Below are positions 1 through 64,000 of a stretch of DNA of 64,000 bases, piece after piece. The notes under the pieces were generated by a model that saw only the letters and a program-made list of their open reading frames with translations, was not told the DNA's origin and did no database searches. Source of the stretch: a virus (taxonomy: Duplodnaviria; Caudoviricetes). Where the stretch lies: positions 4,035 to 68,034 of IMG/VR virus record IMGVR_UViG_3300005989_000004; one strand, written 5' to 3'. Numbering within the stretch: the first letter of the stretch is position 1; the number at the start of each line of letters is the position of its first letter. Made by a program: the position numbers and the translations under genes.

Positions 1-5
1 AAACA

Positions 6-923
6 ATGACAATTAAAGCTAAGCGTATTTTAAAGAATTTTGATTTCAGTGGTCAGGGTGCGCGAGTGGATCTTGTTTGTAAAGAACAAGGTGGAGCAGC
101 GAATGGTTATACTACCTTAATTTACAAATCAGTAGATAAACTTCCAGACATTGAACAAGATATTGATATTTACAAAGCATTAGAACAAGTGACTGTAAGT
201 ATTAGTATGGAAGAATTTCTTCGTAAGTTCTTTGGTATGTGGTCGGATGATGCCGAGGTGTTAACTAAACTGTTGGGTTTTGAAACAGAGTTTGAAAATT
301 CAATGAAAGATAAATCCTATGATGAATATGACTGGAAAGCAGAACATCAAAAATGGATTGAATCTAAAGTTAGTCAATTCACCATCATGAAGTCAATGAA
401 TTCTGGTGAGCTTAAAACAATTAAAGCATCAGATTTGGAACAGATTGTATCTTTACAAAAATCAATCGAACCTGAAATTTTAAAACATTTTGATCAAAAG
501 GAAAAACTCGTGGAAAAAGAACTGTTAGATCTTAAAGCTAAATTTGAAGTACAGCAAGTTCAAATTGCTGAAATTATGAAAGCTAAAGAAGATGCTGAAA
601 AAGCTCTTGCTGACGCTAAAGCTGAAATTGAACAAGCTAAAGAAGCTGAAATCACTAAAGCATTAGAACTTGAATTGAAAGAGTATATTGCAGATGAAGC
701 ACAATTAGCTCAAGTTGTTAAGTCTGTTAAAGTATTAAAATCTGTTGACGCTGAACAAGCTCAAGCAATGATTGATGTATTGAAATCAAAATCAATCGCT
801 AAAGAAAGTGCTATTGTTGATAGTGGTTTGTTAGATGAACAATCACACAATGCAGTAGTTGTTGAAAAATCCGCTATTAACGTATCAGCGTTGAATGCAA
901 TGTTATCTGCTCAAGTAAAATAA
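6..923 (+). CDS. Putative capsid scaffold / prohead core protein
   Basis: 305 aa; long E/K/A-rich coiled-coil C-terminal half; lies directly before the decoration and capsid genes. Confidence 0.6.
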   Translation: MTIKAKRILKNFDFSGQGARVDLVCKEQGGAANGYTTLIYKSVDKLPDIEQDIDIYKALEQVTVSISMEEFLRKFFGMWSDDAEVLTKLLGFETEFENSMKDKSYDEYDWKAEHQKWIESKVSQFTIMKSMNSGELKTIKASDLEQIVSLQKSIEPEILKHFDQKEKLVEKELLDLKAKFEVQQVQIAEIMKAKEDAEKALADAKAEIEQAKEAEITKALELELKEYIADEAQLAQVVKSVKVLKSVDAEQAQAMIDVLKSKSIAKESAIVDSGLLDEQSHNAVVVEKSAINVSALNAMLSAQVK

Positions 924-942
924 TAATAAGGAATAAATAATA

Positions 943-1443
943 ATGGCTATTATCGCTACATCACAACCTTTCCTGTCTGAAGTCTTAATGTCAGATAGTC
1001 AATCATTAGTTCACGATCACAACTACGCTACTGTAAATTTACGTGAAGCTGCTGACACTACTATCTCTCTTGGTAGTTTAGTTTATTGGGATAACGCTAC
1101 TAGCGCTTTCCGTACACTGAAAAACACCGACTTCACTAACGATACCACCCTTACTGCTCCTGCTGGTGTATCTAGCTTACCAAACGGCGCTGCTATCGGT
1201 GTTGTGGTTGGTTTTAACGGTTCTCTTGGTGGTGAATACTCTCAAGTGGTCGGCACTACTAACGTTCGTGCTGCTGTACTTTTCCGTGGCTTAGCTGCTG
1301 TTAAACGCACTGGTTTAGTATTTGACGCTGGTGTAGTTGCTGCTCGTCGTAACACTGTTGCTCGCCTGTTAGAACAAGTTGACATTGATGTTAAAGACGT
1401 TGCTGCTAAAGTTACCAACTCATTATACGGCTACGCTGGTTAA
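943..1443 (+). CDS. Head decoration (capsid cement) protein
   Basis: 166 aa, AAGGA RBS, highly expressed codon style, position between scaffold and major capsid as for lambda gpD. Confidence 0.65.
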   Translation: MAIIATSQPFLSEVLMSDSQSLVHDHNYATVNLREAADTTISLGSLVYWDNATSAFRTLKNTDFTNDTTLTAPAGVSSLPNGAAIGVVVGFNGSLGGEYSQVVGTTNVRAAVLFRGLAAVKRTGLVFDAGVVAARRNTVARLLEQVDIDVKDVAAKVTNSLYGYAG

Positions 1444-1454
1444 TAATAAATTTA

Positions 1455-1474
1455 ATGCCGCTTATTGGCGGCAT
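1455..1474 (+). other. Intercistronic hairpin ATGCCGC-N6-GCGGCAT
   Basis: 7-bp perfect stem with no U-tract, between decoration and capsid genes. Confidence 0.45.
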
Positions 1475-1507
1475 ACATCATATAATTAGAATAAGGAATA
1501 ATAAGTA

Positions 1508-2608
1508 ATGTCATTAAAAATTCAAACTGGCATGGGTGCTGGTAGTGTAGAAATCACTAAATCGTTAGTTCGTGACTTAGGTAATCTTAACGGTCTGCAT
1601 GATATGACCTCTGGTGTTGCACAACGTCAACCTGTTCCACAATTACTGACTCAAATCTTTGTATCTCAAAAAGATGAAGTTTATTTACAGACCAATACTT
1701 TTGAACATGATTACACTCGTTATGTTCAAGCTATGCCTTCTGATAAACCTTACAGTGAGCGTGGTCTGGTAATTAATGCTCGTCCAGAAACCAAAACCCA
1801 CTTGTTCAAAGTTCCATCGGTAGGTATGAACGCTCACATTCGTCCATTAGATGTGTTGCGTCGTCGTAAGCCTAACACTGGTAACGAATTAGAACAGAAA
1901 GAAGCTGTAATCTTAGAAGATATTGCTTCTATGATGAAAGGTTGGGACTTGTATGCTGAGAAAGCGTTGGCTCACGTAATCTCTACTGGTTCTCTGTACG
2001 TTCCTAATGCTACTGTTCCTGCTGTAGATTTCTACCAAGAATATCTGTCTATTCCAGCAGCTTCTCGCCCAACAGTAGATTACAAACTTGGTACTACTGC
2101 TGAACATCCAAAAGAAGCTGGTGAAGAAGCTCGCCGTCGTATTCTGGACAACTTACAAGAAGGTCAATCAGTAAGCGGCTTCGTAGCTATCTGTGGTCGC
2201 ACATTCTTCAAACGCTTAACTGACCATCCAAAATGGACTCAGCGTATGACTGATGGTGCTGGCTTAAATGGTCAAGATCCATTCATCAAGCGTTTCGAGA
2301 ACTACAAAGAGCAGTACCGTATGGTTCGTTTTGCTGATGATATTGTTTACATTGAATACGCTGGTGTAATTGGTGGTACTCCACTGATTGCTGATAACGA
2401 ATGTTTCATCATCCCAGTTGGTACTTCATTGTTCCGTAAAGTGTATGCACCCGCAGAAACCAACACTTACGTAAACACTCTGGCTCAGAAAGAATATCTG
2501 TGGCGCTTTGATTCTGAATTTGACGGCACTAAGTTGTTCTCTGAATCTAACCACGGTTTATTCATGATCAACCCAGCGCTGGTAGTCAAAGGTATTACTT
2601 CTAACTAA
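1508..2608 (+). CDS. Major capsid protein (lambda gpE-like HK97 fold)
   Basis: 366 aa; typical size, position and C-terminal ESNHGLFMINPALVVK-type ending; followed by a strong terminator. Confidence 0.88.
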   Translation: MSLKIQTGMGAGSVEITKSLVRDLGNLNGLHDMTSGVAQRQPVPQLLTQIFVSQKDEVYLQTNTFEHDYTRYVQAMPSDKPYSERGLVINARPETKTHLFKVPSVGMNAHIRPLDVLRRRKPNTGNELEQKEAVILEDIASMMKGWDLYAEKALAHVISTGSLYVPNATVPAVDFYQEYLSIPAASRPTVDYKLGTTAEHPKEAGEEARRRILDNLQEGQSVSGFVAICGRTFFKRLTDHPKWTQRMTDGAGLNGQDPFIKRFENYKEQYRMVRFADDIVYIEYAGVIGGTPLIADNECFIIPVGTSLFRKVYAPAETNTYVNTLAQKEYLWRFDSEFDGTKLFSESNHGLFMINPALVVKGITSN

Positions 2609-2648
2609 GCATTACTTCTAAGTAGTGCTTCTACTAACATTCTAATAG

Positions 2649-2679
2649 AAGCCCCATGCGTTTTGCTGGGGCTTTTTTG
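2649..2679 (+). terminator. Rho-independent terminator after major capsid gene
   Basis: AAGCCCCA...TGGGGCTT stem followed by TTTTTT. Confidence 0.85.
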
Positions 2680-2717
2680 TTGCCTAATAATAGATAGATT
2701 CAATTAGGAGAATTAAA

Positions 2718-3182
2718 TTGATTAGTGTAGATTTCAGTCAGCCAGTAGATAGAATACGTGTTAATATTGGTGATCCAGATAAGCTGATAGTTGATGATAA
2801 TACAATCACATCATGCTTAGCTACATACGGAAATAATGTATACGATACCACAATCATTCTTATGAATATGATATTAGCTAAAATATCTTTAGAGGCTGAT
2901 AGAACTCGTGAGGGTGAAGTTGAGATGTATTTCACCAACTTATATAAAAACTACAAAGACCGCCTGAACGAATATAAAAAGAATGGCGATAAGATCCCAT
3001 CAAAAGGTAAAGGTGTTGGTATTATCATTGGTGGAACTAACGTTAAAGATAAAGTTAGAATTGCATCCAACTTAGAATACTTCAACCCTTACGATCTGAA
3101 TGAATGGCATAATATGATGTTATCTAGTGGTGATAAGTTTTATGTAGACTTTATGAACCAACCACTACGTTATTCCATCTAA
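2718..3182 (+). CDS. Head-tail connector/adaptor protein
   Basis: 154 aa, RxxIGD motif near N-terminus, first gene after capsid. Confidence 0.55.
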   Translation: MISVDFSQPVDRIRVNIGDPDKLIVDDNTITSCLATYGNNVYDTTIILMNMILAKISLEADRTREGEVEMYFTNLYKNYKDRLNEYKKNGDKIPSKGKGVGIIIGGTNVKDKVRIASNLEYFNPYDLNEWHNMMLSSGDKFYVDFMNQPLRYSI

Positions 3183-3191
3183 GGGTTTATT

Positions 3192-3710
3192 GTGAAATTT
3201 AAAAGTCAATTAAAATCTAAGTTAACGTCAGATACGACATCAATAACAAGGATGATTGAACGATTAAAAGCTATAGACAATAACATTATTGAATACGGAT
3301 ACTACGATGACCAATATCATAGTAGCGGTAAGTTGTCTATGTCACACATTGCTTATATTCATAATTATGGTGATGATAGTAGTAATATCCCAGCACGCCC
3401 ATTCATGGATCAAACTAATGATAAATTAACAATTGATTATCAAGTTAAGAATGAATGGAAAAATGATTTGTGGGATTATCTTTCAGATAAAAAAGGTAAG
3501 AGTGTTAATATCCGCACTCTGTACACAAAGTTTGCTAGAGAAGCAGTTGATACAATTCCGTTAGTTATTGATGCTCAAAACTTTCTACCATTATCCCCAT
3601 CTTGGGAAGCATATAAAGTTAAAACATACGGTCAATCATTCATTCTTATTGAGTCAAGAGATTTATATGAATTGGCAGAATATAACATAATTAAGAATGA
3701 GGTGGTGTAG
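3192..3710 (+). CDS. Neck / tail-completion protein
   Basis: 172 aa with H(N)YG...IPARPFM motif typical of phage virion morphogenesis proteins. Confidence 0.55.
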   Translation: MKFKSQLKSKLTSDTTSITRMIERLKAIDNNIIEYGYYDDQYHSSGKLSMSHIAYIHNYGDDSSNIPARPFMDQTNDKLTIDYQVKNEWKNDLWDYLSDKKGKSVNIRTLYTKFAREAVDTIPLVIDAQNFLPLSPSWEAYKVKTYGQSFILIESRDLYELAEYNIIKNEVV

Positions 3711-4075
3711 TGATAGGAAAGAAAAGCTCATTCTTCTCACGTTTCAAATTAAAAGGTAGACGTGTTGAAGAAACATTAGATGATTTTAGTAGACCAATTT
3801 CCATCACAACTACAGAGTTTGATGTATTAGATTGCACAATACAACCAGTAACAGGTAATGATTTGTTAGCTCTTGGTGAAGGTTTTAGAACTAAATCAGT
3901 GTATGCAATATTTACATCAACTCTAATATTTGAAGGTGATAACACCAACAGAAAGCCTGATGAAATAGAAATCTATTCTAAATGGTATCGTGTTGCTAGG
4001 GTGGAAATATGGCAAAATGGTGTAGCATCTCATTACAAATGTATTTGTGTTGAGAAAGATTTAGGATTGTTGTAA
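3710..4075 (+). CDS. Head closure (stopper) protein
   Basis: 121 aa, IQPVTGNDLLALGEG motif, neck module position. Confidence 0.55.
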   Translation: MIGKKSSFFSRFKLKGRRVEETLDDFSRPISITTTEFDVLDCTIQPVTGNDLLALGEGFRTKSVYAIFTSTLIFEGDNTNRKPDEIEIYSKWYRVARVEIWQNGVASHYKCICVEKDLGLL

Positions 4076-5127
4076 TGACATATTTTTATACAGACACAAA
4101 TGACATAGATATTGTATTACAGGGTAATTTTCCTTCAAGTTTAATAATCAAGAAGTTTGTTGTTGAGTTTGGGGATGAGATTGTTTTATCAAATTATTTT
4201 ACAGGGGATATTGTTACATCCCAAGCTGGTGTTCACATATACCAAAACTACCCAAGCAATAATTCCTATTTAAAATTTGACCCTAGCAATGGGCTAAATC
4301 AATCTAGTTTGTGGACAACTTTGAACCTTGGTGGGAGACAATTATCTAGCGGTTTTACTGTTGTTAATAACCCAGATAACAGTTTCGGTGACGATTATAA
4401 AATACCAATACCGTTGTATGTTAGTAATGATTCTTTTGAACATGCTTTTTTAGAAAAAGGTGTTTTAATTCCAACAGGAAACATCTACACTAGACAAGAT
4501 ATTCAATCAGCAGCGTCAACGTTCTATCATGTCCCTAGTTTGAATTTATCAACTTACGCCCCTAGTAATTTTAGTTCAATAAGGGTTGTCGATAGTTCTA
4601 GTTTTGTTACATCAACAGTAGGTGCTGTTAATAATTCAACACCCGTCATGGCCTCAGAATTTAATGGAAAACTTTTCATAGGCTATGGTGATAAGTACTC
4701 CATCTTTGACAACCAGACTAAAACTAATTCAATATACAACATGCCTAGTGGTCAAACTGTTTGGCAGATGTATAGGGTTGGTGAAAAGTATATTGCTAGT
4801 AAAAGTGCTGGCACATTTTACATTGTAGAAAGTAATGGTGATAATATCTCGCAAGGTGCGGATATATCATTACCTTGTACAACAGGGTCTAATAGATTCT
4901 TCAGATATGACAGGTGGAGTTTTTACTTACATTACATTAGCGGTAACAACAACAATTCTCCATTGTATATTATAGATGACGATTTGAACATAACCACAGT
5001 ACCTAATTTTGCTAAATACAGATGTAGTATTTTAGGTGGGTGTACAATAAATGAAGATATATACTTATTCTACATAAACCAAGGCAATAACCTTCTTGCT
5101 AGAAAAATAGGTAAGGTAGTATATTAA
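4075..5127 (+). CDS. Hypothetical beta-rich protein inserted in the neck module
   Basis: 350-aa ORF coupled to the previous stop (TAATG); rich in N/S/Y/T; no recognised motif. Confidence 0.7.
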   Translation: MTYFYTDTNDIDIVLQGNFPSSLIIKKFVVEFGDEIVLSNYFTGDIVTSQAGVHIYQNYPSNNSYLKFDPSNGLNQSSLWTTLNLGGRQLSSGFTVVNNPDNSFGDDYKIPIPLYVSNDSFEHAFLEKGVLIPTGNIYTRQDIQSAASTFYHVPSLNLSTYAPSNFSSIRVVDSSSFVTSTVGAVNNSTPVMASEFNGKLFIGYGDKYSIFDNQTKTNSIYNMPSGQTVWQMYRVGEKYIASKSAGTFYIVESNGDNISQGADISLPCTTGSNRFFRYDRWSFYLHYISGNNNNSPLYIIDDDLNITTVPNFAKYRCSILGGCTINEDIYLFYINQGNNLLARKIGKVVY

Positions 5128-5131
5128 ATTG

Positions 5132-5159
5132 TTGACATTAACTGTAAAAGGTGTATATT
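5132..5159 (+). promoter_or_regulatory. sigma70-type promoter upstream of tail terminator gene
   Basis: TTGACA-N16-TATATT. Confidence 0.6.
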
Positions 5160-5729
5160 AAAATGAATAATACCCTAGAACTTGCAGTTGCTGATTTAGA
5201 ATTAAAAATCAAAGGAATTATAACAGACACTGTTAATCTTCCAGTAACTATAAGAAATCAATCTAACCAAAAACCAGCAACACCTTACGTTGAATTATAT
5301 TTTAATGAATATAGTGAAGTGGGAAAAGGTGTTGTTAATTCTAAAGCTGGTGATTATGACACTACATCAAAAGAATATGAGGTGTATGTTGAAATCACTT
5401 GCTACAGAACTAAAGACCCCTCTATTACGCTAAGTAATATCTTAAACGTTCTCTCTACATCGAGAGCTTCTTATTTTAAACACTTCGACGATCAACAAGC
5501 GTCTTTCTTACGTGCGTCTAGCGTTATCCGCAGAGATATTCCTATTGATAAAGTTCAGATTGAACAACGTTCCAGAATGACTTGTGTGTTTAGCATTGTT
5601 GTTAATGAGAAAGTGGAAACTGTAGCAGATTTAGGTATCAAGACTGTGCAGTTTGGTACTCCCGCAAACGGTGGCGTGATTGTTCATGCTGAAACAGAAC
5701 TTAAATGGTATCAAGAAATTTCGTATTAG
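5151..5729 (+). CDS. Tail terminator / sheath-stabilising protein (ATG start probably 5163)
   Basis: 192 aa, PxxPY motif, directly before sheath. Confidence 0.6.
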   Translation: MYIKMNNTLELAVADLELKIKGIITDTVNLPVTIRNQSNQKPATPYVELYFNEYSEVGKGVVNSKAGDYDTTSKEYEVYVEITCYRTKDPSITLSNILNVLSTSRASYFKHFDDQQASFLRASSVIRRDIPIDKVQIEQRSRMTCVFSIVVNEKVETVADLGIKTVQFGTPANGGVIVHAETELKWYQEISY

Positions 5730-5755
5730 AAATCTCAATAATAAAGGAAAAATAA

Positions 5756-6814
5756 ATGGCTGTTGAAATTGATTCAATTGTTGATGTTGGTGTTAGTCTT
5801 GGTGGTGCGCCTGTAAGCGCAGCTAGCTTCGCTACAGCGGCTTATCTCGCTGACCTTACTGACGTTGCCTTTCCAGACGCATATCGCGTCTACACCTCTC
5901 TGGATGGCGTTAAAGTTGATTTTGCAGAATCATCTAAAACTTATAAATTTGCACTAGCTTTATTCAGTGGTAAATTCCGTCCAGAAAGTTTATATGTAAT
6001 TAAATATCGTACAGCAGGTACTGTATTAACCGCAACAAATGCTTTATCTGCTGTCCGTATCTTAGACACTAAACCATACTGGATTGCTAGTGATACTCGT
6101 GTTGACGCAACAATCACTGCTTTAGCATCTTACTGTGAAGCTGAGAAATTAATGTTTGTCACTGCAACACAACAAGTAGGTGCATTAGTTCCAGCCACCA
6201 CTACAGACATTATCAGTGTATTAAAAGCTGCTGGTGTTGATCACTCGTTCTGTTTGTATTCTGGTGATGCTGATAACTCTCAAGCTGAAGGTGCTGTAAT
6301 TGGTGCTATTGCTGGATTGGAAGCTGGTACAACAACATTAGAATTCAAAACTCTGATGGGGATTGTTGCTGATAATTTAAATGATACACAAGTTACATCA
6401 TTACTATCTAAGAATGGCGCACACTATCAGTCTACTGCTGGTGTGAATTGTTTATATAATTCAAAAGTAGCATCAGGTCAATTTATTGATACTATCGTTT
6501 TTGCTGATTGGTTGAAAGCTCGTCTTGGTGAAAGTATCTTTGGTATGCTGAAACGTGAGTCTGATAGTGGTCGTAAAGTTAACATGGATGAGTCAGGTTT
6601 TGCTAAAATCAAATCTGCAATCAGTGAAGTGTTATCTTATGGTAAATTGGTTGGTAGTATTTCTGCTGATATGGAACCTGTGATCCGCATTCCTAAGCGT
6701 GAAGATATTCCAACAAATGACCGCGCAAATCGTATTCTACCAAATGTTGTGGTTGAATTGTTATACACCAATGGCGTACACAAAGTTAAAGTACGCGCAT
6801 TCGTAACTATCTAA
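5756..6814 (+). CDS. Contractile tail sheath protein (DUF3383-like)
   Basis: 352 aa; IDSIVDVGV N-terminus, FIDTIVFADWLKARL motif, followed by tube gene. Confidence 0.85.
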   Translation: MAVEIDSIVDVGVSLGGAPVSAASFATAAYLADLTDVAFPDAYRVYTSLDGVKVDFAESSKTYKFALALFSGKFRPESLYVIKYRTAGTVLTATNALSAVRILDTKPYWIASDTRVDATITALASYCEAEKLMFVTATQQVGALVPATTTDIISVLKAAGVDHSFCLYSGDADNSQAEGAVIGAIAGLEAGTTTLEFKTLMGIVADNLNDTQVTSLLSKNGAHYQSTAGVNCLYNSKVASGQFIDTIVFADWLKARLGESIFGMLKRESDSGRKVNMDESGFAKIKSAISEVLSYGKLVGSISADMEPVIRIPKREDIPTNDRANRILPNVVVELLYTNGVHKVKVRAFVTI

Positions 6815-6827
6815 TAGGAGATAATTA

Positions 6828-7301
6828 ATGTCGATGTTAAAATCTTTCGATCCTAAAACAGTTACACTAAACGTTGCAGGTATTACATTTTCTGGCTTTG
6901 GTGATAATATGTTAACTATTGACCGAGCTAATGGTGTAACAACTACCACTGTTGGTGTTAAGGGTGACATTTCTGTTAACGTAGATGCTCGTTATAATGG
7001 CACTTTATCGTTTACTTTATTACACAATGCGCCAGACAATAATGTGATGTATGCCTTAGTTAAATCGTATGAATTAGGTCAAACACCATTCTTCCCTGTA
7101 TTCATGGAAGATCCAAGCGGTGCCACTATTTCAACTACAGGGTGGATTGAAACTCAACCATCTTATTCTGTTGGTGCTGAAACAGGTAGTTTGGAATGGG
7201 TGGTTGGATTAGCTGATGCTCGTCTATTCCCTAACGCTGAAATTTCTATTGCTAATGTATTATCTGGTGTAGCTAAGTCTGCATTACAGGGGATTTTCTA
7301 A
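6828..7301 (+). CDS. Tail tube protein (DUF3277-like)
   Basis: 157 aa; FDPKTVTLNVAGITFSGF...VGVKG motif; position after sheath. Confidence 0.8.
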   Translation: MSMLKSFDPKTVTLNVAGITFSGFGDNMLTIDRANGVTTTTVGVKGDISVNVDARYNGTLSFTLLHNAPDNNVMYALVKSYELGQTPFFPVFMEDPSGATISTTGWIETQPSYSVGAETGSLEWVVGLADARLFPNAEISIANVLSGVAKSALQGIF

Positions 7302-7391
7302 GAAGATTCTAAAGTAATAGAATATTAGTTTCATGTGTCACAAGGATGTGACCTCTAATTATAACAAGGATGTATGTTTTGAGAAATAAGG

Positions 7392-7841
7392 ATGATAAAC
7401 ATGAATCAAATTGAAGAACGTTTTTCCGTAGCTGGAAAGAATTTTATTAGTAAGAAATGGCCTACACGCAGTAAAGCATTCCGTAACCTGCCAATCATCG
7501 GTAAACATTTTGCTGTACCAATCTCTATGATCATGGCTAGTCGTAGTGAAGATGAATTACAGGAAAAGATCCCAACAGCATTATACATGTTGTTTGAACA
7601 ATTAGAAGATAGTGATAGCACTGTTCTGATTGATACAATTTTAGAAGATGTTACAATTAATGATATTGCCAATGGTCTTGGTTATCGTAAATTAGATGTA
7701 GATAATGATATTGATGACATTGCTGACTTATTAGATTTGTTAGCTTTAGTGTTGCGTCAACAATATGGAAAACTGATTGAGGGAAAGTCTTTCGGGAACC
7801 TGCTTCAAGTGATGATTCCTCTAGCTCAGGCGACGGCATAA
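7392..7841 (+). CDS. Tail assembly chaperone (lambda G-like)
   Basis: 149 aa between tube and tape measure; contains GGGAAAG slippery site at 7781-7787. Confidence 0.78.
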   Translation: MINMNQIEERFSVAGKNFISKKWPTRSKAFRNLPIIGKHFAVPISMIMASRSEDELQEKIPTALYMLFEQLEDSDSTVLIDTILEDVTINDIANGLGYRKLDVDNDIDDIADLLDLLALVLRQQYGKLIEGKSFGNLLQVMIPLAQATA

Positions 7842-8068
7842 GCAAAGAAGCTCTTGCGTGGGTTGAAGCTAAGTCTACATTATCAGCATTAGATAGAATG
7901 TACATGAGAGTGGTAATAGACGGCAGAGTAGATCCAATCTCATTAGAAATGATGGGGTTGGATTTTTTGTTTGATATGCACGAATATTTAGATGTACAAA
8001 GCTATTTGGAAAAAGATGTTAGAAAGGTTGCCGAAAGAAAATCTAAAAAGAAAGAGCGAGGCAAGTAA
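7781..8068 (+). CDS. -1 frameshift extension of the tail assembly chaperone (G-T-like product ~225 aa)
   Basis: G-GGA-AAG read in frame as E-G-K; the -1 frame stays open (KVFREPASSDDS...KKKERGK) to TAA 8066-8068, abutting the tape measure ATG at 8069; absent from the ORF track. Confidence 0.85.
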   Translation, partial: GKVFREPASSDDSSSSGDGISKEALAWVEAKSTLSALDRMYMRVVIDGRVDPISLEMMGLDFLFDMHEYLDVQSYLEKDVRKVAERKSKKKERGK

Positions 8069-10048
8069 ATGACGAATAATGTAGTTGCTGGTAAGGTTGT
8101 CAATCAGATAGAGTTTAATATTGACAACCAATCTTGGAAGAATTTGAACAGGTTCCAACAACGAATCAAAGGATTAAAAGAACAACTCAAAGGGTTGAAT
8201 GGTAGTTTTGTTGTAACAGGTAAGATTGAAAAGTTCACTCGTGCTGTTGTTAAGAGTGAGGAAAAGATTGCTAAGGCTAGAACTAAAGCAGTTAGTGATG
8301 AAGTTAAAGCTCAACGTGAATTAAATAAATTACACGCTGAAGCCAATCGCATGAACCGTAGTTATGATTATGGCAAACGTAAACAATTACGTGAAGCTAG
8401 TCAGATGCACCAGCTTGCATTACGAATGAATCGTGACTTTGACCAACAGCGTAAAAAGCGTCAGGCTGAAATAAATAGAGCGCATGGTGAGGCTCTACGA
8501 ATGAATAAAGCTATGTCTGCTGGTAGTGGTGGTACAGTAAAACAATCCCGCGCTGAATTAGCAGCAGATCGTTTGAGTGAAGATCATCGCAAAGCAGAAT
8601 TACGATTAGCTCAAGTTAGAGCGCCAGAAAGTGTTGTTGCTAGCACAAAACAAAGTATCACAAATTTAAACAAAGTATTTTCTGATGGGAATATTACATT
8701 ACGTAAATATAATGCTGAATTGAATTTGTTGATTGGCGCACAGCAAAGAGCTATCCGGCATAATAGAATGATGAGTACATCATTTAGTGATATTCGTAAT
8801 TCAATTGTAGCAGCCACAGCGAGCTTTACAGCGTATGCAGCAGCAGTCAATATCTATACAGAGGGTAAGGAGTTAGAATCTGTTAGGGCCGGTATGGCGT
8901 TGTTTGCTGGCAATGATATTGCTGTAGAAGATAATATGGAATTTATTCGCCAAGCATCTATGGATATTGGTGTTAACTTTTTAGAAGCGGCTAAGAACTT
9001 TTCCAAATTTCAAATTGTTGCACGTAATAGTATGTCTCAACAACAGTCTAGAGAATTGTTTTTGGGGATTAGTGAATATGCTCGTGTTACTGGTGCAACA
9101 TCTCAACAACAAGGTAGAGCATTCTATGCTTTGCAGCAGATGATGAGTAAAGGTAAAGTTAGTAGCGAAGAGCTTAGACAACAGCTATCAGAACAATTAG
9201 TGGGTAGCTTTGATATATTCGTAAAAGCGTCAGGACTGACATCACAAGAATTCAGTAAACAAATGGAACAAGGTAATATCTTAGCAAAAGATATTCTACC
9301 AAAAGTTGCTGAAGAATATAGACGTGTTGCTAGAGAAAATGGTGCTTTAGCTAAAGCAATGGAAAAGGTTGCGGCACAAGAAGAAAGATTTAGAACAGCA
9401 CTCACCACAGCCAAAGACACAATATTCAGAGATGGATTTGGTGACGGTATGGCTAGATTCTTCCGTCAATCAGCAGATATGTTATCGACAATGAAACCAT
9501 TCTTTACGTTCATGGGTGGATTCATGGGTGGTATGATGGATGTATTCAAAGGTATTACAACTGTTATTGGTGGCGCATTCCAAGGCTTAGCAAAACTGTT
9601 AGGATTGATGGATAATCAAACAATTGAAAATGTTGGTAGATTATTTGGTACTGCGGGTGGATTGGCTTTAGGCGCATTAGTTGTTTGGAAGATTGGCAAG
9701 GCAGCTAGATATGCGGCTACAGCTTTCGCTATGATGAATTTATCCATGAAAGCAGTTGCAGCCACAGCACTCAGAATTGTTGCACCATTCTTAATCCTAG
9801 AAGATATTATTGTTGGATTACAGGGTGGTAAGAGTGTTTCTGGTGGAGTGTTCAACACTATGCAGGAATACAAAGCTCGTGGTGATCTTACGGGTAATCT
9901 AGCTAACGCTTTCCCTGTTGCTGCTATGGCTGCGCAAGGTGTTACCAAAATCATTGTAGAAGTTAAAGATTCTGAATGGTCTAAATCAATCAAAGCTACC
10001 GTTGCTGATACAATAGATAGTATTTCAACAAGTTTATTAGCAGAATAA
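8069..10048 (+). CDS. Tape measure protein
   Basis: 659 aa, helical and Ala-rich; QMMSKGKVSSEELRQQLSE tape-measure motif. Confidence 0.9.
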   Translation: MTNNVVAGKVVNQIEFNIDNQSWKNLNRFQQRIKGLKEQLKGLNGSFVVTGKIEKFTRAVVKSEEKIAKARTKAVSDEVKAQRELNKLHAEANRMNRSYDYGKRKQLREASQMHQLALRMNRDFDQQRKKRQAEINRAHGEALRMNKAMSAGSGGTVKQSRAELAADRLSEDHRKAELRLAQVRAPESVVASTKQSITNLNKVFSDGNITLRKYNAELNLLIGAQQRAIRHNRMMSTSFSDIRNSIVAATASFTAYAAAVNIYTEGKELESVRAGMALFAGNDIAVEDNMEFIRQASMDIGVNFLEAAKNFSKFQIVARNSMSQQQSRELFLGISEYARVTGATSQQQGRAFYALQQMMSKGKVSSEELRQQLSEQLVGSFDIFVKASGLTSQEFSKQMEQGNILAKDILPKVAEEYRRVARENGALAKAMEKVAAQEERFRTALTTAKDTIFRDGFGDGMARFFRQSADMLSTMKPFFTFMGGFMGGMMDVFKGITTVIGGAFQGLAKLLGLMDNQTIENVGRLFGTAGGLALGALVVWKIGKAARYAATAFAMMNLSMKAVAATALRIVAPFLILEDIIVGLQGGKSVSGGVFNTMQEYKARGDLTGNLANAFPVAAMAAQGVTKIIVEVKDSEWSKSIKATVADTIDSISTSLLAE

Positions 10049-10058
10049 AGGATATTAC

Positions 10059-10718
10059 ATGATTACATTTATTGTTGATAATAAACGAAACTATAGTAAG
10101 GGTAATGTTGTTGGTGATAACTACTTTCTAGATTGTACTGTCACCATTCAACATGATTTTAGTAATGAGGTGACACAACATGCTGTTGAAGATGGAACAC
10201 CTCTTACTGACCATATCCAAAGACTAAACAACACATTCACTGTTGATGGAATATTTAATAAGTGGGCGCTAAACAAATACAACAATGATAGTTTATCACA
10301 CACTGATAGAGTGAACAAGGCTTATAAGTTTCTCAGAGATTTGAGAGATAATAGAGAGGTGTTCACTCTTGTTTCATCTTATGAAGTTTTTCCTAATTGT
10401 GTAATCACAAACCTTTCTATTCCTGTCGGTGCTAATGATGGTGATGGTTTGTTCTTTAATATGACTATCACTCAAATTAGAACATCCAAGGTTAGTGAGG
10501 TGGCGATCACTAAAGTTGTTAATATCAAAGAATACAAACAAGATTCTGCATCAACAACATCTAATAGCGGTAAAACTAGCAGTGATGTTAAAACTAAGAA
10601 TAATAATGAATCGATCCTTTATTCTTCAGGCTTAACTGCTAGAGACTTGATTAAAGATTCATTATCGGCAACACCAGATGAAAAGATGTTATCTGATTTA
10701 ATGAAAGGGCGAGAATAA
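10059..10718 (+). CDS. Baseplate / tail-tube initiator protein
   Basis: 219 aa; EVTQHAVEDGTPLTDHI motif common in genes right after the TMP. Confidence 0.6.
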   Translation: MITFIVDNKRNYSKGNVVGDNYFLDCTVTIQHDFSNEVTQHAVEDGTPLTDHIQRLNNTFTVDGIFNKWALNKYNNDSLSHTDRVNKAYKFLRDLRDNREVFTLVSSYEVFPNCVITNLSIPVGANDGDGLFFNMTITQIRTSKVSEVAITKVVNIKEYKQDSASTTSNSGKTSSDVKTKNNNESILYSSGLTARDLIKDSLSATPDEKMLSDLMKGRE

Positions 10719-11044
10719 TGTTATTAGAAATAAACATTCCTGATGATCCTAACACAGTGTTTAGTGTATCATTAGATGGTCGCATGTATGACATTAAATT
10801 ACAATACAATGACAGGGATGAATCGTGGTACATGAACTTTAGTGTACAAGGTAAACAACCACTATTCAGAACTAAAATTACAGTTGGTGCTGATTTGTTA
10901 ATTGGTTATTTAGGATATGATATTGCTCCTAAAGGATTGCTTTATGTAGTTGACATTGAAAAAGGATATGGTAGATTAGATAGATTGGGGTGGAGTAGTG
11001 GAAGATACAAACTCCGCTATTTAACATCGGATGAATTACCATGA
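10718..11044 (+). CDS. Small baseplate structural protein
   Basis: 108 aa, YNDRDESWY motif, baseplate module position. Confidence 0.5.
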   Translation: MLLEINIPDDPNTVFSVSLDGRMYDIKLQYNDRDESWYMNFSVQGKQPLFRTKITVGADLLIGYLGYDIAPKGLLYVVDIEKGYGRLDRLGWSSGRYKLRYLTSDELP

Positions 11045-12060
11045 ATCAATTAAACCATAAATACAAATTAACAATATCTTATCCAATAAAGTTCAAAACT
11101 GTCCCTCAGCGAATCTTTTCTACAATTCCTCCTGTCACTAGCGATATTGCTGGCATTCCTAATTCAATACCTCTAAACACCACAACAGATGTTCGTTCAG
11201 AAGAGAATGATGTTCATAATGGTAGAGGTGTTGTATTAACAAATCACCACATAGAATTTGATATTAAATTCACTACAGATGGAGATGGATCTAACAATCC
11301 ATCTTCTATCCTTATTTATAACATTAGTCCTACGACAAGAAAGTTCTTGGAGAATAGTGCTGGTGATAAACCTGAAATAATGTTAGAAGCTGGGTGGGAA
11401 ACAGACAAAACTATTCCTATCATATTTAGCGGTGAAGTGATTGGTATTTCTGAAAGAAAGATTAATGGTGTAACAAGGGTTACAGAATTGTTATTGGGTA
11501 GTGGTACTGTAGCATCTAAAGAAGCAAGAACGTCAAGAAGCTACCAAGCCAACACATCACTAGAAACAGTGATTAAAGATTTAGTTAAGGATATGAATAT
11601 TCAACAGGGGATATTCGACTTAGGAACAACCATCGCCACCATCACTAGACCATTAGCTCATGTTGGTCACACCAAAGACTTCTTAACCAAATTATGTAAA
11701 GACAATAAATTAAAATTGTTTATTCAAAACAACACTATCAATATTATTCCAGAAAAGATTGAATATGCTGGTCAGTATGTATTTAATTTATCTACTGAAT
11801 CAAATCTGTTGAGTGTTGATGTTGATAGTAATGATACGTTGTCTGAGAATGAATCTGGTACAAGAAAAGCATTGTCAGTGGTTACAACATTAAACGGTGC
11901 TTACACTCTTGGTAGTAATGTTGTTGTGGATAGTTTATATCACAAAGGTGTATACTCAATCACTGAGATCCAACATCAGGGCAGCTATGAGGGTGGTAGT
12001 TGGTCTAGTAGTTTGAAACTTATTCCTGTTGATGGGTATGAAATTAGAGGTGTAGAGTGA
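11041..12060 (+). CDS. Baseplate hub protein
   Basis: 339 aa; IYNIS...LEAGW...IFSGEV and HQGSYEGGSWSS motifs; precedes spike. Confidence 0.65.
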   Translation: MNQLNHKYKLTISYPIKFKTVPQRIFSTIPPVTSDIAGIPNSIPLNTTTDVRSEENDVHNGRGVVLTNHHIEFDIKFTTDGDGSNNPSSILIYNISPTTRKFLENSAGDKPEIMLEAGWETDKTIPIIFSGEVIGISERKINGVTRVTELLLGSGTVASKEARTSRSYQANTSLETVIKDLVKDMNIQQGIFDLGTTIATITRPLAHVGHTKDFLTKLCKDNKLKLFIQNNTINIIPEKIEYAGQYVFNLSTESNLLSVDVDSNDTLSENESGTRKALSVVTTLNGAYTLGSNVVVDSLYHKGVYSITEIQHQGSYEGGSWSSSLKLIPVDGYEIRGVE

Positions 12061-12662
12061 TAACACAAAAACAATTACTAGATTCTCACTTTGATAGACG
12101 TATGGCTAATTTAGTTCATACGTCATTTCCTGCTGAGATTGTAGCTATCCGTAATGCTTCTGTTGTAGATGTTCAACCGTTAGTGGAAACTTTAGATCCA
12201 GACGGATTACGCATCCCATATCCCACTCTATACAATGTTCGCTTATACAATATGTCAAATTCAAACGGAGACGTGTTTATAAGCGTTCCTGTTGAGATTG
12301 GTAGTAGGGTATGGGTGTTTGTATCTGAGCGCGATACAGCCAATCTGATGAGCGTTAATCGTGTAGAATCCACTACAGCAATGACGCATGACTTATCAGA
12401 TTGTTTTGCCATTCCAACATTCTTCACAGACACTAACATTCCAGACATTCCAACAGATAAATTACTTATCAAGAATAAAGATAGTAGTGTGTTAGTGGGT
12501 GCTGATGGGATTGAGATAGTGACTGACAATATTAAGATCACATCTAAATCTGCTGATATTGTTAGTGAGACAATTAACATAAAGGGTAATATTAAACAAA
12601 CAGGCAACTTAGATGTGATAGGGATCATCACCCAGAACACAAGACCTGTTGTAACATCGTAG
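12057..12662 (+). CDS. Baseplate central spike (gpV/Gp138-like)
   Basis: 201 aa; VDVQPL OB-fold start, HDLSDCFAIP motif, C-terminal beta-helix repeats. Confidence 0.75.
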   Translation: MITQKQLLDSHFDRRMANLVHTSFPAEIVAIRNASVVDVQPLVETLDPDGLRIPYPTLYNVRLYNMSNSNGDVFISVPVEIGSRVWVFVSERDTANLMSVNRVESTTAMTHDLSDCFAIPTFFTDTNIPDIPTDKLLIKNKDSSVLVGADGIEIVTDNIKITSKSADIVSETINIKGNIKQTGNLDVIGIITQNTRPVVTS

Positions 12663-12670
12663 GAGAAACA

Positions 12671-13096
12671 ATGTTAGATTTTAAACTAAATAATGATAGT
12701 GATATTTATTGGGATGTTGATGATATTGGTGTATGTAAAACATTCCAAGATGCTACACGTCAATCATTACAAACTAAACTTAGAACATTTAAAGGTGAAT
12801 GGGTATTAGATACCTCTTACGGTATTGACTACTTTGGTCAATTGCTAGGTAAAGGATTATCACAAAAAGATACAGACGCTGTGTTTATTGCTGAAATATC
12901 TAACCACCCTGATGTTATTTCAATCAACAATTTTAGCTCTAGATTCAACCCTTATACACGTTTCTATGATATGGAAATTGATGTTAAGAGTAAGAGCGGT
13001 AATATTGTTACGTTCCTACCTTCTGTTAGAGCAGAACAAGAAATTACATATCCTGACGGAAATACAACAGCACTACAACCTAGCTGCACATTATAG
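12671..13096 (+). CDS. Baseplate wedge protein (gp25/DUF2634-like)
   Basis: 141 aa; LRTFKGEWVLDTSYGIDY motif. Confidence 0.68.
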   Translation: MLDFKLNNDSDIYWDVDDIGVCKTFQDATRQSLQTKLRTFKGEWVLDTSYGIDYFGQLLGKGLSQKDTDAVFIAEISNHPDVISINNFSSRFNPYTRFYDMEIDVKSKSGNIVTFLPSVRAEQEITYPDGNTTALQPSCTL

Positions 13097-13104
13097 GAAT
13101 TAAT

Positions 13105-14607
13105 ATGGGAAAGATTACAAGCTACGGCTATGAAAGAAAGTCACTACCTGATATTCTAACATCACTACGAAATAAAGTTAAATCAAAACTTGGGAATAGT
13201 TGGGATGTTCGGACAGGAAGTATTACAGATCAATTTTTATCTGTATTCGCATTAGAATTAGATGAAGTTGAGCAAGGGTTGGAAGGTGTTGTAGCAACAC
13301 AAACTTTAAATGGTGCCGAAGGTATTTATTTAGATAATATCCTAAACCAACAAGGCGTTTATCGTAAGGGATTGAGTGCAGGAGGTGGGGATACCGTTGT
13401 ATTTACATCTTACGCTAACGCCAATACAACAATTCCAACCACAACAATTTTCAATGCTACAAATTCAATCCAATACAAACCTATTACAAATATCACTGTA
13501 GATAAATACATGGGTTGTTACCAATTGAAAGAGTCGGATATTGTTGTTGGAACTACATACGTTTTCAAAGCATACAATTCTAGTGCGTCAAGTTTTGCAC
13601 CAACATTGTCTGTCACCGCATCTAGTGTTGCTGACAAGGTGAGAGTGATGAATGAGTTGGTGACTTATTTCAATAATAATATTCTTGACAAACCTGCTGA
13701 TTGTTATTATGATGTATCTAATAAGGAATTATTTGTTGGTTTTAAACAACTAGACAACACTCCTTTACCATTCCAAGATAATAATTTGTTTTTAGAAGTG
13801 AGTCCTAGTGTTGGTGTTGTTGGGACTGTAGTTCCTGTGATTGCTAGCACTAAAGGTTTTTATCCACTAAAAGCAAATAACATTACATCAATCAATCCTA
13901 CATACACTGGATATGTTGGTGTAACTAATCCTAATGATTTTGATTCAGGAACCACCACACAAACAGACGCTGAGTTTCGCTCTCAGGCTGCATCAATTAA
14001 GAATGCTAACTTATCAGGAACACTAGATAGTGTGTTAGATGGGTTATCTGATTTACGTGGTGTAACTGCTGTCAGAATTTATTCAAATCCAGAATTCACT
14101 AGACTTAAAGATTATCAGAATACGACAATCTGCGATCCTTACACATACAATTGTGTTGTTGAGGGTGGTAGGGATGTTGATATTGGTGAAGTGATTGTAA
14201 AGAAAGCTCCATTCAATACAAAATCTTTCGGTAGTGATTCTGTCACAGTTTACGATTCCAACAATAATGCTATTACAGTGAAATATTCAAAATGTTATTC
14301 TTTTGATTACACTGTCAAAGTAGCTTATAAGACTAAAGATAATAGTGTATTGCTTGAATCTGAAAGAAACATAATCAATACAAACTTACGTAATATCACT
14401 TTACAAATGCAAATTGGTGAACCAGTGAGTGTTGACTGGATTAAAGCTGTAGTGTATCAATCATTACCAATTGGTCGATTAGTTAGTGTTTCTGTTGAAT
14501 TACTAGACCTCACCAGACCATCAACATTTACTCCTTTTGATTTGTTAGTTGAATATAACAAGCGTCCTCGCATTCACTTAGCAGGAATCACTTACGTAAG
14601 AACATAG
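13105..14607 (+). CDS. Baseplate J-like wedge protein
   Basis: 500 aa; AEGIYLD and GTTTQTDAEFR motifs. Confidence 0.8.
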   Translation: MGKITSYGYERKSLPDILTSLRNKVKSKLGNSWDVRTGSITDQFLSVFALELDEVEQGLEGVVATQTLNGAEGIYLDNILNQQGVYRKGLSAGGGDTVVFTSYANANTTIPTTTIFNATNSIQYKPITNITVDKYMGCYQLKESDIVVGTTYVFKAYNSSASSFAPTLSVTASSVADKVRVMNELVTYFNNNILDKPADCYYDVSNKELFVGFKQLDNTPLPFQDNNLFLEVSPSVGVVGTVVPVIASTKGFYPLKANNITSINPTYTGYVGVTNPNDFDSGTTTQTDAEFRSQAASIKNANLSGTLDSVLDGLSDLRGVTAVRIYSNPEFTRLKDYQNTTICDPYTYNCVVEGGRDVDIGEVIVKKAPFNTKSFGSDSVTVYDSNNNAITVKYSKCYSFDYTVKVAYKTKDNSVLLESERNIINTNLRNITLQMQIGEPVSVDWIKAVVYQSLPIGRLVSVSVELLDLTRPSTFTPFDLLVEYNKRPRIHLAGITYVRT

Positions 14608-14617
14608 GAGAACTTAA

Positions 14618-16204
14618 TTGAATGCTAATAAAATAGTTCTCGTTCCAAATCGCGTAGAAAAAGCCAAAGAGTTATTACTATCTCAATTTAAAGATAAACC
14701 AAATATCTTAGCCATGACAGATGTTATTGTATCTGAATTGCAAGAAATTGAAAACGCTTTAATTGATTTACAAGCTGTGAGCACATTGGATGGTGCTTAC
14801 GGCTATTGGCTTGATGAATTTGGTCAACGATTGAATGTTAGCAGGAATGGTAAGATTGATAGCGATTATAAAACAGCTATTAAGATTGCTATGGCTAAAC
14901 GTAGAAGCACAGCAAGTAGGGAAGATATTATAGAGCTTGTTAGTGCTTTAACAAACGACACCACTGTTTCTTTAGAAACCCCTTATCCTTACATGGCAGA
15001 ACTAAAAGGGTTCTTAAAATGTGTTGAGGATAATGAAGAAGCATTAGCTATGATTGCATCAATGTTTCCTCTACTCACTAGAACTCGAATTATCAAACGA
15101 TACACTAAACCATTTACTCTACGTGCTTACGGTGCTGCTGATAACAATATGGGGTTTGGTGATAACGCCAAATTAAATAGTTTGAGATATGTTGATGATG
15201 GCGATAGTGGTAATGTTGGTATTAAATCTGAATATCCCTATGACCTACCATTCGTTGATGGTGCTGTCCACATTAAAACATTACCAATAATCTCAGGTAA
15301 TAAAACAGTGGGTAGTACGTTGTCTATCACCAATATTACACCTTGGCTTGGCGATGCTCCAATCACTGTTTCACGTCAATGGTTGGTAGATGGTTATATT
15401 AAAACTGGCGCTGTTGGTGAAACTTTTGTTGTATCAGTAGACTTGGTTGGAAAGAAAGTTGGTTGTATTGTTAGTGCTGAAAACAGTATTAATAAGGTGA
15501 GTGTCAGACTTGTTGATGTTACTATTACATCCAGCACAGATACTGCCCCAGTGAATACAGTTGCACCATTATTGAGTGGTAGTAATATTGTTGGTAATAT
15601 TATCACCTCAAGCACTGGAACATTCACATCAACAACACCTATCACATATTCGTATCAGTGGTATAAGAATAATGTTGCTATTGGTGGTGCTACGTTAGGA
15701 ACTTACACAACCAACTCAACGGACATAGGTGCTAATATCAAGTGTCGAGTGACAGCGACGAATGCTGTTGGTAGTACGTCAGTGGATAGTAACACTATTA
15801 CAGTACAAAGTATTCCCGCACCAACTGGTGTAGATATGTCAGGTATTAGAAATCTTGTCAGGACATATTTATCAACACAAGGTATTACATCAGCGTATTA
15901 TATTTTTGGTAAGAATGGTGCTGTAGATTTAAGCACATTCACTACAGACGATCATTGGTATAATCCTCTCACTAATAACGTTGGACACGATTATCAAATT
16001 AAATATGAAGTGTTGTCTGGTGGTGGATTTACTCAAGCGGCAAATACATATTACCATCTAACTAACGCTGTTCAATTTACTACAGGTGATGCTAGTGTAG
16101 CAATCCCTTATACTGGAACTGTTAGATTTACAATACAACACATTCCAACATCTACACTATTCACTAAAGATGTTACGATTAATATTACTGTGGAGAATAA
16201 CTAA
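14618..16204 (+). CDS. Baseplate wedge protein (DUF2612-like) fused to two Ig-like repeats and a C-terminal domain
   Basis: N-terminal LLSQFKDKPNI...AYGYWLDEFG; two ~90-aa repeats (PxISG..VG..L....W...PITxSxQW...G......C.V.AxN). Confidence 0.7.
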   Translation: MNANKIVLVPNRVEKAKELLLSQFKDKPNILAMTDVIVSELQEIENALIDLQAVSTLDGAYGYWLDEFGQRLNVSRNGKIDSDYKTAIKIAMAKRRSTASREDIIELVSALTNDTTVSLETPYPYMAELKGFLKCVEDNEEALAMIASMFPLLTRTRIIKRYTKPFTLRAYGAADNNMGFGDNAKLNSLRYVDDGDSGNVGIKSEYPYDLPFVDGAVHIKTLPIISGNKTVGSTLSITNITPWLGDAPITVSRQWLVDGYIKTGAVGETFVVSVDLVGKKVGCIVSAENSINKVSVRLVDVTITSSTDTAPVNTVAPLLSGSNIVGNIITSSTGTFTSTTPITYSYQWYKNNVAIGGATLGTYTTNSTDIGANIKCRVTATNAVGSTSVDSNTITVQSIPAPTGVDMSGIRNLVRTYLSTQGITSAYYIFGKNGAVDLSTFTTDDHWYNPLTNNVGHDYQIKYEVLSGGGFTQAANTYYHLTNAVQFTTGDASVAIPYTGTVRFTIQHIPTSTLFTKDVTINITVENN

Positions 16205-16860
16205 TGTCAACGCAATTTTTACCTGAATGGGCGCTAGCTAATGCCTATCCAGATTCAACACAAAATAAAATAAGACCAGATAGCGCATTGCGTCAATATG
16301 GATACCCTAAAGATTATTCCCCAACTGCTGAAGAATTAAATTGGCAATTGAATAATATTTATGAACATATTAATGAGCTTCGGCTGATAGCACAAACAGC
16401 TAGTCAACTCCCTGTTGGAACAATTCTTACAGTGAAAGGTCGTGCTGATAATCCTAATACGTATTTAGGTTATGGTACATGGGTTGCTGTACAAGGTAGA
16501 TTCTTGGTTGGTGCTGGTAATTCAACTGACGCTGAAGGTAATTCTGTTACATACACTGCTGGTGCAACTGGTGGTACTCATAAAACAATGTTATCAACAT
16601 CTCAAATCCCAGACCACACTCACACATATAAAGATACATATATGTTTGAACAAGGTAGTGCTATGGGTAGTAATGTTCCAACAGAGTTTAAAGAAAGTGC
16701 TGCTGGGTTGAATAATGGTTTTGGTCAAGGTGCAATTAACTATGACAACGATACTTTAGTGTTTAGACAAGGAACTACTAACGCATCACCATCCGTTCAA
16801 GTTGCAGTTAATACAACACCAGCACATTTAGTTGTGTATATGTGGGAGCGAACAGCATAA
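16204..16860 (+). CDS. Short tail fibre / baseplate protein (T4 gp10 C-terminal-like)
   Basis: 218 aa; NPNTYLGYGTW...GRFLVGAG...GATGG...QIPDHTH...VYMWERTA. Confidence 0.7.
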   Translation: MSTQFLPEWALANAYPDSTQNKIRPDSALRQYGYPKDYSPTAEELNWQLNNIYEHINELRLIAQTASQLPVGTILTVKGRADNPNTYLGYGTWVAVQGRFLVGAGNSTDAEGNSVTYTAGATGGTHKTMLSTSQIPDHTHTYKDTYMFEQGSAMGSNVPTEFKESAAGLNNGFGQGAINYDNDTLVFRQGTTNASPSVQVAVNTTPAHLVVYMWERTA

Positions 16861-17189
16861 TGACTATTGAAGTTGTAGCGGCTTCCGCTAAATATTTATG
16901 GATTCCTGTATTAGCAGGATTTGGGTATTTCTTGAAACGTAGAGATAATAAGATAGATGAATTGGAAAGCAAGCTATCATCAAAAATAACAAAGGAAGAT
17001 GTAAAAGAACTAATCCACTTAACATTACTACCTTTGGAAGCTAAGATAGATAGAGCCACCGAATCAAATATGGAAAACACTCTATTGCTCAGGGAAGTTA
17101 GTCAATCATTAAATACATTGGCTAAAGACTTAGCTGTTCAATCAGCAATTAACAATCACATTTATCATAAAAGTATGGAAGGAAAATAA
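16860..17189 (+). CDS. Putative holin or lysis-associated membrane protein
   Basis: 109 aa from ATG 16860; N-terminal TM helix then coiled coil; upstream of endolysin. Confidence 0.5.
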   Translation: MTIEVVAASAKYLWIPVLAGFGYFLKRRDNKIDELESKLSSKITKEDVKELIHLTLLPLEAKIDRATESNMENTLLLREVSQSLNTLAKDLAVQSAINNHIYHKSMEGK

Positions 17190-17190
17190 T

Positions 17191-17274
17191 ATGGGTAGTC
17201 GTAGACCAGTAGATGATAAGCCAGTAGATCCTAAAGATGGTGGCACTGACAAACCAAAAGAAAAACAACAATAA
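17191..17274 (+). CDS. 27-aa charged micropeptide MGSRRPVDDKPVDPKDGGTDKPKEKQQ
   Basis: Translated by hand; GGAAGGA RBS; fills the gap between two ORFs. Confidence 0.55.
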   Translation: MGSRRPVDDKPVDPKDGGTDKPKEKQQ

Positions 17275-17286
17275 TCGGATAATTAA

Positions 17287-17730
17287 ATGACTTTATATCT
17301 ACTCTTGATGTTGTTATTTTGTGTAACCACAAAGAGGGTAGAATATAGAGACTGGTTAGCTGCTGTATTATTGTGCGTTCTACAATTATTAGACTACCAC
17401 TTTGGAGACACTGTTGGTAGTCTTATTTTTCCAAACACATCTACAAACTTCTTATCATTAGCACTAAATAATCTGTTATGTTTATTGATAGGGACAATCG
17501 TAGCTACACAATGGAAAAAGTGGATAATTGTTACAACCTACTTTATTGGTGTGTTGTTATTTATCAATGAAGCTATGACAGTATACCAATCTATATTTTA
17601 TCCATATTTAAATCTATATCAAACTATCTTGTGTGAAGGAATAATCTTATTGTTGCTAATTAACAAAAGAATCATACAAGATGTAAAAGACACAATTAAG
17701 GAGAGTTTGAAATGTCCTTATCAACAATGA
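17287..17730 (+). CDS. Multi-pass membrane protein (about 4 TM)
   Basis: 147 aa, hydrophobic helices, overlaps endolysin start. Confidence 0.6.
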   Translation: MTLYLLLMLLFCVTTKRVEYRDWLAAVLLCVLQLLDYHFGDTVGSLIFPNTSTNFLSLALNNLLCLLIGTIVATQWKKWIIVTTYFIGVLLFINEAMTVYQSIFYPYLNLYQTILCEGIILLLLINKRIIQDVKDTIKESLKCPYQQ

Positions 17731-18194
17731 ACCAATCTTTCATTGATCTGTGTGTCAAGGTGATTATTGCAGAAGAAGGATTCTCAGCTAAACCTTATTA
17801 TTGCACAGAACAATACGCAACAATCGGTTATGGTAGACTATTATCACCAGTGAGAAAGTTTCCACTACCAAATATTACAACAACCAAGGAACAAGAACGT
17901 TTCTGGTTAGAGAATAGAATTAAGACAAACATTAACGAATTGATTAGATCGTTTCCTGTATTTAACACACTAAGTAATGTACGTAAAGTGGTGTTAGTTA
18001 GCATGGTGTATCAACTTGGAATCAACCGCATATCTAAATTCACAGAAATGTGGAAAGCTATCAAAGCTGGTAATTATGATAAAGCTGGTATTGAAATGTT
18101 GGATAGTTTAGCTGCTAAGCAAACACCAAACAGATTTAAGCGCAATTTCGAGATGTTTACTAAAGACGTTATGCTTCCTTATTATGGAGTGTAA
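17712..18194 (+). CDS. Endolysin, T4-lysozyme-like muramidase (GH24)
   Basis: EEGFSAKPYYCTEQYATIGYG = E-x8-C-x5-T catalytic triad; MVYQLG motif; no SAR/signal sequence. Confidence 0.9.
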   Translation: MSLSTMNQSFIDLCVKVIIAEEGFSAKPYYCTEQYATIGYGRLLSPVRKFPLPNITTTKEQERFWLENRIKTNINELIRSFPVFNTLSNVRKVVLVSMVYQLGINRISKFTEMWKAIKAGNYDKAGIEMLDSLAAKQTPNRFKRNFEMFTKDVMLPYYGV

Positions 18195-18197
18195 TCC

Positions 18198-18569
18198 ATG
18201 AACCGTATATTGATTTTAAGCGCTCTAGGCTTGCTTGTATTGAGTTATATTACATATACACACATTACCCTACAGGCTAGCCAGATAGACGCTCTAAAGG
18301 CTTCTGAGAAAGCGTTACAGCAACAACTAGAACATACATCTCAAATAGCTAATCACAACGCTGAAATGTATCTTAAATCTAAACAAGAATTCCAATCAAC
18401 ATTAGACTCTTTACACGAATTGCAGAAGTCTATTGATGATGTAAAAGATAAATCTATAAATAAAGAAAGGGTGGTGAACAGATATGTTGATTCACTTGAT
18501 AAAGAAAGTTTTGAGAGTAGGTGTTTTAATATGTCTGTCCCTGATAATGTTGGTAGGGTGCAGCAGTAA
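18198..18569 (+). CDS. i-spanin (Rz-like)
   Basis: N-terminal TM anchor plus coiled coil, directly after endolysin. Confidence 0.8.
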   Translation: MNRILILSALGLLVLSYITYTHITLQASQIDALKASEKALQQQLEHTSQIANHNAEMYLKSKQEFQSTLDSLHELQKSIDDVKDKSINKERVVNRYVDSLDKESFESRCFNMSVPDNVGRVQQ

Positions 18570-18759
18570 ACCTGAAATCAAATATGTAGAAAAGATTGTT
18601 GAAGTAGAAAAACCAACGCCAAAACAATTAACCTCTTTATGTGATATTCCAAAAAGAGATGGTGATAAGGTGAGAGATTATATAGTTTCTGAAAACAGAT
18701 TATATAATGCTTTAGTGATATGTAATCTTAAAATTGAGGCAAGAAATAATGAAAAATAA
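18484..18759 (+). CDS. o-spanin lipoprotein (Rz1-like)
   Basis: Lipobox LVGC; overlaps the 3' end of the i-spanin in another frame. Confidence 0.8.
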   Translation: MLIHLIKKVLRVGVLICLSLIMLVGCSSKPEIKYVEKIVEVEKPTPKQLTSLCDIPKRDGDKVRDYIVSENRLYNALVICNLKIEARNNEK

Positions 18760-18955
18760 AAAGTTCTCTCGTACCCATTTCTTTAATGTACTTATTGGTA
18801 TGATTGGTGTGTTAGAGGTTAACTTACACCTCCTGCAATCATCTATGGGTGAATGGTATGGTGCAACATATATTATAATTGCAATGATTGGTGTGTATTT
18901 GAGATTGACACATCAGGATAATAACGGAGAATCTGAATGTCAGAAATCAGATTAA
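18749..18955 (+). CDS. Small 2-TM holin-like protein
   Basis: 68 aa from ATG 18749; two hydrophobic segments. Confidence 0.5.
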   Translation: MKNKKFSRTHFFNVLIGMIGVLEVNLHLLQSSMGEWYGATYIIIAMIGVYLRLTHQDNNGESECQKSD

Positions 18956-20661
18956 CAAGTGATCAATGGGTCGATATAACCACTGCTGCTGGTAAGAATG
19001 TTGGGGATAGTTACGCTCTACAAAACACATCAACTGGTGCTGTAATATTGCATGATGCTGATACAATTCCAAGTAATTCTGTAAATAATGGTGCTGTGAT
19101 ATTTCCACCAACAGAACATCATACATATTCATCAGTTAGTGTATTCGATGTATTTGCTTCTAAGAAAAGAATATTTGGTAAGTTGGTTGATGCTGACAGA
19201 CCAGCAATATTAGCAATCAAAACTCTAGTGAGCAAAGCTATCACTCGATTCATTTATAATTTTGATGGAGTTGATGATAGGATAAGTTTGCAGTATAGAG
19301 CTATTAACCCTGATGGTGATATTGATATTGAATTTACCACTGGTGATACATTGCCTGTTGTTGGCACTTCATGGACAATAATATCTCAAAACGTAACTGC
19401 TACATCAGCCAATAGAGAGTTCGGTCTGTACACTAACAACTCGAATGCCCTACAACTGATGGTAGGTGGTTCTTTTTCTGCTAACATGGATCAGCCTTTA
19501 GAAATAAATTCTAAATATAGAGTAACTCTATTTGGTACTGAATTAAAATACTACAAAAATGACAATCTAATACTGACTACAACATTTAATCGTGGTGCAG
19601 CCAGAGAACCTAGTGCAGTCACAAATATTGCCGCTAGAAACACAGCAGTATCATCTTGGGGTAGTTACTATAGAGGACAACTATACAACATCAAAATCAA
19701 TGGTACAACATACCCAATCCAAGAACGCAGCCAAACAATCCAACTTCCATCTCCTAGTGGATTAGGTGCTGAGCTGATTACACAAACAGTGCTAGAGAAT
19801 CCAGTATCCAAGGGCACACAATGGGCATATCTTGGAAATGGTAGATGGCAGTATGTTGGTGATGGTAGTTTTAACAGTATTAGATTTCTACCGTCTGTCG
19901 GACACCCTTCCGTTGGGATGATAGAGTTTGAGGTGGAAAGTATCTCAGGTACGATGCGTTGCACTAGCGGGTTTTCTCCCAGCAGTTCAGTGGGTACAGT
20001 TTTTAGTAGTGTCGGCTTTAAGCGAGCTTACTATACAGCATTTAGTTTAGACACACAACTAGCGTTCTGTAGAAACAACGCAGGCGTGGCGGCATCCTGC
20101 ATCATCAAAAACATATCATTCAAACCACTATTCACACTAGCCAATAATACAAATTTAGTGGTGAATGGTGATTTTGCTAGTAGTGCTGGTTGGACAACAA
20201 CTACAGAAACATCAATATCTAGTGGTAAATTAAATTTCGCAGCAACCACTGCAACACGAAATGTCACTAGAGAAATGTCCATCCAAAATAACAAAGACTA
20301 TCTATTAACTTACACAGTTGATTCAATTAGTAGTGGTGAAGTGAGAGTTATTGTTTATGCACCTGACAGACATTATATATCACCAAACAGAACAGTTGCG
20401 GGAACGTATAGTGAAGTGGTTAGGTTTAATAATGGTGTTGGTAGCTTTGTTAACACAATCCTTGTTCAAGCTGGTCACGTTAGTGCTACAACAGCACAAA
20501 TAGATAATATTAGCTTAGTTGAGATAAACACTCTATGTAATCCTGCTGTGATGGTGAATACAACTTCAGATAGATGGGTTGAGATCCCAGACACAATAGT
20601 TACACCAAAATTGATGGCTTTCAATAGTCAAAGCAATTCACAATATTTAACAACAATTTAA
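18937..20661 (+). CDS. Fibre / receptor-binding-like protein with ConA/LamG- and CBM-like domains
   Basis: 574 aa; YNFDGVDDRI laminin-G-type motif, NLVVNGDFASSAGW CBM-type motif; N-terminal domain paralogous to 23989..24267. Confidence 0.6.
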   Translation: MSEIRLTSDQWVDITTAAGKNVGDSYALQNTSTGAVILHDADTIPSNSVNNGAVIFPPTEHHTYSSVSVFDVFASKKRIFGKLVDADRPAILAIKTLVSKAITRFIYNFDGVDDRISLQYRAINPDGDIDIEFTTGDTLPVVGTSWTIISQNVTATSANREFGLYTNNSNALQLMVGGSFSANMDQPLEINSKYRVTLFGTELKYYKNDNLILTTTFNRGAAREPSAVTNIAARNTAVSSWGSYYRGQLYNIKINGTTYPIQERSQTIQLPSPSGLGAELITQTVLENPVSKGTQWAYLGNGRWQYVGDGSFNSIRFLPSVGHPSVGMIEFEVESISGTMRCTSGFSPSSSVGTVFSSVGFKRAYYTAFSLDTQLAFCRNNAGVAASCIIKNISFKPLFTLANNTNLVVNGDFASSAGWTTTTETSISSGKLNFAATTATRNVTREMSIQNNKDYLLTYTVDSISSGEVRVIVYAPDRHYISPNRTVAGTYSEVVRFNNGVGSFVNTILVQAGHVSATTAQIDNISLVEINTLCNPAVMVNTTSDRWVEIPDTIVTPKLMAFNSQSNSQYLTTI

Positions 20662-20670
20662 GGTAATAAA

Positions 20671-21636
20671 ATGGCAGATAATTTTATTGTAAAAGATGGT
20701 AATAACAATAACATCACTATTCGCAGTACAGATATTGGTACAGACTTACATGTGCCACTACATGGTCGATTCTATCGTGATATTCCTGATGTTTTAGGCA
20801 GCCTTGGTGCAGTAGGCAACACTGCTGTATTCGATGCACGCAATACAACAGGAATTGTTGTTAGCTTAACAGCTTCTGCTGTAGCTGGATGTAACGTATC
20901 ATTTGAAGCATCTTTAGATAGTACAGATGGTACAAACGGAACGTGGTTAAACGTTATGGGTCAACGTAGTGACGATCCTTCAACTTTAGTGAGTAGTATT
21001 TCAAGTATTAACGCAACATTAACTTATGGTGTGGCATTCCAAGTTAGTGGATATAGTTGGTTTAGGGTACGTTGTACAGCAATCACTTCTGGCGCATTAA
21101 ACGTTCGGATTAGTCCTTGTGATGATTTGGTTATGCCTAGCCGCGCACCAACGTCCCAAGCTATTGTAGGTCAAGCTGCGCACGATGCTGCTGTTTCTGG
21201 TAGTCCTGTTCGTGTAGGTACAAAAGCTGTTAACGCTATGCCAGCCGTTGTTAGTGCAACAAACGATGTGGCTGATTCAGTATCTACAATGCAAGGGGTT
21301 TTGTTAGTCACTAACGATGTTATTCCTACACAACGTTTACGTGCTTCTTCTGGATTAACAACTACATCAGATGTTATTTTATTTGCTGCGCCAGCAGCAG
21401 GATTACGCAATCATGTAACAGATATTCAGTTGATCAATATTGGCGCTGCTCTTGCTGATGTTATCATTAAAGACGGCACTACTGAAATTTGGCGATTACC
21501 TCTACCCCAAAACATTCCAGTGACAATTGCTGGTTTACGTACTCCACTAACAGGTACTGCCGCCACAGCAATTAACGTAACTTTAAGTGTTGCTGGAAAC
21601 GTTCGCATCAATGCACAAGGATACGTTGCTGTATGA
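20671..21636 (+). CDS. Putative virion structural / fibre-associated protein
   Basis: 321 aa rich in A/T/V/G with beta-sandwich-like segments. Confidence 0.5.
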   Translation: MADNFIVKDGNNNNITIRSTDIGTDLHVPLHGRFYRDIPDVLGSLGAVGNTAVFDARNTTGIVVSLTASAVAGCNVSFEASLDSTDGTNGTWLNVMGQRSDDPSTLVSSISSINATLTYGVAFQVSGYSWFRVRCTAITSGALNVRISPCDDLVMPSRAPTSQAIVGQAAHDAAVSGSPVRVGTKAVNAMPAVVSATNDVADSVSTMQGVLLVTNDVIPTQRLRASSGLTTTSDVILFAAPAAGLRNHVTDIQLINIGAALADVIIKDGTTEIWRLPLPQNIPVTIAGLRTPLTGTAATAINVTLSVAGNVRINAQGYVAV

Positions 21637-21935
21637 TGACATTGAATGATTTTATACATCATTCAGAAAGTAGATATGCTGTCATAACACATGACAGCTA
21701 TCTTACAGATCCAGTAGCTCAATCATTAACACCATCACCAAGGACGTTTATTTATCAATCTGTGGAAATGGTGGTAATTAGTTTGGAACCTCTATCAGTT
21801 CCACAATTAGTTGAGTATGCTAATCAAGCTGCGAATGGTGTAGAATTTGAGTTAACAGTTGGTAGTGGTAAAGTTACACTATTGACACATTCTAAAATAT
21901 TAGATATATTGAATAAGTATGAATCAGAACTCTAA
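21633..21935 (+). CDS. Hypothetical protein
   Basis: 100-aa ORF overlapping neighbours (ATGA coupling). Confidence 0.6.
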   Translation: MMTLNDFIHHSESRYAVITHDSYLTDPVAQSLTPSPRTFIYQSVEMVVISLEPLSVPQLVEYANQAANGVEFELTVGSGKVTLLTHSKILDILNKYESEL

Positions 21936-22152
21936 ACTATTTAAACTCCTAATCAGCATAGACCAATTCTTTGCTGTGTTGTTATTGAACACTAATCCAG
22001 ACCAAACAATATCTGGTCATGTTGGATATAAAGCATTAATGACAAAAGAAAAGAAATGGTTGATTGCTGAGAAATTGATTAATAAATTATTCTCACGATG
22101 GGAACAAGATCATTGTTTCAATGCGATTGAGTGGGACAGACTAAACAAATAA
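21919..22152 (+). CDS. Small phage protein often found next to fibre genes
   Basis: 77 aa; SIDQFFAVLL...PDQTISG...W...EQDHC pattern. Confidence 0.55.
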   Translation: MNQNSKLFKLLISIDQFFAVLLLNTNPDQTISGHVGYKALMTKEKKWLIAEKLINKLFSRWEQDHCFNAIEWDRLNK

Positions 22153-22161
22153 GGAACAAAA

Positions 22162-23520
22162 ATGTTATATTCAGATTTTCCTTTAGTATTGTCTGATTTA
22201 GATAGGAGTGAGATTTTAAAGAAAATCATCTCTTATGTCAACAATTCAGATAATGATACAACTAACGAAAGTGCCACCCTAAATTATGATTTCGTAAAGA
22301 ATGAATTCAAGAATTCTGAGAGTTTTGGCAATACATCAAAAACTATTCAGACAGCAATTACCACACAACGTACTACAACAGCCACACAATTCAATAACTC
22401 TCGATTGTTGTCGTCAGTTGCTGTAGACTTCCCTCGTAGTAAGTTTAATTTTGTTACAGGTAAGTTTGAGGGTTTGTTGTGTGAGCAAACATCTACCAAC
22501 CTACTAACACATAGCAATAATATGAGTGATGCTAGTTGGTCTAAGGTTGCAGCAACAATCACTCCTAATGCTGGCTTAGCTCCTGATGGTAGTAATACAG
22601 CTAATGGTTTGTTTGAGACAGCAGTAGTTAGTCAACACATTTTAGATAAATCTGTTTCTGGTGGTGCGACAATATACACAGTATCATCGTATGTTAAAGC
22701 CAATGGTCGTGACATATTTATTTTACGCACAGACGATGTTGGTAGCGTTAATGTCCAAACAGCAACATTCGATTTAACCAATAAGACAATAGCTAGTCCA
22801 GCAGTCGGTGTAGCAAGAGGTACTGCTACAATATTAGCTCCGTTCCTCACTGAATTACCTAATGGTTGGTTCCATTGCGGATACACTGTGAGTTTTTCTG
22901 TTGCACCAGCAACTGTTCGTATTAGACAATACAGTTCTACAGAATTAGCGTCATCTTATGTTGGTGATACAACAAAAGGTTTACTGCTATGGAATCCACA
23001 ACTAGAACCAACATATACTGCCACATCATTGATTCCAACTACTACCGCTACAGTTAGTCGTACTGTAGACAATTATTCTATTACAATCCCTAATATCAGT
23101 GAAGGGACATTGTTAATTGTAGCGTCTGGAACATATCCTTTTGATAATGTAAACCAGACGCTATTCTCGTTGTCTGATAACACAGCTGATAATAGTATCA
23201 CTGTACTGAGAAATAACAGTTTGTCAGGTAGTCAGCTTACAATTGTTGGTGGTGGTGTAAGTCAAGTGCTGTTTAATTCTACACAAAAGCAAAATAATGT
23301 TACAACAAAGTTTGCTATCTCATGGAATGCTAATAGTTATACGTATGCTGAGAACGGCGTAGTCCTATCATCAGGAAATGTTACATCACCGACTGGACTA
23401 ACTAGCTTAGTCTTAGGGGCTGGGTTGTCATCAGCTAATTCTTTGAACGGAACAATAGCTAAAGTTGTTTATATTCCTAAGAAACTATCTGATTTAGATG
23501 TTCAGACAATTTCTGCATGA
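22162..23520 (+). CDS. Head-spike/fibre-like protein with CBM and ConA-like domains
   Basis: 452 aa; GLLCEQTSTNLL...APDGSNTA...YVKANG...PNGWFHC...QLE...ATSLIPTT...R pattern. Confidence 0.6.
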   Translation: MLYSDFPLVLSDLDRSEILKKIISYVNNSDNDTTNESATLNYDFVKNEFKNSESFGNTSKTIQTAITTQRTTTATQFNNSRLLSSVAVDFPRSKFNFVTGKFEGLLCEQTSTNLLTHSNNMSDASWSKVAATITPNAGLAPDGSNTANGLFETAVVSQHILDKSVSGGATIYTVSSYVKANGRDIFILRTDDVGSVNVQTATFDLTNKTIASPAVGVARGTATILAPFLTELPNGWFHCGYTVSFSVAPATVRIRQYSSTELASSYVGDTTKGLLLWNPQLEPTYTATSLIPTTTATVSRTVDNYSITIPNISEGTLLIVASGTYPFDNVNQTLFSLSDNTADNSITVLRNNSLSGSQLTIVGGGVSQVLFNSTQKQNNVTTKFAISWNANSYTYAENGVVLSSGNVTSPTGLTSLVLGAGLSSANSLNGTIAKVVYIPKKLSDLDVQTISA

Positions 23521-23789
23521 ATAAGCAAGTAGTGTCGTGGATTGAGCATTCAACTATAGCAGCAATCATTCAAATTGTATTATCTTTTTGGTTTGGGTGG
23601 TTAGCTGCTGGTTGGATTGCTTGTGCTGTGTTTCTTGGTAGAGAAATTGCTCAGCATGAATATAAAGGCGGTGATAGGAAGAATTCAGATCCGCTATATG
23701 GATTAAAACATCATTGGACATTTGACAGCATTATGGATGTTGTTTGTCCAGCAATTATTACAGGAATATTATGGTGGTTATTCGGATAG
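23517..23789 (+). CDS. Small membrane protein
   Basis: 90 aa, 2-3 TM segments, GREIAQHEY motif. Confidence 0.6.
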   Translation: MNKQVVSWIEHSTIAAIIQIVLSFWFGWLAAGWIACAVFLGREIAQHEYKGGDRKNSDPLYGLKHHWTFDSIMDVVCPAIITGILWWLFG

Positions 23790-23989
23790 GAACAATTTAC
23801 GATATGACAAACCCTGAAGCTCCTTCGGCTTTGGTTGGTTATCATGTAGACACAACTGAGAAAATTAACGGAGCTGACGCTTTTCAGATTACACCAGCTA
23901 ATCCTTATCACAGCTTTGCTGATGCAATTACATTTAGATATAAGTTTAACGACAAAGCTCAGGCTGATACTTTCATAGGACAAGAATAA
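23771..23989 (+). CDS. Small fibre-associated hypothetical protein
   Basis: 72 aa from ATG 23771 (AGGA RBS); GYHVD...ITPANPYHSFA. Confidence 0.55.
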   Translation: MVVIRIGTIYDMTNPEAPSALVGYHVDTTEKINGADAFQITPANPYHSFADAITFRYKFNDKAQADTFIGQE

Positions 23990-24267
23990 TGGCAACATTT
24001 AATAACGTAACAATTGAAGATGTTTGGGTGGACGTAACTACTCTTTCTGGGGCTATTACTACATCACCGTATGCTATACAGAATGTTGGTGTAGATGCTG
24101 TGTATTTGAAAGAATCAGCTAATGCCCCAACTACAGATGATGGTGCTGTTTTGTTTGGTGCTCAGTTTGGTGAATTATCCAAAGCTGAGATTCAAGCTAA
24201 TAGCAATAAGATGTGGGCTAAAGTTGTTGGTAGTGGACGTAAGACAACATTAGCAGTTTATAGCTAG
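23989..24267 (+). CDS. Stand-alone copy of the N-terminal domain of 18937..20661
   Basis: 92 aa; WVDxTTxxG...YAxQN...AVxL...P...GAVxF shared between the two. Confidence 0.65.
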   Translation: MATFNNVTIEDVWVDVTTLSGAITTSPYAIQNVGVDAVYLKESANAPTTDDGAVLFGAQFGELSKAEIQANSNKMWAKVVGSGRKTTLAVYS

Positions 24268-24485
24268 TAACCCCCACACAAATAATATTCCTTCTTAGTT
24301 TTAACATCTACAGCTTTCTTACATTTCTTAGAAATAACTTTCTTTTGGTGTTTAGAAAGCTGTTTTTGTTTGCTAGAAATATTATCCTTCACAACAATAG
24401 TTTTACGTTTATTTGCTGATGAAACATCAAACGTTGTCAATGTAAATAACACAATAATTGTTGCTGTGATTGTTTTGCATAACAT
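24264..24485 (-). CDS. Secreted or membrane-anchored, very basic small protein
   Basis: 73 aa; hydrophobic N-terminus ending SSA, Lys-rich body, AGGAG RBS, own promoter. Confidence 0.65.
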   Translation of the reverse strand: MLCKTITATIIVLFTLTTFDVSSANKRKTIVVKDNISSKQKQLSKHQKKVISKKCKKAVDVKTKKEYYLCGGY

Positions 24486-24503
24486 AACTATTCTCCTAGA
24501 ATG

Positions 24504-24530
24504 AAGCCCAGCGTTTGCTGGGCTTTTTAT
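24504..24530 (+). terminator. Rho-independent terminator oriented for the + strand late transcript
   Basis: AAGCCCAGC-GTTT-GCTGGGCTT then TTT; U-tract only on + strand. Confidence 0.75.
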
Positions 24531-24541
24531 TTGTTGGAATT

Positions 24542-24570
24542 AGTTTAGGTTATTTTATGTTGGTTGTCAA
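24542..24570 (-). promoter_or_regulatory. sigma70-type promoter for the 73-aa gene
   Basis: TTGACA-N17-TAAACT on - strand. Confidence 0.6.
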
Positions 24571-24578
24571 TGGATGTT

Positions 24579-24692
24579 TTAAATCACATCAGACACCACT
24601 GTCAATCCAAACACAGAAAGGCACCAAATCATTATTCCTGTTGGAATTAACACTAAGTAAAACATTAATTCATTTATAAATTCATCAGTCAT
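24579..24692 (-). CDS. 37-aa membrane micropeptide
   Basis: Hand-translated MTDEFINELMFYLVLIPTGIMIWCLSVFGLTVVSDVI; GGAG RBS; overlaps upstream stop. Confidence 0.5.
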   Translation of the reverse strand: MTDEFINELMFYLVLIPTGIMIWCLSVFGLTVVSDVI

Positions 24693-24894
24693 ATTGCTCT
24701 CCTTCTACCACCTCACACCAATAGTGTTCATACCTACCTAAGAACTCCTCACCCATAATACTAGCAATTGCTTCACCCAAGTTTTCGGCATGTTTTCTGC
24801 TTGATGCAAGGATTTGTTGTTTGATTGCTGGGGTGTTTGTTGTCCCGTCTTGACTCCATTTACTTAGCCAGAAAATTAATGTGAATTTATTCAT
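24685..24894 (-). CDS. Hypothetical protein
   Basis: 69-aa ORF in a tightly packed operon. Confidence 0.6.
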   Translation of the reverse strand: MNKFTLIFWLSKWSQDGTTNTPAIKQQILASSRKHAENLGEAIASIMGEEFLGRYEHYWCEVVEGEQYD

Positions 24895-24897
24895 ACG

Positions 24898-25017
24898 TCA
24901 CCCCTTTTGGCGTATTCGTTCAACTAACCATTTTCCAATGAAATAAAAGGCGCCCAAACATATGGCCCACATAGTCAGTGCAAACGGAAGTACAATAAAA
25001 TAGAATATTGCGTCCAT
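24898..25017 (-). CDS. 39-aa membrane micropeptide
   Basis: Hand-translated MDAIFYFIVLPFALTMWAICLGAFYFIGKWLVERIRQKG; TAATG coupling to upstream gene. Confidence 0.55.
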   Translation of the reverse strand: MDAIFYFIVLPFALTMWAICLGAFYFIGKWLVERIRQKG

Positions 25018-25412
25018 TATTTACCCCCTTGGCGGATTTTCTCGGCATATTGTTCTGCAAATTGAATTATATGAGTAATAGCAGCTTTATAGTATTCTAC
25101 TTTTTGAGAGTTACCTTTAGGGAGTTGTACCTGTTCAGCAAGAGCTTTCGCAAAATCAACCACTACCTCAGCACATAACTCTGGAAGTTCTGATTGTAAC
25201 TCACGGAGTTCAGCTAAAACCTTGTCACGTTGTTGTCGTACAGTAGCTTTCATTCGTCGCTGTTCTTCATTATCCCAAACCAGCACTGCTACATCCTGAG
25301 CAGAATAAGCAACACCATTAACAACAATCATATCCACCCAATTAGCGCATTTAGCGTTTAGTTGTTCTGGTGTGTCGTCTAGCACTGGCGATAAGCTATC
25401 CAAACCTTCCAT
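25017..25412 (-). CDS. Hypothetical coiled-coil protein
   Basis: 131 aa, GGAGG RBS. Confidence 0.65.
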   Translation of the reverse strand: MEGLDSLSPVLDDTPEQLNAKCANWVDMIVVNGVAYSAQDVAVLVWDNEEQRRMKATVRQQRDKVLAELRELQSELPELCAEVVVDFAKALAEQVQLPKGNSQKVEYYKAAITHIIQFAEQYAEKIRQGGK

Positions 25413-25413
25413 A

Positions 25414-25812
25414 TTACCCCTCCAACGTACTTTCTAACACCACTCCACCATCAATCACTAACCCTAACGACCCATCAACACTATGTTTAATATAATGCTT
25501 ACCAGCTAACAATTCTGGCATTGGGTTGGATGGAGGAGTGTTGACTTTAGTGATAGCACGAACAGCGTCACTGAGTTCTTTTTCACTGATCAACAGATCT
25601 TTAATCGTAGGTCTCACCTGAAAATAGAAATTATCGCTAGTGTCAATTGAAATAAAATTAGCGTTAGAATTACCATAACGGATAGAAGGCGAGAAATACT
25701 CAACCCACTTCTTAGTGTTTGGAAAACTAACGAATTTCTGTTCATTTACTTTCAATTTTTCTGAAAAATACTCTAATAAATCCTTACCTGTAACTTTGTA
25801 TGTTGTAGTCAT
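25414..25812 (-). CDS. Hypothetical protein (start moved to ATG 25812)
   Basis: AGGAGA RBS before MTTTYKV; the longer ORF start lies inside the promoter. Confidence 0.65.
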   Translation of the reverse strand: MTTTYKVTGKDLLEYFSEKLKVNEQKFVSFPNTKKWVEYFSPSIRYGNSNANFISIDTSDNFYFQVRPTIKDLLISEKELSDAVRAITKVNTPPSNPMPELLAGKHYIKHSVDGSLGLVIDGGVVLESTLEG

Positions 25813-25843
25813 GTTGTCTCTCCTATTTGTTGAACACGTAGAA

Positions 25844-25872
25844 ATAATAAACCTCGTTGATAACTGTGTCAA
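25844..25872 (-). promoter_or_regulatory. sigma70-type promoter
   Basis: TTGACA-N17-TATTAT. Confidence 0.7.
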
Positions 25873-25897
25873 TGGGTGATTTGAAATATTTTAGATA

Positions 25898-25923
25898 ATA
25901 AAAAGCCTAGCGCAAGGCTAGGC
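25898..25923 (-). terminator. Terminator after nrdB
   Basis: GCCTAGC-N5-GCTAGGC then TTTTT on - strand. Confidence 0.8.
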
Positions 25924-25931
25924 CACATTCA

Positions 25932-27041
25932 TCACAAATCTACATCAAACATCATATCTTCCTCTACATCGCTATTGACAGCAGCAGTGAGGTAGTTTCC
26001 TAATTGCACTTCTTGTGGTGCTGATTGGACTAGGTTGGGGTTGATATAACTTTCCAACCATTTAGGGCTAGATTTTACTTTAGGGAAATCAAACTTAATT
26101 CCTAATCGCTGATAGACATTACCTGCTAAGTGGTATACGTAGTCTTTAAGCACGTCACTGTTAAACCCTACAACGCTACCACATCCAACAAATAGATTAT
26201 CAGACCATTCCTGTTCACTCTTAACAGCAGTGTCTAGGATCAGCTTAACCTCATCCTTCATTTCTTTCCATTCAGACCATTTCTCTTTCTTAATGATAAT
26301 GTTTAAGAAAGCTAGCATATTCTCTAAATGACAACCAGCCTCGTCATTGTGAATCAAACCAACACGTTTAGCAATACCGTTAAACTTACCTGTGCTATCA
26401 GCTAATGCGAATGTAGCCATAAATGACGCAAGGAACATAATTCCTTCCAATGCAACAAACGACACTAACAATTTAATTGTAGCTTTACGCTTATCAGATA
26501 GAGTTGATGACTCATCTAACAACACTGTTTGTTTATATGCCTTGAATGCTTTCCCAATCGGCGCTAAACGCTTTAATAAATTAGCATCATTGTTTACACG
26601 TTCATACATCTTATTAGGGTCTGAGAAGCATTGAGCAACGATTAGAGCATAAGCCTCTTCATGCACAGCCTCAGCATCACCATGATAGCTAATTAACTTC
26701 TTGGCTTGGTGGTTGGTGAGGATTGGAAATAAAAGCTCTTGTAGTGAGCCTGAAGCCAAACTATCAGCAGCCATTTGAAAGCTAAGATTACGTACCATAA
26801 GCTCTACAACATTAGGATCTGCTTCTTTCATATCAATAGCTGACTGAGCTAATGAAAACTCATCTGAAGGCCAGAACAAGCTGCGTTGTTTTTGATCTAA
26901 TATAGTTAGTTCAGGATACGGGTTATTGAACGCATCAAACACGCCTAAATCCTCACCAAAGAATAAAGGATTTTTACCCTTAGCTGTTGCTTTGTTATTG
27001 AAATTTAAAAATTCACTATCAATTGTCATATACATCTCCAT
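25932..27041 (-). CDS. nrdB: Ribonucleotide reductase class I beta subunit (start probably 27029)
   Basis: FWPSDEF, EAVHEEAY (radical Tyr), LEGIMFLASF and DEAGCH di-iron ligands; downstream of nrdA. Confidence 0.95.
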   Translation of the reverse strand: MEMYMTIDSEFLNFNNKATAKGKNPLFFGEDLGVFDAFNNPYPELTILDQKQRSLFWPSDEFSLAQSAIDMKEADPNVVELMVRNLSFQMAADSLASGSLQELLFPILTNHQAKKLISYHGDAEAVHEEAYALIVAQCFSDPNKMYERVNNDANLLKRLAPIGKAFKAYKQTVLLDESSTLSDKRKATIKLLVSFVALEGIMFLASFMATFALADSTGKFNGIAKRVGLIHNDEAGCHLENMLAFLNIIIKKEKWSEWKEMKDEVKLILDTAVKSEQEWSDNLFVGCGSVVGFNSDVLKDYVYHLAGNVYQRLGIKFDFPKVKSSPKWLESYINPNLVQSAPQEVQLGNYLTAAVNSDVEEDMMFDVDL

Positions 27042-27067
27042 TATTAATTCCTAGCGTATTTTACGTA

Positions 27068-27109
27068 AAAAGAATCCCACAATCAAGTGTTCACTATCAA
27101 GTGGGATTC
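27068..27109 (-). terminator. Hairpin between nrdA and nrdB
   Basis: GAATCCCAC...GTGGGATTC 9-bp inverted repeat with a U-tract on - strand. Confidence 0.5.
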
Positions 27110-27121
27110 ATAATTTAATTG

Positions 27122-46995: not shown

Positions 46996-47160
46996 TCACA
47001 CCTCTCCTCTTAACATCAAAATAGATAGAATCTCATCCGTTTCATTTCGGATTGTCATCAACTCTTCTAACAATTCTCTTTCCGTATCACCACGTAATGC
47101 TAATAGTGATTTTAATTCCTGACTTGTTAGAGATTCAAAATTGTTATCAATTGATTTCAT
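46996..47160 (-). CDS. 54-aa hypothetical protein
   Basis: Hand-translated MKSIDNNFESLTSQELKSLL...LRGEV. Confidence 0.5.
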   Translation of the reverse strand: MKSIDNNFESLTSQELKSLLALRGDTERELLEELMTIRNETDEILSILMLRGEV

Positions 47161-47161
47161 A

Positions 47162-47431
47162 TCAATATCCCATCGCTGATGGATTCAGCTCATGCACTTC
47201 ATCCGTAATAATATAATTATCCACCTTATCCTTGCAAGCAATTTCAACAGATTTCACTTTAAAAAATAATCCATGTTTTTCATACATGTGGATATTAGCT
47301 GTCACACGACATTGATCGTTGTTGGATTTGGATGATTGTGATTCCATTAGATTTAGTGATTTACCGACCAAACCTAATCCTACACTAATAATTCCACCAA
47401 CCACTAATACTTTGATAAATGTTGAAGTCAT
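47162..47431 (-). CDS. Membrane-anchored hypothetical protein
   Basis: 89 aa, N-terminal TM, two Cys, AAGGAG RBS. Confidence 0.65.
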   Translation of the reverse strand: MTSTFIKVLVVGGIISVGLGLVGKSLNLMESQSSKSNNDQCRVTANIHMYEKHGLFFKVKSVEIACKDKVDNYIITDEVHELNPSAMGY

Positions 47432-47460
47432 AATATTCTCCTTGGGGTCAATTGGTATGT

Positions 47461-47489
47461 ATTATTGCATGTAATTTTTGGAATTGCAA
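47461..47489 (-). promoter_or_regulatory. sigma70-type promoter for the primase/polymerase operon
   Basis: TTGCAA-N17-AATAAT just after a terminator. Confidence 0.5.
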
Positions 47490-47494
47490 GAAAT

Positions 47495-47519
47495 AAAAAG
47501 CCCCGCTATTGCGGGGCTT
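47495..47519 (-). terminator. Terminator after the NAMPT-like gene
   Basis: AAGCCCCGC-N4-GCGGGGCTT then TTT on - strand. Confidence 0.85.
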
Positions 47520-47525
47520 GATGTT

Positions 47526-49031
47526 TTATAAACTTTCCAATTGATCTCGAACACGTTTACGGATTTCTGCTAAACTTGTTTCTTTAACAAGAACGCCGTT
47601 CTCAAATACAACTTCTAACAAGCCTTGTTGTTCTTGTTCACGGGTTTGTTGGTCATATTGTACAAGTTTACCATCTACACGTTCGATACGTAATAAGCCA
47701 CAAGCAGATTTCTTCTTACTGTCTGTTGCTGGGTCTTTGAATACGTTGACACCTTTGCCACCTTTTTCTACGTAAGTAGTCTTGACACAGCTTGAGTGCG
47801 TATCACGAGTAACATACTGATAAGAATAGCTCCCCACACCAAGAACCACCACCCCAGCGAAACCTTTAGCTTCTAACCGTTCAATAATTTGTTGCTGACG
47901 TTCCAGTGTAATACTGTCTCCGTAAACAGCACCAATGTTATCGTGCAGTAACTTCAATCCTGTAGGAGACAATGAACCACCAAAAATGTCCCACAGACAT
48001 TCAACCAAACCTTTACGTTCGACTTCATTGGTTGAGCTTTCGTCGCCCGTTAGGACTTTAACTGGATCGCCTGAATCTGGACGAATTACCAACTTACCGT
48101 TACGTGCAAGAATCTCATTCTTCAACACAGGTAAGCCTTCTGTTACGAATTTCCAAAAATCAAAGCTGTCTGATACGTGACTGAGAATCCCCGTTGGAAC
48201 CACCGACATTAGATAACGAACATATTCAATTTCAGCATCCAGCTTACTGATACCTTTCTCCTCCACCAAACTAAGAATAAAACTGGTAGTTGTGGAATGT
48301 TCTGTTGCGGCGCAAGAAGCACCAACAAGTTCTGTATCAACATTAGCATTATAATACTTTTCAGCAAAAGATAGAGCTGATATAGTATCTGTTCCAGCAA
48401 AACTACACAAGTGACCAAAACCACTCATTGCAGCAGCTTGACGACCAAACATGCCCCGTGCCGAAAAGTCATGACACATAAACGGCACTAAATCTAAAGA
48501 TAATCCTGCGCGATTAAAGGCACTAACAGTATTCTTTAAATACGCAAAACTCGTAGTAGCGCTAGTTTGAATAGGCCAATTTTCATTAGAAAATACAGTC
48601 TCTAAATAGTTTGGCAACCATTGAAAACCATCAACAGTATTTGTAAAAGTTACCGGAGAAATACCGTAAGGGACTAAACTGCCTTCAGGTAATGCTTTTA
48701 CCAACAAAGGTAAGTAGCCTAAATCGTGCAACTTCTCAAAATGTGAAGCATCGTAGTTGATGCCAATAGCGCTGTCAACATAACGCTTTATGTTAGAAAT
48801 AGCTTTCTCTTTAGGTAAATTAAAGAATGTCTCGTTCCACTCACGAATCAGATAATCTTTGATAAAATACTGTAAACCAACAAACACCACTTCTGCGTTG
48901 TTTGGAACGTTTGACAGTTTACCGTTTCGACTGGTAAAATTACTATATACTTTAGTAATGGCAGGGTGATATGCCATCTTGTGAAAAGTCTTGTAGTAGT
49001 CTGTGTGAACTGTCGCATTAAATACTGTCAT
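47526..49031 (-). CDS. nadV: Nicotinamide phosphoribosyltransferase-like protein (candidate Namat)
   Basis: TDYYKTFH, HDFSARG, ATEHS, VSDSFD, IRPDSGDP, YGDSIT, GVGSYSYQ...RDT, KDPATD..KKS motifs. Confidence 0.92.
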   Translation of the reverse strand: MTVFNATVHTDYYKTFHKMAYHPAITKVYSNFTSRNGKLSNVPNNAEVVFVGLQYFIKDYLIREWNETFFNLPKEKAISNIKRYVDSAIGINYDASHFEKLHDLGYLPLLVKALPEGSLVPYGISPVTFTNTVDGFQWLPNYLETVFSNENWPIQTSATTSFAYLKNTVSAFNRAGLSLDLVPFMCHDFSARGMFGRQAAAMSGFGHLCSFAGTDTISALSFAEKYYNANVDTELVGASCAATEHSTTTSFILSLVEEKGISKLDAEIEYVRYLMSVVPTGILSHVSDSFDFWKFVTEGLPVLKNEILARNGKLVIRPDSGDPVKVLTGDESSTNEVERKGLVECLWDIFGGSLSPTGLKLLHDNIGAVYGDSITLERQQQIIERLEAKGFAGVVVLGVGSYSYQYVTRDTHSSCVKTTYVEKGGKGVNVFKDPATDSKKKSACGLLRIERVDGKLVQYDQQTREQEQQGLLEVVFENGVLVKETSLAEIRKRVRDQLESL

Positions 49032-49034
49032 AAT

Positions 49035-49904
49035 TTACTCTCCTAAATTAAAATTACTATTAAATTTATAAACTTCATCTTTTGTCACATAACCAGCTAC
49101 TGTGTGGTAACAGAACAAATTATCAATCTTTCCGTGTAGAATGTCAAGACCTTTTGATGCAATTAAATGTGTTACGTATAAATCAATTTGTGCTGGAACT
49201 TGTTTCTGAAGTTCTGTAGCTAACTGAATGTATGTCCCGCCAGCATCAAGGAGGTCATCAACAATCAACAATTTCTTACCGGACACATCACCATTCACCA
49301 CAGGATTGCTCAACTTACCTGTGGTTGGATCACGTTCTTTAGTGCAAGTGATTAGCGGTAATCCATAATAATCTGCAATAACCTGTGCCTTACCCACAGC
49401 GCCTTTATCTGGCGCAATAATAGCATCGTACTGTTTAATGTCAACTCTGAAATTATTCAAAGCCACACCAAGCGCCTCTAGTTGTGAGATGATTTCAACT
49501 CGTGAAAATGGTGAAAAACACATCTTTGCTTGAGTATTTAACTTTACAGGATTGTGAGGATCTACAACAATAATTTTGTCAAAATTAAATTCTGATAATC
49601 TGGTTATAAACTGATGTAGGCCATAATTACCATTTTCTGAAAATTTCCTATCTGCTCTAGCGTAAGGAAGATACGGTAAATACAAACTTGAGTCAGCATA
49701 ATAATACAACTCATAACGATTTAACGCATTATCCAACTGATACAACTCATCCAAAATTGTATTCACCTTTGTAGATGGATCAACACTAAACACAATACGA
49801 TGTGCTGTTTCAGGAAGATTTTTCAAATCAAATCCAAAAGCACCATCACTGAATACGATACGTCCTGTATCTATTTCTTTATTGTCAATAAATAAACGAA
49901 TCAT
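49035..49904 (-). CDS. prs: Ribose-phosphate pyrophosphokinase-like protein (candidate Adps)
   Basis: FSDG, LPYLPYARADR, VDPH, APDKGA, KERD, IVDDLLDAGGT, YVTH motifs. Confidence 0.9.
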   Translation of the reverse strand: MIRLFIDNKEIDTGRIVFSDGAFGFDLKNLPETAHRIVFSVDPSTKVNTILDELYQLDNALNRYELYYYADSSLYLPYLPYARADRKFSENGNYGLHQFITRLSEFNFDKIIVVDPHNPVKLNTQAKMCFSPFSRVEIISQLEALGVALNNFRVDIKQYDAIIAPDKGAVGKAQVIADYYGLPLITCTKERDPTTGKLSNPVVNGDVSGKKLLIVDDLLDAGGTYIQLATELQKQVPAQIDLYVTHLIASKGLDILHGKIDNLFCYHTVAGYVTKDEVYKFNSNFNLGE

Positions 49905-49931
49905 TGTTTCTCTCCTAATTATTAGATTTAT

Positions 49932-50438
49932 CTACCAAGCAAAATTATTCACATCCAAATACACTTGGGAATGTCTACGCAAAACAGCATCACTGTGAGG
50001 ATTAGCTGGTAGAATATCTTTATGTGTAGCTCGGATAAAACCCCTCCATTGGAAATCTTCGGAACGCGTTCCACGATGTTCATCAGCTTGTGTAAAACGT
50101 TTCCATGTTTTAGGTTCAATCTTAGTGATTACACCATCTTTACGAAACTCTGTCAATGGTTCACCACTCACCCACAGATACATAGGTAGATCTGTTCTCA
50201 CCAATCCCCAATCTTGCACGTTATTGACACGAGGAACATTATCATAGTGCCAATTTGGAATGCAAGGCCATTGAGCAGGCATTAACATGTGAACTTTTAC
50301 ATCCCAAGTGAAATCTTCAACATTGTCAGGAAAGCTAACAGCCACCATTTCAGCTACGTCAGGCATCAATTCACATAAATCTTTATATGTTGCACGATGA
50401 ACACCATTATGTTGTTTTGTCCAATCTACATTAATCAT
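49932..50438 (-). CDS. Putative 2OG-Fe(II) oxygenase-like protein
   Basis: PNWHYDNVPR (HxD), later H (EHRG) and R (FIRAT); start at ATG 50438 after AGGAGA. Confidence 0.45.
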   Translation of the reverse strand: MINVDWTKQHNGVHRATYKDLCELMPDVAEMVAVSFPDNVEDFTWDVKVHMLMPAQWPCIPNWHYDNVPRVNNVQDWGLVRTDLPMYLWVSGEPLTEFRKDGVITKIEPKTWKRFTQADEHRGTRSEDFQWRGFIRATHKDILPANPHSDAVLRRHSQVYLDVNNFAW

Positions 50439-50470
50439 AAAATCTCTCCTAATCAAACATCAATTATAAT

Positions 50471-50560
50471 CGCCCTAGAAAGCTCTACAAGCGATTATTT
50501 GCAATAGTCTATCCAAACGTATTAGCTAACAATACAATCGCTTTAAACGTTTCCTAGCTG
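50471..50560 (-). repeat. Dispersed intergenic element copy 1 (GCGATT-N39-AATCGC with internal TAATACGT)
   Basis: On - strand TAATAC starts 50524 and AATCGC starts 50496; arms GCGATT 50491-50496 and AATCGC 50536-50541. Confidence 0.7.
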
Positions 50561-51001
50561 CTTATTAATTTCAGCTAATTCTAGTTCAAGTGCTGATTTC
50601 TTGTCAAGCAATTTTTGCATTTCTTCCTGTTTAGCTTTTGTTTTATATGATTCGTAGGAATTGATTACGAAATCTACACAATTCTCAATGTTACATGTTT
50701 CATCTAATTCGTTACTAAGAAATCCACCAAACGTAGCGATCTGGGTATTATCTTCGAGCCACTTTAATTTATCAAACCAATCCTTAACTAAATAAGATTG
50801 TACAGCGTTGTAAATTTCTGGGGCTTCTGAAACAAAACTCCCTAAAACATCAGCGAAAGACATAATATGGTCAGCACTAATTTCACTCTGTACAGTGAAA
50901 TGACTTCTAAACTCAGAATTATTAAAATCATAACTCTTACCTTTGATGAAAGCCACTTCACCGCCATCCATTTTAAAATCTTTAATACATAGTAATTTCA
51001 T
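50543..51001 (-). CDS. Hypothetical protein with C-terminal coiled coil
   Basis: ATG 51001 after GAGGAG. Confidence 0.65.
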   Translation of the reverse strand: MKLLCIKDFKMDGGEVAFIKGKSYDFNNSEFRSHFTVQSEISADHIMSFADVLGSFVSEAPEIYNAVQSYLVKDWFDKLKWLEDNTQIATFGGFLSNELDETCNIENCVDFVINSYESYKTKAKQEEMQKLLDKKSALELELAEINKQLGNV

Positions 51002-51072
51002 AACAGTTCTCCTCACGTTTAAGATGTGCAAATTGTAGATGAAATAAAGCCGTCAGTCAAGACGGCTTTGAG

Positions 51073-51522
51073 TTATTTTTCAGATTTTTCATTTGCGTTA
51101 GGGATGACAACGCCTTGCTGTTTCAATTGGTTTAGTAATATTTCCACCTCACCGTTATCTACAGCCCAATCAGCTAACTGGTTTAGGACAGCTTTTCCCG
51201 CTAACGTAGACGCTTGTTGAACAAAATCAGAACTATATGTTTGTTCAATAATATAAGCACCTGCCATATATTGCATAGTTTTCTCATTAGGGATCACCCA
51301 GCATATAAATACAGAAAATATGATTGTCTTAGGCCATAAAGCGTATTTATACACTTTTCGTTTAAGTACAACAATTTCCTCTTTACTGAGATCTTTTAAA
51401 TGCACTCCGACAACCACCACAGCAACCAGTGCGATAATTATTAAAGCAACAATAAGACCATTCAAGAAATTATCAGCAGAAACTAACAAATTAACAAAAT
51501 ACACGACCAATAATAAGTTCAT
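51073..51522 (-). CDS. Multi-pass membrane protein
   Basis: Three hydrophobic segments; ATG 51522 after AAGGAG. Confidence 0.7.
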   Translation of the reverse strand: MNLLLVVYFVNLLVSADNFLNGLIVALIIIALVAVVVVGVHLKDLSKEEIVVLKRKVYKYALWPKTIIFSVFICWVIPNEKTMQYMAGAYIIEQTYSSDFVQQASTLAGKAVLNQLADWAVDNGEVEILLNQLKQQGVVIPNANEKSEK

Positions 51523-51533
51523 AATTATTCTCC

Positions 51534-51974
51534 TTAATCTTCCCAAATAGTGAGTGTAGCAGGCGATAAACACTTATAATTCATCACCAAATCATCCGGT
51601 ACGAATGAGATAAAATATTCATACCGCAACGCTGTAACCACTGACGAATAATCAAATCTGCGTTTACCTGTTTCTAATACAAACTTGACCATATAATAAT
51701 CATCGTGATTGACGTATTTACCCCATTCATCATCACTCATATTTACTCGATCATAACCAAGACCATCAATTATTGGTCTGATTGTGAATAATAATCCAGA
51801 ATAATCACAACTATGATAAGATCCGTCAGCTTCCACGACAAGATATTTAGCTTCACTTTTAAGGTTGATATTAATCACTCCCTCGTTAGTGACTCCCATA
51901 GAAACATCAAAAATAACATCGTCAATGGTGAGTGATGGATTGTTTGCCGTAAATCTATCTAAATGTAATTTCAT
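51534..51974 (-). CDS. Hypothetical protein
   Basis: 146 aa, GGGAG RBS. Confidence 0.65.
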   Translation of the reverse strand: MKLHLDRFTANNPSLTIDDVIFDVSMGVTNEGVININLKSEAKYLVVEADGSYHSCDYSGLLFTIRPIIDGLGYDRVNMSDDEWGKYVNHDDYYMVKFVLETGKRRFDYSSVVTALRYEYFISFVPDDLVMNYKCLSPATLTIWED

Positions 51975-52003
51975 AACTATTCTCCCAATTAAATTTAAAC
52001 ACT

Positions 52004-52080
52004 CTATAACGCATTATAGCACACGCTAACACTAAGTAATACGTCAGCCTACCCTAACACATTTAATCCTCAGCAAAGCT
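52004..52080 (+). repeat. Dispersed intergenic element copy 2
   Basis: TAATACGT at 52037 and AATC at 52065 (same 28-nt offset), followed by N9-GCT. Confidence 0.6.
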
Positions 52081-52098
52081 CACACAGAGACTTCTAAG

Positions 52099-52350
52099 CT
52101 ATGCTAAAATATCTTCAATTGCAATCTGTTTATCCACTAAATCGAAATCAAAATCTTCAAACTTAGCAACCAAATGAACATCATAAGGTAGGTAGCGTTT
52201 AAACACTTGTGTATCCACCTCGTCCTCAGCACTGTAGAGATAACCATTAGGTTGTAGATATAAGTATTTAGCATTTTTAGGCACCATAATGGTAAATCCA
52301 TAGAAATCTACTTGGTTGTATTCGATCACTGTGTTAAAAACTAAGTTCAT
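52099..52350 (-). CDS. Hypothetical protein
   Basis: 83 aa, GAGGA RBS, own promoter. Confidence 0.65.
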   Translation of the reverse strand: MNLVFNTVIEYNQVDFYGFTIMVPKNAKYLYLQPNGYLYSAEDEVDTQVFKRYLPYDVHLVAKFEDFDFDLVDKQIAIEDILA

Positions 52351-52381
52351 GTTATCGTCCTCGTTTGTTGAATTGATGCTA

Positions 52382-52409
52382 ATTATACATGAGGGAGTGG
52401 TGTTGTCAA
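52382..52409 (-). promoter_or_regulatory. sigma70-type promoter
   Basis: TTGACA-N16-TATAAT, TG just upstream of -10. Confidence 0.7.
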
Positions 52410-52422
52410 CAGGAAATTTTGG

Positions 52423-53718
52423 TTATTTTCTCCTAACCACACAATTATTTCCACCAACAACTACATCATAGGCTTTATACATATTAGATTCAGCAATATC
52501 AGCATAATCTTCCTGCACAACTACGGAATCATGTATAGGGATTAGTATTCTATCATCTTCCACAGCCCTTTCCAGCATGTAATCCATTAAACTACTCTCA
52601 ACGTTCATCAAAAACGTAGCTTTCTTGCTGAAGAAATAATCTACTAAATAGGCATTTCTCTCCATTAACATATCTAACATTTTTCTAATTATTGGGAACT
52701 CTTGCCATTCACCCCTAGACTTAGCTGAATCTATTTTTTCTTGTACTCCTGAAGATTTCAATTCTGATAGCGTAGCATAATAAGCCGATTCAAAACTATC
52801 AGAGTTTATTAAGCACATCAGCCCCACTTTACATAATTCCCTCATTATGTTTTTACAATAACCTTCAATCTCAACCCCATAAACATCAAAATCACTGTCT
52901 AGTTCTTGCCCAAGTAAGTCTGCTGCCATTCTAGGCCAAAGTTGAGCGTAATCTAATTCTATCGTTGGTGATCCGTCAATAACTATTTGTCTACGATTGT
53001 CTTTCTTAATTAAGTCGCTAACGTTTGCCCCAGTCATAAAGATTCTACCTCCTTCTTTGAGGGATGAGTTGTTGTATATCTTACGCACAGAAATGTAAAA
53101 TCTTTCGTCTTGAACATTAATTTCACCTTTATCGAGAGATACATTAAAAGCGTTTAAAACTTTGATTAAATTCTTTTCTCTTTCTGTCAGTCTGATACCC
53201 ACTGGTCTACCACTACTGTCTCTAACTTCTAAAACACTGTCTTTTATTGAACTAGATTCTGTTACTTGTGCAACTTGATAAAGCATACTCTCACAAAGGT
53301 ATAGCTTACTAGTTTCAAAGTTTTTAGGAGCCATCACAAGCCTACCTTTAGTGTTGTCATATTCCAACTCAAAATCTGTAGCCCCACCTACTTCTATTCT
53401 GGAATTAGTAAAGTTTTCCAAATATGATAGCACGATTTTCATATTTGTGTAACTAATCTTTCTACCTGTGTTATTCCCGTTGTATATGGCTGGATTGGAA
53501 TAACTAGTCTGATTCAAGGTTAGAGTTATGTATGGTCTACCTCTGTTAATAATGTAGCTTGTGTTCAGGATTATGCAATAACAACACCTCTTTATGTCAG
53601 TCATTCTCTTAGCTGTGATTTTAACTTCAGTAAACTGTCTCAGATACTTGATAACATCTTCGTAAAGTTTATCTCCTATGGGAGTTAATTTCTTATTTAT
53701 CTTGTAATCTAATAGCAT
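52423..53718 (-). CDS. Stand-alone Pol A / single-subunit RNAP-like palm-domain protein
   Basis: 431 aa; GGRIF, IELDYAQLWPR (motif A-like), RELCK (motif B RxxxK), VESSLM, IPIHDSVVV (motif C-like); no exonuclease domains. Confidence 0.6.
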   Translation of the reverse strand: MLLDYKINKKLTPIGDKLYEDVIKYLRQFTEVKITAKRMTDIKRCCYCIILNTSYIINRGRPYITLTLNQTSYSNPAIYNGNNTGRKISYTNMKIVLSYLENFTNSRIEVGGATDFELEYDNTKGRLVMAPKNFETSKLYLCESMLYQVAQVTESSSIKDSVLEVRDSSGRPVGIRLTEREKNLIKVLNAFNVSLDKGEINVQDERFYISVRKIYNNSSLKEGGRIFMTGANVSDLIKKDNRRQIVIDGSPTIELDYAQLWPRMAADLLGQELDSDFDVYGVEIEGYCKNIMRELCKVGLMCLINSDSFESAYYATLSELKSSGVQEKIDSAKSRGEWQEFPIIRKMLDMLMERNAYLVDYFFSKKATFLMNVESSLMDYMLERAVEDDRILIPIHDSVVVQEDYADIAESNMYKAYDVVVGGNNCVVRRK

Positions 53719-53891
53719 TTATGGTCATTCCTATCTTGTAAATTTAAAGGCAAAAGCTTGGGTTGCTCCCAATAAGAGAAATAATTGAGCAAACCCTTGC
53801 GGCACTAAGGCTGGACACTATGTTTGCTTCTGATTTTCAGTGCAAAACACCATCAGTAGAAGTCAGTTGATGACTCTAAAATTAATGAACT

Positions 53892-53919
53892 AATATACTC
53901 CAATCCACAATTTTGTCAA
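53892..53919 (-). promoter_or_regulatory. sigma70-type promoter for the palm-domain gene
   Basis: TTGACA-N16-TATATT; back-to-back with the + strand promoter. Confidence 0.65.
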
Positions 53920-53944
53920 CAACTAAAATCTACAAAATTCCCTA

Positions 53945-53973
53945 TTGACAACCTATCCACCTGAGTTTAGAAT
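53945..53973 (+). promoter_or_regulatory. Divergent sigma70-type promoter
   Basis: TTGACA-N17-TAGAAT. Confidence 0.75.
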
Positions 53974-54004
53974 AGCTCTCATAGAAAACAACGGAGATAC
54001 ACAG

Positions 54005-54223
54005 ATGCGTCGCAGACAATTACCAAACTTAGCTATTGCAAATGGTTGGACAGTGTTAGAGTTCCAAGGTAAGTATGAATTTCACAAGAAAGACGTAATC
54101 ATTGTGATGTATGAGAATGGTAATCTGGTGAGAGGTGATGTTGATTTGTCTCTATGCACTTCGGTGTCTGTAAAAGATGTTGTGTCTATGATGACAAGTG
54201 AGTGGTGGAGAGATGAATTTTAA
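54005..54223 (+). CDS. Hypothetical protein (start moved to ATG 54005)
   Basis: GGAG RBS before MRRRQLPN; the track's TTG start is the -35 box. Confidence 0.65.
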   Translation: MRRRQLPNLAIANGWTVLEFQGKYEFHKKDVIIVMYENGNLVRGDVDLSLCTSVSVKDVVSMMTSEWWRDEF

Positions 54224-54231
54224 AATAGTTA

Positions 54232-54259
54232 TTGACTCTACAAATCAATGATGTAAAAT
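54232..54259 (+). promoter_or_regulatory. sigma70-type promoter
   Basis: TTGACT-N16-TAAAAT. Confidence 0.55.
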
Positions 54260-54323
54260 GTTCCGTGCCAGCAGTAAATGACAACAAAATGTTTAAGTAA
54301 ATTAATGTTTAGGAGAGCGAGCA

Positions 54324-55400
54324 ATGTCAGCAAAAAATAAAAGTTTAGTAACATACAAAATGTTTGATGAAAATTTCAAATGTCGTGACTTCCAATATAA
54401 AATTGGCACTACGTATAAAACAGATAAGGTGAAAGTTTGTGAAGTAGGTTTTCATGCTTGTGAATTCCCTTTGGATTGTTTTAAGTATTACTCACCTAGC
54501 ACTTCTAGGTTTGCTGAAGTTGTTCAGTCTGGTAAAATCTCAAAACATGGTGACGATTCTAAGGTAGCGTCTGCCGAAATTTATATCAAAGTTGAAATGA
54601 GTTTACCTCAGTTCATTGGTAAAGCCGTAGACTATATTTTAGCTAAAATTGATTGGAACAATGCAGCGGCTACTAACACAGGTCGCTGCTCAGCAGCTAC
54701 TAACACAGGCGACTACTCAGCAGCTACTAACACAGGTCACTGCTCAGCAGCTACTAACACAGGCGACTACTCAGCAGCTACTAACACAGGCAACTACTCA
54801 GCAGCTACTAACATAGGTCGTCGCTCAGCGGCTACTAACACAGGCAACTACTCAGCGGCTACTAACACAGGTCGCTACTCAGCAGCTACTAACACAGGCG
54901 ACCGAACAGCAGCTACTAACACAGGTCACTGCTCAGCAGCTACTAACACAGGTGACTACTCAGCGGCTACTAACACAGGTCGCCACTCAGCGGCTACTAA
55001 TACAGGCCACCGCTCAGTAGCTACTAACACAGGTAACTACTCAGCAGCTACTAACACAGGTGACTACTCAGCGGCTACTAATACAGGCCACCGCTCAGTA
55101 GCTACTAACACAGGTCACTGCTCAGCAGCTACTAATACAGGCCACCGCTCAGTAGCTACTAACACAGGTCACTGCTCAGCAGCTACTGTCAGCGGGTCAC
55201 ATTCGGTAGCTATCTCATCAGGAACTCAAGGAATAGCTAAAGCCTCCGTTGGTAGCGCTATTGTATTAGTATATCGAAATAAGAATTCAGGTGAAATTCT
55301 CCACATTAAAGCGGGTATTGCTGGTAAAGATGTAGAACCTGATGTATTTTATACTTTAGATTTAAATGGTAATTTTGTAAAAACAGAGGAGAGTAAGTAA
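54324..55400 (+). CDS. Phage repeat protein (DUF7666-like N-terminus plus 9-aa AATNTGxxS solenoid)
   Basis: YKMFDENFKCRDFQYKIG...GFHACEFPLDCFKYY N-terminus; 19 repeats; C-terminal GIAGKDVEPDVFYTL. Confidence 0.75.
   Translation: MSAKNKSLVTYKMFDENFKCRDFQYKIGTTYKTDKVKVCEVGFHACEFPLDCFKYYSPSTSRFAEVVQSGKISKHGDDSKVASAEIYIKVEMSLPQFIGKAVDYILAKIDWNNAAATNTGRCSAATNTGDYSAATNTGHCSAATNTGDYSAATNTGNYSAATNIGRRSAATNTGNYSAATNTGRYSAATNTGDRTAATNTGHCSAATNTGDYSAATNTGRHSAATNTGHRSVATNTGNYSAATNTGDYSAATNTGHRSVATNTGHCSAATNTGHRSVATNTGHCSAATVSGSHSVAISSGTQGIAKASVGSAIVLVYRNKNSGEILHIKAGIAGKDVEPDVFYTLDLNGNFVKTEESK
54666..55178 (+). repeat. 19 x 27-bp coding tandem repeat
   Basis: Unit GCAGCTACTAACACAGG(T/C)-6 variable nt-TCA counted through the protein. 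Confidence 0.95.
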
Positions 55401-55615
55401 TGTCACAACAAGTAAAAGCGGGTCGTATTCGTATGTTCAAATATGACGAAAATGGTAAAACAACATTTAAGTTACATTTAGACTTAGAAGATGGGCGTAA
55501 AATTGAGGGTAAGATTTTCCCTAATGTCGGTGCTAATGACCAAATCTATTATGGAGGTAATGTCTACTTTGTAGATGTTGGTCTGACAAGTCAAAACAAG
55601 CCAGATACATTTTAA
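55400..55615 (+). CDS. Hypothetical protein
   Basis: 71 aa, GAGGAG RBS, TAATG coupling. Confidence 0.7.
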   Translation: MSQQVKAGRIRMFKYDENGKTTFKLHLDLEDGRKIEGKIFPNVGANDQIYYGGNVYFVDVGLTSQNKPDTF

Positions 55616-55619
55616 CAAA

Positions 55620-55637
55620 TAGCCCCGAAAGGGGCTA
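55620..55637 (+). terminator. GC-rich hairpin TAGCCCC-GAAA-GGGGCTA
   Basis: Perfect 7-bp stem with GNRA loop but no U-tract. Confidence 0.5.
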
Positions 55638-55662
55638 CATCTCTAATTGGGAGACAACATTT

Positions 55663-55893
55663 ATGAGTTGGGTAGATATTGGTGTAATTATTTTCTGTTA
55701 TTTGTTTAGTTTTGTATATTTACTAAGAGATTGGCACTCTAAATCAAAACTAACAGGAGGAGATGTTCTAGTTGCAATGTTCTTGTCTTTACTTTTCGGA
55801 ATGCTATTGACACCTATCGTGTTAGTGATTATGATGTTCAGCACAACAGCAGACATTTTTAATAAAATCTTTGACAAAGTAAAAGGAGAGTAA
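55663..55893 (+). CDS. 2-TM membrane protein
   Basis: 76 aa, two hydrophobic helices. Confidence 0.65.
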   Translation: MSWVDIGVIIFCYLFSFVYLLRDWHSKSKLTGGDVLVAMFLSLLFGMLLTPIVLVIMMFSTTADIFNKIFDKVKGE

Positions 55894-55895
55894 TT

Positions 55896-57008
55896 GTGAA
55901 TAAGTATGTAACGAATTTCACTAGAACATGTTTCGACCATTGGAGTGCAAGTAAAGCCATTAATGAGTTTGTCCAAAACTATTTAGACAGCGATGGTGAG
56001 CAACAATGTGACTTCGGAAGTGATAGTATTATTTTACGTAATAAAAACATTTGCGTCAGCAATAAAATGCTGTTAATGGGATTGTCTGATAAGCGCGGTG
56101 ATGATTCTAAGCGTGGGTGTTTTGGTGTTGGTAGCATTCAAGCGATGGTTGTTCTAATTGATTTAGGTTATAGCATCACTATTCAAAACAATGATGTTGT
56201 GTGGGTTCCTACGTGGGAATATTCTGAACAGTTCGATACTGATGTAATGGTGATTTTGGAGCAAGAAGCAAGTAGTCCAAACAATCATTTCACTGTAATA
56301 ATTTGTGGATTGGAAGATTACGTAATTGATGAGGTGAAACAGCGTAGTCTAGCGTTCCAAGATCGGGAAGTGTTGTATTCAACACAATATGGTGACATTA
56401 TTTCAAATCCTAGTGATGGGGAAGGTGGAGAGGTGTATGTTGGTGATTTATATGTTTGTCAACACAAATCTTTTAAATACAGCTACAACATCAAACCTAA
56501 ATTGCTAGAATTGTCACAAGACAGAAATGCTGTTTCTGAATATGCTTTGCAGGAATTAACATCCAAACTTATTGTAGCAACTAAAGATGTTGATTTCATC
56601 AAGGCTGCTATAGAGTCTCAAGGTCGAGATACATGGAGTGTTAACGCTTACTCTTTTGAGAAAGACCGACAAACTCCGAGCGAAGTTGATGACGAATTTG
56701 CTAAAGACTTCTTAAAGGAAAATCGTGGGTATACGATCACCAACGACTACGACGAACACAAGAAAATGGAAAAGTTAGGTAATAAGAGTGTTTATGAACC
56801 AAACGCACGTATTGCTAAGAGTGTACAGAAGTCTAGTCTTTATCTGGAAAGTCTTGAAGATGTTAAATTGGTTGAGGAAGAACCTTTTAAAGATTTGTTG
56901 GAAAAATTACTTGACATGTTGGATGATAAATACGAAAATAGAGACTACTTAAACATAGCTAATAAGTCACTAATTGATGAAATTAGAAATCGTTTAGATG
57001 AAATCTGA
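55896..57008 (+). CDS. GHKL (HSP90-like) ATPase-domain protein
   Basis: AINEFVQNYLD (ExxxNxxD), RGCFGVGS (G-rich loop), FTVIICG. Confidence 0.7.
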   Translation: MNKYVTNFTRTCFDHWSASKAINEFVQNYLDSDGEQQCDFGSDSIILRNKNICVSNKMLLMGLSDKRGDDSKRGCFGVGSIQAMVVLIDLGYSITIQNNDVVWVPTWEYSEQFDTDVMVILEQEASSPNNHFTVIICGLEDYVIDEVKQRSLAFQDREVLYSTQYGDIISNPSDGEGGEVYVGDLYVCQHKSFKYSYNIKPKLLELSQDRNAVSEYALQELTSKLIVATKDVDFIKAAIESQGRDTWSVNAYSFEKDRQTPSEVDDEFAKDFLKENRGYTITNDYDEHKKMEKLGNKSVYEPNARIAKSVQKSSLYLESLEDVKLVEEEPFKDLLEKLLDMLDDKYENRDYLNIANKSLIDEIRNRLDEI

Positions 57009-57019
57009 TAGGAGGTAAA

Positions 57020-57451
57020 ATGGCAAAACTAAGTGAGCGTATACCGAGTGAACGGGTGGGGACACCGCAAAGAGTGATTGATGGTGTAAATCATGTTTTA
57101 TATGTAGATGTAACACCAGTAAATAAAGTAAATTGCAATATTAATTTAAACACATTAGGAGAAAATAAAATGACTGTTCGAGCATTAAACTTAACACTGA
57201 TCGATAATGACACAAATCTGAAAGTTAATGATAAAATTGTGTTCCAAAAAACTGTTGTGACAGAACACGATGATGATAAAACTATTCAGCAAGTACTGAT
57301 CACTGGTGATGTTGCATTGGCGTTAGATGAGCACAATATCAAGCGTTCTAAAACAGTAGATAAGTCTGTATTACGCAATACAGGAGTTAGTGTAACCTTA
57401 GAGCCAATCGAAATCTTTGAACTTGAGTGGTCTGTGGTGCGAGTGGGTTAG
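57020..57451 (+). CDS. Hypothetical protein with a second in-frame start at 57170
   Basis: AGGAGG before ATG 57020 and AGGAG before ATG 57170. Confidence 0.65.
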   Translation: MAKLSERIPSERVGTPQRVIDGVNHVLYVDVTPVNKVNCNINLNTLGENKMTVRALNLTLIDNDTNLKVNDKIVFQKTVVTEHDDDKTIQQVLITGDVALALDEHNIKRSKTVDKSVLRNTGVSVTLEPIEIFELEWSVVRVG

Positions 57452-57490
57452 TGTGTTGGGAAGGGATTACATTTGCGTAATCCTTTCCAA

Positions 57491-57565
57491 AAGAGCTTTT
57501 GAGCGATTTATTTATTGAGTAATACGTTAGGGCAGGTAAGTAGAGATAATCGCTCAAAAGCTCTT
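57491..57565 (+). repeat. Dispersed intergenic element copy 3 with perfect 18-bp inverted arms
   Basis: AAGAGCTTTTGAGCGATT (57491-57508), N39 with TAATACGT at 57520, AATCGCTCAAAAGCTCTT (57548-57565). Confidence 0.85.
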
Positions 57566-57579
57566 ACAGTGCGTTTAAA

Positions 57580-57828
57580 TTGATTATAACAGGAGATTTC
57601 CGCGTGGTAACATTAAATATCATCCAAACTCAAGATCAGAGAGATGTTCTGTCAGAGCATGATCGTGGAATCTATTATGTTCATAAACGTAATTGTTTAG
57701 CAGCTTTCCCATTTGGTGAGGCTGGTCATTATAATACAGCTAATGAGGCGTTTGATGCTATGAAAAATTTCTTGCAATCTAGGAAAGATGCTGATAAGCT
57801 ACGTGTCACATTGATTGAGAGGGGTTGA
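57580..57828 (+). CDS. Hypothetical protein
   Basis: 82-aa ORF. Confidence 0.55.
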   Translation: MIITGDFRVVTLNIIQTQDQRDVLSEHDRGIYYVHKRNCLAAFPFGEAGHYNTANEAFDAMKNFLQSRKDADKLRVTLIERG

Positions 57829-57829
57829 T

Positions 57830-58330
57830 ATGAATGTATTTTACACTAACCGTTGTCCAGCAGAAGCGGCTTTAGACCACACTAAGCGCCATCAAGTAAA
57901 AATGATCTTGGAATACGCGCAATTATTGTCCACTGCACACTTTGAAATTGATGGTACAACTACGCAATACAAACCAACACACAAGAATCACCCATCAGCT
58001 ATTTGGGTTAGGCAATCTGTCCATCATTATAATTGGGTGCATCGTTGTGCTATGGAATTGTGTAGATTATACGCTGAATCAACAGGTAAGATACATGCAA
58101 CGCAGAGCGTTTTAGAGGCACTTTCTGCCCCTCCCTGTGGGGTAGGGTTAGGTGAATTCAAAGAGCCGCCTGTAGCTGCTCCTGATGAGTTTAAAGCTAT
58201 GGCTATTTGGAAATCACCAACAATAGCTTATCAAAAATATTTAATTAGCAAATTTAATGAATGGCAACAACGTGATAAACCTCTCAAAGTTGAGTGGAGT
58301 CATCGTAAACCTAGTTGGATTGGAGAATAA
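57830..58330 (+). CDS. Pyrimidine-dimer DNA glycosylase / endonuclease V-like protein
   Basis: MNVFY...HQVKMILEYAQLLSTAH...YKPTHKNHPSAIW pattern. Confidence 0.6.
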   Translation: MNVFYTNRCPAEAALDHTKRHQVKMILEYAQLLSTAHFEIDGTTTQYKPTHKNHPSAIWVRQSVHHYNWVHRCAMELCRLYAESTGKIHATQSVLEALSAPPCGVGLGEFKEPPVAAPDEFKAMAIWKSPTIAYQKYLISKFNEWQQRDKPLKVEWSHRKPSWIGE

Positions 58331-58332
58331 TT

Positions 58333-58629
58333 ATGAAACAACGTATTTTAGGTATGGCTATTGATCTTGAACTGGAATTTGGAGTGTCTGCTGAAAAAGT
58401 AATTTCACAACTACAAGATTTACTTTCCGCATACGGTGAAGGTAATGTTGAGGTTAGGCATTACACAGAACCTTACGATTCTTATGGCCGTACTGTGTGC
58501 ATGTGTTACCGCGAAGAAACAGAGGACGAATATGAAAAACGCATTGCTCACGAAACATGGATGGATAATCAGAAACGTGAACAAGAACTGAAGATGTTCG
58601 CTCAATTAAGAGCTAAATATGAAAAATAG
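58333..58629 (+). CDS. Hypothetical protein
   Basis: 98 aa; REETEDEYEKR...LRAKYE. Confidence 0.65.
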   Translation: MKQRILGMAIDLELEFGVSAEKVISQLQDLLSAYGEGNVEVRHYTEPYDSYGRTVCMCYREETEDEYEKRIAHETWMDNQKREQELKMFAQLRAKYEK

Positions 58630-58638
58630 GATATTAAA

Positions 58639-58812
58639 ATGTTTGGGTTCAAAACATTAACACTGTTAGATGTATTCAATACACAAATACAATTCACATT
58701 AGACGTAGAATATGATAACATCTACATTGAATTAAACGGGAAAATTGTGTATCTAGAACATTCACAATTGCAGCAAATAAGAGAATTAATAGGAGATAAA
58801 ATAAATGGCTAA
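58639..58812 (+). CDS. 57-aa hypothetical protein
   Basis: Hand-translated MFGFKTLTLLDVFN...GDKING; AGGA RBS. Confidence 0.55.
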   Translation: MFGFKTLTLLDVFNTQIQFTLDVEYDNIYIELNGKIVYLEHSQLQQIRELIGDKING

Positions 58813-59614
58813 TGTGTTTATTGTAATTGATACAGAAACAACAGGATTGTTTGAGCCTGAATTGGTTGAATTTGGATTTAGTGTATTTCGTAAAGAACGA
58901 AAGGATTTCAGTTTAGTTTATAAGTATTCTGAGCTATTCAAACCATCTAAGCCTATTGAATATAGTGCTATGGGTGTGCATCATATTACAAATGATGATG
59001 TTAAGTTTCAAGGGAGTTTCCCACATAAAACATTAAACTTAAAAAATATTATTGATGGTCAGATTCTTGTTAAAAATATCCGAGAAGATGATGTTGTATT
59101 TTTAGTGGGTCACAATGTTGAATTTGATTTGAAAGTGCTACCAGAATTCTTGGATAGTGTCAATTTAATTAAAGAACCATCAGATAGTGAGCTAGAATTT
59201 TTAGAACCGGATCAATTTTATCACACATCGAAGGTTGTATATCTTTTAGATACATTAAAAGCGGCACGTAATGTTGTCGATAAGAAAGAATGTGGCGATC
59301 ATAAAAACATCACTCTATTCTATTATTTTGAATTAAATAAAATCCTAACTATTAAAGATTTACACAGTGTTGAAACAGATACGCTTATCACAGGATGGTT
59401 GGTGAATGTTATGGCTAACAAATATGGATTAGCTCGAATGTTCAAAGGGAAAGAGAAAGAAGATTATACAGTGTGTATGTTCCCTAAATATAAAAATATC
59501 AAATGGGACGATGTTTGCCGTAAAGATATTGATTATGTGAAATTCTTAAAAGATAAAGGCAAGCTAAACACTGAACAAATCTCTCTCATTAAGAGTCTTG
59601 GGTTTAAGCTATAA
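58805..59614 (+). CDS. DEDDh 3'-5' exonuclease (DnaQ/ExoX-like)
   Basis: IDTETTG, VHHIT, GHNVEFD, LDTL, HSVETD. Confidence 0.85.
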   Translation: MANVFIVIDTETTGLFEPELVEFGFSVFRKERKDFSLVYKYSELFKPSKPIEYSAMGVHHITNDDVKFQGSFPHKTLNLKNIIDGQILVKNIREDDVVFLVGHNVEFDLKVLPEFLDSVNLIKEPSDSELEFLEPDQFYHTSKVVYLLDTLKAARNVVDKKECGDHKNITLFYYFELNKILTIKDLHSVETDTLITGWLVNVMANKYGLARMFKGKEKEDYTVCMFPKYKNIKWDDVCRKDIDYVKFLKDKGKLNTEQISLIKSLGFKL

Positions 59615-59648
59615 CATTATCAAATTATGGGCGGGGTGATAGGGCGGC

Positions 59649-59789
59649 ATGTTTTTGGAAATTGCTAAAAATATATTATCGAAGATATTATCATTTATTT
59701 TGTATTCTATTGTTGTGATTTTGTGGGCGCTTGTCTGTGGATGGGTGAGTTTCCACTTAATAATCCACCTTGTAACACGTAATGTTTAA
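59649..59789 (+). CDS. 46-aa membrane peptide
   Basis: Hand-translated MFLELLKNILSKILSFILYSIVVILWALVCGWVSFHLIIHLVTRNV. Confidence 0.45.
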   Translation: MFLEIAKNILSKILSFILYSIVVILWALVCGWVSFHLIIHLVTRNV

Positions 59790-59795
59790 ATGAAT

Positions 59796-59819
59796 GCCCA
59801 GCCTTGTGCTGGGTTTTTT
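59796..59819 (+). terminator. Terminator closing the 53.9-59.8 kb block
   Basis: CCCAGC-CTTGT-GCTGGG then TTTTTT. Confidence 0.85.
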
Positions 59820-59833
59820 ATTGCCTAAAATTT

Positions 59834-59960
59834 AGAACCGGATGAGAATTATCACAAGCCGAAGGCTGGTCAAAATAAAACACAAACAAATTATAATTTC
59901 TAAATAAATTTTGCTGAATAATTTCAGAACCGGAGCGATTTTATCATAGCTCGAAGGCTG
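59834..59960 (+). repeat. Two 35-bp imperfect direct repeats in the long non-coding gap
   Basis: AGAACCGGA-N17-CGAAGGCTG at 59834-59868 and 59926-59960, both with central TTATCA. Confidence 0.75.
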
Positions 59961-60355
59961 CCCAACACCATGAGAAATAAAAAATAAATATCAAAAATTG
60001 AAATTTTTCAAAAGTTGAAATGTTACTCGTTATTTATAAAATGTTAACGGAATGTATGTTAGAAAATTTGTGGAATTGTTATTGAATTTATAGTGAATTG
60101 TTGCAAATGTTAACAAAATTTTCTCTAGGCGAACGCCCCGTATTGTTAACCCCGCTAACATTAAGCTAAGCGCAAGCATTTAATAAGTACAATTATACAC
60201 AATAAAAACATAAAAACAAGTCTATTTTGCAAAAATATATTTTTAACTAAAACCCTAGTTATTTGTTGACAATTGGCAAAAAGTGTAGTAGTCGCGCACC
60301 TGTTCCTTATACAAAAAATGCCTAAAAATATTTTTTAAATTTATTGTTTTTATTG

Positions 60356-60385
60356 TTGACAGTGGCGACGAGATCGTCCAATATT
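60356..60385 (+). promoter_or_regulatory. Probable early promoter
   Basis: TTGACA-N17/18-CAATAT/AATATT before the first early gene. Confidence 0.45.
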
Positions 60386-60417
60386 CACCACGTCAGCAAC
60401 GCCACAAGGGGAAAACT

Positions 60418-60600
60418 ATGACAATTTATCAAGAGCACGGCTTCAATACTCGCCGCGAATATTTAGAAAGTCTAGCAGACGATTTTGGGTTATCAAAATC
60501 AGAAGTTTTTGCAATTGCTAGTTTACTTGGTAAGTCTGAAGATTTTGACGGCCTGATCTGTACTTTAGAAGATCGCGCCGCTGAACTTGATTTTAATTAA
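60418..60600 (+). CDS. Small acidic early protein
   Basis: 60 aa, AAGGGG RBS. Confidence 0.65.
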   Translation: MTIYQEHGFNTRREYLESLADDFGLSKSEVFAIASLLGKSEDFDGLICTLEDRAAELDFN

Positions 60601-60646
60601 TTTGTAACGCGCCCAGCTTGGGCGCTATCCTTGGGAGTTTGTTCAT

Positions 60647-60967
60647 ATGTTATCTTTAAAAATTGTCGCAGAAAGAATGCCTAGCGGTTTATACTTGACC
60701 CGACCTTTTGACGGTTTAGGGTCATGCGGTTGGAGTCCTTTTGCTTGGACTGCCGTGTATGGTAAAACCAAAAACGATACAATTACTAATTTTAAAAAGG
60801 TGCATTATTCTAAAATTTTAGAAATGAAAAACGGACAAATTATGAATACAGCATATAAAAAAATACAGCAAGAAAAACGCCAAGCTATGATCTTAGCTAG
60901 TCTTAGTTTCATATCTTGCTGGGCTGGTATTGTTTTAACAATGTTTTATTGGCTAACTTCTATCTAA
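60647..60967 (+). CDS. Early hypothetical protein with C-terminal TM
   Basis: 106 aa, GGGAG RBS. Confidence 0.6.
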   Translation: MLSLKIVAERMPSGLYLTRPFDGLGSCGWSPFAWTAVYGKTKNDTITNFKKVHYSKILEMKNGQIMNTAYKKIQQEKRQAMILASLSFISCWAGIVLTMFYWLTSI

Positions 60968-60985
60968 TTCATTAAGGGCTTTATT

Positions 60986-61503
60986 ATGAATAGCACTATC
61001 AAAAAATTCCCAGAAAACAAAGTAAGCGCATTAAATACGATTGAATTGTTACAAGCTGAAATTGTAGAAAAATTCCCAGTATTATTTCCGTCTTTAGTTT
61101 GGAAAATTGACAACAAACTAAACAAAAATCACAAGAAAAGTGGGATGCTTTCAAAGATTCTATTTTAGAATTAGCACAAGAAAATAAACATCTAGTACGC
61201 ATTTGGATTCAATACAACGACCGTTATATTTGGATCAATGGTGACTATCGTGTAATTGTTAAAGAAACAAAACACGCTAATTTTGATCCGTCTTATTCTT
61301 GCGAATACCTTAAATTTTCATTATATTTTAATTGTAAGGACGGGTTTTCACACTACAAACAAAAACCGCTAATACAATTAGATGATGTAATCAATGCTGA
61401 AATTGAATATCAGCAATTAGATAAACAATTAGACGAAATTAAAAGTAAACTATCTAGCTTGCGATCAAAGTATCATTTAGACGATTATGGTAAATTTATC
61501 TAA
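60986..61503 (+). pseudogene. Gene broken by a one-base frameshift at about 61115-61117 (restored ~172 aa)
   Basis: Frame 0 stops at 61168, while the -1 frame is open 61111-61503 with no start codon or RBS. Confidence 0.6.
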
Positions 61504-61570
61504 TTATTAAATATCGTATGCGCCGCATATAATTTTTATGCGGCAAACAAACAATAAAAAGGTTTTTATT

Positions 61571-62215
61571 ATGACTGCTAACAACACAGTAAAACATATT
61601 GAGCGCTTACAACAGCAATTGGCTAGTGAATTGTTATTAATTGAACATATCAACAACGATCCGTTGTTGAAGGGGTTGTATGATAGATTTAATCCTGTTT
61701 TACATGTCAATCAATTATATGGTGTTGACGGGGCACTATCTTTCAAAGTGACAAAAGATTTGTTGCAGGATATTATCCCGTTGTTTGATAGTGTTGTAAC
61801 AAGCTGTCAAGCTAGCGGCACTTGGTTTTATAGCCAATTCCCGCAAACCTTCGATATTAAAAATAAAGATAATAAAGTATCTAACATAAGAACCAACCAT
61901 TTAATGGCTGAATATGGTGTTAATAATCTTTCTGTATCTTTTTATTATGAAACAGAACAGAAAAAATTAATTAAAATAAAATTAGACTTTTTGAATGTTA
62001 TTATTGGGCAAAATTATAATCAATTTAGCCGCGATTTAAAAATCCCTTGTTTAGTAGAAAACCCAAGATACAACACAAAAACTAAAAGCAGTGAAACAAA
62101 ATACGTAGGCAAGTATGTTAACGTAATGACAGACAATTTTGCTGTATACGCTCTGCAGTCGGTTGGCTGGTGGTTTGACTTGGTGGAACAATTCGGAGTC
62201 GTTGCCGATGAATAA
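61571..62215 (+). CDS. Early hypothetical protein
   Basis: ATG 61571 after AAGG; 214 aa. Confidence 0.7.
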   Translation: MTANNTVKHIERLQQQLASELLLIEHINNDPLLKGLYDRFNPVLHVNQLYGVDGALSFKVTKDLLQDIIPLFDSVVTSCQASGTWFYSQFPQTFDIKNKDNKVSNIRTNHLMAEYGVNNLSVSFYYETEQKKLIKIKLDFLNVIIGQNYNQFSRDLKIPCLVENPRYNTKTKSSETKYVGKYVNVMTDNFAVYALQSVGWWFDLVEQFGVVADE

Positions 62216-62363
62216 AACATTTATTGTTGAAGTATTTTGCCTAAAAACAAGGCTAGTAAATATCAATACTTACAACGCTATTGTATGGCGCAGTATGTCG
62301 CAATATTATAGCCAATTGAAACAAAGTGGCGTGATCAAATATACTGTAAAAGAGGTCGGATGA
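62208..62363 (+). CDS. 51-aa hypothetical protein
   Basis: ATG 62208 after GGAG; overlaps upstream stop. Confidence 0.5.
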   Translation: MNKTFIVEVFCLKTRLVNINTYNAIVWRSMSQYYSQLKQSGVIKYTVKEVG

Positions 62364-62364
62364 A

Positions 62365-62664
62365 ATGAAACTAGAAGAAATAGAAAAAGCGTTATCATTT
62401 TTAAAAGATAGTCACGTTGTTTTAAAAGTGTATAAATCCGGTTATTTTCAAGTCATTTTAAACACAAACTCAAGTAGTAATGTCGGCTATGATGTAAAAT
62501 TTGATTCAATATATAAACGGCTAGAAATATCAGCATTTAGAAAAAATCCTTGGAAAAGTAACGATCTGTTTGTTTTGATCAATGACATGACAAGTAAACA
62601 ATGTAATTATATTAAAAAGCATTTAATTGAAAATTATTTTGAAGACTTGGGTTATTTAATTTAA
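62365..62664 (+). CDS. Early hypothetical protein
   Basis: 99 aa, GAGG RBS. Confidence 0.6.
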   Translation: MKLEEIEKALSFLKDSHVVLKVYKSGYFQVILNTNSSSNVGYDVKFDSIYKRLEISAFRKNPWKSNDLFVLINDMTSKQCNYIKKHLIENYFEDLGYLI

Positions 62665-62674
62665 GGGCAATAAA

Positions 62675-63034
62675 ATGATAGTAGCTAAAAACAATAACGG
62701 CGATACATTAGAAATAATCAAACAATATAAAAATATGAATTCTTTTATCTATCGCTTTCAATTGACATACGCTAACGAAAATCCATTTTTTACAGGTGAA
62801 CAATACAATACGAAAGAATTGATTTTAAATGATGCAGCTAGCGTTGCTTTATCTAAATTGTGTGATTGTTTCTCCGTGTCTGATATTGTCGCAGGAATCA
62901 AAAACAATGATAAATTGCAAATAACTGAACAACAAAAAACCGCTTTATTTGTAGCGCTTAGTGTTTTAAATGATGGAAGCGAACAGCAACAAATTGCGGC
63001 GCTTTATATTAAACAATTAATTGAAAGGACTTGA
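62675..63034 (+). CDS. Early hypothetical protein
   Basis: 119 aa, AAGGG RBS. Confidence 0.65.
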   Translation: MIVAKNNNGDTLEIIKQYKNMNSFIYRFQLTYANENPFFTGEQYNTKELILNDAASVALSKLCDCFSVSDIVAGIKNNDKLQITEQQKTALFVALSVLNDGSEQQQIAALYIKQLIERT

Positions 63035-63037
63035 ATA

Positions 63038-63148
63038 ATGGGTAAAACATATAAAGACAACGACCACAATAACAAAAACAAAAATAGTGCTAAAACTAAA
63101 GGCAAAGAAACAAAGCAATTTTTCAAAGATTGGAGCACCAAAGCATGA
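63038..63148 (+). CDS. 36-aa basic peptide
   Basis: Hand-translated MGKTYKDNDHNNKNKNSAKTKGKETKQFFKDWSTKA; AAGGA RBS. Confidence 0.5.
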   Translation: MGKTYKDNDHNNKNKNSAKTKGKETKQFFKDWSTKA

Positions 63149-63273
63149 TTATTTATTTTAAAACACGCGAACAGGCTAGAGAATTTGCAAAACGCACCGG
63201 ACGCAAAGCGCCAACGGGCAAAACTGCGGGAAAATGGGCTGTAATTGTTAGGCGTTCAACAATGGCACAATAA
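63145..63273 (+). CDS. 42-aa basic peptide
   Basis: Hand-translated MIIYFKTREQAREFAKRTGRKAPTGKTAGKWAVIVRRSTMAQ; GGAG RBS, ATGA overlap. Confidence 0.55.
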   Translation: MIIYFKTREQAREFAKRTGRKAPTGKTAGKWAVIVRRSTMAQ

Positions 63274-63287
63274 ACGGCAATTAAAAC

Positions 63288-63370
63288 GCAATAGGCTAGC
63301 CGCTGTGAGATTTTAAACGGCTAGCCAAGCCAAGGTATTACAAAAATTTGCGTCGATTCTAGCGCATTCT
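63288..63370 (-). repeat. Dispersed intergenic element copy 4 (divergent)
   Basis: On - strand TAATAC starts 63340 and AATC starts 63312 (28-nt offset), followed by N8-GCT. Confidence 0.55.
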
Positions 63371-63421
63371 AGGTGGGTTAAAATTGACGCTAAAATAATT
63401 AAAAATTTTTACTTGGGAGTG

Positions 63422-63450
63422 TTGACACCGATCACCAATGCTAGTAAATT
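63422..63450 (+). promoter_or_regulatory. sigma70-type promoter
   Basis: TTGACA-N17-TAAATT. Confidence 0.6.
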
Positions 63451-63501
63451 ACTAACCATCAAGGCGCGGCATGGTGTGGCGCTTGGAATAGGGGAATAGT
63501 T

Positions 63502-63708
63502 ATGAAATACTTAAAAGCGTTTGATGCTCACACAAGCCGTCAATCTATCGTCAGCGGTCTTTATAATAAAGGCCAATATGTTAAAATTGCAGGCAGAACT
63601 GCCAGATTTTGCGGTGTCTATAAAGGTAAGCCAGTTTTTGCAAATGGTAGTACACTAGCAGAACTGAATGTTCGCTTTGCGCGTATTTGTGCTAATTTTG
63701 GCTTTTAA
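63502..63708 (+). CDS. Small basic early protein
   Basis: 68 aa, AGGGG RBS. Confidence 0.65.
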   Translation: MKYLKAFDAHTSRQSIVSGLYNKGQYVKIAGRTARFCGVYKGKPVFANGSTLAELNVRFARICANFGF

Positions 63709-63722
63709 TAGGGACGTATGTT

Positions 63723-64000
63723 ATGAAACTATCACAAGTCACAAACAGATCCGAAGTATTGGCAAGTTTTGTGCATTATGGATACTGTCCTGTTATTGCA
63801 TATATTGAAAATGTGATCAGGGCTTTGTGGTCTATCAATGCGGAATAAATGATTTTCACGGATACGGCGCAGACAAAAATATAACATGTTGGATATATGC
63901 CGATCTGTATTCTGCAATCAAAGATTATTATATAGCATTTGATTACAACGTGAATTTTATTGCTAGTGATCTGGCTCGGTCTATTGTAGACGAATTGCGA
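63723..64000 (+). pseudogene. Gene with a one-base frameshift at about 63808-63811; runs off the window end
   Basis: Frame 0 stops at 63848; the -1 frame is open 63809-64000 and reads as a natural continuation (YIE-K-CDQGFVVYQCG...). Confidence 0.55.

Follow-up and report, generated by a model that had tools for sequence, protein, structure and literature searches.

The window analysed here, a 64,000-nt stretch of a Caudoviricetes virus (positions 4,035 to 68,034 of IMG/VR record IMGVR_UViG_3300005989_000004), carries on its minus strand a gene for a protein that, judging from its sequence, is almost certainly a member of the divPolA2 polymerase family (Table 1). The GC skew flips near 54 kb and genes diverge at this point, confirming the strand switch recorded in a preliminary description of this DNA, and beyond the divergent intergenic region the divPolA2 gene comes first among the leftward genes. 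The promoter of its own that the same description assigned to the gene has a counterpart in a near-consensus sigma-70-like site upstream, which is a consensus match only. The 5′ leader was also considered as a riboswitch or attenuator, and this was rejected because it shows no significant structure (folding z-score 0.00).

Table 1 Features of the divPolA2 locus and related elements, in window coordinates
Feature	Position	Strand	Description or basis
divPolA2 gene	52423..53718	-	ORF, 431 aa plus stop; stop codon 52423-52425
N-terminal domain (predicted)	53251..53718	-	Residues 1-156; helical hairpin (9-29, 36-58), then alpha/beta part
Polymerase core (predicted)	52426..53250	-	Residues 157-431; beta-hairpin Arg, palm, short fingers
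GGRIF	53038..53052	-	Residues 223-227; Pol A counterpart TGR(L)SS, RNAP counterpart T/DxxGR; alignment to 8jrb_A and conservation
Motif A, ELDYAQLW	52936..52959	-	Residues 254-261; D256 invariant; W261 at the Pol A steric-gate Glu position; profile alignment
D256 codon	52951..52953	-	Catalytic Asp of motif A
DVYG	52876..52887	-	Residues 278-281, with invariant Y280; homologue alignment
Putative motif B / O-helix	52804..52842	-	R293-x3-K297-x3-M301-x3-N305; conservation and model helix 289-305
ESSLM	52585..52599	-	Residues 374-378; E374 is the acidic mark of the type-H clade; homologue alignment
Motif C, IHDS	52525..52536	-	Residues 395-398; D397 invariant; alignment
D397 codon	52528..52530	-	Catalytic Asp of motif C
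Sigma-70-like promoter (predicted)	53892..53919	-	TTGACA-16-TATATT; 11/12 consensus match only; about 170 nt upstream of the ATG
TAATACST-N20-AATC, exact copy	50493..50524	-	All four copies lie in the 50-63 kb region only
TAATACST-N20-AATC, exact copy	52037..52068	+	
TAATACST-N20-AATC, exact copy	57520..57551	+	
TAATACST-N20-AATC, exact copy	63309..63340	-	
Co-resident replicase	42315..44537	-	Family B

Genome setting of the divPolA2 gene

The preliminary description regarded the protein as accessory to a family B replicase that the phage already has, and the replicase is readily recognized: it matches phrog_1252 'DNA polymerase' (E 4.9e-181) and contains the family B hallmarks YDLES (residues 7-11) and DIDITSMYPS (from residue 385). 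A Toprim/DnaB-type (DnaG/DnaB-type) primase-helicase is encoded beside this polymerase (hereinafter designated PolB), about 5.4 kb downstream of divPolA2. Both genes lie downstream of divPolA2 in the same orientation, and the same arrangement is found in Rheinheimera phage Barba18A. A pair of prs-like and NAMPT-like genes (47526-49904) belongs to the operon of divPolA2, about 2.5 kb downstream of that gene. In Aeromonas phage PhAER-3 (3995-7901), a divPolA2 gene of type H (see below) is followed directly by a prs-like gene, one small gene and a 1464-nt gene.

We compared the ORFs within 6 kb of the polymerase gene in this phage, Barba18A, two IMG/VR relatives, ICP1 and PsaM_M1. Besides the polymerase, only two ORFs recur, one for a repeat protein on the other side of the strand switch and one of 54 aa; otherwise the flanking genes differ even from those of Barba18A. 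The adjacent ORFs belong to no Pfam family and include neither a helicase nor a conserved small partner, and the 83-aa and 146-aa ORFs downstream are not shared with Barba18A at E ≤ 1e-4. These two ORFs were also considered as paralogues of one another, which was rejected as they show no similarity. The repeat protein (358 aa, 54324-55400, plus strand) consists of an N-terminal DUF7666 domain (E 6e-31) followed by at least about 18 tandem 27-nt repeats (9 aa, SAATNTGxx); its 31%-identical counterpart across the Barba18A strand switch is annotated 'pentapeptide'.

Near-consensus sigma-70-like sites concentrate on the minus strand of the early/replication module at 25-54 kb, and only three are found in the plus-strand module at 1-24 kb. 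A site with a 12/12 match to the sigma-70 consensus (TTGACA-16-TATAAT, 52382-52409, minus strand) lies 14 nt past the divPolA2 stop codon, before the 83-aa ORF (52099-52350). From these matches, neighbouring early genes each seem to have a strong promoter of host type. Scans of the window for a phage-specific promoter detected no long multi-copy repeat and no enriched intergenic 8-9-mer; such scans are blind to short or hairpin promoters.

The element TAATACST-N20-AATC occurs in four exact copies in the record, where about 0.9 are expected even with one mismatch allowed, and one copy lies between perfect 18-bp inverted arms. It is absent from Barba18A and from a Barba-like IMG/VR genome with a 72-73% identical divPolA2, which makes it lineage-specific, and in a 93-kb relative it occurs at chance level. 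The proposal that the polymerase acts at dispersed hairpin elements therefore finds no support, as relatives that carry divPolA2 lack the element. A 38-nt direct repeat is also present in three copies (59200-59237, 59831-59868 and 59923-59960; 79-82% identical to the reference copy), two within the large AT-rich non-coding gap and the third immediately ahead of it.

Homologues and membership of the divPolA2 family

divPolA2 was described computationally by Yutin et al. (2024, 'DNA polymerase swapping in Caudoviricetes bacteriophages', Virol J 21:200; PMC11348598). According to that paper, the family was first seen in 110 barbavirus genomes of 80-85 kb, those of Barba18A and its relatives, in all of which a regular PolB is encoded as well; its genes lie in variable neighbourhoods, its palm is apparently active, the exonuclease is absent, there is no thumb homologous to known ones, and the N-terminal globular domain has no known similarity. 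A repair DNA polymerase (listed first) or an RNA polymerase are the functions proposed there. Literature searches for experiments on the family returned only this paper and its preprint.

The protein encoded in the window shares 72% identity, across 97% of its length, with a gene product found in 115 Rheinheimera phage records, which in Barba18A is gp034, the sole match to the divPolA2 profile in that phage. BLASTP against the family exemplar AUR84708 (Vibrio phage 1.063.O, 25469-26761) aligns the two proteins end to end (E 8e-27, 24% identity over 438 columns). All the features that define divPolA2 are found together here: the homology, a Pol A-type palm and fingers, the absence of an exonuclease and of a canonical thumb, and the position as second polymerase in a variable neighbourhood. 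In the structural model, the N-terminal globular domain likewise has no detectable similarity to known domains, and the canonical thumb is missing. Architecture and setting beside PolB are those given in PMC11348598, with no difference at the level of the family. The protein is thus a further member of a known family and represents neither a new kind of enzyme nor a new principle; the term 'uncharacterised' in the preliminary description overlooked that the class had been published from barbaviruses with PolB, the very group of phages concerned here, with the same alternatives for its function. The IMG/VR record (68 kb, estimated 73% complete) contains one divPolA2 copy.

The family is very large, with members in both marine and enteric phages, among them the Vibrio cholerae phage ICP1 and Felix O1-like phages. 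Our protein matches phrog_4756 (unknown function; E 6.6e-64), and an exhaustive phmmer search finds 1995 representative clusters (50% identity) at E ≤ 1e-3, 249 of them at E ≤ 1e-10; nearly all of these homologues are 410-460 aa long. Scans with family models were unproductive: there is no Pfam family at E ≤ 10 for the protein, NCBIfam and PADLOC are also empty, no polymerase model in Pfam matches any of 70 homologues, and ten longer homologues (504-568 aa) yield nothing useful. A phmmer search of PDB sequences with the single protein gives no match, and only the 70-sequence family profile reaches Pol I, that of Aquifex (8jrb_A, E 0.019), aligning in order GGR to TGR, motif A to DFSQIELR and motif C to VHDE. 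An hhalign comparison of the family with the single sequences of T7 RNAP and T7 DNAP returns a probability of 0.1 in both cases and does not discriminate between them.

Predicted fold, active site and the two clades

An AlphaFold2 model built from the 70-sequence alignment (mean pLDDT 95.4, pTM 0.88) places the protein among the polymerases of the Pol A superfamily. All matches listed by Foldseek against the PDB are family A DNAPs (Klenow, Bst, Taq, T7 gp5 and apicoplast Pol), each at probability 1.00 and the best at E about 2e-6. A VIA structure search, which is independent of Foldseek, is headed by 21 Pol A-superfamily entries, with scores of 13.7 for Aquifex Pol I, 13.0 for yeast mitochondrial RNAP and 12.7 for Pol nu, T7 RNAP and Klenow; the N4 enzymes score 7.9 (mini-vRNAP) and 7.4 (RNAPII). 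Since DNAPs and RNAPs tie in this search, the fold is silent on the substrate. The core shared with the structural matches comprises residues about 157-431. No exonuclease domain is present, as judged from the absence of a Pfam match and from residues 1-161, which when folded alone match no exonuclease, and the secondary structure of the model has no beta-hairpin between the O-helix and motif C.

The model and its structural matches, together with the conserved catalytic Asp residues, bear out the description of the protein as a stand-alone, exonuclease-less polymerase of the Pol A/T7-RNAP fold; a fold other than a palm and poor conservation of the two Asp residues had been named as points that would speak against it, and neither is observed. 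The ORF translation also contains GGRIF, ELDYAQLW, RELCK (residues 293-297), ESSLM and IHDS in the order previously given for them, and the two Asp are exactly where they had been located, 141 residues apart. This spacing is 177 residues in Klenow, indicating shorter fingers. The reported replacement of the steric-gate Glu by Trp is correct, with position 261 standing opposite the Glu of DFSQIE in Aquifex Pol I (8jrb_A), and the O-helix aromatics of Pol A, Phe and Tyr, are indeed absent, with Met at +4 and Asn at +8. From the spacing and the predicted helix 289-305, we infer that residues 293-305 form motif B, in which N305 is present in 60 of the 70 homologues. The DVYG sequence bears a putative likeness to the QDIYG stretch of T7 RNAP.

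Six residues (R225, R242, D256, Y280, K297 and D397) are invariant in the 70-sequence alignment. When 151 homologues are aligned, R242, D256, Y280, K297 and D397 remain invariant, and R225 and R293 are retained in 149 and 148 of them, respectively. Measured on these alignments, the conserved motifs far exceed chance, and the pattern shows a predicted two-metal Pol A-type active site that is intact and under strong purifying selection. The protein is therefore very probably, on sequence grounds, a catalytically competent, template-directed polymerase of the Pol A/T7-RNAP superfamily. Nearly invariant residues are found in the N-terminal domain as well (C48, N52, N80, G81, S89 and G111).

As the preliminary description stated, the protein fits neither the Pol A DNAPs nor the T7-like RNAPs cleanly; the models of both families go unmatched and key residues differ. 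With the family A DNAPs (E. coli Pol I Klenow, Bst, Taq, T7 gp5 and apicoplast Pol) it shares a TGR-like hairpin Arg, DYxQ(L/I), an R-x3-K O-helix and HD. It differs from them in lacking a match to the Pfam DNA_pol_A model, an exonuclease and a canonical thumb, in having Trp for the steric-gate Glu and Met/Asn for the O-helix Phe/Tyr, and in having HDS rather than HDE, so that neither the combination of Glu gate and HDE nor the O-helix signature R-x3-K-x3-F-x3-YG is found. T7 RNAP has Gly at the gate position, an O-helix Tyr that reads the 2′-OH, and HDS as motif C. With the T7-like RNAPs (T7, mitochondrial, N4 vRNAP and N4 RNAPII), the protein has in common HDS, Met at O-helix +4 and a non-catalytic N-terminal domain in place of the exonuclease. 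By contrast, it is half their size or less, shows no specificity-loop hairpin in the secondary structure of the model and is accompanied by no conserved promoter family that we could find; it also lacks a Pfam match to their family models and has N305 and W261 instead of the O-helix Tyr and a small gate residue.

Two further groups of minimal polymerases invite comparison. TV-Pol (Iyer, Abhiman and Aravind 2008, PMC2579912) is a minimal Pol A-superfamily core proposed to prime and extend DNA, and CcPol-MP, one of the PolA-SSB primases (Bebel et al. 2020, PMC7581432; Rice 2023, PMC10061031), has been shown to do so. Like our protein, which would function much as they do, they are stand-alone, exonuclease-less cores from viruses or mobile elements with a beta-hairpin Arg, palm and fingers. 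However, TV-Pol and CcPol are linked or fused to D5-like or other helicases and CcPol has a small OB-fold ssDNA-binding partner, whereas neither a helicase nor a conserved small partner adjoins the studied gene, whose neighbouring ORFs lack both a Pfam family and conservation. TV-Pol, moreover, keeps a bi-helical thumb just before the hairpin; a canonical thumb is missing here. This comparison with TV-Pol and CcPol is one of architecture and gene setting.

Within divPolA2, the homologue alignments divide the active-site positions into two clades (hereinafter designated type E and type H). Type E proteins combine Glu at position 261 with Gly (in one case Thr) at 374, their motif C is mostly [F/H/Y]DE, and some have an O-helix Tyr at 305; the ICP1 copy and the exemplar AUR84708 belong here, both with a Glu gate, Gly374, [F/Y]DE and the O-helix Tyr. 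In type H, position 261 is His, or else Trp, Phe, Tyr and rarely another residue, position 374 is acidic (Asp or Glu), and motif C is mostly HDS. To this clade belong the studied protein, its barbavirus counterparts, the two divPolA2 copies of Aeromonas phage PhAER-3 and the PsaM_M1 'DNA polymerase' (Pseudomonas phage). The exemplar and the ICP1 copy thus stand in the Glu-gate clade, in contrast to the studied and barbavirus proteins with their W/F/H gate, D/E at 374 and HDS. The rule is perfect in 151 sequences: position 374 is Asp or Glu whenever 261 is not Glu and Gly or Thr whenever it is, such that an acidic residue occupies exactly one of the two positions in every sequence. Co-evolution of positions 261 and 374 was considered and rejected, because a single change accounts for the pattern on a tree built without these columns, making it a clade signature and not covariation. 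All relatives of 66-100% identity have W261, those in a clade of 43-47% identity have F261, and in the close type-H clades motif A reads DY[SAG]QL[WF]P, near the DYSQIE of Pol I. The split is not described in the accessible part of PMC11348598, and the distinction is an addition to the published description of the family to that extent.

Vibrio phage 249E41-1 has three divPolA2 paralogues at three separate places in its 129-kb genome, one with a Glu gate and FDE (type E) and two with a His gate and HDS (type H). This co-occurrence suggests that type E and type H copies are non-redundant.

Possible roles of divPolA2

The conserved features outline an enzyme that has kept the beta-hairpin Arg, the palm and shortened fingers and has lost the 3′-5′ exonuclease and the canonical thumb. 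A family-specific N-terminal domain stands in place of the exonuclease and thumb and probably positions the enzyme on DNA, and low processivity and short products are to be expected because there is no thumb. Host RNA polymerase probably transcribes divPolA2 early, from the near-consensus sigma-70 promoter, and the gene heads a leftward operon at whose far end lie the primase-helicase and PolB; an early, host-promoted gene at the head of an operon with PolB points to an accessory enzyme and not to a replicase. The bulky aromatic W261 at the gate of an otherwise Pol I-like motif A would favour the use of dNTPs, a leaning that draws on the retention of W261 or F261 in the close clades and on the lack of a long multi-copy phage-promoter repeat in the window. 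The likeliest job of such an enzyme would be an early task in infection, the initiation or priming of DNA synthesis at selected sites as by a primase-polymerase, and not bulk replication. We tentatively favour the whole of this reading, in which this type-H divPolA2 protein would be an early accessory polymerase for site-directed initiation or priming of DNA synthesis, with confidence somewhat short of even. Against it, the DnaG/DnaB-type primase-helicase of the phage would make a priming role redundant; next to the gene neither a helicase nor a small ssDNA-binding partner is conserved, unlike in TV-Pol and CcPol-MP; and the two or three paralogues carried by some phages argue against one simple essential role.

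It is possible but doubtful that divPolA2 is instead a miniature single-subunit RNAP, made early by host RNAP, that transcribes a subset of phage genes or makes an origin RNA primer or R-loop, its N-terminal domain finding the start sites. The HDS motif C shared with T7-like RNAPs, the Met at O-helix +4, the invariant Y280, the equal VIA scores of RNAPs and DNAPs and the scarcity of near-consensus sigma-70-like sites in the plus-strand module at 1-24 kb (just three) are all consistent with such an enzyme, which was also raised in PMC11348598. Its active site, however, has a bulky W261/F261 where T7 RNAP has Gly and Asn in place of the O-helix Tyr that reads the 2′-OH, and the model secondary structure offers no candidate specificity-loop beta-hairpin from the O-helix to motif C. 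Nor did the scans of the window, blind to short or hairpin promoters, detect a conserved multi-copy promoter-like motif, and its sole dispersed element is not common to the relatives that carry divPolA2. A DNAP without site specificity, engaged in repair, gap filling or lesion bypass on damaged or nicked phage DNA and error-prone for want of proofreading, is the first option in PMC11348598 and would agree with a complete active site lacking exonuclease and thumb, with the Pol I-like motif A, with the variable gene neighbourhood expected of an accessory gene and with the presence of several paralogues per genome in some phages. We consider it unlikely, as a conserved N-terminal domain of 156 residues points to a particular partner or site and less to generic gap filling, the gene comes first in an early operon with a strong predicted promoter of its own, and it has no linkage to recombination or repair genes. 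Highly improbable is the repurposing put forward in the preliminary description, here taken as a polymerase fold that has lost catalysis and now serves DNA binding or regulation. The steric-gate and O-helix aromatics do depart from Pol A and no Pfam polymerase model matches, but in the 151 homologues, which are 20-45% identical, the metal-binding Asp residues never vary and the O-helix Arg/Lys and hairpin Arg do so rarely if at all, a conservation that would be unexpected of an inactivated enzyme.

Returning to an accessory polymerase that initiates or primes DNA synthesis, a more far-reaching version would see in type-H divPolA2 proteins self-sufficient initiating polymerases smaller than any other known from the Pol A/T7-RNAP superfamily, starting RNA or DNA de novo at sites picked by a winged-helix-like N-terminal domain that replaces both thumb and specificity loop, with the two clades differing in sugar selectivity or template. 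We regard this proposal with considerable doubt; if it is true, the difference in sugar selectivity or template would explain why some phages keep one copy of each type. Knowing whether the product is DNA or RNA, and where it is made, would settle the job of a second minimal polymerase in phages with a full replisome. An answer would delimit the smallest working core of the Pol I/T7 RNAP fold as well and might yield a compact polymerase for biotechnology. The copy in the window is valuable as a clean, high-confidence example of type H, the clade with an aromatic gate. An identical protein is on record on a 93,484-base contig, and a fuller genome of this phage is probably present in public assemblies.
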